Of a stretch of 64,000 nt of DNA, positions 1 through 64,000 are shown piece after piece. Below the pieces are notes generated by a model. That model was given only the letters and a program-made list of their open reading frames with translations. It made no database searches and was not told the origin of the DNA. Source of the stretch: Lytechinus pictus (lineage: Eukaryota). Each line of letters starts with the position of its first letter. Positions within the stretch are counted from its first letter, which is position 1. Both the position numbers and the translations under genes were made by a program. The stretch is from assembly GCF_037042905.1 (NCBI RefSeq), contig NC_087251.1:34412001-34476000 (forward strand). The letters run 5' to 3'.

Positions 1-344
1 TATGATGAGCGCTTCCCCTCAGACCCGCGTTGATTATTATTAATTAGTTTAATTATTTTTTTTAAGTATTAGGCGTATCGATTAAAAAACAAACATTTGG
101 CAGTCCCATCAAACTCATCTCTGACGAGACAAAGAGCGGCATCCGATTGCATTGATGGGCGACTTCTCCTGAAAAGATAGTCTGCCCCCTCTCGGTAGCA
201 GACAACACAACTGTTCTGTTCTTTATTCACTTTTATAATTGACCAACGGTACGCGACAATGTCCCCCGCGATCTTCTTATAAATTGCAAGTTTGCAATGC
301 AGATTAGATAACTGATGGAAATACGTGATTTACTGAATTGGGTT

Positions 345-550
345 CACTTGAAATTGCATGGATTTGAAGTAAATCCAGCTGGACTGTAAATAGGGACTAA
401 TCAAATTCTGAATTTAGTTATATAATCTTACACAAAATATTTTCAAACCTCGAGGGATTTGAATTAAAATCATTTGATATTTAAAAACCAAGCCTTATGA
501 TAAAAACTAAATTCAAAATTCGATTGGTCCCTAACTATAGTCCATCTGGG
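345..550. mobile_element. Palindromic MITE-like repeat (related copies near 19912-20135 and 61760-61945)
   Basis: Inverted arms CCAGCTGGACTGTAAATAGGGACTAATCAAATTCTGAATTTAGTT and AACTAAATTCAAAATTCGATTGGTCCCTAACTATAGTCCATCTGG. Similar AAATTTCAAGGATT..AATCCAG motifs recur elsewhere in the window. Confidence 0.5.
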
Positions 551-1411
551 GGCGGAAATATTATGTCCACTTTACCCGAGTCGCCGCTCAGAGCTAAAAA
601 CCAGAGGAGGGGGGGGGGGGGGTAAGGGGGTAACCATAAGTCATTGAGACTGGGATCTAATTAGCTTTATTCTTACAAACAAAAGTTACTGTGTCTCATG
701 TTGCATAAAGAAACATTGTGAGCGCTTGGTAAACATTTGTTTGAGCTATTTCATTTATGTAGACTTGAAATCGACGATTTTAAGCACTTTTTGTAACCAT
801 GAGTAAACTTTCTAACGAGAGCGCGAGTGAGAGCTGACTAAAACTGTTAATACACTAACATTAAGAGGGACAGTGTAAGGATTGTTTCAGTGACTTCTGA
901 ATAGGATGCATACCTCACCAATAAAAATTCGACCCCGTAAACCAACAGAAGGGAACATAGGCCTATGCCTATTATGATCCCTGAAATAAAGTCTTGAAAA
1001 TGGTGATTGAAATTGTAAGTCTTTGGGGGGTATACCATGGCTTTTAAATTTCAGTCTTGAAAATGTGCTTATATCAGCAGCAACATCTCATTGTATGTTG
1101 TGATGGGCAGGTATGAACTTCAGTGGGGGTAGGGGCGATCGTCCCCTATATGCTGTTGGACAAAATAATAAAGAAGAAAAGATAAAAGGAAACGGAAGAA
1201 AGGAACTCTATGATAAAGAAAACAAATGTCTTGCTTTGGTGAATTTTATAATTCAGCTGTATAGAAAACAAAGTCACCTGTAGGCGCTATAGCTCTGTGG
1301 GGGGGGGGGGGTTCAGATTCAGGTGACCCAGGCTCGATTTCCACTTGGTGCGCTAGTGCCCTTTGGTAAGGCATTAATCCTCGGTCCCTTGGAGAGGACT
1401 TTAAACCGTCG

Positions 1412-2043
1412 CACAGTGGGCCAGGAGAGGGCAAAAGTGCGCCAAAACTGGTTTTTGGTCATGAAACAAATTTTGTTTTTTTCATGTTCTAAGCGAAGAT
1501 GAGAACCTGTAGAATGTCTCCATACAATATTGCTCCATTAAATTGATTATTAGTTGCCCATTTTTATTCAATATTACCGGAAAATGACTCTTTACGGCTA
1601 CCGCATATGTAAATGACACGTTTTAGATATTTCACTGTATTGACCAAACGGATTGCTCAATTTATTTCTAATTCACGGTGCTTTTTGATGAATAATTTTT
1701 CTAAGTGATCAAAGATTTTCAAGATAAAATTACAATTCCTTCAGAGGAAATTTAGGACGAAACCATTTGACATTGGGGGTTTTAGCAATTTTTTTTTTCA
1801 CGAGCATTTCTTTTACAAATTGCTGCCGATTGCTGCGCTGTAGATACCATGACGGTCTTTGTTATAGTTCATGCTTTACATTGATACTAAATTTAGCTGC
1901 ATATACGTGCATTTTCTGGAGATATAACCAATTTTCCAACCACATGTTCGCCGTATTTATCACAAAAATCGTTCCAAGTTAGTGTCCCATTATGCGCGTG
2001 CCGAACGTTGCGGTGACATTAAACAAACTCCTCGTCGCGTGCT

Positions 2044-2085
<42 letters not shown>

Positions 2086-3411
2086 TCTGGATCAAGTGTC
2101 TGGCTCTTGTGACTGGTGTCTGTCTAAAATATTTTCATTAAACATACGTAAAGGCAAGCTTTCATTTCCAATTCCACTAACTATAATAATACATGTAACA
2201 CAACTTCATATTGATGCCAAACTGTTCCATCCCGTGTTCCATATCTGATATGCTGTCATCATGAGAAGATTATTTATTAAGGTAAGATTCCCGGGTAAGA
2301 TTATATTTGTTTTGTTGTTCATAAACCAAGTAGGGGCTACTGTATATCTTTATAACACACATGACTACGGATGTGATAGGTCTCACGCAGTTTTCTGACA
2401 AAATATGAAAATGTGTATAGGACAGAGATGGGATATACGTGGGCTCTACATGTATAAGTTGCATTATCATTATTAGTATTTATCCCCACAAAAGGGTTTG
2501 TAACTTCACATACACGTATGAATTCGTTTATCTTTTGGCTTATTCTAAATTTGCTATAATTGTTAGTATCGATCAAGAAGGAAGTGTATATTATAATTTC
2601 AAGGATTGTTTGGTTTATGACTCTCACTGACTTTATATGTATTCCACAGACTAATGGTAACAGGTGACATTGTGATTAGTAGCAAGTTTTTAAGTGTGCA
2701 ACAATCACAGCCTCTTCCCCCTGATGTTCCAAAGTATGCTAAAAGATCCTCTCACCAAAGACATAATAGTTGGTGAGATAGCAGAGAGAGACTCTGATTT
2801 GGAATAACTTTGTATACGTCGTTCCTGGTGAAATAGGTAGGCCTTGTAGGGCCTTGTACTGATTAACCTGCAGAGGACCCGGCCTCTATTATTTATCACT
2901 GGAATCATTATTTTAAAGATTTCACTGTCCACGTCTGGTATCAATCCATTTTAATTCATGTAGGTGTGGTTAATTATTGTACCCAGGGAATGAAAATACT
3001 CCTTTGCATTTTTTTGGGTACAATTTCACTTTGAATTTTACAATTCCGGATTCATGGTAGGGCGCCCTCTTTAAGCGATACTCAAGTAACCAATTGAATT
3101 ATTTGTACCCCGAGCACAGACTTTTCATGTTTGTTTGCCTGTTTGCTGTTTGCTAATATGCTTAATTATTGCTCAAATTTCTCTAAAACCAGTTTCTGAA
3201 AATTTGAAACTTATTGTAGAATTAGAAACATGTAATTTCTTCTCAAATGTTAACAGCCAATCAGAAAACAGTATTTTAACGACGTCATCAATATTTGAAA
3301 AAACTTTTATTGAATTCTACGGGTGAAATTACCCCTATCTACCAAATTTAATCGTACAAATGTGTGAATAATGGGTTTTGGCGCACTTTGGGTTCATTCT
3401 GGCCCACTGTG
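1412..3411. mobile_element. Non-autonomous Transib-type (RAG-related) DNA transposon, 2,000 bp, with RSS-like TIRs
   Basis: Left end CACAGTGGGCCAG-GAGAGGGCA-AAAGTGCGCCAAAAC (1412-1448). Right end, reverse-complemented, CACAGTGGGCCAG-AATGAACCC-AAAGTGCGCCAAAAC (3375-3411). Perfect 5-bp TSD CGTCG at 1407-1411 and 3412-3416. CAC termini with a 5-bp GC-rich TSD are characteristic of Transib. No transposase ORF seen. Confidence 0.85.
2046..2075 (+). repeat. (GA)n microsatellite inside the Transib element
   Basis: Direct reading. Confidence 0.9.
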
Positions 3412-4554
3412 CGTCGGTCCTATGGTTGCTTGCTTACAAGCATTCATGCTTTCTTAGCAATCAGGTAAAAAAAATCACCGCCACCCATCTTTTTATTTTT
3501 ACCCCTATAATAAAAACCCTCTGGTGCTGCCTCTGTTCTGTTTATCATGATTATGAATTATGAACCATCCTCGGACAATTCTCACATCTTTGTCTAAAAA
3601 CAAAAAAGAAAAGAAACTGAAAAGGAAAATCGAAATGGATAAATCCGGGGGATAAATACAAAATTGAAACTTTGAAGTTATCGTCCATGTCAGTTTACAA
3701 CCTGTATTGTGTTTACTGATATTATATCAACAATCCCTTGTCATAAAAATATGTTGACATGTAATTTCTTTTGAGAATTTCATATTTGTGTCTGATATCC
3801 TGTCCCTAACTCAGAGGAGTGACTTATGAGTGACTTATAAGTGGCTACATGGAACAACCACAACCGGAACTACAGCAATTTCTGTAATTCAACTTCTCTA
3901 GAAGAAATCAAGAGAATGCTCGATCATGATGCTGTATTTGTGATTTTCATACCAGTTTCGGATGAAATATGACCCCATTCCGTGCCCTTTCCGTGGCGTC
4001 TCTCCTCCACGGCAACAGGTTGCTTCGTTGTTACTCTTCAAAAACACGCGTCTCTGAAAATTACTTTCAATCTTCTAGTGTAGCAAATATGCGCGATATT
4101 TTATGCCTTTATTGAAAATAAAAACATATGATTTTATTTAATTAATTATAAAAGATATAGTGTAGGGTTTTACTTGACAATGAATGGATATAATGCCCTA
4201 AAAGTGCATTTATAAAACCAATATTAGGGTGGTGCTCGCACAATGGAACAGCCCAAACGTTACACATAGGTCTGGTATGGAGTGCACGGCGGCGTCAGGT
4301 GGATGAAGAAAACCATCAATTTCAAAATCTTCCCTACCGTCAGGTACCGTACTCCATACAAACAGTCTGCGTATACGGTGCGGTAACTGGGGGTAATACT
4401 CGGAACTCTTGTTTAAGGTGGTGGTATCGACAACAGCCATATCCTTTTAAATTGAAATTATATTTAACAGCCAAAGGAAAAACATTCTTACAGTGAGCTG
4501 AAAATCTGCAACGTTTCGGATCATTACTGTTGATTGGTTGCTTTTAAACATAAC

Positions 4555-4668
4555 ATGAGTGAACGTTGTTTTCAAGCGATGACAGCTATTTGGGCACTTA
4601 TCGTGTTGGTGATGCTCCAGCGAGCCGAAGCTCTGGCGTCGGGTGGACAGTCGGGCGCCGCTGGTTCG
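4555..4668 (+). CDS. EYS: Exon 1 (signal peptide) of an EYS-like secreted/extracellular-matrix protein: MSERCFQAMTAIWALIVLVMLQRAEALASGGQSGAAGS
   Basis: ATG at 4555 (alternative in-frame ATG at 4579), hydrophobic core AIWALIVLVML followed by an A-x-A cleavage-like motif, then donor TCG|GTAAGT at 4669 (phase 0), in frame with exon 2. Confidence 0.8.
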
Positions 4669-5939
4669 GTAAGTAACACTACCTACATACATATATTTTG
4701 TAATTCATTACTGTTATCATTTTTAAGAGGCAATGCAAGCAATGCAAAATACAATTTTTTATTTACAACAAGTTTGAAAGATTATCATAGTTTTATTTCC
4801 ATTGTTTACATGGCTGTACAGTATGCGAAAATTATTTCTGGAGGGGAGGGGGAGGGGCAACTGGCAAGCCAATTTTGGAAGAAACTTGAAAGTGAGGGAT
4901 CGAAGCGACGGGGCTTGCCACGGGGACACTTTTGCATTTTGCATTTCCTATCATGAAATTAAGGATTTTGTGCACACTTGAATTTGTGAATTTTTTTTTT
5001 AGTAAAAAAAATGTACCTATGTTTTCAAAATTTGCCCCCTGTGCCCCCCCTTCATACAGTTATGCGTGTCTATTTAGACTTTAATTATTTCTATCGCAGG
5101 AACTGATTGTGATGTTCATGTATGATGCTGGTCTGAAAGTCTTCTAGTTCCTTATCAATTATCAAATCATGATGTCCTGTCCTTCACTAAAATATCCAGG
5201 TCAAATGATTAAAAGTAAAAACAGCATGAGTTGGAATATAGTAATGATTTACGTGTACGCCATTTATTTTTTGATGTGATGTTGCAAATTACGTTGTAAT
5301 TGGAGATGTGGAACACGAGGGCAAATTAAGCCTTAGGCCTATATTTTGTGGGTGGTGTCATTTGTTAATAATAGAATAGCACACACTTTTCTTGCACAAA
5401 AGAATGATCTATTTTCTTGCCCCTTTTCCTCTTCCTGAACTCTTCTTCTTTATTTTCATTTGAAAACATCAAAATGTGGGGGGGGGGGGGAATGGTCACC
5501 CCTAACATAATCAGATATGGTGCCTCACTGGTTAATCTGTAAGGTTGGCAGAAGGGCAGGAATGCTTTTATTATTCATACTTTGCACACACGATTCAAAC
5601 AAAGATAACAAACCGGGATGCCCTATTTCTTTTACTGAAAAATTACCCATGAGGAAAAATAAAATCAATGAATCTGTAAGTTGAATCTATTATATCATAG
5701 CCCAGGTCTGTGTTCAGGTACCGGGTACTTAATGTTTAAAAGATTTATTTTATTTTTTCCTGTAAAATTCAATGCGATTGTCCACGAACATGAGGTGTGT
5801 ATAGTTTAACAATTTGAGCGTTTCTGTCTCTAACGTAAAGTAGACTCGACCTGAATAAGAGGTTCACTTCTCAATGACAGAAAATTTCCGTCTAATCTCT
5901 GGTTCTGGCCCTGATTGGCAATGGAAAGATGGAAATGTT

Positions 5940-6360
5940 TTTGTTCATGTTTTTTGAAAAAGTACCCCTCCCCCTGGTCCTTAAAAGACGGGGAAAATGC
6001 TCTAAAAATGCTTGAAAGGCAGGGGGGGGGGGGCCCGTGATGCAAATCACAATCCGATGGCAATATTTATGTTTTCGTACACATTTATTGAAACCCCCCC
6101 CCCCTGGTAAAGGGGCCACAAAAAGGTGGGGGTACCTGGCCATGCAAAAATCACAATCAGATGGCAATATTTATGTTTTTGTACACATTTATTAAAAGAG
6201 AACCCCTCCCCATTCCATGGTCCTTAAAAGATGGGCGAAGTGCTCTAGAAATGCTTATAACCTTTAAAAAATCCCCTTTCCTAATTTTTTTTAATGTCAG
6301 TTCCAACTTGAGAAACATCATTCTTCATAAATTTTTTGTTAAAAAATCCTTCTAATGGTG
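5940..6360. repeat. G/C-tract interspersed repeat with internal duplication; shares CATGCAAAAAATCACAATC with copies at about 28588 and 52826
   Basis: ATGCAAA(AA)TCACAATC.GATGGCAATATTTATGTTTT.GTACACATTTATT occurs twice (about 6039 and 6142), and TGGTCCTTAAAAGA twice. Confidence 0.55.
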
Positions 6361-7712
6361 CTATCATACATGAATCTTGTCTCGACAAGCAAAACCTTCA
6401 CTTTTTATACAATTTGTTGACCAGTAATTTTCAACAATTTTATTTAGTTTGAGCAGCCCCTCCCCAACATATACAGTGTAGTTTGAATAAAAATAAAAAC
6501 CTTATCAACTAAACCTAAGTTAAAGGTCCCATCAAACCAAGCAACAAGCATTTGAATAGATAGAAAATTAGCAAGCACACCACTGAAAATTTAATCAAAA
6601 TCTGACGTACAAGAAAAATAAGAAATTGAACTCTTACTTCAGTCAAATATATAATGGTCTGATGGAAATTGTAGTATGAATGAATTTTATGACTTGATTT
6701 TTGGAGCAGAAAGTTGAAGAAGAGGTAAATTGAAAGGTAAATCCATCAAAATCATTATTATTTTTTTAGCCCAAATGAAAAAAAGTAGTCTGTCAATCTT
6801 TCCTGGGTTTTCATATCACATACCTATATCACAGACCACAGAATACATACGTTATCAGCATACATGTATATCCACTGTGTATTGCAGTGAGAATGTGTAC
6901 TTGCATTATATTGAAAATGTAAATTGTAAGATAATCACACATTGTAATTCTATTCACAAGCAATTTCCATTTGAAACGAACGCTATAAAGTCTGATTGTG
7001 AGTGAATTCCAAATAAATGTATATTTATCCATCCTGATCAAGAATTTAGGGTCATCTTCAATTTCTGTAAGTGGTGAGCTGATTTAATGTGAACTCAACA
7101 TACATGTATATCTTGGATAAATCATTCTTGTACGTGAGGTGTGGGCAGCATTTTGTCCAAAATATATTGTGCTAAATAGAAAATGAAACAAAATGCTGTG
7201 CTACTTTTTATTATCAACTTAAGGATGTGTCGAAGGTGTATGATGAGAATAAATACATGCACAGTACTTGAAACTGCATAGTTTATTGATTTGAATTAAA
7301 TCTTGAGTGGATGTGTATTATAATCAATTGACATTTATAAATCTTTTTATGGATCATGTAATTAGTAAGAAGACAAGATTTACAGATTCATCACAATTTA
7401 AAATGAAATATATGTACAAAAAAGTGTACAAGGGTAGAAATAGGTTTTGAAAGTATCAATTTTCTTTTTTCTAAAGATTCACTTTCTACATGTACATTTG
7501 TACAAGTATGTAATCACATCAATTTATCTGGAAATGACAGAATAAATATGTTAATGAATACATAATATAATTCAAATGGAAAATTGATCTTTATTTTAGG
7601 TTTGTAATGTGTAGTTGAACTAATCAATATTAAATTTCATGAGATTTCATTGAAATTATTGATCTTCTTTCTCATCCTCCATCCCATCATCAGCTCATCC
7701 CATCCTTGTTAA

Positions 7713-8335
7713 AGGGATAGTCAGGCCGGAGATATTTATATCTCAATAAAAAGAGTAAAAATCACAAAGCAAAATGCTGAAAATTTGATCAAAATCGGAT
7801 AACAAATAACAAAGTTATTGAATTTAAAAGATTTGCATTATTCTGGTGAAACAGTTCTAGGCATGTCTTCATGAATATTCATTAGGTGGGCTGATGATGT
7901 AATATACCCTCTTGTTCTTTTGTATTTTATTATATGAAATAAGTTTTATTCAAAAAAATTATACCAAGAACTAAAACAATTGGATTGACAACTGATTATT
8001 AAAGTGCATTTGTTATTCATTGCTGCAACTTATTTCATCATAATGGAGACACATCATTTACACATACATGTACAAAAAAATGAAACAATTATGATTTCAT
8101 ATAATAACATAAGAAAAAGGAAAGTGGGGATAAGACATCACCAGCCCAACTAATGAATATTCATGATGTGCATATACATGTAACTGTTTTCACAAAATAT
8201 TGATAAACTTTAAAATTCAATAACTTTGTTATTTGTTATCCGATTTTGATGAAATTTTCAGCATTTCAGCTTTATAAATGTTACTCTATTTGTTTACATA
8301 AAAAGATAAAAATATTATCAGCTTATCTCATCCCT
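7713..8335. mobile_element. TTAA-flanked palindromic MITE (Kolobok-like); decayed relatives near 6520-6610 and 55735-56220
   Basis: TTAA|AGGGAT...ATCCCT|TTAA. Long imperfect inverted arms (AATGCTGAAAATTTGATCAAAATCGGATAACAAATAACAAAGTTATTGAATTT and its reverse complement). Confidence 0.75.
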
Positions 8336-8739
8336 TTAAAGGGGTATGCCATGGGATAGGGATTTTTGTTCCATTTCACATAAAATTGTTTTTTTTTCTA
8401 CTTTACAATTGTATTTTCATTACTTTCTAATACTGAGTATCATTTTCTCTATAACTTTTGAGTATCAATGCACACCGTACATGTACATGGTATGAATAAA
8501 TACTCATAATGATATGTTAACTTCACCCATGCTTCGTAAAGTAATGTAATCAATGTCAAAAATTGAAGAAAAAAATCTTACCAGGTACATGTACATGTGT
8601 CCCACTTAGGCCAGCATTGCCCAATAATCACCTCTCTCTGCTCTTAAATGCCATGCTGATTTTGGACATTACTGAGCAACTAAGATCTTTCAGAGCCATT
8701 CTTTACAAGAATCCCTTGGCCAGCATATACATGTAGTTC

Positions 8740-8920
8740 CGATTTTAATACACTGATATGCCTTGGTGCCGTTGGTGGCCACCTGTATTGAAGGACCATC
8801 TGTCTATAAAGTTTGGTCTCACATGTCTTTGCCATTGAAACATGTATTACAGGAACCTGTCCATCAAGACCACTTTTCTTGCCTCTGTTTGGTGAGCAAG
8901 TCTATACAGGTTTCACTGTA
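8740..8920. mobile_element. Fragment of a Tc1/mariner (pogo/Tigger-like) MITE
   Basis: Ends in CAGGTTTCACTG|TA, with internal repeated ACCTGT/GACCA motifs. The left end is unresolved. Confidence 0.35.
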
Positions 8921-10311
8921 CAAGCGCTTTATATGCCTTGGTGGACAGTTTTGTTGGGATTGTCTTGTTAAAATTCATTTAGAGATGATAAACACATACC
9001 GGTACATAAATGTATACATGGAATTTATCTGTAATGAGGAAATTTCAGAAATTCATTAACTGTGCCACCACATACTGTACATGTATAGAGTTTATCTTAG
9101 TTTAATGAGGAACATATAATATTGATCGATAATTTTCTTGTGCACACAGACATGAATCATATTTTCGTTGCGAGTTGATTGAGTCATGGTGTTCAGTGAA
9201 CGATAAGATATAAATGAATCCTGGGAAAGAGCATCCAGTTCTAAGGAAGATTTCAAACCTTGAAGATGGACTGAAAGACATGGATGGCCTTGGCCTTTTC
9301 TAAATCTGTAGAAATTTCCAGCACATGAGCAAATGGCGGTCCTTTTAAGCGGTGGAGGCGCATGGAGAATACGGGCATCTTGTCTATTCACGGAGCCATG
9401 CAAATAAGGGGGGAATGTGGCTGGAGTATTTATTGATCCATGAGGGAGCTACAGAACCACGTTTAGGGAGGATTCATTTCATCTCTCCCTCTCCGTCCCT
9501 CTGTCTCTCGTAGTTTTTTGTTTAAAGGGTTACACTTGTAGTTGAACCTTGGTAGAAAGTACAAGGCATTGACAGTCATCGATGAGTGTAATCTTAAACT
9601 CGCATGAGGATGATTTGTACTACTGTATTTCATTCAAATATTGATATTCAAATCATTCAACAGCCCTTTTAATCATCCCTTTCCGTGGTCTTTTTTTAAG
9701 GTTGCACAAAGTTTGTAGTTGAGCCTAAGTTATAGAAAGTACTAAGTCATTAACATTTAAATATGAGTATGTTAAACCCTAATGAGAATGATTTGTTATA
9801 TTTCATTCAAATGTTGATGTTACTTAATAATGCTATCAATAATGCTATCTGACCTTCCATTTTCTGCCTGCTATTATATTAAGGTATTCTACATGTATGA
9901 TACATTTTGAATGTGAATGATAATTGTAAAGCAGTTTTTATTCAAATTCATTGAGAAATTAGTGCAGTAATTACCGGTAATGTATAAATCTATTAATGAA
10001 TTACATGTAGTATAGAACTAAGTAAATAAATAAAGAGAAGAGACAGTTGAATACATGCACAAATATTTTGAAGAAAATGATGGCAATAAAATAATGATGT
10101 TAATCAATTTATTGATTGAAATGTATGTTTATTTGTGTGTTCTACTTCCTGCATGTACACACCATGAATTAATGAATAAGAACAGCAAATAGAAATAATC
10201 ATTATTCATGAAGGCATCTAGATCTTGGCATCAATTTGTTTTCTGATTCATCCATTTTTACACGAAGGTTGTGTAGCATTAATTATATATATATATTTTT
10301 TTTTTTGACAG

Positions 10312-10407
10312 GGTGACTGTACTAATTCTCTGGAAAGTGGAGATATTCTGTGGCAGGACAACTTGACAGACTCCTATGTTGATGTTGTGTGGGGCTATGG
10401 GGCACAG
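10312..10407 (+). CDS. EYS: Exon 2 of EYS-like gene: GDCTNSLESGDILWQDNLTDSYVDVVWGYGAQ
   Basis: Poly-T tract plus GACAG acceptor, 96-nt open exon, donor CAG|GTGAGT, phase 0-0. The C..W..SYVxVxW pattern resembles the human EYS N-terminus as I recall it (C..W..SYVVNW). Confidence 0.85.
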
Positions 10408-10972
10408 GTGAGTGGAGTGTAGCAGAAGCTACATTTTACTGGTTACACTGGTCAGCAGTTGGTATTAAAGCCATTATGGAAGTGGATACTGGTAAATCTT
10501 TCTAAAAGGTCTTGTAATTTTGACTTGGTACTCTTTATTGCAAAAGAACTAATCTAGCACCTATCACAATCATGTGAATTATACCTCCTTATAGAGTGCA
10601 ATATAGCCTTTTCTGGGTGAACTGTGCATCTTTTTTAATAAACACTCTCACTCCTAAGAGAGGTAAAATCCACTCTCAAAAGGTGTAAATTACATGTACA
10701 CGCCAAAAGGATTTCATTGTAATACTGTAAGAACAATTATATGATTTATATCTACAATTGTATGTACATAAATTTGAAAAAGATGTTCCAATTCCATTCC
10801 ATTCTATATAGCTACATGTACATGTAGAGGGGGGGGGGGGGTCATGTCTTAGTATTTAGTGGAAATTGAGCTCGTAATTCTGACAGTATTCTGAAATGTT
10901 GCAATCTTGGATTTTGGTCTAGAGCAAAAAGAGGCGCCGACATCGAACTACCAAAGATATGATCGTGTTTAA

Positions 10973-11557
10973 AGGAGAATGAAACTCTTGGAGCAAGTTA
11001 GCTTTTGTGAAAGCAGTAAAATCAAAGAATAAGATCAACAAAAGTTTGAGTAAAATAGGACTAGCAATAGAAGAGTTATGAGCATTTGAGTGTCGAGATC
11101 ACTAATGCTATGGAGATCCTCCCATTGGCAATGCGACCAAGATCTATGATGTCACAGATGAACAACTCTCCCCTTTTGGACACTGAAAATATACCCCAAA
11201 ACATCTCTTTTTGCTCATTCTAATCATATGACAAACGATTCATCAATGATATAATGTTGTGAAACCTCTGTACTTGTCCTCTCATATAAAGAGAACACCT
11301 CACCTTGTGATAGACTCTATAAAAGTGAGAATATAAGTGAAATAAGTACTAAAGTAATGAGGGAGTTGTACGTGTGTGACATCACAGATCTTGGTCGCAT
11401 TGCCAATGGGAAGATCTACATGGCATTAGTGATCTCAATATTCAAATGCTCATAACTTTCTTATTATTCATTCAATCTTCCTCAAACTTTCAACAATATG
11501 TTTCTTTGATTTTTCTCTTTGATATGAATTCAGCTGGTTTCAAGGTTTCATTCTCCT
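10973..11557. mobile_element. TTAA-flanked palindromic MITE (Kolobok-like)
   Basis: TTAA|AGGAGAATGAAAC...GTTTCATTCTCCT|TTAA. Internal inverted arms CCCATTGGCAATGCGACCAAGATCT and AGATCTTGGTCGCATTGCCAATGGG. Confidence 0.8.
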
Positions 11558-11727
11558 TTAAAGAATGGAGACCTCTTTTCTTAGTTTTATTGTCAGCATC
11601 TGCTGCTGTGATACTCAATTTAATCAATTTGCTTCTCCCTCCTTATCTCAAGCTAACTGCTGGTAGTTGTTTAATGAGGGGATGTAATTTGAGTTTGATT
11701 GATGATTGAGCAATAGAGGTACAAGAG

Positions 11728-12172
11728 CTGTATTCAGACCGACTTGAACACCAGAATACCAGTTGAATTATGAGAACAAGCCTAAAAATATACAGTAATT
11801 ATTTTTCGCATTCATGCCAACCCAAAGCAGACTGTTTTTGGGGTAAGTTCTCGTAGCAATGTGCACGTGCAGCATGGTCTGATTAGCAGGCGAGGCGCCG
11901 ACATCGAACTACCTGATGGGTTGAGTAAGTACTTGTAATTTGCTTTCATACTGCCAAAATACCCATGACCTTGGAAAAAAAAACCTCTGAAAGTTCTCAT
12001 AATTTCAGAAAGTACCAACTATTTAGCAGGTATTTTCTTTCGGGGATATTATAGGCTTATTCTCCTTTCAAATCAGAAAAAATATGTTGTATTTCCTGAT
12101 GGGGGAGATCAGGAAAAATTTCCCGATCAGAGAATATCTGGTATTCTCAAACTTTGCGGCAGTCTGAATGTG
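11728..12172. mobile_element. Degenerate copy of the Harbinger-like MITE family also at 54000-54477
   Basis: Shares GGTATTTTCTTTCGGGGATATTA, TTTCCCGATCAGAGAATA and ACCTTGGAAAAA with the 54-kb copy. Confidence 0.6.
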
Positions 12173-13721
12173 CCTAAATTTATCCCTGGAATGGATGTAC
12201 AAGGGTTTACTCAGCAAACTTGGTCCGGTCATTAATGTCTGAAGGAGCCTGAAAATTCAGAATAATAAAAAGAATGTGCTTGTTTTTTCTTGTAGTCTTT
12301 TGATTAAAACAAAGCCGAGTGTTTGTAGAGTACTGAAACATCAATTTGTGTCAGGACAGGTAATCGAACGGAACAAAGAAGGGGTGGGATGTTCCGTAGA
12401 AGATTCGCTCCTGATTAAATTGTGCTGCTGCCGTGGTGACGTAAATCCTAAGATTGTTTGAACCGGGGTGCAGGCTCTTAGGTTACTGCCCTAGATCGTG
12501 GCAAATTTAGTTTGGCATGGAGAACCAGAGCTTCTAGAAACTTAATCATTGCCTCATGGAAAGGAAGATTGTGTTAGCATGGGTCCGTGGGATAATTTGA
12601 GAAGGTTTAGAGAAAGAAAATCTTGGAAAAGGGGCTTAATTTTGGTTTCTACATGTCTGTTAAAATGGACCTGCAGAGGGTAATTGTCTTTTTGGTGCAC
12701 ATTGACTGAGGTCATTGGGCTATATTCTGTTTCATTGGATTTGCCTTCCTCAGATTTAAAACAGCACAGCATTTGGAATATATTGTGAATAATCTACTTG
12801 CAGATTAACTTTAAAAAGTGAATCATTTGACCATTTTTCTCATCTGCCTCTGCTCCACATTTTGCTTATAATTACAGAAGAGAGAAATGCCTGTTATTTA
12901 TAAAGGAGCAGTTTTAAATTGGACTGTAAATACATAGAGTATGTATTTTAGGTCGAGATGTTATGGCTACCTGTGTAGATCTACTCAGTTGTCATGTACA
13001 ATGTAGTAAATGTGTTTGAAAATTGAAATAATTCCACTGAAATTAAGGTTTGAAAAAGTGTTTATGGGCAGTTAGGGTTTCCTTCTTAAGATGAAATTTT
13101 GAGAATGTGCATTGTGTACATGGTAACCTATTACGTACTATTATATGTATGTTGTAGTTTTTTTTTAAAGGAAATCTTGGTGTTTAATGCAGCTTCTGAA
13201 TTTACCATGTAATGTAAAATATGGAGAGAAGTCCTTGAAGAAACCAAGAATTGTGGGTAGCCTCTTGGCTTGTATTGATTTGTCCTGGATATGTCGAGGG
13301 CAGCAGACTCATCGATTATACCTGTGTGTACACTGTTACCGTTTAAAGGTAACATAGAAGGGTCATCGTGTCATAGCAACCAGCAGGGCATGCTTTTGGA
13401 TGCACTTCAAAAACTAATCTAATGACCAGAAATAACCGCTTCCCCGACATCTTTTTTCGATGTCATAACTTCGTACAGGGTTCTTGGCTGTATCAAATAT
13501 TATATTTGCATTGACATTTATCTCTTTTTTTGGGGGGAGGGGATTTACATATGTAAGTGCAATCACCTTTGTATCTTAAAAGACAACTGATACTTACATG
13601 GTTAGCAGTTTCTGGTATGAAGTTGGTCAACATTATTTTGGATTTAATTGTTGCCCATAATTAAAAAAAAATACTTCAGTGGCTGCACTTTTCTACTACT
13701 TCTGCTAGGGCTGCTGATATT

Positions 13722-13955
13722 TTTCTTCTTCTCCTCTGCCACCAACTCCTCTTTCTTCTCCTCCTCCTCCTTCTTCTCCTTCTTCTTCTACTTTTCTTCT
13801 TCTTCTTCTCCTCCTCCTCCTTCTTTTTTTTCTTCTTCTTCTTCTCCTCCTCCTACTTCTTCCTCTTCTTCTTCCTCTTCTTCACCTCCTCCTCCTCTTT
13901 CTCCTCCTTCCCTTCCCTTCCCCTCCCCCTTCTCCCTCCCAATTCTCTTCTTTCT
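13722..13955 (+). repeat. (CTT/CCT)n low-complexity pyrimidine tract
   Basis: Direct reading. Confidence 0.85.
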
Positions 13956-14339
13956 TTTGCTTCACCTTCACAGTTCACTCTATAGTTTGACTATAGTGGC
14001 CAGTCATACTCTGGGTTTCAGTAGTAAATTTGTTTTCAAAAATTTCCAATGGCTAAAAAAATGTCAGGTTTAAATCCAAATGCAATGATAATATTTTGTG
14101 AAATTACGCCACAAAACCATAGTTTGTTTTTGCTTGCTATACGATGTTTGTAGTATAGACAATGACAGAAGGTATTAATACATGCTGCTGCCAGTGTACT
14201 CACTTTATAAGCAAAACACTTAATGAGGCAGTGACTGATAGTGACTTTGTGAAGTACCAATTGATGTCCAACAGAACGTCAGCCGGTCAGGATCTAAAGA
14301 GGTCTTGAGCGGTTAGACTGGTCAACGTATATCTCTGAG

Positions 14340-14432
14340 TAAGAGAGGAGATGGATGGAGAAAATGGAGAAGATAAAGAAAGTGTGAGAAAGATGGAGAG
14401 AGCAATGAAATGAAGCAAGAATGAAGGAGGAG

Positions 14433-14473
<41 letters not shown>

Positions 14474-14700
14474 GAAATAATGAAGTGGTAAAACATTGAA
14501 CGATGGAGATGATAAGAAAAGAAGTGAGAGAAAGAGAGGGCTAGAAAAAATGGAGAAGAGATGAGAGAATGAAAAAGAAGAAAAGAAAGAAGAGATAGGA
14601 AAGATGGAGAGGACTAGAAGAAAAGAGAGCTTTTAAAGATGAAGAGAATGAAAAGAAATGAGACAGAACAGAGAGAGAGAGATGAAATAGAAGCAAGAAC
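14340..14700 (+). repeat. GA-rich low-complexity region with (GT)n(GA)n microsatellite
   Basis: Direct reading. Confidence 0.8.
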
Positions 14701-15019
14701 GATCGAACACTCATTATTCCATGGAGTATAATTACAGAGCAAACCGAAATTATATCAAAAAGTAAAACTTATAGAATGGTAATTCGTAGTGTAATTTTTG
14801 TTTGGTCCCTGGCACTTAGATTGATTTTTATTCTAAGACATTTAGAGTGAAAGAAAAAGGAAAATATCACAGATTTTGAATACAATAAAGAAGAGATGAG
14901 AGAATAAATAATAAGATAGAGAGAGGAAAGGTTTACAGTATAACAGTGAAAACCTTCAAATAGATTGGGGATGAGAATTATTGACAAATTGTTCATGACT
15001 AATTTCAACAATGGTTTTT

Positions 15020-17033
15020 GAAAGTTTATGGATCTGACTCATGAAACTTGGACATAAGAGTAATCAAGTATCACTGAACATCCTGTGCGAGTTTCAGGTC
15101 ACATGATCAAGGTCAAAGGTCATGTAAGGTCAATGAACTTTGGCCATGTTTTTTTTTTTTTTGGAATTACCATCATATCTCTGTAAGTGTATTGGTCTAG
15201 ATCATAAAACGTGGACATAAGAGTAACCAAGTATCACTGAACATCTTGTGCGAGTTTCAGGTCACATGACTAAGGTCAAAGGTCAATGGATATTGGCCAT
15301 GTTGGGGGTATTTGTTGAATTACCATCATAACTCTGTAAGTATATTGGTCTAGTTCATAAAACTTGGACATAAGAGTTGTAAAGTATCACTGAATATCTC
15401 CTGTGAGTTTCAGGTCACATGACTAAAGTCAAAGGTCATTTAAGGTCATTGAACTTTGGCCATTTTAGAGGTAATTAGTAGATTGCTGTCATAACTTTCA
15501 AAGTTTATAGATATAGTGTATAAAATGTGGATATAGGGGTTATCACGAATTCGTAAGTTCTGACACGTTGTTGCAATGAACTACAAGGAAGGCATCTGTG
15601 AACTATATGCTCCCATTTATTAGATTATGTCTAATAACATTGTAGTGTTCAGTTATTCAACAACTGTGTGAGATTCCTGTAAATAAACAATAAAGGATAA
15701 ACATATCTTAGTAAAGAAAGCATTTCTGTACATGTATCATCATTCTTTCCCAAAATATTCATTAAAGACATAAGGAATAATCAATCATGCCTTTTAACCA
15801 TTTTGCTGTCAAAGGTAGAATTTAACTGAAAGTAATAAGAGAGAATTAATGAAACTTTCCTAATTCAGTCTTAATATCATTTTTCCCAATTCCAACAAAT
15901 CTACCCTATATGAAAAGATATCATAATTATCTAGCAACAAACATCTGTGAAAAATATATTTGTCTTCAAAATAACAAAAGGTATAGATTTAATCATTTAA
16001 ATCTCTAAAACTGTAACAGAAAATTCCTATTGTTTTGTTTCCCTTCTGAATCAATAAAATTCACTTGAAAAACAATTATCAATATTAGTGGTGATTGAAT
16101 TATTATTTCACGAATTTTGTGTAAGCAATGTAATTTTAAAGACATCAGTTCTAAGTAACAAGAATTAACTGTAAGACAACATTAACTATCAATACTACTG
16201 AAAGATAAACAATAACGTCATGAAACCCTGCTATAACACGTGTAAACTCCGGGCGGCGGATCACACCGAAATTCCTGGAAATATCAATCCGCGAGCCAAC
16301 TCGCACGTAAGTTTGTGACCATACCACATCAAATGAGTAGGAAAAATAGTGCATAACTAAACTGGCTTGTAAATATGTTAAACAACAATAAATCCTATAA
16401 ACTTAGATTTAAGAAAATACTCTAAATTCGTAGAGTCATAATCATGAGTACATCTTAAGAATTGCGTGTCACAAGACAACATTTTGAAGATATCGACTGC
16501 AGAGAACTTCCGCGTGTATTCAAGATACGCAAGGTCCTTCGTTGGGAAGTGTGATGGATTTTCAAAGTATAATCTAAACCTAAATCTCTTCAACAAGGTA
16601 TTTAAAAGAGGAATACAAAGATACTAATAAACTACACATTCTCATTAAATCTACAAAAGTTTTTGAGCAAATCTCAACATACCTTGCATAGCATAAAGCG
16701 TGAAAACTAAGGAAATCTTGTGATCAATCGAATGAAGCAAACTGCTGTGATTTTACGAACTTGTGTTGTTCTAACTAGTCTACATACAAGGACACGCGCA
16801 AGCGCACAATTTAAAAATACACATATACTTCAACATGTCATGACAGGGGTAATCAAGTATCCCTGACAAGTTTTAGGTCACATTATCAAGGTCAAATGTC
16901 AATGAACGTAGTATTGTATCATATGAATGGTGTTTTTTGTGAATAATTATTAAAAGGTTGTTTTTAAATTCAGCACTGCTGCTATATTGAATCGCATGAT
17001 GCAGGTGAGACCGCCAGAGGCATTCCACTTGTT
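15020..17033. mobile_element. Helentron/HINE-like element with an internal tandem array (unit about 150-170 bp), interrupted by a nested insertion
   Basis: About four units of AAACTTGGACATAAGAG..AAGTATCACTGAA..GAGTTTCAGGTCACATGA..AAGGTCAAAGGTCA. Terminus ...CCGCCAGAGGCATTCCACTTGTT. Classification is inferred from the architecture (internal tandem repeats, no TIR/TSD). Confidence 0.55.
15541..16845. mobile_element. 1.3-kb nested insertion with 5-bp TSD GGGGT (solo-LTR-like, or a TG..CA DNA element)
   Basis: GGGGT at 15536-15540 and 16846-16850. Ends are TATCACGA.. and ..TCATGACA (TG..CA with one mismatch). Excision restores a unit of the host tandem array (GGATATAGGGGTAATCAAGTATC). Confidence 0.65.
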
Positions 17034-17105
17034 AAAATATACACTTCATTCCATGTCATTGTCTGATACATACATGCAACTTTTAATTTTCTCTTTATTA
17101 TCCAG

Positions 17106-17212
17106 GATACATGTCACACTTTAAAGGAATGTTTTGGGATTAATGATACTGAAGACCAGATGATTGATATCCAGTTAAAACCGATCCAGATTCAACAAGG
17201 GGTTAAAATCAG
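17106..17212 (+). CDS. EYS: Exon 3 of EYS-like gene: DTCHTLKECFGINDTEDQMIDIQLKPIQIQQGVKI(R)
   Basis: Pyrimidine tract plus TCCAG acceptor, 107 nt, donor CAG|GTAAGC, phase 0-2. C-x5-C and PIQIQQG resemble the recalled EYS motif C..C..PLQIQLG. Confidence 0.85.
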
Positions 17213-20200
17213 GTAAGCTTATAAGATGGAGAACAGCTCAATTTTAATGTCAGTCAGATTGTGTCAATTTTTACTGGATAGTTGCAGAGTGCAGGGAGAT
17301 CGAGCTTCCAACCAGTAATAATAATGGATATTTAGAGGCGCTAAACACAAAAAGTACCATAGCTTCTACAATGTATGAATGATAATTTAACATTTGCAAT
17401 AATAACCACAATATTCAAGATAAAAAGGGAAATTAAACCAATATGATTTTATCATATTTTGTATGCTTATTCAGTGACAATAGAACAATACAATATTTTC
17501 TCGATTATAAGTAGTTTTTGCCTTGAAACGTGCATACTTCAGGAACAACTCTCTGACAAAATTCCTTTTTGTCTTGCATGCTAACAGATGTGTAATATAG
17601 ATGTTGCTTTTACATAACCGGTGGTGGTGGTGTTGTCACCATAAAATCTTAACCAAGATTTGTTTTGGTGGGTTTTCGATTTTTGTCTACATAACGGTGC
17701 ACATTGTAATATAAAATACCAGGGGGCTAAAAGATTTCATGACTGCATCATCTCTTTACTGTAGCATCGTACATATCGTACATATTAGCAATCACATTGC
17801 AAGAGAAGATGAAGAAATCATTCTCTTTTCCATGCTGAATATTTATTTCGGCATCCAAACAGCATGCAATAGTATATAGAACTTGTAGCACACCCTGGCA
17901 GTGGAGCTGGAGGCTAAAAATTGACTTTTCCCAACGGTAATCAATAAAAGGTGAATATTAGATTAACGGATGATTGCAATCATATATACTGCGATATACT
18001 TTCGCTAATCTCCACGACAAATCTAGTCATGGGTATTACAAACACCTCGCTCCCCGACTTGGAAGAGGGTTGAGCACACATGCATGACATTTTTGCAGCT
18101 CAAACTTCTCATAAATCTACTACTGCTACTCGTGTTACCTTTGATTGTACATACGGTACTTCTGTTCATTTCTATCGGCCTGCTCCTCTCATTTCATCAG
18201 TTTTCTAGTTCAAATTCCCTAAAGCTGTTTCACCTTTTGATATGGCCAAGATTGTAAAAAGGTATGGTAGTGGATTGTATTACTGAACACTTTTCATGAA
18301 TTCAATCATATCAAACACATTCTCATAAAATTCACCAAAACTTTCACCATAAATACACAATTACCTACAAAATATAGATATGTAAAAATTTTACCGAAAT
18401 TGTGTTTTCCTTTTTACAATATTAGCTTCCAATCGGACCCCTCTTAGCATGTGAAATATTTTGTTCACTTGAAAAAGGTATCGTATTACCGAACGTGTGA
18501 TTTCTATGGGAAAGTTGAGAAAACAAAAAAATCACTGATGAGCTATTTTGACCACATTTTATGATTTTTAGAATATTAAGACTTTGTAAATGTGTTTTTG
18601 ACAATTTTTCATCATCTTTCTATTCAAGTTCCCTTTGGAAGGATGTTGCAAAGTTTTGAGCGTATGAAATTATTTTCTGACGTGTACGATGCGCAAGTTC
18701 GGTACTACAAGGTCGGTCGGTAATACGATTACTTACTATATAAGATTGACTTGGAATGGGGTATCCTTTTTTTTTCATTTAGAAATCCACCAAGTAGTCT
18801 GGGGACTTTTTTCAGTCAAGTGAAAAAGTCAGTTTGTTATGACTATCAGGCTTGTGCAAGAAGACTGTTATTTCCCTATATGTCACAAATGTCCCTTTTC
18901 CAGAAAGCTGTTTTCTGAATGGGTTCCATACTACACTGTATAAATGTCTATCTCATACAATAATTTCAAATATATTTCAAATATATAAATAATCTCAAAC
19001 AAGAAATTTTTTTTTTTTGCCTTTAGTGTAGTAAAATTGTGCTTTCACATGCTTGTGTCCTACATGCACCAATTTCTGTGCACAGAGATTTTAGCTTACA
19101 GATTTAAATCCTTTATAAAATAGATAAGATAACCATATACATATGTACAGTATGATACATACATCACATGTACAATGTAGCAAAGGCTGCATGAATTTAA
19201 ATGAAGGAAAACAAAGACTTTACCAGTCATCATTCTGTCAATTTGCACTTTTGGGTTTCATTTTGCCACTACCATTCTCTTTTCTACCATGTGTTCACGA
19301 AGACGCGCAGAAAGCGGTTATTGCCACGTGCAAGAGTAAGGAAATGTGCAATTTTCTCTCTATTTGCACCTACCTCCAATAATGGCTGGGAGCTACATGT
19401 ATGGGATTTGTTGCAATTCTAAACAGACCCCTTTGGCTAATATTACACACTCTGTTTGCGATGACGACAGTGGAAGAAACATTTTATGTATTGTACGGCA
19501 GAGTTGTCTTCCATGCTTTCTAAATTGGTGTATCTCTTTATGAGAAATTTAAAGAGGGGCATCCATTATGCAATTAAGTTATTTTGCTTGCTTGTTAATT
19601 TGGTAGATCTTTTCTATGTATGGAGTTGAATGGGAATATATTAAAGAAGAATACAGATGGGGAAAGAGAGAGAAGATGGCATGAAGGAAGAGTAGGAGGA
19701 GGAGGGGGAGGAGGAAGAGGAGGATTAATATATCATATTTGAGCCTTCACAGGGAGTTGGTGAATCAAATACATCAATAAATTGAGAAATTAATTATCAA
19801 TTCAGATTAACATAATAATCGAGGAGTACTGACAATTCAGGACGATAGTGTATACATGTACATTATGAAGAAATGACTGACTTACAAACTAAAAAAACAT
19901 AATTTTCACTCAACTGCACAGTAAATTTCAAGGATTCAAGGTGAATCCAGATCAGCTTTGAATAGTGACCAATCTAATAGTAGATTTAGATTTAAATCTT
20001 GTAGATTTGTAAATATAAAGTTAAAATATTTAAATTAGAATATTTTGATATTTAAAAGTTAATCCTTAAAATTCAAATAAATCCAATATTTTCAGCCGAT
20101 CTGGATTCATTTTAATTCCTTGAAATTTCAAGTGTAGGAGTAGAAGTAGGCTTCAAGTACAGTGCACATGTATTAAATTCATTTATGCACATAATGTGTA

Positions 20201-20695
20201 TGAGCAAGATTGTGTTTCATTTGTCTTTGGCACATGACTGTGGATTGTTAATATAAGATAAATAAGCCACAAAGACAGGCCGGGGTCTACTCAAGAAGGG
20301 TGTATGGAGGAGATGCATGAAGGAAAACAGACGGCTCATGAATGTCTTCTGGGGTTTGAGTTGTAATGGCTCCCATGCTGTTTGAGGAGTATCCAGTGTT
20401 GCAGATGGAGTGGAAAAGTAGAATGTTTGAGAAGCTTTTTGTCAGTTCAGCTGCGTCTTCTGGATGTCAGATGTGACAAGTCACTTTATGAGTCGAGAGA
20501 ACAAATGCTGCATTAATTAGCATTTCGGGGTGATGTCAAAACTTTGGAGTGATCAGAATTTTATAATATGAAAAAAAATGTCTTATTCCATCACATGTTT
20601 ACTTTGAAAGTTTTATTTTACATTAGGCTAGCAATGAAAGTTTTCTGATTGTGAAAAAAGGACTCGGATTATATACAACCAGAGTATTTATTATA

Positions 20696-21929
20696 CCGTA
20701 AGTAACGGTGTATTAACCGCACCCCCCATTTTCGGATGGAAAAAAAAAAAAAAAAAAATCATCAAAAAAAAAAAAAAAAAAAAAATTCACAAAATTTTTT
20801 AAATCAAACTTACCGTACTTTCTATCTCTAATATGCGTATTTAAGAAAGAGTCAAGAACCAAAAAATATCGAAGAATTACTGGTAAAAAATGATGGGAAA
20901 TCAGCGCTTCGTCACTTATCTGCAAGTTGCCGACATATTGGCCACTTCCACACTCACCTCACACACACACATATGGTACCGGTGTTCATTGCAAGTACCG
21001 ATACCAGCATCAACATGGGGGCTCACCCATACGAGAAGATCGTTCATATCATATTTCCTGCATCACAGCCCCACTTTTGCTTTCAGAATTCTGTCTAGCA
21101 TTCAATGTCTTGACATGAATTTTAGACAAGGGAATTCGGGAAGGTTCAAGATACGAGAAATTTGCGATTTTGTTCAGGTGTTTTTCTTGTCTGCTTTGAA
21201 CCACTACCGGTAGTTCTCAGTACGTGTGTGGCGGTATCTTACAGACAGCAAAATAGGGGAAAAAAATGCTAGTACCGCTATACCGTATTTTCAATGGGAG
21301 CTCTGGGCGGGAATAAAGTGAATAATATAATTAAAAATAAAAAGTCGGAAGGAGTGAAGATGGGGATTGAAGATTGATTTTGAGATGATGGATGATAGAG
21401 AGAAATGAAGGAAAGGCAAATGAAAGAAATTAATTGTCAAATAATACCAATAATTTGTCAAACAAAATAACTTCCACGGAAAGGTAAAGCGCCAGCTTAC
21501 GTTGACGTTGCGATAAATATTACACATGTATGTCTTATTCGGCTAGCTGCACCGCGCTGTGCGATCGATTGGCGTCTGAACTTTGCCGCGATGACTAAAA
21601 AATGACAACAAAGACAGAGTCACACCATTAAAAAAAAAGTCAGTTTCATGAAGGTAGGTGCGTTTGTTACCGTGATATAACTTTGAGGGACATTTACGGC
21701 AGATACCGGTAGTCATAGTTGCTTCCCTTTTATACCCGTGGCTCATACCCCTCTAAACGGGATTGCCCCAAGCGGCTACGCTCGGCCACCCGACGCGAGT
21801 TGTACACTGGTAGTGGTATCGGGCTGAGATTGGCTTGGCTCAGACCTGTCACCGTGTATAAACCGCACCCCCGACTTTTGATTCTGTCCCGCCGAGAAAA
21901 AGGTGCGGTTAATACACCGTTACTTACGG
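20696..21929. mobile_element. Tc1/mariner-superfamily (Tc2/pogo-type CCGTA termini) non-autonomous element
   Basis: Perfect 28-bp TIRs CCGTAAGTAACGGTGTATTAACCGCACC, TA on both sides, a subterminal partial TIR copy near 21850, and no transposase ORF. Confidence 0.85.
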
Positions 21930-23666
21930 TAAACAACCAGCTAATACTTTTCAGTATTAAATACATGTACTTTGTGGTGAAATAAATTTATTACTGGAAA
22001 TAATATAGTTACAGCCCTACTCCTAGTGATTATTCATTTTTGGTTAAGTATATTAGGACCTATACTAGCAAACGACAAATATAGTGTATATAAGATTTTG
22101 TCAAACAAAAGAAACGCTCTACATGTAGGAGGAACAGTTCTAAGTACACAGTAGAGTGTTCCCCTTTTGAAATATTTATATTTGAAATATCAGGTTTTAG
22201 TACATTTTTTAAATTTTCATACATGTACAGAGTACAGACAATAAATCCAATCAACCAAAAATGTTCTCTAAGCATTTGCAAGATCTATAACTTGGCTTAC
22301 ACATTAAATGAGATGTTCAGAGAAATTCTCAATGTAATCTAGTAAATTTAGTAACTCTACACATGGGATGAGAACATTTCCTTCAAGTTATTGGTTCTTG
22401 ATCCGTGTCCCCAAAATAGCAGCACTCACTCAAATTGTTTAGTTGTACATTCTGAACAAATTGGCGCTGATGTAGAAGATGGGTGTGAAATTGACTTTCT
22501 AGGAACAATGAAAGGAGAGTGAGATCTGGTTGTAGCAGTTACAATTTGCCCCTTCCAATCTCTTGTAAAATCCAAGATCTTGTTATAAAATCTTAGAGTC
22601 AGGCTCATCTCGTTCAGGAGATAGTCCCTGTAATGTATTCCCTTATTTGATCAGATATTCTTCCTATCCATCAATGCAAGCGGTAGTAATCCCCTACGAC
22701 GATGAGAGATCTCACCAACCATCACTATCTTCCTGTAATATCCTGAAGAAGAAAAGCATTATCTGCTCTGCTCCTAGTTCGCTGTGCAAACCCTTCACAC
22801 CAGGAAAATGGTCTGAAAATGCAGCCTAAAGTCCCTGGCAGTGACTTGTGCGCAGGAGGTCTCTCTCATTTAGGAATTGAAACAGCAAGTTGTATTTGTG
22901 CTAGTCTTGTGTGAAGACCCACTTGTTTATCAAAGTTTCAACCAGGGTCTGTGCCTGCAGACTACTCTGCTCTTAGTATAATTATGAACCTGTAATATGT
23001 AGAAGCCTTTTTTTTCTGACACCTGCCGTTCCCCTTTAAAGTTGCCTGCCCATCTCTTGTTGGCTACTGTCGCTTGTTATCCTAGGTGATATTCTTCAGC
23101 AATTGCCTTCCTTACCAATGAATCTATTGCATATTAAGGGCGGTGTTGGAAGTGTAAAAACCTTCCCCATACTGTGTATCATCCTAAATTGGTTGCCAGA
23201 GCAAATTTATCCAACCCGTTATGCCTAGTACATGAAGTGTTGCAGGAAAGTGGTCCACTTCGGCGCTTCACTCCAAGTTTCTCTCGCCCTCAGTCACGAC
23301 ATAAAATCGTGTGCAAACAGCCTGCCGTTGGCAATTAGATAACGCTCAACTTGGTTGATCTATTTTTCATAAAAGCGAGCCCTTCTATAAACTGTGTCCC
23401 CTTTTCAATTAAGTTTTCAGCAGTCATCTGCGTTGATTGTGTGTGGGTTAGTGCTTAGATGATTTGCTGACGCCTTCCTGTTTTTCTTTGTCCAAAGTAT
23501 AATCTACTATCATCATGTGGTAATTCATCAAGCTGTTTGTAAAGATATACTTTACGTGTGACTGACTGACTGGGACATGTTCTCTTAAGTCAGCTTTATA
23601 CATAGGAATATACCATTTAGCACAGAAAGGGTCACCATTCATGCATAATGTCATTCATAACACCTG

Positions 23667-23795
23667 GGGCCCGTAACACAAATCTTAGCAATGATTGTAG
23701 AACATTTTTCTATGATTGATTCCATTGACTACAATGTACAATCAATCGTGAAAATCAAGCGTACGATCAATTGCTAACCTTTGTGTTACGGGACC
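23667..23795. mobile_element. Small Harbinger-like MITE (CWG target)
   Basis: CTG|GGGCCCGTAACACAAA...TTTGTGTTACGGGACC|CAG. Confidence 0.7.
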
Positions 23796-26061
23796 CAGGT
23801 TCCAGGCTGTGTGATACATTAATTATCACAATATTCAAGCAAGTGATAATCTTGATTCACTAGTTTCTGTCCGTAATTAGGATAACCCGACCCTTTTTAT
23901 TAAACTTATATGAGCACAGCACCTGGAGAAAAGGGAGAGAGGACATGCTACTTTTGATTTTGAATGACTACTGAAGATATACAGAAAATGAATGAACATT
24001 AAACAAATTGTGTATGGTATCCTTTTTTCTATAGATACAAAAATATTCACGTAGTATTATGAGTACCAGTTTATCAATGTAACCTGGAAATCACTACCCT
24101 TTTGAGTGCATTGAATCTGTTTGATCCTGGGGGCTTATCCCCGCAGCGCAGCGGGTCTCTCTTTTCTCGTCTCTATTGCATTGTGGGATAGGATGTCGTA
24201 GTTAATCTTCATCCTCATGGGGGTGCAGTGTGTTCTGGTAGGTCATGTAATAAATATCAATATTGGACAAAGACTCTGGGTCTTCCTGTTAAAGGTGCAG
24301 TATATCAAGCTTGGTTCAGATTAGAATTGAAAACCATATTCTGAAGCCCAGTTGAACCTTTATGTAGGCCATGGTCCAAAACTGTGTTGAAATTATTGGA
24401 AGCCAAATGTGTCAAAATTATGTAAGAGTAAAACTTTTTTGGTGTGATTTATGTGTTCTTTTACCCCATACATTAATGGTGTAGAAAGCTAGTTTAGTTA
24501 CTATTTCCAGACAGTTATGAATGATATTGAGTGTCAAATGAGCTAATGATTCGAAAATGTACTGTCTATTAGAGATCTGTCTCACAATTAGCTTTCCATA
24601 GTTGAGCTACAATTTTAGACCAGAGTATGAATCCAGAATCTTCCAGACCATAAAGTTGATCCCTAATTCGATATTAACTTTAGTTTTGTAGTCATACATG
24701 TAATTTGGATATATTTTACAGACCCAATGATAAAGCAATACACAGAATGTCATGATACAATGGCTACTTCAGAAGTCATCATTAGCAGAGAGTGGAATTC
24801 ATATCCTGGCATTCTCGTGATAGCTCTGACCAATATTGCATGTACATGTATGCTCTCCCATTAGATTTGATATGGTAAAGACATTTCATTGCAATTTCTA
24901 TATTTGACCTTCTGCATTTCATGATGAAGTCTGTGCAATGATACAATAATATTCATAGAATAAGGATTGGATATCGCCTGGATAATCTCTAGGGATTCAC
25001 ATGTTGTCTTCTTCTTCTTCAAGATAAGGGAAACCCCATCACTTAACTCATTATTTTGTCATCAATGTGCCGTGGCGAGTTGTTATGATTGGTAATCGCA
25101 GTAAGGGTGCAAACATCCATACATTTCATTCCTCACAGGATATAAAAGCTTTCATGTTTTTAGTTTCTTGGTTGATATTTTGAGATCTTGAACCAAGTTG
25201 AATAGACTATCTAACTCTGATATGAATATACTCCACATTTTTACACACTTGGTGTGCGTGCGTTCTTGATGGACTTGTAGAAAACCTTGCATCTGTGGCA
25301 TTCTGTGCACTCCAAAAGCATGAACATGTCCGATGCATGAACCATCATGAATTGTAAATCCAGTCCCAATTTAGAAATAAAAAGTACAGACTTAGTTCAT
25401 TCTGCCATATATCATTTGATAGTCTGAACATGCTCAAAGTGATGCAGGGGGCTGGATCAAGGCTTCCATGTTTGTCTTGGACCAGATAGAAATGCATTTA
25501 TCAGCAGACTTTCTTAATGCAGCGTGTTTCTGCACAATGAATCTCAATTGAGGTCCTCGCTGCCAAGAGGCCCTTTGTCATCGTAGCGGAGCAGCATCTT
25601 TAAATTGAGTGACGAATTGGAGGATATGAGATAAAAGCAACATGACTTCATCACATAGATCTTAATCATATTTGTGAGAATGCCTCACGTCTCGGCTGAG
25701 ATTAGGGACGATATGTGGACAGACTGCCTGTGTGAGATGTAGCCTACACTGAACCTATCTCTAGGGTTTTAACTTTTGAGGATACTAGCAATCCGTATAT
25801 TCTCATTAATTCCTTCCAAATTGAGAAGAATTGGAATGTTTGGTCTTCAGCTGAAAAAGGAGAAAAGTTTTGCAAGAATTTGTATGCTATTAATTTATCT
25901 TGTTAAAGTAAAGCTTCATAAGGCTGGTACTGAAATTATATGTTGGGGGGAGAGAGAAAGAAGAGAGTACGATGTAATGGAATCTGGGATAGAGTAGAGA
26001 AGAGAGTAATAAATGATACAAGAGAGAGAGAGGGGTGAAGATAGAAAAACAAAACAGAAAA

Positions 26062-26310
<249 letters not shown>

Positions 26311-27481
26311 GGGGGGGAGAAAGAAACAAAGAACAAAAGAAAGAAAGAGAGAGAAAGTGAAGGGAAGGGAAGGTAGTGGAGATTGGGAGGGGGTTGCATC
26401 TGTCTTATAAGCAGCTATTCACAAACAAATAAATCTTCTCTTTTTTTTTTTTTGGGGGGGGGGGGGTGCATGGCAATTTCAAACAGGAAGTGAAGCATAT
26501 CTTATATGAATTCTTTTTGTTCTTGTTAACAGTAATAAATAGCTTGAACTAGAGATAACCTTTGTATGTTCATCCCTTCTAGTCTACTCAGAGCAAACAT
26601 CTTGAGTGAGTGAGAAAAAAAAAGTCAGTTTGCAAGACATAAAAAGCATTGGTCAATATTGAATTCTACTTTGAATACTTTGAGGTATAAGGCATCATGT
26701 TGTTGCGATAATGTTGTAAAAATTAAGCCCCAGAAAATTGCGCCTGAAAGTCATTATTTAGTGCATAAATAAAGTGAAAATGTAATGTAGGTGACCTGTA
26801 ACAGAATTGCAACATAATTACATGTTCTCCATGTTTTACGATTGTTCTCCCTAGCACAGAAATTAAATCATAATTGTTTGGTCATGGATATTTTGAAAGT
26901 GTTTGCATGATTAGATTTTTTTCCTATCTGTGCGATTTTCATCCATGAACAGTACTAAATACAATGCACATTCAAAGTTATACCACTGTATATTGTTAAC
27001 CAATGTCTTTAAAGAATGCATAATGTCTGTGGCATTATGTCACATATTTTCCCTCCTGATATCCATCATCAAAGGGCAATTTAGATAACCATGATTAACT
27101 CTGATGTACTAAATATTTAGCATTAGCTTTGGTTTTGAATAAATTGCTTGTTCATATTATTCAATTTTATTATATTTGGCATGACCTTCAAGGTTGAGTT
27201 CACGTTAACTAAGGCTTCTCATCCTGGAATTGACAACTACACACTCTCAGAAATACTTCTTTAACCAACCCAAAAGTTAGTTAAAATATTAGCTGACCAA
27301 CTGATGGTAAAAAAAAATCCCAATTCAGTTTACATGCATGTCTGTTTATAAATAACAGTTGGTAGATTCACATTGAACCAACTCAAATAAGTTGGTTAAA
27401 AAAATTGGTGAAGAAATACATGCATAACAAAGCTTCAAAAGCATTCCTTTATACTGATAACTAGTATTATAACCCTTAGAT

Positions 27482-27730
27482 GGAGGCATCATGGTCTAGT
27501 GGTTCTGGCTCCCGTCTCTTAAACAGAAGTCATGGGTTCAACTCTTAAATCAGGCATTCATATCCTTCAGCAAGAAATCCATCCAAATTTTTTCTAACCT
27601 CAACCCGGGTGTGGTATATTTGGACTAGTCACCTGGCAGGAACTCATTGTGTGAAATGCAGTGAGCTGCTATTCTAAGGCCAGGGTAATTTTGCTGCATT
27701 AATGTAGAACATTTAAGAGAGGCTTCTGAT
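27482..27730 (+). mobile_element. tRNA-derived SINE (degenerate)
   Basis: TGGTCTAGTGG A-box and GGGTTCAACTC B-box, followed by a TCAGCAAGAAAT..AACCCGGGTG core shared with other copies. Confidence 0.65.
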
Positions 27731-28364
27731 ATTAAGCAAGTACATGTATGATGATGATGCTGATTATCATTATTATTACAATTATTATAAAGCATTGCAT
27801 TTGCAGAGTAATTCAAATAAAAGAGATATACATGTGTTAGAGAGGGTGAGTAAGTGGTTGGATGTACATGTAGAAACATTTGATCTACTCATGCACTGAT
27901 TTCACATTCAACCCATGCAAATTCAACCGTATATTGGTAAATTGTGCATAATTAAGTGAATTCGGAAGCCAGTAATTGGATTAGATCCCACCCGTAGGAA
28001 TTTCTTAAACTTTAATAAATAGTTCAAGGAAACCAAAGAAAAACTTTCTTGAAACTAAATTTAAAAGTATCATGAGTAATTGGTTTTAAATACCTCAGAA
28101 AAAGACAAATGATTTTGAAGGATTTTTATTGGTTTTATTAATGCATAAACTCGTTATGGAGGATCATGAAAAGGCGTGATTGTCAATTAGTACTTGACAA
28201 TCTTTTAATGTATATTGAAGCGGGCCGTGTCTTAATCCACTTATTCCAGGGCATTGGCGACTGGCTCCCCCTAATTCAATAAAGCCTACTGCTCGTGGGT
28301 CTTTTTGGGGCCTGGATATATCTAACCAGTCGCTTGGAAACAACCAGGGGAACTAGGAAAATAA

Positions 28365-29017
28365 GACACCGTTCTCACTACCGTCCTAAAACTAGTTTAC
28401 TGGAAACCAGTTTAGTGGAAACTAGTTTAACGCGTAATGAGAACGGTCAAAGCGGTCTTGGTAGCGATCTTCCAAACCAGTTCGGAAAACCACCTTGCGA
28501 TGTAGTTTTCAAGATTGCTTTGCAGGGACCGTGGAACGGTTTTCAAAGTTATGGGCTGAGCCAAAAGTGGGGGGGGGGGGGGCTGACCATGCAAAAAATC
28601 ACAATCGTATGGTCGTTGTTACGTTTTTGCACATGGTTTTGGAAAAAAGTGGGGGGGGGCTGAAGCCCCCCCCCAGCCCCCCCCCCCCCCCCCCCCCCCC
28701 GCTTCTGCGGCCCCTGCTTTGCCTCGTTGAACTGGTTTTAGCATAAGTGAGGACACAACCGTTCTTCGGGAAGCAATCTTCACACATTTTGAGTGCGCTT
28801 CTCCACACACTGTGTAGAATGTCTACGCTGCGGTTTCAAATTTCGCGCGAAACATGTCACCCCCACTGAGAGAATTCCCATAGCAACAAGGCCACTCTAT
28901 ATACGTGAAGTGATTTTGAAAACCACTTTCGGCTGATCAAATGGGAATGCTAGCAAAGTGATCTTCCAAAATGGTTTCCAGTAAACTAGTTGTAGAAAGT
29001 ATAATGAGAACGGTGTC
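28365..29017. mobile_element. Harbinger-like MITE (TAA TSD) containing a nested G/C-tract MITE at about 28523-28716
   Basis: TAA|GACACCGTTCTCA...TGAGAACGGTGTC|TAA. The nested element AGGGACCG..CGGCCCCT is flanked by a GCTTTGC direct repeat. An empty-site sister copy lies at 45827-46254. Confidence 0.8.
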
Positions 29018-29049
29018 TAATATTTAGGGTGGTTGGATCCTTTAAATGT

Positions 29050-29310
29050 ATTGTGGTCTAGTGGTTCTGACTCTAGTCTTTCAAACAGAGGGTCATGGGT
29101 TCAAATCCCTGCCATCGCATATTTTCTTTCAGCAAGATATTCATCCACATTGTGCTGCACTTGACCCAGGTGAGGTGAATTGGTACCTGGTAGGATTAAT
29201 TCCTTGCATGCACTGAATACTGCTAATAAAGTTGTCGCTCGAGATAAAGCTTGGGTAATAATAGTCGTACTTGCACTTTATATTATCTGGCAAAATGCAC
29301 TACATAAATC
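29050..29310 (+). mobile_element. tRNA-derived SINE
   Basis: TGTGGTCTAGTGG A-box, GGGTTCAAATCCC B-box, core CCACATTGTGCTGCACTTGACCCAGGTGAGGTGAATTGGTACC. Confidence 0.75.
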
Positions 29311-31192
29311 CAGCTTCAATTATTATATCTGCAATTATAATAGTTGGATGTAAATTAGAAAGTGAGCTACATGTACACTTAATAATCTCATGTATTTTAT
29401 GATTATTTCTATCAACAATTTATGTCTTATTTCTATTTGATCTATGAACGTTTTCTTCAGTGAAGAAAATGATAATGAGGGTTTCATCAAAGACACTATA
29501 AGGTGAAGATTGGACAGATAATAGAGCGCATTATGAAACACTAGGGAAGAGCGCCCTACATCTTTGAGTAAGTAAATAGTCGCGTATTGCCATTTTGGGT
29601 TGTGTACAAAACATATGAGAGAAATGGTGGAGGGGTGAAGGAATAGACGTTTTTAGAAGAAAAAAATTCCAACATTTTTTATTCTAAAATTAGAGCTGAA
29701 TATATCTTGGAGGTTTCTGGGAAAGAAAAGTTGGAATTATCCACATGTGCCACCCTTGTGCCCTCTTCCAAACCCCCTCTCTCATTTTCCCCATATGTTT
29801 TATAAACAGCCGCGTGCCGATTTGCAAAGGTTTACTTACCCAACGCTGTTGGGCATCCTTTCCCATGAGCGAAATCAAGCGTTTCAAAAAATTGCTGAAG
29901 TGTCCAGTCTTCCCCTTGAAGTGTCTTCGGTTTCATGAACATACAAATCTTTTTAAGTTGTTCTTTTATTCCATTCTGCTAATGAAAGCTATATATTAAG
30001 GGAAAATTGATCCTACCCAGATGCATTTAAATATCAAATTCACAAAAAATATCCAAAACACATTTAGTTTGAGACACGTTTGGTTTGAGGCACATTAAGT
30101 TTACAAAAAATAAATATATTTGCATACTTTTGAAGACTATTTGAAGAAGCTTGGTTTGTATTCCCCCCCCCTGAGAATACCTCTTGTTGATACAGCCTTA
30201 AGTAGGTTTTTTTCAATCATTTTCGTTGCATTTGCGGTAAAGAAGCAATCTTGAGGTAATCATGACTGCCTTTGGGGATTCTAACCCTTTTTCGGTGCAT
30301 GGATTGTCAACCTGCTAGCCAGAATTGGGTATCATTTATAGCTGAAGATGGCAGCGATGTGGTAGAATGAAACATCCCCAGGCGCCAGATGAATAAATCC
30401 AATCAATGATTGGATAATCTTAACAAAGCATTACAAATCACTTTCTAAAAAATATGTCTCAAGGCCTTGTTGGTTAGTTATGTGCCTATGTCACAAGTAT
30501 TCAAAATCTGTGCATATCAAGCTAGACCAGCCACAAAGGGTTTTGTGTTTAGCAAATTTCAGATAACATTCGTAGGGAAATTTAAGAATGCCTTCGATGG
30601 AAAATTCTGCGTTCCCAAGTGACATTTTGACAGTAGTTTGCTAGATTTGAACGTGGGGGTTGATTTACACCTCTATGATTTTGAAGTTGCTGATAATATT
30701 TGATTTGTTTTTTTTTCCCCCATTTTGATGAAAAGTTTTTAGGGTATTAAAGCACAATGTTGATGCTGGTTTCACAAATGGACCTAATCATTTTGAATGC
30801 AATACAAATGCAGTTGATTCATTAGAAAGCACATTGTAGCCACAGACTTACCTTTCTATATTCTTGCAATCCTGCTTTTTACTACACTCAAAGCCAGTGT
30901 GTAAAAATGACAACAGTGTTCCTTTTGGACCATACCCTGATTAAAATATTACACCCTAGAAATTGGACATAACAGCAAAGCATATTCAACAACCAAAGGT
31001 GTTGTAATTACACCCTTGTGTTGAAACTAAAATTAACACACATGCTAAGTGACTGGTGTGGTTCTTCTACAAGTATGAACATGAACACCGATCACTACAA
31101 CAGTTTTTATTTAGATATCCTAGTGTAACTGGGGTTTTATCAAACTTATTTGTGCGTTCCAACTTCCTCTTTCCTTAAGCTACATTATGAGT

Positions 31193-31332
31193 AGGAGAGC
31201 ATTTCATGAAATGAATAGTCACCAATTTTCCCTGAGAGTTTTGCTCTGGGCCAATCGGATGCAAGGATTTCAGTAGCTTATAACAAATAGTCATTGAAAA
31301 TCATTGCCTTTTATTTCATGAAATGCTACCCT
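31193..31332. mobile_element. Small MITE
   Basis: Inverted ends GAGCATTTCATGAAAT and ATTTCATGAAATGCTA. Confidence 0.5.
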
Positions 31333-34300
31333 GGCTTCCAGTGATTATGCTGATGGTATCTGTTACGTACCCTTCTAGCATAGAGTTAAAAAAATAACCC
31401 CCTTCATGCTTCTAGATTATTCCCTTATTTAAGAAAAGAGATAGTGAAATGAGGTTATCACACTCATCATTTCTACCAATGTTGATTTCTGGACCATCGT
31501 TTTCTTTAAATGCTTTTTTCACATATCATTTTAAGATGTTATTTTTTTAATGCTACAGTATTTATAAGTGATTTTGGAGTATAGATTTTTTTTTTTACTG
31601 GGATAAAGAATAAATATAAAAATAGGTTAACCTTTTACAAGCTTCAGGAATATGATTACTGTTCGCATTTAATTTCTCAATTCCTCAACATGAGAAAATG
31701 AGAAAAATCCATCAGAGATTTATTTCCTGTGCATTGGAGGATGAGAACATGATTTGAAAGAGAAAGATAGAAAACAAGCCCTATAAATTTATTGTGAGCA
31801 GGAAAGAAAATGAAATAGATACCTCATCCAAGAAACTGAGTTAGCTATTACATGTAGCTAAATCACATTAGCTACTTCTTTTCGCTTGGCATTTCTTACA
31901 ATGTTCCTTATGAATTACCGTTACCCCGAAAGGCCTTGGAAAATTTCTGTACACACCCATCATCATTGCGCTATACAGATTTTGCAACCTGTATAAGGTG
32001 AAGCAGTAATAGATATTGGAGAATGGCAATGACAATTCGAGTACAGATTAATAGGGCATTTTATTGAGATGTTCATGTGGCTTTGATGATGATTTTACAG
32101 TCGTATCTGTTCCGCTACAACACAATGCTATTTCATGGCTTTTCTGAAAGGGATTTACTCATTCATAATGTGTTCACATCAACAGTAGATAGTATAGTAT
32201 GCTTATTTCAATTTGTAAATTGGAATTATTAATGTTTATTGTTTCATCTTGCATTTGAGGAATGTCTTCAATCTATCAGGCTTGTTCATGTTTGAATTGT
32301 TACGGTCTCAGAGATCGAACGTTCATAATAGTGTGTTCATATCAGCAGTAGCAAGCAAGCATGCTTATGTCACTTTGTAAATTGGGATTAATCAACGTTT
32401 CATGCGTATTAAAAGTTTAGATCAACATTCACAGGGCATCTTCCTTCATGTACTTTTCAAAGGTTTTAAAAATATGAATAAATATCAGTATGTATTGTAT
32501 GCCTCTTTGAGCGTGTACAGTATTTCATTATGAAGAAAGTATGTTCACATCAGAAGTAAAGTAAAGTGCAATCTCGCAAGTAAGATGTGAATTCCGTTTT
32601 TTTTGTGTTGAGTCAATACAATTTGGGGATTAAAAAGAACTTGTAAAGAAAGACCATCATCATTTAATCAGTACATGTAGTTAGCGGATTACTTTGAATG
32701 GTCAAAACCACTTCCTCAGATATCATACAGCCGTGCATGGACACAAGTATGATAGAGATGATAGGTCGGACAGATAGTAATGTCTTCTACTAACAATATG
32801 GAGGATGTTCTACCATGCCAATCCAAATTTTTTATAAGAAAAGAAAAAAAACGTGTAGCCAAAATGATAGAAATAAGGGTCAGTCGACACATTATTTATT
32901 TTTCTAGGGGGGGTTGGAGGTCAAATGTGAATGATTAATTATTTTATGTCTGAACGTTTTGTCTGCTTGGGTTGGTAGGGTTACAGCAATTAAACTTCTT
33001 TTTGTTCCCTAATCGCAGATTTTTGTTGTGCACTGATATTTACAGCAGATCATAGAACCTTTAAGACTTTGTCACCATTTTGCTCACATATGAGACTCCG
33101 GTTTCAGTTGGGACACCTACATGTACATGGTACTTTGCTTTACATTCCTTGTGTGCTCTGAGGCAACTTATTTCAGTTCTGTGATGATTCATGCATTACG
33201 TCTGTGTGAAAACCATTTCAGCTTCAATGCAGCTCAGATGCTGTGCTATTTGTTCTCCTGTATACGCCCTGATTCAAGACCCTAGATCGCGATATTAGAT
33301 GTTTTCCCGTCACGGTTTATCACCGCTCCCCTCCCTAGTTTCCTGTAATTTTCCACTCAATGAAAGAATTGAACACCTTCTAATATCCCAGAATGCACTC
33401 TGATGTCACCGACATTGTCCATCTCTACGTGTGGTTTTGTCGTTTCCGTTTTTACTTATTTAATTTGTGATTCATGAATTAAGCACGCATCACTTAAATC
33501 ATGTGTCTGTTCCCATTAAGTCCACTTTTCGATGCCTGAATGCAAGCCTGTTATATCGACGATCTGTTTGCCAGTATATGTTGACAGGTTCAGAAAAATG
33601 ATCATACATGTACATTTCTAACAAAGAATGTTCGTTCAATACTTTAATGTACCCTGTTCAGGAGATTTTAGAAATTTAGTTAACAGTTTTAACAATTGAT
33701 TTCTTTACATCTCAAAAAAAGCATTCATTGCATACGCATTTAAAGAAGATTTCACAGTATAGAACGTGATAGAGGACAGTTTGCCTTGTGAAATCTATTG
33801 TACCATGAAGCATGCAGTGGGTTCGAAACACAATTAATCTAGATATGCTCTGTAGTTTATAATGTAGAATTAAGTTATGTTCTACTTAATAATAATAATG
33901 ATAATGATATTATGGACATTTGAAAATTGCCGGTATCTATTATAAGAAGATGCTTATGGTGCAGTAAAGAAAAGAAAATAAAAGAAACAAAAACTTTAAG
34001 AGGGGAAGAATTACATTTACTTGAGAGACTGCATTAATAATCAAGTTTTTTGTGAATATTTGAAGGTGATAACTAGAAATATTGCTGATGTTTAATTTTG
34101 GGCCAAGAATTCGTTTTGGCAGCATCAAAATTGTATCAATCAATTTATTTCAAAATGCCACTTGAACAATTGTGTGTTTGTCTGTGAACTGACAAAAAAA
34201 ATTGTATATTTAATTCCAAATTAAGGACATGTCTCTGTGTTATTTAGCAAAAGTGAGCTCTGTCAAAGTTAAAGTGCCAAACATCTCATTTATTAGACTT

Positions 34301-34345
34301 TTCCTATAATATTTCAACAGTATGGGAATTGAAGGTTTCATTTCA

Positions 34346-34805
34346 TATTTCGTGATCTTCACTAGAAACATTTGTCATTGGTCAGGTACAAGCAGTATCA
34401 AACAGACCTTTGGCGACCTTTTTATATTGAGACATTCCATGCAACTGCACAAAACAGAAGGAATTCATCCAACCTTGGGAGGAAGAAAAAAAAACAAGAC
34501 AAAGATAATAGGTCAAGGGATCTCCTTTCAAGTAAATCTTAGAGAAACGTTTTTCATCTTGAAAATAAAAAATTAGAAATACTTATTTTGTGATCTTCAT
34601 TAGAAACATTTGTCATTGGTCGGGTGCAAGCAATATCAAACAGACCTTTGGCAACCTTTATATATTTAGACATTTCATGCACCTGCACAAAACAGAAGGA
34701 ATTCATCCGACCTTGGGAAGAAGAAAAAACGACAAAGATAATAGGTCAAGGGATCTCCTTTCAAGTAAATCTTAGAGAAATATTTTTTCATCTTGAAAAT
34801 AAAAA
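34346..34805 (+). repeat. Tandem duplication, 2 x about 238 bp
   Basis: GTGATCTTCA.TAGAAACATTTGTCATTGGTC starts at 34352 and again at 34590. Both copies end CATCTTGAAAATAAAAA. Confidence 0.9.
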
Positions 34806-35844
34806 CATGTCAGCTCTACAGTACATTACTATACTTGAGGGTAATCAAAGGAGACTGTTTGCAAATCCAGGGGGAAATGGCAGGTTGGATTTCTGTAGAT
34901 GGATTTTTAATCTCCTTAATCTCATGGGAGCTCATAAAACATACATGTACATGTTTTATAGAATCATATCTGACTAATTATTCATTGGCGTATTTCATGA
35001 TTTGATTTGACATGTGATTATATTAAAGCTCTACCACAGAATTGAAAGACTAAGCGCAGATGGATACTTAAGAGCTGCCTTCCATGAATACATGTATATG
35101 AAAATATGACAAGGCACTGGAAGCTCAAAAGGGCATCCAACTACATGTAGTATGGAGATTGGGCTGAAAAGAGAAAAAAGATATTAAAAAAAGATCTGTG
35201 AAAGATTTAAAGGACATAGAAATACACAAATTATATATATAGTAATGCTTACACAAGCACTAAACACACTTGTCCCTACTTCTATTTGCAAGTTTGAGAC
35301 TGATTGCTTGATATTATACTCTTTAATACTTTGTTTATTATTTGCTTGAATAAATGAATGTTGTGTGTCTGTGCTATAGCGGAGGTTCGTAATAAACCTT
35401 CTTGGGATTTTCGGTAGCAAGTGTGTGACAGAGTTTTGAAAAAAACTCAGTCAATACAAATTTTGATGGAAATTTTAATGCTGGAGATACCAAATACTAC
35501 TTTTGTCTTCCAAAGGTTGGTAACTCTGCCAGTGGGAACGTATATCCCCTTTTAGCTGGGAGAACGGCAATGGCTGGCTTAATCCAAGGTGAAAGAAATG
35601 AAGGATAGTAAATAGTGGAAATAATTAATGAGGACCCAAAATGGGTGGAGAATTGTAATAATCCTTTTAGAGGCTGCCACTGAACAAACAGGAGTAGTTC
35701 CAAGGTTTCATCCTCTAAATATAACATTAATTGCACCTGGAAAGGACATACATGTAAGTGGAAATTGTTATGGGATGCAAAATAGATTTTTCTCTGTTTA
35801 CAACATAACGTGGAGCTTCATAATGTTATGGTCATGTGAAAAGA

Positions 35845-35990
35845 TATGATTTTGTTAAGGTACACTAAATGAAATTTTGTAAAACAATATTGTACTACTT
35901 GGTGGGAGGAGTTTCATATATATGATTTTATCAAAGTACACTAAATGAAATTTTGTAAAACAATATTGTATTACTCGGTGGGAGGAGTTT
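35845..35990 (+). repeat. Tandem duplication, 2 x about 75 bp
   Basis: GTACACTAAATGAAATTTTGTAAAACAATATTGTA..ACT.GGTGGGAGGAGTTT occurs twice. Confidence 0.85.
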
Positions 35991-38900
35991 GAATAAATCA
36001 ATCTCTTGTGAAGTTAGTGTTATGTGTAGTACAATTGACATTTATACATCAAGTATAGTGATAAACAGCTGTGGACACAGAAATTATGTTCTTTTCATTT
36101 TATTTCTGTCAACATGAATACAATATAGTGTTTCAGTAATATATGTTTGCAATAAGGGTGCATTGCATTTTGCTTTCTGCCAAATTTGAGTAAGATACTA
36201 ATCGATTATTTAATTTTTTTATATAGGTGATTACAAAAGCAGATATTTACAACATCACTCTTACATGGGCTTTACTCAAGAGACTGTTCACGTGAAAATA
36301 ATAGTTTTTCAGTAAATATGTTTGCAATTAATTTTCTATTTCTACTGAGTATATATCAGACATCAAGTGATTTTTTAAAACCAAGTTTTCAGTAGGCACT
36401 TCATAAAAGTAGAACAAAATATATACAATACCACTTTAACATAAGGCTCTTTGGCTAGTAAATAACCTTTTTGTTCACATATAGTTTATCAACTGTAACA
36501 GATGCAGAAGGAAATTATGCCTTTTGGGGATATACATGTAGATGTGTCCCCCCTCTTATCCATTTATCTGCCAATGATTAAAAAAAGGCAAAGCAGGGCC
36601 TACACTTAATTTAGAAAAAATAATACCAGTCACTTTCACTTAGAAGACAATAAAAGAAAGTTATATGATGTAAAATAAAATGACCAAAGTTTTGTGTTAT
36701 GCATTGTTTTTATTTCATTCTTCTTTATTCGTGAATCCAAGTCTGCATCTTGTAGATTTGTAACTGATAATTGGAAATGTGTCTTTATGAAAAGTCTTCC
36801 ATCTTTCATTTCAATATTCTGGTCACAGCACGGTCACAACCTATCTTCTGGTATGTGGGTCTTTTACAGAGACAACAACCATTGGTATCATGTTATCCAA
36901 AGCAATCCCAGATTAAAAAGTCATCTCACCATTTTCTCTCTAGTACAATGACATCATTTCACCTCCCAATGCTCCGCCATCGATGAAGCCAGTCACGGAG
37001 AAGGTGTAAATATTGTATCGCTCCCCCAAACGGGAAACGTTCCTCTCATACCGAGCACGGGATCGAGTAACTGATAGCCCTATCCAGTTCACACCGTCGT
37101 CCCAAAAAGTGCAGGTGGTTTTTCTCGGTTCACCGCGATGAACGGCCAAACGCCGCGCCTTTTCTGGCCCTGGTGTGAAGAATCGATTGTCACGCTGCGT
37201 AGTTGTTGTTGTCGTCGGTCTGCGTCGTGTGAGCAGTCCATCTCGTCTCGTGTCACTCGTTCAAAGTCAATTTTGGCAGATGATTCGGAAGAGTCGGAGC
37301 ATCTTCTTCCAGATGCCCATTAATCACTAGAGGTTCAGTGATAATGCATCATTGGCTTGGTTTCACTTTAAATTGAGGACGTTACATGCGTTTGGCAGCC
37401 TGTAATTGAATTATATGGATGTAATGTACAGTGTATACATGGGAGTTCAGTAGCAATTAACAACTTGATAAATGCTCTGTTCATGTATTAGTGTCATTTG
37501 TGATAGAATTAATTGTCTTTTTAGCGCCACTCATTCAGTTCAAGGATGCATTCATGAAGTAGAGTGCTTTTAATGTGCATATACACATCTGCAGGTTTTA
37601 TTTTATTATTCTACAATATCCATAATTTACAATTAGACTTAATAAATGTTTTCCTAGTTAGCACTCATTTCTGATACCCAATTAATTCAGGCAACATGCA
37701 ACGTGCATGTATCGACCAAAAGTAGGTCAGAATTTTTGCAATTGACAATCTGCATCGTTGTAATGATGCAAAGAATTAAAAAAGGTGATAAGATGTATAT
37801 TTGTATAGACAAATGGAATGTTTTCATTGGAAAAAAATGTGAGATTTTAATAATTACCAAATTGATTGTCTCAATTTTCTCTCACTGGTCATGAATATGG
37901 GCATTAAAATTGTCTGTACCCCCCACATAGTTCTCACACCATTGGCACATGTACATAACCCGTGAATGTCCACGTACATTTCAAGCAGTCTTTTTCGCAA
38001 GGTTGCTTCAACCTTAAGGCTCACTATTAATAGTACAAGGACCTCCCTGGTGGGTTGTAAGAATGGTTAAACTTAATCAGTTCCCCCAGGAGAATTGGGA
38101 CATGGCAATGAGATGGGTGTACTTGTCAAGAATCATGAAGGCCGTACACGTGTCCCAGGAAATTTGTTGCGCATTCTGAAGAATTTGAGATCAAGACGAC
38201 TGACGGTGGTCAGTGATGCACTTTGTATATTAAGAGGGAGGAGGCTGTGTAAGGTTATCTTCTGGAGTGAGTGGCATGTGTACCAATCATTTATATGGTA
38301 CAGTTTTAATAATGCCTTCTGCATATAATTTGAAAGATTTTGTGTGCAAAACAGGAAATTGGATATGAGAATAAAAAAGTAAGAGAAGAGCAAAGGTGTA
38401 CTGTGTGCAATGTACATATGTGTGCAAAAATATATATGCCAAGATTTAACTTAGGAGCATTTTTAAAAATAATTGTATATCAGTGGTAAATATCTTTGCC
38501 ATGAATTGATGGATTGCAAGTGTTATTGTGTGTTAAAGATTAATTTGATTCAATATGCATATAGCAAAAAGAAGGAGAGAGAGAAAAACAAGGAAAAGAG
38601 AGGAGAACGGGAAAGGGATATGAGAGAGAGAATATCCCCATGGAAAAAAAAGTAAATACAGTATAGATGTAGGTGTATAGTCTTGTGTTTAGAATTATAA
38701 TGAAAAGCTATAGATTTTTACTGTATTATGCATTTTTGTGAAGATTTAGTAAAATAACTGAAGCATGACCCCCACCTTGCATCGCTTCTTTATTTGTACA
38801 CATAACTAAACACCCAAGCGATATCTTAATTACCAAACCAATCATATGAAATCTGGAGACCTAATTGACAGGGAATGGTAATGTACTAGACCCAATTAGT

Positions 38901-39911
38901 ATCATCTGATGATGATGATGATCACTTGATCAGGTTACGTTGCAGTGTGTTTCAAGTATGTTCATCATTTTGCTTATAGAGTGCTTTTACAAGTTGCATT
39001 ATAATGTGGATGGTAGAATTCAGAAAGTTTGAGCTCAGTGGGATATTTACGATAGCAGCATTTCTTATATTTTTAAGAAGGGATTTTAACATTTTGTGTT
39101 TTCTTATTTCAATGTGTGCTCACCCATTGATGCTATGAAATTTACCTCTTGTGTAAATACAACAATTTGCTAGCAAAATCTGATTACATTTTCTTAAATG
39201 ATATGGATTAATTTTACAAAATGTTTTCAAATTAAATTTAGGAGGCTGGGCATCAGAACTTTCCTCTTTCTCTTTAAAAACATCGATCAAGCAGTGTCAG
39301 AATACACTTAGGTGCTTGATCTAGCAATAAATGATAAACGACACCACTTCTCGAACATTCACCGGAAGAAGAACGGGCAAATTAAATTTTGAAAATGTAA
39401 ACTTTGAAAAGGGACAGATATATATGTAAAGTATGCTCACTCATACATGACTTAATGGATCAATTATATATATGTTATTTTAGTTCAGTGCTTTTTTGTG
39501 GGAAATCTGTGTCACTTTTGATCTGGGGTGAATTTAGGGGGAACTCATTTTTGTGTTGGCATAAAGTATCAGAAGAAGAGGATAAAATCAATTCCTATTG
39601 CATACTGATATGCAATTATAGGCCTACATTGCTTAATTAGCACATACGTTTAATCCCAGCAGTCGTTAGTTTGACTAATATGAGACTAAATAGACTGTAA
39701 ATGATAAATGTGAAGCATTAGAATAATGTGAGTGATAATGTGATAATCATGTGAAGCATTAGCGTAATGGATGAAAAAATATTGATTGTCTTGATGCTTT
39801 CATAAATGTACAAGCATATATCAACTTTATTAGCATTTGGGTAAAAACAAATTATTGTTTGTTAACCTAATAGGAGACTGAATATGGTGTTAAGTAGTGA
39901 AGCATCCAAAT

Positions 39912-40415
39912 AAGGGGACAAAAAGCCACTATTCGTCTTGTTGCTTGCTTGAAGTTGCACTCATGTACAAGCGTATACATACATAGATTTGTTCAATATT
40001 AACAGTTGGGTAAAAAATTCCAAGCAGTAGTTGGTTAATGAGAACTATATGGATTGTAGATGGCATAAAGTTGTGAAACATCTCAAAAAGCCATTATTCG
40101 TCTTGTTGCTTGCTTGAAGTTGCACTCATGTACAAGCGTATACATACATAGATTTGTTAAATATTAACAGTTGGGTAAAACCAAGCCGTTATTGGTTAAT
40201 GAGAACTGTATGGATTGTAGATGTCATAAAGTTGTGAAACATCTGAAGAAGGGGACAAAAAGCCATTATTCGTCTTCTTGCTTTCTTGAAGTTGCACTCA
40301 TGTACAAGCTTATACATAGATTTGTTTAATATTAACAGTTGGGTAAAAACCAAGCCATTGTTGGTTAATGAGAACTGTATGGATTGTAGATGGCATAAAG
40401 TTGTGAAGCATCTGA
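39912..40415 (+). repeat. Tandem triplication, 3 x about 165-170 bp
   Basis: CAAAAAGCCA.TATTCGTCTT..GAAGTTGCACTCATGTACAAGC..GGTTAATGAGAACT..CATAAAGTTGTGAA.CATCT occurs three times. Confidence 0.9.
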
Positions 40416-43400
40416 ATACGAGCACCTGTATCCACACCAAACCAGTCATCCATCTTTTTGCAGGGTGATGAAGAGCTCTTCTCGGTGTGCCATTTTAGAT
40501 CCTAGCCAAGTGTTAAACGTGACAAAGAACACGCAGAGGTGCTGGAAATACATCTCCGCGTCCCTTTGGAGATTATACGTGAGAAAAACTTTAGATCGAT
40601 TCGATGAGGAGCTGATAGAAACGACCGAGTATGCATATCTGAAACATGCATGTCCATTTATTCCTCGATGAAACTCGTACCTAAAATGTGGTTTTCATCC
40701 GATGCAAATGAAAATCTTTGAATTGTGTTACATGCGTGACAGATGTTTAAATTTCGCTGCTGGCAAAATGTTTTTGTGTTCAAATTTCTAGATTTACCAT
40801 TTTACATTGAATCCTGGTGGTGCCACTCCATATATGAACATGTGATTCTTTTTTAGAAATTAAATGATTCTTCCTTTATCATGCTTTGAAGAAAAGTCAT
40901 TCACAGTATGTGTGATGCTTGTTACATGTATGTAAAAAGCCCTTGTTAATATTGATAATAATAGCTAGATATATGTGTTTTTTCAGACGATATAAGGCCC
41001 AACTCTTTACCTTTTATTGAATTAGCTCAAGCTGCTATTTTATCAGCAGTGCTGTGTGCATTCAAGGAATGCTGCTAGATTATTTTCAAGAACTAACATT
41101 TTGTAAAAAAAAAAATTAACAAAACATGTTCGTATCAACACCTCTATATAAATGCATAGATATTCAGATACTTAATGTAGATATGGAAGTATTATACGTC
41201 ATCATCAATGTCTTTTGCCTTACACACCGCAACTAAAAATGAATATACAAATGTCCATTTAACTGTAGTTATGTCAGGCCAGTTGTAATGGATCATTTCT
41301 GTATGGTGTGTGGGATTGAGTATCCCATTTTTATGCCACAAATGCCAAAGTAGGACAAATCCCCAACAAACTAGGGAGCTCAGAGCTTTGAAATGGGAAT
41401 TGATATGTACAAGTTAAGCATCTGCTTGAATAACTAATCCCTCATCCACATGATCAGGATTAATGTCAATTCTACTTTCATTTGCCTCATTATGCCCAAA
41501 ACAGTTTAATCTATCGTGGCAAATTGAAAATATATTGACCATTTCATGATGTGCTCACAGAGGAAATCATTTCATTTGGAGGCAATGAGAGCTTGAGTTG
41601 GTATCGCTCGATGCTGATTATGTCAACAAAACTTGAAAGGGTGGTTTATAGCGCCAGGGAATATTCCAGTGGATTTGTCTTTGAACCAGCCGAATGGAAA
41701 AGAGAGTTGCATTAATAGGAATAATATTTATGATGAAGAGATTGCCCATTAGTCTAATGAAGCATGCTACTGAATGCAGACATTAGCTTCAATCCTGAAA
41801 AATAAATTCTATCTGGGATAAATAAAACTGGAGATGGCTTGCATGTGAGAGAGGCCACATTTAATCGATAGTGGCTAATTAATTCAGGGAAATTTCTCTG
41901 ATTAATTGATGTGACTGCTTTGTTTTTGTCAACACTTTTATGTGAAGAGATTAGATACTGTACCTTTTAAATGTTAGTATCAGTCAGATTGTTTTTGTCA
42001 AATTGAATGTTAAGTGAAATCACTTTTGATTACAGTTTATGAAGGTTATGACCAAGAGTGCTGGCATGGACTTCTTGTTTGGGAGTATGTAGTTGAATCT
42101 CTAACAGATGTTAAGACCCCCCCCCCAAAAAAAAAAAAGAGTAAAAATTAAAAGAAAAAAATACTTGAGCATTGATTTTTCTTTTTCATATTGAGCTGTT
42201 TTGTTATGCAATGACCCAAAGCACTATGAAGATTAGAAAATGAAAATAAATACCCATTCATGAAAAAGATCGGCTTTGAAAAAAAATGAATTGTGAGGTT
42301 TCTATCATAAAGTAGGGCCTATTTATATTTTCATAACCCATATACGTACAACTCATCTCCAAACCAATCTATCAAGATACAGATGCTGTTTTGGAAGTTC
42401 TCCAGTAACATTAACTGTGGTTACAGAAATGATGGTTTCTTAAAATGGTTTTTGAGCATAGTAAATGGTCCATTACCAATCTTGAAAAGGTAATTTGTAC
42501 GTCGATATGCAAATGCCTTTAGGCGAAGAACAAGACTGAAGAAGAAGATGAATTACAGGGTATACACATGTAATTAAGATGATGGGGAAAATATTATGAG
42601 AAATATAAATCAGAACTGAGATAAAGGGAACATGAAGCAAGGTCTTTCTGATCACAACAATCCCTACTAAAGCTGTCAATTTGTCATTAAGTTGGAATGA
42701 ATTGCTCTGGTGCCAGCCTTATCAAGATATTTTATGACAAAAAAGAGAGGCAAGGATGAAAAGATAAGTTTGAAAAAAAAAAGTTAACGGTTACAGTGTA
42801 CTCTGTTGTGTGGATGAGAGATGAATCATGCATTTGTATGTGAAGATAGTGCAAAATACTTTTTTAACATCCACAGTTTTATAAAAATCATTACTTGTGC
42901 GAACGTTATTCCGTAACTAAGATTCCGTATCATAAAAAAGTAAAGTTATTGATTGTGTTTCATTTCCTGTTTCAAATTCAATATATATTTTAGGTGAAAT
43001 ATTTAGGATGAAGTTCTTTTTACGTGTAATTCAGTATTTAAAAATAATTTATCAACCATAGACATAACAAATAAACCAAACACTGTTGATACATCAATTT
43101 CGAGTGATTTTTTTAAATGTGAAATCAGTGGAAACCTACTTAAGGTTTTTTTTATTGTGTAAATGACTGCCTGAATGATATTCTATAGTTCTGAATTTGC
43201 ATATTAATATATCTGCTTTTCCCCTTTAAATGTTGTTTGGTCTGTAGGATAATGTGCAGAGGATCTCTTTGTGTGTGAACATACTGGCTTAATTAAGGCT
43301 TCACATTAATTGAGTATTTTGAGCTAAGTAGGAGAGCTCATGGAGGTTGCTATAAATGTCAATGTAATTTAATGTTTCATAGGTATGGCCATTATTGGCG

Positions 43401-44239
43401 ATGAATTGCTGTATTATGGTTAATATTCCGTACCAAGGCTATTATTTACAATGTCTAGACTGATTGATATTAAACGAGGTTTTATCATAAGGGTATCTTT
43501 TTTCATCCAGTTTTTGGTGAAGATAGGGCTGATGAACGAATGATGATTTAGGCACAAAAATGATTAATATTCTTTTAGACTTTATGGGCCTAATGATATC
43601 CTTGTCTGCTGCTAATTTCCCATGAGAATGAGATGAGAATTCATTTATACTGTATTGTGCTTCAGAAAATTATGATGAAAAGAGTTTCATTCTTCGACCT
43701 AGTCATTTTCTGAATGGGTCCTTCTGCTTTCTTGCCAAGTATTTGGCATATTAGAATGGAGAGAGGTAAAAGCTTGCATGATGCATGTCTGCAGGGCCTA
43801 CTGGAAGATTTTGTTTTTCTACCTTCAGTAAATACAATGTAAGATTTATCATTAATATTATGCATAATAATTGAAAATGTTTATTCTCCTGCATGTGATA
43901 AAGAATTCTTGGTTAAAATCTCATTTTCAAAATGTTAGAAATTCCAGTGTGTTTATGACTAATTGGCTACCGGTATTTAAAAAAATCAAACAGCCTGCAC
44001 AGCCCACCATGTATGTTGCATGCAGTTTTCATACATGTAATTCAATAGTTAGATTCATATGGGAAAATTCCCTCACTATAATGTGCCCTATAGGTAGCAA
44101 ACACTTTAGAAAATATAAGAATCTTCCATTCATGCACATATTCATGGAAGAGATCATTATTCTTAACTTTTCAATTTATATGCTTGCAAATGTCACCTCT
44201 CTAGCAAAATCTATTTGAATTTCTTTGAATCTAATGTTA

Positions 44240-44600
44240 TATTTGTTAGTTATATGAATGAATAATTGATGAAATATTTATACCTATGATTAAGAGATTG
44301 AATCAGTAAATATATGTGAATAAAAGGAGTCACGCTATTTTGGGAATATCACATTTCTGGCAAAATTTATTTGCATTTTGTTAGTTATATAAATAAGATT
44401 TTAAAAAGGTTGATTCAGAAATTGTATGTGAATAAGAGGAGTCACACTACTTAGGGAATATCATGTTTCTGACAGAATTACTTTGAATGAATTTGAATTA
44501 CCTATTATATTTGTAAGTTATATCATTGATTAAATATATAAGGTTTATTCAGTATTTGTACGTATTTACATGAATGTGACGTAGAGGAGTCACACTCTAT
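44240..44600 (+). repeat. Degenerate tandem repeat (about 3 units containing GGAGTCAC)
   Basis: TGTGAATAA.AGGAGTCAC.CTA.TT.GGGAATATCA near 44316 and 44428, with a partial third unit near 44586. Confidence 0.55.
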
Positions 44601-45826
44601 AATGTATGTCTATTTTAACCTGAACTTGTAAGTTGTAACTCTGCTGAGGAAATGTTTTGATGATCGAGTTCTCAACTTTTTTCCTGCTTTTACCCTGGCC
44701 GGGATAACTATCCAGATGCTGCCAACAGCCGAGTAAACACAGTCATCTATCCGACGGACGTTAAATCAATTTTCATCTGAAAAAAATTGTGCAATTAAAT
44801 CTTGCGAGAGGGATGTGGATAGTGAATTAGCATTCAGTTGGACCCTGCTCATTGAAACAGTGAGTCCTCTTGAATCCCAAGTGTTTGTGTCTTGCTCTGC
44901 AAGCTGGCCATCGAGGGCGATGACATTCATGAAATGGGGACCAAATTGACATGTTGCACATTTTAGTGATTATGTTCACGTCTTATTGTATGGCGATGGA
45001 ATCCACCATGGGCGATGCAAGCTCTTCGTTGGCGTCAAATAGCCTGACCATTGATAACGGGAAGAAATGACTCTAGAATTAATCCTATTAAAGAGCAATC
45101 AGATTTCAATCTTTCATCGCGATGCCTACACCATTATGCATACAGGGTTTAAATTGAAATTAGCAAATATTGTGGGAAATATATTGCATCCTTGACCTGG
45201 TCCCTTTCCTGTTCTGTTTTTTTTTCTCTCTAAGTATTCAATGGAACCTTCTTCATTCATTTTTTATTAGATGCAACATATGAAAATGCAAATCACCTTC
45301 TTCTACACGTACATAATGAGCATAATCTTGTGTCATAGTACGCTTGATGTCTGTTGATTGTCAATTTTCAATTTATGAGAATTTTATATGGAAATATTTT
45401 CAATTCATGATATAGTCTTGATATATTAAGCTCATTGTGAATTGAGAATCATAAATGAACATGCTAGCAGACATTAACTTAATAGACAAGTAAATGGAAG
45501 ACAATTATTGGTATACTGTATGGATATAAGACAGCAATGTGTTATCATCTCGAGAATATATACATTGTCTCACACCGAAAAAGACTCATTAGAGATTGGG
45601 AAGCGTGTGAAAGAGAGATTGAGTTTCGTTGAAGGGTGTGTATGTGAGGGGATGGGGGAGAAAAAGAGAAGAAGGAATAAAGAAAAGAGAGAAAATAAAG
45701 ATACAGAGGGAGAGAGAGAGGGAAAGAGAAGGAGAGAGAGAGTGATAGAGAGTGGATGGATAGCAGGAAGGAATAGGGGATGGGGTAAAGGGAAAGAGGG
45801 GAGAACAAGATGGAAAAAGAGAAATA

Positions 45827-46254
45827 AAGACCGTTCTTTCTACCTTCCTAAAACTAGTTTAACGTGTAGTGAGAACGGTCGAAGCGATCTTCCAAACCGG
45901 TTCAGAAAACCACCTCGTGATGTACCGGTAGTTTTCAAGATCCATTTGCCTCGTTAAACTGGTTGTAGCGTAAGTGAGGACACAACCGTTCTTTGGGAAG
46001 CTATCTTCGCACATATTTAGCGCGCTACTCCACACGACATGTGTAGAATGCCTATGCTGCAGTTTCAAATTTTGCGCGAAACGTGTCACACTGCTGAAAA
46101 CGTTTCCATAGCAACAAGATTGCTTTACATGAAACGACTTTGAAAACCACTTTCATGTGATCAAGTGGGAACGCTAGCAAAGCGATCTTCCAAACTGGTT
46201 TCCTGAATCAGTTTCCAGTAAACTAGTTTTAGAAAGTGTAATGAGAATGGTCTC
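45827..46254. mobile_element. Harbinger-like MITE, sister of 28365-29017 lacking the nested insertion
   Basis: Near-colinear with the 28-kb copy (CCTAAAACTAGTTTA..GCGATCTTCCAAACC..AAGTGAGGACACAACCGTTCTT..CCAGTAAACTAGTT..TAATGAGAA). Inserted in a GA-rich tract. Confidence 0.8.
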
Positions 46255-46699
46255 ATAGAGAGAAAGAGATAGGGAGGGAAAGAAGGGGGAGAGAAAGAGA
46301 CAGAGAAAGAGAAAATAAGCAGAGAGAGAGCTGGAGATAGAGAAGTTGAGCTGAAGAGAGGAGAAATGGAGATAACTCAGGAGTGCTATTTCCTACTTAT
46401 CTTTCCCTTCAGGTCACAATACTTGAATGGCATTATTTGCACAGGTTCTAGAACTAAATGTGTTCTCCTGATTGTTGTAAAACGAGTTGAACCAGATACA
46501 TCCAACCCTGAAGCAGCGGCACAAACTTGCAAATTTACCCCCGCCAGACGCAAGATTTAAATGTTAGATGCTTCTTACCAGAAGGGTTAGTGATCCTGAT
46601 CTTGTGAAATATAGGAGATGCACTTTGGGCATGATGAAGATTTAGCAAGTAGAATTTAGAGCTTTTCTTTGCAGCAGTTTGTGTGCCATGAGGTCAGCC

Positions 46700-46867
46700 C
46701 ATTGGCGGATCCAAAGGGGGGGGGGGGGGGCGGCAAAGCCGGCCCGTTCCCCCCCCCCCCTTTTGAGAGGCACAATAAGAATTTGAAATGCTGTTTTTTT
46801 TTGCTTGTCAAATTTGCATCGGTAAAATGTGCCACCCCCCTTTTGGAAAATCCTGGATCTGCCCCTG
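46700..46867. mobile_element. G/C-tract MITE (GGCGGATCC ends)
   Basis: Inverted ends CATTGGCGGATCCA and TGGATCTGCCCCTG with poly-G/poly-C tracts. Confidence 0.6.
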
Positions 46868-48312
46868 GGTCAGCCAATTTTATTTTGCAAATTGTAAAAT
46901 CTGAAGAAAAAAATAGATTTAGATCTAGAATCTAGATATTACATTAGGTACACATCTTTGATTCACAGATATAGATATTTATTCTTCAAGGACATCACAT
47001 TGAATTAAAAAGGGATTGAGCAACTTTATGGAAATTTGCAAAAGTTTGAGATGTTTTTCCCTACTTAATGTCAGTGCAGTGCATGTTTCGAGAGAAAACT
47101 CTGAACTTTTTTTTATGGGGGGGGGGGAATGTTACCAAAACTAAAGAAGGCTTATTGTCAATCATAGACAAATTAATTTGCAGATATTTAACAAAATGAT
47201 ATGATTATATGAATAGGATCTTCATATGTTGGCAAAAAGTTAAAACATTAAAACACAGATATTCATTGGATATGATAATATCTTTTTAAGTTTGCAGTGC
47301 ATCAAATGTTGCAAAACCGATATCATATAAGGAAGTTCTGATGTAATTCCAGGGAGGAGATAGTTTAAAGAGAATATTTATACGCCTGTGTTGCCTGCAT
47401 TTTATCTTATTACAAAGGGTAAGGATGCAGTGTCCAGACGAAACATGAATTATTCATATTTTCACTTGAATGACCAATCTGTCATGTTTCTGATTCTTTC
47501 CTGTTCGTCAGGAGGCTTAATATTTCTTTAAGTTTGCAGTCTCATCCAAGGAGGTACAAATGAAAGTGGGGTCCAGAGGAGGGGGGATCCTTTCTTATGT
47601 ATTGAGACAAAAGAGAGTCGTTACTAGAGGCGAAATTTGTCTTTAATTCCTCATTTCTGTCAGGACGTGGCGACACTCCGTAAGCGACAAATAAAAGATA
47701 GCCATGTTCGCGGATGATCCGTCAAAGTGGAGGGAGAGAAGGGAATGGAATGAGAGACGTCATGTGGCGTTTGAATAACGGGTTGTAGATTTCTTTTAGC
47801 CCCAAGGCCCTTTTGATTCATGAAATATGGATTTAAGAAATGGATGATAGATATGGAAAAGAACATTATGAGAATCTCCTTGATTTTTTACCCAGTTTTC
47901 CGTCATATACGAAGGTATTCTAATTTTACAAAAAGCTATTCATCTTTGATGAATCTAACATATTGCTGATCCTTTGAAATAAGACGTATCATTGATTGTT
48001 TGACCCATATGGATTTACCTAGACCGCAACCAGTCAACCATTAGTAAAAGGTCTGAGAGGTTATGCCCTACTTTTCTAATACATTGAATTCACAAGGGTA
48101 AACAGAAAAATTGATCACAGGAATAAAATATGAATCAGCTAACCTGTTTCAAATCTGTGATGTGAAGGAAAAAGCTATGAATCTTTATTAACCTATTTTA
48201 CATTGCTCTATTTGAGTATAATTCATATGTTTACTGTGTCGTATAGACCCTACAAGGCTAAAGCCAGGGTAATGGTATTGGAACACTGAGAAACATTGTA
48301 TTAAGCAGTTTA

Positions 48313-48771
48313 GGGGGCTATTCCACGGTTACTCATGTTACATTTGGAGACACCTTGACTCATACTTGGAGCTGTAACTCCATTATTATTGATAGGAACT
48401 AAACATCTCTTTATCACAACATAGTACGCAGTCTGACTATCCTTTGTATAAAAACAAAACTTGGGAAATTTCATTATGCTCCTGGCAAATCTTTGAAATG
48501 TGTTGGTTACTCATGTTACATGATTTGGACATGCATAAAATGAAAAGTGGACATAAGTGAAAAGTGTCCTCATGCAAGGCTTTTATGAAAGTTGATTATA
48601 TCCATTTCAAAGAAGTATATTAGGGAGACAAATTTGTATATAATTAAAAAAATAAAGAACACATGGTTTTTTCTAGGGGTGCAGATAAAGTGGTTACTCA
48701 TGTTACGGTTCAGATGGGCTATATGTACAAAGACACATTGAGCTCATGTCCACCAACCTATGGAATTGCCC
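48313..48771. mobile_element. TIR element with TTA flanks and internal GGTTACTCATGTTAC repeats
   Basis: TTA|GGGGGCTATTCCACGG...CCTATGGAATTGCCC|TTA. GGTTACTCATGTTAC occurs three times (about 48327, 48506, 48692). Confidence 0.6.
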
Positions 48772-48820
48772 TTAGGAATATTGTATGTAAGTATCATTAT
48801 CATTATATAAGTATAGTATA

Positions 48821-49128
48821 GGCCCGTATTCAGGTTTAACTTACATGTACACTACGGTCTAACTCTGTGCTGAAATTATGGGGAGCCCAAAACTAAAAAA
48901 TTCTGTTTGCATTGTATATTTAATATGTTTACTGTTTTGTTTCCATTTACTTTCATAATGAAGAAAACTACTTCAGTTATCATTCCCAGCATTTACGAAT
49001 GATTTGAGTGTCATGTTAGTTAATAAATTGAACGTGTACTAATAGAGATTTGTGGCCCAATCAGCTATCCATAGTTAAACCACAACACAACCAGGGTTTA
49101 ATTTAAACCTGAGTTCAGAATAGTGGCC
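48821..49128. mobile_element. MITE (GGCC termini); decayed relatives near 24335-24640 and 61490-61750
   Basis: GGCCCGTATTCAGGTTTAAC...TAAACCTGAGTTCAGAATAGTGGCC. The shared internal GCTATCCATAGTTAA-like motif appears in the other copies. Confidence 0.55.
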
Positions 49129-49795
49129 ATAGAGAGTTTAGTAACTTATGGTGACTGATGGATCAAGTGCTGGATAATAATTGGCACACCATAAGAAATG
49201 AAAAGCAGTCTGATATATAGCAGGCAACTGAATACTGTATTGTACACTCAAAGGAAGTCACCAGCATCTATTCAATAAAGTCACCGTCATTTCACAAGGG
49301 AATGCGAAAGACCTATTCAAATACAGACGTCTTATTGATTCATGCATAAATGGTGTATCATATGTTGCAATGCATCGTGGGTGATTCTCCCGTACGAGGT
49401 ATGATCTAATCGATTGGCGTTACCTTATCCTGTCATGGCACTGTCAGAGAATTCGCTTAGACAAATTAGTTTGGAGTCATCGGTGTAATTTGAGTTCACA
49501 TGCGTTCTCCCTTGAATCCGTCTGCTTTTTCTCTGCGATCCTCCTTAATACTAAATGATACTTTCTTCAAGAGCAAAATTATATTTTGGTCTGAAGGTGA
49601 ACACGAGACACACAAAGTCAGACGATCCTCATGGACCCCATGGAAGAACAGTATAGTCATGTCGACTAAACTGAATATGGGCTATTCATCCGTTTTGCAT
49701 TTTTTTGTGTTTTTTAGATACACGGGAAAAAGACTATACTATATTATACTATGATAGAATGGAGAGTATATGAACATAAGGGTGACCCAAGTTGA

Positions 49796-50080
49796 AGAGC
49801 TATGGTGTTATGGTTCTGACTCTTACCTTGTGTGTTCAAAACCCAATGTGGCTTTACTGTCCTTTGGCAAGGTGGGAATCTACAATTTGCCACTCTCCAC
49901 CCAGGTGCTAAATTGGTACTGGTAGGATGTTAAAGTCATTGTATTGTCCAGTAATGAGTGTGACTCATTGGCGACTAGCTGGAATACTCCCCAGGGAGTG
50001 GAGGATGTGCATACATTGTGTGTGAAAATGACAGATTGAATCTGATGTGTACAATGTATGTATTGAACAGCGCATTATAA
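49796..50080 (+). mobile_element. tRNA-derived SINE (degenerate)
   Basis: TGGTGTTATGGTTCTGACTC head, TGTCCTTTGGCAAGG, CCACTCTCCACCCAGGTGCTAAATTGGTAC core. Confidence 0.6.
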
Positions 50081-50590
50081 ATAATAAGATAAAGTCCATG
50101 ACACATGTTGTTCATTTTGAGAAAATTAAGAAAAGTGGAACAATTTTTGTGTTTGCCCAGTTAGGATTTAGTCAGTGTTTTATTTCAGTTTGGGCATTTC
50201 TTGGTGGAATTTTCGGAAATAAATTATATTTATAAAGACGGGCTTCTGTATAAGCATCAATTTCCTATTACAGGTGTATTTAGCGAAGAGATGGAGTGGG
50301 GTCATTCTTGTATTCATAATGCAATTATGATATGGACTAAAATAATGGTCTATATCAATCAAGAGGGCGGAAATACCTTGTTCACTTACATTATCGCTTT
50401 TGTATTACACATGATATTTCAGCATTAACGATTCTTTCTGAAAATGTTTGAGATGAGATTAGATAAGATAAAACAATGGTGAGAGTATTGAAAAAGCAAG
50501 ATTGTAGGTCTGATAGTAATTTAGGGCCTTTTCACACATAAATCTTGAATCATCATTGTATTGATAACTGCAATTTGTCTTTAGAATCAT

Positions 50591-50987
50591 CGGACCTTTC
50601 ACACGCTCACTCGAAAACTGTGATTTGAATTCGAATTCCCGAGCAAAGGTGGTATGTGTCCTTGGTGACTTGTCGATCAAAGCACTGCATCGATATGACG
50701 AGTGCTGGACAATTGTATTATCTACGGAAGTGCTTGAAAGGACATGTAAGCTCCGCCCCCCAAAAAGATGTTTTGGAGGTCAAGCCTTTCACACGTAAAA
50801 TTTGTACTATGATTTTAGTGAAATTTACTGGAATTCTCCGGAGGAGTAGAATTTGAATTTGTGATTGTGATTAGCATTTGTAATTCTAGTTTGGTTTCAC
50901 ACGTGCTGAAAATTTGTCATTAGCCTTCTTTTTCACTGGAATCATTATTCAAATTACAATTTTTTTTTTACCGTGTGAAAGGGCGGT
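50591..50987. mobile_element. MITE with CCTTTCACAC..GTGTGAAAGG ends
   Basis: Inverted ends CCTTTCACACG and CGTGTGAAAGG, with internal TTTCACACG repeats. Confidence 0.5.
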
Positions 50988-53900
50988 AAGTCTATCTCAT
51001 GTAGGTGCTTTGTGTATTATCCGTTTATCCACTAATGGAATTCTATGATGTAACTGCTCTTTAAGTAATGCTCACAAAGAGAAACTATGACTTAAGTGAT
51101 TGATTTATCTGTTCTTTAAAAAAAAATCCAAATGATGTTAATAATGTAACATATAAAGCGCCAAATTTGGCCTAAAGAATGGTTCTTATTGCATAGGAAA
51201 TTAAAGCTTAGTGAAAAGCATGAAATGATATTGAAAACTGTGCTTGGATTTAATTGCTATCTAAATGCAAATCATGATATCTATTGTTGTAAAGTTGGAA
51301 AATGATGTAAGATGCAACATGTATGGGGAATAGTTACAATATTTATTATTCAATCCCACAAATTTAAAAACATGATTTTTACTCAAAAGTTTTCATTTTA
51401 GAGCTTTTTAGACCCCCAAAAATGCTCAACTACAAATTCATATAATTTCAACCTTCAACAGATCACTGCTCTCACTTTCAATAATCCACATACAGCCAAA
51501 TCGATGGTTCATATTGTGTAGGAAATAAAAGCTCAGAAAAGAAACCATGAAATGAAGTTGAAAGCTGTGTTGCCGGGATTTTTATCGCTATTTAAATGCC
51601 ATTCAGGAAATATATATTGTTATAAAGATAGTAATACAGTTGTGTGAGATGCACAATTTTATGGACTGGGATTCCAAGGAAAAAAAATGATGTGGAAGCA
51701 ATTTTTTTTTCACTGTCATAAAATGTAGAAGCATAATTGCTTAAAATAGAACCATAAAAAATCAAATACAGTACACAGTTAAAACATTCATGTACTTGGC
51801 ACTTGGTTAGCTGAAAGGTGAATAGGGAAACAATGTTGATGGTCACATCACAAAAAAATCTTTTAAACCATGGTTTTAAAATGCTTTCTCCATTGGAGAT
51901 ACTGTGACAGACACAATGAAAAACATGTGGTACATCACTTGTTAACGATGCCATCATCATACTTCTATAATACATGACCTTCATTATCTGTTAAGTCATT
52001 TTTGACCTTCCGCAAATGGACGAATTCCCCATTACTGGAGGGAACAGAAATATTGAAGGCCAATGAGGCACATTCAGACTGACTCGAAGTTTGAGAATAC
52101 AAGGTATTCTCTGATCAGGAAATTTATCCTGATCTACCCTGTTAAAAAAAATACCAGATATTTTTGCCCGTGTGAAAGCAAAATACTTGTCATATTTGTG
52201 TGCCATCCTGGGAAAATGGGTATTATAGGTGAAATTTTGGATTTTGGTTTTTTAATGTTTTCTGGTACATGGACACATGTACAATGTGTATACGAAATAT
52301 TAGAGTCTAATTCATATTTAAATTAGAGATATGGCCAATTGAATCAGGGGTACCCCCCCCCCCCTGCCTGGCTGTATGGGTCGTCATGGTAGTCGGGCTT
52401 ATTATATCTTTTCATGATAGGGAAATGTTGGTTCTTTTGTAACGCCCAACATACCTGGCATAGGCGAGGTGATCTTTTGTAGTGCAGACATAATTTTTAT
52501 ATATACACAGCTAGGCGAATACAATAAAACAAATTATTCTACATATTCAACCACACCCACACTAGAACCCACACCCACACACTCACATTACATGCAAAAA
52601 AACCCTTATGGAGACTTTTTGTCATACTATATATAGTTCGTCATAGCGCGTAGTTTTAACATGAGAGGAGGTTCCCAGATCCAATGACCAGGGGAAGATG
52701 GGGTTGGGTAATTCATCTGATTTTTTTGTTGTTGGGGGGGGGGGAGGGGCAGCTTATCATATTTTTGGGGGGTGCCCACCCCCACAGGCGCCGCAGAACA
52801 TTTTTTGAAAATGGGAGGGGCTGTCCATGCAAAAAAAAAATCACAATCAAATGGTAATTTTTTACATGTTTATACATGCGTTCTGGGGAAAAAAAAGTGG
52901 GGCCAAAGCCCCTGCCCACCTCCATCCTAGATTTGTCCCTGCCCTTAACCCCCCCCCCCCCAAAAAAAAAAAGACACCACCATGCTGTTTGTCCATACTT
53001 CACTTTCTCGCAAAGTAAAATCTAAAAAAAATCATGCTTAAGCTTTGGAAAATAACCACAAACAAAATTCAATTTTGCAAAACCAAGTTTTTTCGGTGGC
53101 AATACACAATAGTGAAAAGCTGATGCGAGCTACATTTCATAAAGATTTGATATGACAACAACTCTTGATGAAATATCAACTTTCATTGAACTAGCGAATC
53201 AGGAAGCAGAAGGTTCACTGTTTTCATGGTAGTTTTCATTCGAGCAAGGGATCATATCCATATTTAATGAAATGGGCCACATTTGGTTTCTTTTTAGGGA
53301 TGGGGTAGTCATGAAAATATATTTCACAAATTGCTGCCAAATTATCTGGATCACTGAAGGATTTTTTTTAGGTCACTTCGTTTGAAAAGAAGAATAAAAC
53401 TGTGCGTAAAAACTTGGCTCCACATATTAATACGACAGGTATTATAACTAACAAATACTCACAAATACATAGTCATCTTTTCTCTGCTACACTCTGTACA
53501 CGTGTGTAATGATATGCGTTGTAAACATTTTGTGCTTGAATAAAAAAATAATATCAGAGTTTAATTCTTGATATGGAAGAGACTACATACATTTACTCTC
53601 TTCTATGCAGCAGTATTAGCAAAACTCAGGAATGTGCATCGCTCTCCACTGTCCAAATTTGCACTAAAAAATATATAAAACACGATAATCTCTCCCTAGT
53701 GTGTGTGTTTAACATTATCACAAACTTCTTAATACAGCAGCAAACTTACCACATTTCAATTTTCTACAATGACATCCTTCTAATTGGTTAGCAAACGTTA
53801 CAAATTAAGTTTAATTTTTTTATCGAAAAACTTCAGAGTTTGTTCATTCAAAGTAAAACATGTATTCATTGTTCAATTTCCTCTCCTACCGGGGAGGCCG

Positions 53901-53999
53901 CGAGGTGCCTTGTCCTCATCTAAGATCTTTCCATATATCATATTCCCTCTATTTGGAAAATCCAGTTGATAGCTTATCAGGGAGTATCTGAGAGACTAT

Positions 54000-54477
54000 A
54001 GGTGGTTTCAAACCGCCTCGATCACAAGAATCCCCGTTAAATTACGAGAACTTTTTTAGGCTGAAAAATACCCATTAATTATTCCTGCATTCACACCGCC
54101 CTGAAACATACCCTTCGGGATAAGTTCCTGAAGTTACGAGCATGCGCAGTATGGTCTGATAAGCAGCAAGGCGCGAAATTCAAAATCACTAGCCCAGCAG
54201 CAACCCATGCACGGCGCCGCACCCAACGACACGCTGGGCTAAAAGTTCCCGTAATTTGCTTTCAGACCGCCAAAATACCCACGACCTTGGAAAAATCCCC
54301 GCGAAAGTTCTCGTAATTTCGCCAAGTACCTACTATTTATCGGGTATTTTCTTTCGGGGATATTACGCGTAGTTTGCTTTCAGACCGCCAAAATACCTGG
54401 TATTTTCTGATCGGGGTAAATTTCCCGATCAGAGAATACCTGGAACTGGCGAACTTCGAGGCGGTCTGAAACCACCT
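54000..54477. mobile_element. Young Harbinger-like MITE with 3-bp TSD (TAT)
   Basis: TAT|AGGTGGTTTCAAACCGCCTCG...CGAGGCGGTCTGAAACCACCT|TAT. CpG-rich interior and repeated TTTCAGACCGCC motifs. Confidence 0.75.
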
Positions 54478-57400
54478 TATGTCAGCAGGGTTCACCAAAG
54501 GGGATAATTTTCTTCCTCTGCATTGTTTGCTTTCTTCATGTTCCAGTCTTAAAAATGCCACGTTCCGATGACTCAAATCTACATGTTTGATGAATGCAAT
54601 TGAAAAGCTCACCGATATTAATGTGTTATAAAAACAGTCACATTACACTCTCATTTATTCATGATTCATGGACATTTATCAACAACATGATATTTAAAAT
54701 ACATTAACTTTTCACTCTTTGGCTTTGTGTAAATGTTACTTGTATTTCTAATAAAGGTGGAAGTACTCCCTGATGTCATATTTTTCTACCAAAAATAATA
54801 AGATTTAACTATTGTTGGGTAAAAAAATCCCTCCAAAATTCATGAGATGTTCATATTTAAATGTTTAATTTGATATATCACTTGCAAAAAGCTTTCTCTG
54901 CATGAGCCTTTATCCAAATTCTATATTTTTTTTCATTTTTTATTGTTTTTATCATTTTATATTTTTTTATATTTTCCATAATTCTAGATTTCATGTACTA
55001 ATAGTGGTAAAATAAATTTTAAAACAATATCTTATAAAACGGCAATTAATTCGTGGAAAAATCGGTTACAACTGACATGATAAAGTAACAACTGGCACAC
55101 TATTTCCATATAGAATATGGATAAAGCATGGAAAGCTACCTGAAGCTGTGGTAATGGTGAATCCCATATCAGAGTCTTAAAGTACTTCTTGAAGGGCTGC
55201 AGTCAGCTGTATGTTGGTTCTGAGATGTCTTGTTCTCACTGCACTAATACAGTTGCTCTGTAGATCCCGTGCCTTTAACATGTTTAACACAACGAAAGAA
55301 AACAAGGCCAATTAGTTAACACATTTTCAGAGTTAAAGTTTATTAAAAAAAAACACTACTTAAGAAAAAAACTTAACAAAAAAACAATTAAAACTATAAT
55401 TTTTTTTCTTAAAAAATATGTCTTTTCATTTTTCTTTATAATATTGAATGATTTTGTGTAGAAAGTTGGCGAACCTCATGTAATGTAGCTCGACCAGATT
55501 GTAGAAAAAATAAGAAATACCCCCCACACCCGCCCCCAAAATACATTGTTATTTTTGAATTGTGACAATCTGTTTTCTAGTTATAATTTCGATATCATTT
55601 GCACAGCTTTGGTGAAGCTCATACCAAATAGACCCCACCCCCTCCGAAAAAAAAATATTTGAAATCAGAAGTCCGACAAATAAGAATTTGTTAGAAGAGG
55701 GGATTTGAAAAATGTCCATAATTAACCGATTTAAAAGGGTACTCCGAGCTGAAAATAATTTCATCAAATGTAAGCAAATGCTGCAAATTTCATCAAAATC
55801 TGATAACAACTAGATCTAAAAGGGTTTTTCATGCATTATAAAAACAGTTATATGCACGTCTTAATAAATATTCGTTAGATGAGCTGATGATGACACCCCA
55901 CTTTAACTTTTCTTATAACAAAACATGAAATCATACTTATTTTATTTGGTCATACGTGTGTGAATGATATGTCACCTTTTTGCATGAATTAATATCTAGT
56001 CTTGGAGGGGGGGGGGGGGATAGAACAAACATAATTTCATGTAACAAGGTGAGACATCTTTGCATCAGTTTGTCAAGTAAATTCATAAAAACATGCATAG
56101 AACTGTTTCACCGAAATCCATATCTTTAAATTATCATAGCTCTCTTACTCCTTGTCCAATTTAGATTTTTTTTTTAAATACATTTTTTACAAACTTGTTG
56201 CATGTGATAGATTTAACTTAAATGGTTACAAGTATGTAACGAAGGCCTATCTAAGTACGTGCAGATCTAGATCTAGTTGATAGCCTAGGCATACATAAGT
56301 TAGATCTTAAAAAGGCCGTCAAAGTCCCGGACAAATACCGCGAATCGCTGCAGCAGTCGCATGTAATTTGACGTTTAAAGTCGTTCCTAAAAAAGCTCTC
56401 TCTCGATCGATCCACATAAACACGCAACACAAAATTCACATTCACGTGTTTAGTTGCCATGTTCCTCGCATCGCAATTATCAATGAATTTAACAAAACAA
56501 CTCAATCTGCAACATAATTTAACTTACCTTCATGGATTTCAGCCAAGGGAATTAAATTCAATCAACATGTATCCGAACCCGCCACCAAATATATCGAGCC
56601 GATATCCACAGTTCTGAAAAATAAAAATGCGCCTGACATTTTTTTTTTCCCCGCGGGTTGTTTGTTTTGTTTTTCCTCGCGACGCGCGCCAGACAAAAGT
56701 TTGATGACACGCGTATTTAAATGACGTCCTAGCGCATTTATTGTCTCTCACCAATAGTCTGGTTTTTGCGCGACGCCACACATTTTTAAATAACTATCAT
56801 CTTAATAGTAGGGGCGCTGCTGGGTTATTGATTTTGAATTGTGCGTTCCTTCTGCTACATTATTCCTATACAATGCATGCTCGTAGCTTTGAGAACTTAC
56901 ACATACCCCAAAAATATCTGGTTTGGGTGGGTGTGAATGAATGCGAGAAATAATTATGAGGAGTTTTGAGCACTGAACAAGTTCTCCTATATTCACGGAT
57001 ATTCTAGTCATCGAGTTGGTATGAATATACCGAGAGTACGACTATAGAAAAATTGGTTGAAATATAAAGCAAGAGATGTATTGATTATTATTCCCCATAG
57101 CACCTTGCTAAAAGGGAGATGTTCAATTTTTCTGTTTGATCTAAGACAAGGAATGCATTCAGTCAGGCCTTGGGCTTTATGCTCTGGTTTGCAATGATTT
57201 TGCCCAAAATGCTTTGGTTTTTTTTTTTTCAAAAGCCCTGAGGCATGATGGGATATTCTGTGAGTGAAAGATAATTGCTGTTTGAAGTAAAAACAAAAAA
57301 TATAGGTTTCGAAGAAATTGGAGCAAAAAATGGAGGAAAAGTGACTGGCTGCTCCATGATCTCTTTGAATGAGATCCTAAGAAAACGCGGCATATGAGGT

Positions 57401-57689
57401 GTCGAAGCAGTGTCGCCTCCATCAGATTGTTTTTCTTGTACACTACTGGTCGAGTTCCTTGCTATTTGATGAATGCTGATTCTAATCAATTCCATGTTTG
57501 CATTTGAGCAACATACTGTGTGCATTATGATCACATGAATACTGGCAAACTCCATGTGCATGTCAATAAAAACCTCCCACAACAGTGCTCAATAAGATGT
57601 TTGACTAAGATTTTTTCAAGATCAAGACGTCTTTATGTACATTTAAGAATAACAATGACAGCTACATGGTATTATATTTTACCTCTGCT

Positions 57690-57870
57690 GTATAGCTGAG
57701 CTTCTAGAAATAGATGCTACCAAGTACTCTATTTCGTCACTTTGGTCAAGTGCAGCACAATATGAAGAAATTTCTTGCTGAATGAAATAAATGTCTAAAG
57801 TAGGTAGGATTCAAAGGTTTCAAACCTTGCGACCCTCTGATGGAAAGGTGAGACTCTAAACCACAACACT
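57690..57870 (-). mobile_element. tRNA-derived SINE (minus strand, degenerate)
   Basis: Reverse complement of the SINE core: GGTCAAGTGCAGCACAAT..AAATTTCTTGCTGAA..TTCAAACC..GACCCTCTG..CTAAACCAC. Confidence 0.6.
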
Positions 57871-58126
57871 TTTACCCCTCTTCGTACTTACAGAAAAGTG
57901 TGCATGAAGACATACACCACTATGTTGTAAACCAAAACAGTTGTTAGAATAATTAGTCAATTCCTCACATTGACAGTATCTGTCAAAAATAGTTTCAGAA
58001 CTGTGAAAAGAAAGCAAAATTGCACCATGATTGTCAGGCGATCTGTGATGGAGAAGTGAGAACTATGTAAAATGTGCACTGGGTTTAATGCTAATTACAA
58101 TTTAGTAGAATTCAATTCCACACCTG

Positions 58127-58280
58127 GGGCCTGTTGCATAAAACTTTTTACCTGAGAAACCTCTGGTAAAAACTGAAAACTAAGGTTAGTCTGATTTCTG
58201 CCATTGACTTTAACACGGCAAAAACTCCGGTAAAAACAACCTGAGTTTTCTCAGGTAAAAAGTTTTATGCAACGGGGCCC
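58127..58280. mobile_element. Small Harbinger-like MITE, TSD CTG
   Basis: CTG|GGGCCTGTTGCATAAAACTTTTTACCTGAGAAA...TTTCTCAGGTAAAAAGTTTTATGCAACGGGGCCC|CTG. Confidence 0.8.
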
Positions 58281-61200
58281 CTGATTGCCCTAAAATATAA
58301 CATTCCACTCCAGGGGCAATTTACTCTAAATTACATTCTCATGTGCTTTCCTAAACTATATGTTAAAGGTTTGATTTTGCATCATTCAAAATCTGTGTAT
58401 GGTGTGTTGTATCGTATTACAATTTAAAGGGAAATAAAATGTCATGTTGGATGTTAATATTCCAAAGAATGGAGCAAACTGTCAATTGCACATGAAATTT
58501 AATCGTTCAATTTATGTAAAGGTTAACGTTTACCATGGTTTTCTAAATGATGTATTTTTTTTTTACACAAAGTAGATCATTGATATGCCACTTTTTTAAA
58601 ATTGCAAAATGATGAGCATTTTCTTTGATTTATAAAGAAAAACTTTAGTTTATATCATCATACATGTATTCCGCCAGTAGGCTTATTAGAGTAATAGAAA
58701 TTGATTAAACAACCCACACATATCAATTATACTGATTTTTTAGACAAAAGTCTGTAAATTTTTATTTTCAAGTCTGAATAACAATAAAGAAAGAGAGTGT
58801 ATTCAATTTGGATGAAGAAGCAGCACCCTGCATTGGATAAACACTTACAAAATTATGATGTAGAATATAATGAGATAAAAATTGATTTGACCCCTGGCTT
58901 ATTCCCATGTTGTTGATACCATCGGGAAATTACGAATGAAATCAATGATAGCAGAACTTAATTGGCAACAACTGTCTCATTTTCTTGTTGGCTAGTTTCA
59001 GGAGATGTTGGCTTTTCTTACACAGTGGTGCTGTATCTCTACAGAGTAGGACTGGAGAAGGCTTGTAGCTAGGTAGTTTAAAGCTGATAACTTGATAATG
59101 CAGTCATGGCGGAGAAGAGGAAGGAACTTCTTGTGGCCAGTGGAAGATAATTTCCGGTTGACTACAATAATGATTTCACTCCTGAAGCTGTCAGGTACAT
59201 GTCCAAAAAAAGGGTTGCCCACGGATGATAACGTGAAGTCCGTCCGCCTTTCTGTCTTCAGAAACGGATGCATCGATCTTTACCAGAAAACCTCTCTCTT
59301 ACGCTATAAGTAGAGCAGAAAGTACATGCAACCGTGATGATAAAGTAGAGATATAGTGGTGGGCTGTAGATGGACTGTTCAGGCGTGATGTCTCTCTTTA
59401 GACTCATATTTTATACTTGCCTGTGGTTTTGACTGGAGTAGGATTTTACTTGAGAGTACAGTGAGTTAGAGGATCTAGTGGATAGAAAATAAAACAATAT
59501 TTAGATTCTTTCAAAGGACATGATTACATTGGCACAAGAAACACAACACATAAGTATTGTGCAAGTAGGACAAACTCCTGTTTACCTACAATGTAAGAGT
59601 TATGACAAAGTGCGATAATTACATGTTTTATGCCTCGTGTCCTACGAACTTGTCCATTTGTCTTTCTGTACCACTGATAACCTGCTTTGAAATCTTTTTA
59701 AAGAGGTTACAAATCTTTGACTTATATTTAAAAGTCTTGCCTCAATTTTAAACCAAAAAAAAGCAGAGAAAGTTTACATATCAAATTCGTATCAATTCTG
59801 GGATTTGAGCTTGCATAATAAACATTTGGATTATTCCATTGCGCAAATGACGAGTTGATCGAACGTTGCAAATTACTCTAATAGCTGTACAATCTGCATT
59901 TATAAATATTCCTGATATGTAGTCTGACAGAATAACTTTGGTAGGGAAAAATATTTAGCATCCTGTTCCCGGCCGTTAAGTCCAAAGTGCTGATGAATTG
60001 ACCAATTGTGTGATGTGTTATATGTCGCATGCAACTGAAATTTAAATGCCACTCTGAGTCACACTTTGTGACTTTGTGAAATCCCCCCCACCTTGTATGC
60101 ATTACTGTAAATGTCATTTTGTTTTTCTGGTTCGGTTGATGGATTATTGTATCAATTTTTACTTCTTAAGGCATCGCTCATGGTCCTTCAATACAGTATA
60201 GTGTGTAGTCTGTAGAATCGGTTGGGCGAAAAGCCCATTTAATCTCTAAGGTTCCTTCCCTGGATGTGAACAGTTGTATTAGTTTGAAAATTTATGATAC
60301 CGGTATCTTAAAGCAGATAAGAACCAATAGCACCACCTCGAGTCCTCAACTACTCATACCTGGCCAGTTTCCTGACCCATAATGCTAGTGTAGTCTAGTA
60401 ATATAGACCCACTTGAATGATAACATACTCACTAACTACTCTATACATTTATACCACAATAATTATGTTACCAAGTAGCAAAACATTTACCATTTCTCTC
60501 AAACCATTTTAGTTTCTCTATTCAAATACAATTATAGGTCAATTTATTCTCTGTAGTATTAGTAGATATCTGAAAACTTATATATTAAGACTATGTAGTT
60601 ATAACACACGGTCAATGAGAGACCACACACAGTTCACTCCCCCTCTAAAGAATCAATAATTTTGTTTTGTATACATACTTCTTGTAAAGTTCTATGAACA
60701 TGTAAACCGAAATTTAGTTGTTGGTACAGTAAAATTGATGTGGCCATTTTATAACCATGTAGTAATCAGCTATACACCTTACACCTGACTTTAGGCATAA
60801 CAAATGAATGTTGGGACAGGTGCATACGAATACTATTTCAAGAGTATAGATTGAGAAACCAATTTAAAAAAAAATAACTTGAATTATACTACAGGTTTAA
60901 AACATTCCTGATTATGATTCGCACGATATATACAGATGTAAATATCAAAGCTGTATTCACAGCTTTGAGATAAATTACAAATTTGGAAGTTTAAATAGTA
61001 ATTAATGAATTACACAATAGTAACAATGTTTATTTTTTATACAATGCTGTGAACTATATGAACTTCACAGTACATGTAGTTGTTCAATAATTTAAGCTAG
61101 TGTTTGAAAAAAAACCCACATTATTAATTCAGTGAACATTAAAATAAAAAATCAAACGCATGTTTTAAGTTGTCAAATATGTACTGTAAAGTTCACATAG

Positions 61201-62399
61201 TAAATAAAAAAGATTATATACAGCGTTCTTTATAATGAGATATTTGTCAAATCTATTCTTTAGAGTGAAAATACATGTATAGCTATATGTTCATATCTTC
61301 ATTAGATGAGTGCACTAATGAGAGTGTTTACAGAATACTCCCACTTTCTCTTTTCATCCCATTGCCATTGAAAAGATATGTAACCTCGTAGTCACTTTGC
61401 AAAATTTGTTATCCTTTTAATACAACAGTCCTTCCCTAAGCATTATTTTATCTATATACAGTAGATGTACTCGTACATTCTAGATTCCATGGCCTGTTTG
61501 CTGAAGTCCATTTAAACTAAAGTATGGGAAGCCGATAATGTCAAAATTCATTAAAATTATATTTTTATGTTTACTGTGCTCTTTTTTTCATCCCATAATG
61601 AAAAAAACACTTATTAGTTATCATTCCTAGACTCTTATGGATGATCTGAATGAGCTGATAAATCTAACATTGTACTGTTACACATTTGTGTCACAATTGG
61701 CTATCCATAGTTAACTGCAACTTTAGACCAGAGTGTGAATTTAACCTGAGTCCATACTATTAATTTCATGGATTTTAAATGAGTCCATAATGACTGTGAA
61801 TATAGTGCCTAATTGAACACTATGATTTATCTTTTAATCTTCTTGCTTTGAATTTAAATAATCTTTAAGGTTTAGATACAAATCCAGATTATGACTTGTC
61901 ACTATCCACAGCTGATCTGGATTTAATTTAAACCCCTGTAATTTAGGCAATGGCATTTGTTCAACGATACAGATTATGAGCTTTTAAATTTGGATACTCC
62001 AATTCATGATACAATATTGTGCATAATCAGTCTTGTTGCAATATCAACCCTTTCCTCCGTGAATAACATGTTAATCTAAAAGAAACAAAATTGTATGAGA
62101 TGGTAAGTTAATAGATTCCATTGCCATACATGTATATGCATCATTAATTGCAATAGAATAAGCCATGAATAGAGAAGTATGCTATTGATTTCATAGATGA
62201 TTGGCGATGTGATCTGTTTAAGGCTTAAGGGGAGTAACTCAATATAATTCTGCTACTTACTAATGTTCTTTTGACTTCCAACTTGTATATATAATACTCC
62301 CCCCCCCCTTTCGCCACCATGCACTACTAGAAAAGATAATTGTGTACATGATACGTACATTTCATACAAAATGCAATAAAGATGAAATCAATTAAATCT

Positions 62400-62790
62400 T
62401 TGTGGTCTAGTGGTTTTGACTCTTGTCTCTCAAATAGAGGGATGTGGGTTTGAATCCCAGCCAGTTTTCTTTCATTGTTTCAGCAAGAAATTTATCCACA
62501 CAGTGCTGCACCCAACCCAGGTGGGATGAATGGGTACCCAGAAAGATTAATTTCTTGATGCACTGAGCACGGTTTTGAAAGTGCAGGGCGAGCTGAAAGT
62601 TGTGGTGGGGGGGGTGACTGTTTAAAAAATTACAAGCAGATGGCCATTTGTACATTTCTGTACATGTTTATTGAAAAGAAAAAAAAAAGATGGAGGGGGG
62701 GGGGGAACTGAAGCCTCCTCAGTTCTGTGACTCCTGGTAATAGTTGCACTTTGTATCCCCTGACAGAAAGCACTATATGATTCAAGCCAT
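62400..62790 (+). mobile_element. tRNA-derived SINE interrupted by a G-tract MITE fragment
   Basis: TGTGGTCTAGTGG, GGGTTTGAATCCC, TCAGCAAGAAATTTATCCACACAGTGCTGCACCCAACCCAGGTG..GAATGGGTACC. Confidence 0.65.
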
Positions 62791-62863
62791 TGTTATCATT
62801 ATTATATTTTCTTGCATCTTTATTCGTTCATGTCTTTATGTTCTTTTCTCTTCCTTCTCCTAG

Positions 62864-63033
62864 ATTCCTGTCAGGTCAACCAGGGAACCTTCAGATCCAA
62901 CCCTACCTCGTTTCTCAGGTCGATTTCGATTCCTGCTACACCATGAACGGCAGGGCGGTGATTGAACATCCTACCAATCAGGCGTTCCTCGTACCAGATA
63001 CCATCCTCAAACCAGGCTCCAATTTCTTCATCG
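62864..63033 (+). CDS. EYS: Exon 4 of EYS-like gene: (R)FLSGQPGNLQIQPYLVSQVDFDSCYTMNGRAVIEHPTNQAFLVPDTILKPGSNFFI
   Basis: Long pyrimidine tract plus CCTAG acceptor, 170 nt, donor TCG|GTAAGA. Its phase-2 start joins exon 3 exactly (AG|A = Arg). VSQVDFDSC...LKPGSNFFI resembles recalled EYS VSETSFVGC...LSVGTHYFI, a cupredoxin/ephrin-like fold motif. The gene continues beyond the window. Confidence 0.85.
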
Positions 63034-63504
63034 GTAAGACACTGAGTAGAAGAAGAAATTTCCCCTCAGGGCGGTTATTCACCCATTTGTTCTCCTTTAT
63101 CGTCTCTTGTCTGTCCTGAAATGAAGATGATTTGTTCTTTCCGTTGCTCATCTCGATCATCGTGCACCACCAATTTGTTCTCCGGAACATAAGGGGTTGC
63201 TAAAATACCTAGAAGATGTTCACACTTTGCATGTAAAAACATCTTTGGACATTCTTTATTTTGAAACATTCTTTGGCTATTGTTGTGTGTGTGTGTGTTT
63301 GAGTTTTAACAGACGTGTAACAATCAGATAAGATTATTTACCTGTGGGACCAACATTTAACGTAACCATCCGAGAGACTTGACCAGGGCTCGAACCTCCA
63401 CATCAATTTGTAACTTCTCAAATGTAGCTTGGATTACAGTTGTACGCCATAATGCCCGGTTAAAAAGTTAAAAAAAATGCACATGTATTTTACTTGGATA
63501 TTAA

Positions 63505-63884
63505 AGCTAAAGTAATGGATTTGCAGCAGACAATATTTCATGAGAAAGTCTTTTAAAATCAAGGTTAATCATATTATCTGGGATCTAGATCCAATACATT
63601 AAGATAAACCTAACTTTGTGAAATCTAAGCTGAAAAATGATCACACTGAAGATTGCCAACACAGATACGCACATGTGGGGCAGTGCATTTTATTCTTTGG
63701 GAAAAGACTCAACACCTGACTGGAATATCATGCTTATATCACTCATTTTTTAGCCATTACGCATCTTCTACCCGAATGGTTTTGCGCATCTTTCTTCTTT
63801 TATACATTTTTACACTTAGGTTGTCATCTTAGTGAATGCTCTTAGAACTCATTTTGAGTTTCTTCCCACTGCTTGCATTTATCT
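63505..63884. mobile_element. TTAA-flanked MITE (Kolobok-like)
   Basis: TTAA|AGCTAAAGT..TTGCAGCAG...CCACTGCTTGCATTTATCT|TTAA. Confidence 0.5.
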
Positions 63885-64000
63885 TTAAGACATGTTTGAG
63901 ATGTCCACACACCTATGAAATATTCTATGGCTGTAAAATATTAATTTGATAAGTGGTGGCTAATGCGTTTTGGATGTGGTCACACACCCTGTAGAAGACC

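Follow-up and report, generated by a model that had tools for sequence, protein, structure and literature searches.

The locus raises the question of which enzyme moved the 2,000 bp of DNA that now interrupt a short host repeat near the left edge of the window (the whole 64,000-nucleotide stretch analysed here), and of how far the likeness of their termini to the recombination signal sequences (RSS) of V(D)J recombination should guide the answer. The initial annotation had offered a Transib or a RAG-like transposase. We consider it highly probable that this repeated, gene-less 2-kb element, with its 37-bp inverted ends and its 5-bp duplication in a SINE-like repeat, is a non-autonomous Transib transposon that was mobilised by a Transib transposase encoded elsewhere.

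Structure of the element and its ends

The element occupies positions 1412..3411 (2,000 bp, no strand assigned, without a detected coding trace). It is bounded by two inverted ends of 37 bp, the left one at 1412..1448 on the plus strand and the right one at 3375..3411 on the minus strand, and both open with the exact V(D)J heptamer CACAGTG. Read inward, the two ends have the same bases throughout positions 1-13 and 23-37, whereas only 2/9 of positions 14-22 agree. The left end is thus divided into box I (1412-1424), a variable stretch of 9 bp (1425-1433) and box II (1434-1448), while the corresponding parts of the right end are located at 3411-3399, 3398-3390 and 3389-3375. Both the heptamers and the arrangement of conserved box, variable spacer and conserved box had been described in the initial annotation, and they are borne out by the sequence.

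A spacer of 22 nt leads to the 9-mer GCCAAAACC in the right end (3382-3374, minus strand), which agrees with the RSS nonamer at 7/9 positions, and to GCCAAAACT in the left end (1441-1449, plus strand), which agrees at 6/9; on recomputation these values were the same as those first reported. With a spacer of 23 the scores are 7/9 on the right and 5/9 on the left, and spacers of 11-13 give 5/9 at most. The adenines at nonamer positions 5 and 6 are present in both ends at either spacer length, 22 or 23. As the best nonamer match falls at spacer 22-23 on either side, the ends are symmetric and 23-RSS-like, as had been proposed, and do not form a 12/23 pair. Taken alone, the nonamer likeness is modest: when the best of three adjacent offsets is scored, 7/9 is reached at 0.8% and 6/9 at 4.6% of the window positions. 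Moreover, 13 of the 22 “spacer” bases of an RSS-style reading are conserved between the two ends, and therefore the ends are built as 13 + 9 + 15 rather than as heptamer, free spacer and nonamer.

Within the 64-kb window the ends of the element constitute the sole 13-bp perfect inverted repeat that has an exact 5-bp direct repeat at its flanks. One of 30 dinucleotide-matched sequences also gave one such 13-bp/5-bp pair, in a control that did not require the second box of 15 bp. There is no second copy of the element in the window, where the terminal 13-mer matches only the two ends (up to 2 mismatches allowed) and a BLAST search with the element returned microsatellite matches only. The element itself contains a (GA)n microsatellite followed by a G run (2046..2086, plus strand).

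A repeated, non-coding interior

Contigs of four public sequencing runs (X1, X2, X7 and X15), each of which contained less than half of the window's words and may represent other individuals or a sister species, were aligned to positions 800-4100 at 87% likeness. All 17 bins of the interior are covered in all four runs. The median summed depth of these bins is 11,465 in X2 and 5,328 in X7, where the unique right flank reaches about 84 and about 47, respectively; summed depth is not a copy number, and as a rough guide these values suggest a copy number on the order of one hundred or below. With a low depth of 2-24 in X1, the interior is highly repeated in three of the four runs. Other insertion sites are also visible. 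In X1 the right end (a loose end behind 3413) is followed by CGACG and new sequence, and record 22 of X2 diverges from the window after 3417. A further X1 contig has the right end from 3376 in common with the element and continues into a different interior, which indicates that other families use the same end boxes.

A six-frame translation of the element, with X at stops, matched no Pfam family in 6/6 frames at E up to 1, and a search of the PDB found no transposase or RAG chain in 6/6 frames at E up to 10. The Pfam result is a weak negative, because some Transib transposases give no InterProScan match, as stated in a 2026 preprint. The PDB matches that did appear in two frames, to antibody heavy chains (E 0.74 or worse) and to FtsH (E 1.9), were rejected as chance. 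This lack of a coding trace in six frames fits the earlier proposal of a transposase encoded elsewhere.

The initial annotation had also read the insertion as a fairly recent mobilisation. The longest pieces of X1 and X15 are about 95-98% like the element, those of X2 and X7 down to about 89-92%, and at 33 of the 35 difference rows listed inside the element (beside 160 more) another letter is in the majority in X2, X7 and X15. In X2, 40 of about 640 letters differ in the unique right flank, and the divergence of the element therefore does not exceed that of its flank. “Fairly recent” is plausible given the 95-98% likeness to the best long pieces of other runs, and to this extent the claim stands, if loosely. 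The element differs by a few per cent from other copies, a divergence that gives no sign of present activity. A dating of the insertion was rejected as imprecise, as the runs may not be of the same species.

Comparison with published Transib families

Transib transposons insert into GC-rich targets with 5-bp duplications. Their ends consist of a heptamer, a spacer of about 23 bp and a nonamer-like block, and in most families both ends resemble RSS23 (Kapitonov and Jurka 2005, PMC1131882). The closest likeness in that paper is to Transib-N1_SP from Strongylocentrotus purpuratus (Fig S4g), whose end positions 1-13 and 23-36 are identical to those of our element at 27/27 positions, for both ends, in a comparison by eye. 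Like the element, Transib-N1_SP is gene-less; it is also short, and it inserts into 5-bp targets of the CGNCG type, to which the CGTCG found here belongs. Among its 11 published copies, CGNCG is present on 10/11 left and 10/11 right flanks, and 8 copies have perfect duplications (by eye, Fig S4g).

On the other hand, the element is 2.0 kb long, compared to about 0.56-0.99 kb for the Transib-N1_SP copies according to the figure coordinates. The 9-bp spacer differs between the ends here, whereas in Transib-N1_SP it is a perfect inverted copy, giving perfect ends of 36 bp, and the spacers here agree with it at 3/9 positions on the left and 4/9 on the right. The element therefore has the end boxes of the family, and neither its spacer nor its length of about 0.9 kb. 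Because length and spacers differ, the 2-kb element is probably a sister family of Transib-N1_SP, a placement that refers to ends, length and target, the interior being omitted from Fig S4g. The 2-kb family, or the ends of Transib1_SP described below, may already be included in Figure 4 or the tables of the 2005 paper, or in Repbase.

An autonomous relative is described from the same species: Transib1_SP has a length of 4,132 bp, encodes a transposase of 676 aa, which the copy here does not, and makes a CGGCG duplication of the same CGNCG type as CGTCG (PMC1131882). The ends of Transib-N1_SP are tied to this transposase by the classification in the paper and by the target type, not by sequence.

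In Drosophila, TransibN1_DP and TransibN1_DM (PMC1131882, Fig S4d and S4f) have symmetric ends with GCCAAAA at positions 30-36, as here, although positions 4-29 largely differ and most of their targets resemble CANTG instead of CGNCG. TransibN1_DP and the right end here have the same 9-mer at positions 30-38 (by eye, PMC1131882), so that the nonamer-like block is a trait of Transib that is both old and already published. With the vertebrate 23-RSS, as described in PMC1131882 and PMC4840297, the ends share the exact heptamer, a nonamer-like 9-mer at 22-23 bp and the critical A5 and A6; they differ from it in lacking a 12/23 pair, in the conservation of 13/22 “spacer” bases, in having no gene segments and in belonging to a transposon insertion. 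Since 2005, therefore, nearly the same end sequence, the target type and the RSS likeness have been on record for sea urchin, and the find is an ordinary one.

Could the element instead be a non-autonomous derivative of a RAG-like (RAGL / ProtoRAG / TransibSU) transposon, moved by a RAG1L-RAG2L complex? Elements of this group also start with CAC, make GC-rich duplications of 5 bp, are found in echinoderms and have non-autonomous forms (PMC7204232, PMC10629977, PMC4411706). However, the accounts in these papers and in PMC8355894 set RAGL ends apart by an A-rich block after the heptamer, and in our element positions 8-10 are GGC, where the protostome RAGL consensus has AAA (PMC7204232) and RAGL-A has its adenine-rich TR2 (PMC10629977). 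The ends of RAGL-A differ by 10 bp in length, whereas those here are symmetric in length and match a family that was filed as Transib in the 2005 paper (PMC1131882). RAGL elements carry RAG1L and RAG2L; the six-frame Pfam and PDB searches gave no trace of either gene between the ends. We regard a RAGL derivative as very improbable, and of the two origins first suggested only Transib is upheld, by the ends, the 5-bp duplication and the target, the RAG-like origin being disfavoured by the match of the ends to a canonical Transib family and by GGC in place of AAA.

Target site duplication and the interrupted repeat

The element is flanked by CGTCG on either side (left copy 1407..1411, right copy 3412..3416, both plus strand) and splits a repeat whose 5' half is located at 1283..1411 (plus strand, start approximate) and whose 3' half is located at 3412..3474 (plus strand, end at about 3472-3474). 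We take the stretches 1290-1300 and 1331-1342 in the 5' half to be A-box-like and B-box-like, respectively. In the contig alignment no other bins come near the summed depth of those with 1244-1465, which include the 5' half, and 3353-3574. Behind 3472-3474 the contigs of X2, X7 and X15 leave the window as loose ends with varied A/T-rich tails (23 to 90 contigs per row). The host repeat is SINE-like and measures about 190 bp without the insertion. In the window, Rfam reported no family and ARAGORN no tRNA gene. The MetaSINE paper includes sea urchin SINEs (PMC4824008), and two of its supplements contain no match to the host repeat.

Two contigs of X2 and two of X7, and none of X1 or X15, join position 1406 directly to 3412. 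This joint skips exactly 2,005 bases, with 5 letters that fit on either side. In addition, 77, 74, 14 and 1 contigs of X2, X7, X15 and X1, respectively, have loose ends before 3412 and resemble the left flank of the window up to 1406, and the host repeat in them has a single CGTCG. Given the single CGTCG of the empty repeat and the 2,005 bases left out at the joint, the target duplication is 5 bp and not the 2 bp of a CACTA-type element, a length that is established for this copy only. The initial annotation was thus right to describe a perfect 5-bp duplication of CGTCG and an insertion that splits a SINE so that the empty site can be reconstructed. The joint contigs have 27 letters on their short side, inside the SINE, and may derive from any SINE copy; the empty form is therefore that of the host repeat and is not assignable to this locus. 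Gaps in the coverage of the flanks in X1, X7 and X15 were given no evidential weight. The target is GC-rich (4/5 G or C in CGTCG, in a window of 31-41% GC), and CGNCG occurs 32 times in the 64 kb.

These contigs also weigh on a second alternative, a CACTA/EnSpm- or Chapaev-type element whose 2- to 4-bp duplication mimics one of 5 bp; the initial annotation had named an association of the ends with a non-Transib transposase, such as CACTA/Chapaev, as a finding that would speak against its reading. The flanks end and begin with CG, so that the window alone fits a 2-bp duplication, and CACTA/EnSpm and Chapaev elements make duplications of 2-4 bp according to the 2026 preprint. Against this stand the single CGTCG of the empty repeat and the joint that skips 2,005 bases; a joint that skips 2,002 is not found among the 15 of 136 joints listed, and the ends match Transib-N1_SP. 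A duplication of 2 to 4 bp is largely refuted, and we give an origin of this type even less credence than a RAGL derivative.

Least credible of all is the idea that the ends act as functional recombination signals for host RAG-like proteins in a programmed rearrangement near a gene. In its favour, exact heptamers and nonamer-like boxes are present at both ends, a candidate signal-peptide exon is found some 1.1 kb downstream of the element, and sea urchin RAG1L together with mouse RAG2 cuts mouse signals (PMC4840297). Against it, transposition is indicated by the duplication, by the SINE being split and by the large number of copies; both ends are 23-like, and no link was found between the element and the putative exon. 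In the experiments described in PMC4840297, moreover, no recombination was obtained when sea urchin RAG1L was combined with its own RAG2L, and a 23/23 pair was a poor substrate for Hztransib.

Two of the 11 published Transib-N1_SP copies have one flank that resembles the SINE target (window 1392-1421) reversed (right flank of Contig23311 and left flank of Contig29183; by eye, PMC1131882 Fig S4g). The CGTCG of the SINE may be a recurrent landing site. The SINE copy in the window lacks, at 1382-1383, a few bases that are present in most copies of the runs (loose ends, 62 and 77 contigs), and it contains a long G run at 1299-1312.

Relatives in metagenome contigs

The box pattern matched two metagenome contigs, L001 and L002 (1.5 and 1.8 kb), with one end each, and nothing in viral contigs or in prokaryote genomes. 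The conservation of the boxes in these contigs was demanded by the search pattern and is not counted as evidence. We count for Transib-type kinship that the left subterminal region of the element (1449..1950, plus strand) is common to both contigs: the identity of their left ends is 78% across the first 131-145 bases and about 58% when a longer alignment is taken. Their spacers agree with the left spacer of the window at 6/9 positions and with the right spacer at 3/9 and 2/9. The flank of L002 is of the CGNCG type; that of L001, CGGCC, is not, which speaks against the Transib reading. The 12 frames of the two contigs contain no Pfam family, and no transposase was found at either locus. The likeness of L001 to L002 stops at 405. 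The Transib-type left end of L001 contains, at 406-1252, another, nested element, whose inverted ends measure 38 bp (97%) and whose interior has palindromic repeats.

Proposed mechanism and implications

Membership of the element in Transib is likely, judged by its ends, its duplication and its target. The 2026 preprint argues, against this, that the length of the duplication and the sequence of the ends are both variable within Transib and that transposase homology should take precedence over them. The inverted ends are bound by Transib transposases, which cut at CAC via nick and hairpin, as described for Hztransib (PMC4840297). By analogy, a Transib transposase from another locus most likely bound both ends in trans, cut at CAC with the same nick-hairpin chemistry and inserted them into a CGTCG target with a stagger of 5 bases, the repair of which doubled the target. 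The enzyme was probably a relative of Transib1_SP. It would favour palindromic CGNCG targets, which are presumably scarce in the genome and carried by every copy of the SINE.

The natural variation of the spacer provides a footprint that is small but useful. Positions 14-22 vary across four ends and the published one, while both boxes are kept in two ends and in the published family. The kept boxes probably mark the bases read by the transposase, which, to judge from conservation, would read boxes I and II and ignore positions 14-22. As it stands, the find adds little: the sea urchin-type lineage of Transib, known since 2005, gains one non-autonomous family of 2 kb. An intact cognate transposase, if found, would provide a deuterostome Transib for comparison with RAG, and the find would likewise gain in weight if the 21-bp internal repeat described below turned out to be functional.

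An internal repeat within the ends

In each end, the terminal 13-mer recurs in degenerate form and in direct orientation 21 bp further inward, in the inner box (1433-1445 on the left, 3390-3378 on the right). Positions 22-34 agree with the terminal 13-mer at 10/13 positions in the right end and at 9/13 in the left end, in L001 and in L002. Shuffles of bases 14-50 reach these scores with P values of 0.00075 (right end), 0.031 (left end), and 0.023 and 0.012 (the two metagenome loci), in a test that followed the observation and whose ends are not independent. At the same offset, the Drosophila TransibN1_DP end gives 6/13 only (by eye). We treat the internal repeat, a pattern in the letters of these ends, as a weak lead. 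That the nonamer-like box is the tail of a duplicated terminal motif, displaced by 21 bp or two helical turns, appears unlikely. If it were true, the plan of heptamer, spacer and nonamer would have begun as a tandem duplication of one transposase-binding site, the sea urchin lineage would keep a snapshot of that stage, and, given a live cognate transposase, the origin of the nonamer could be examined experimentally in a deuterostome.

Surroundings of the element

A possible first exon is located at 4555-4670 on the plus strand (frame 4534-4956); it starts with a hydrophobic stretch that resembles a signal peptide, a GT donor comes after it, and it has no Pfam match. No neighbouring gene or transposase relic was detected in the window, with 0 Pfam families in the 148 of 336 stop-to-stop frames of at least 52 aa that were scanned, a set confined to frames outside the element, not of low complexity and within the first 34.2 kb. 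Upstream of the element, an inverted repeat of 45 bp (375-549, 84% complementary, arms 85 bp apart) is MITE-like. Two long inverted repeats of about 200 bp and 79-80% identity at 7732-8307 and 10968-11562 are probably other non-autonomous DNA elements. Tandem arrays are present at 15039-15438, 39892-40416 and 35844-35990, with periods of 153, 165 and 76 bp, respectively.
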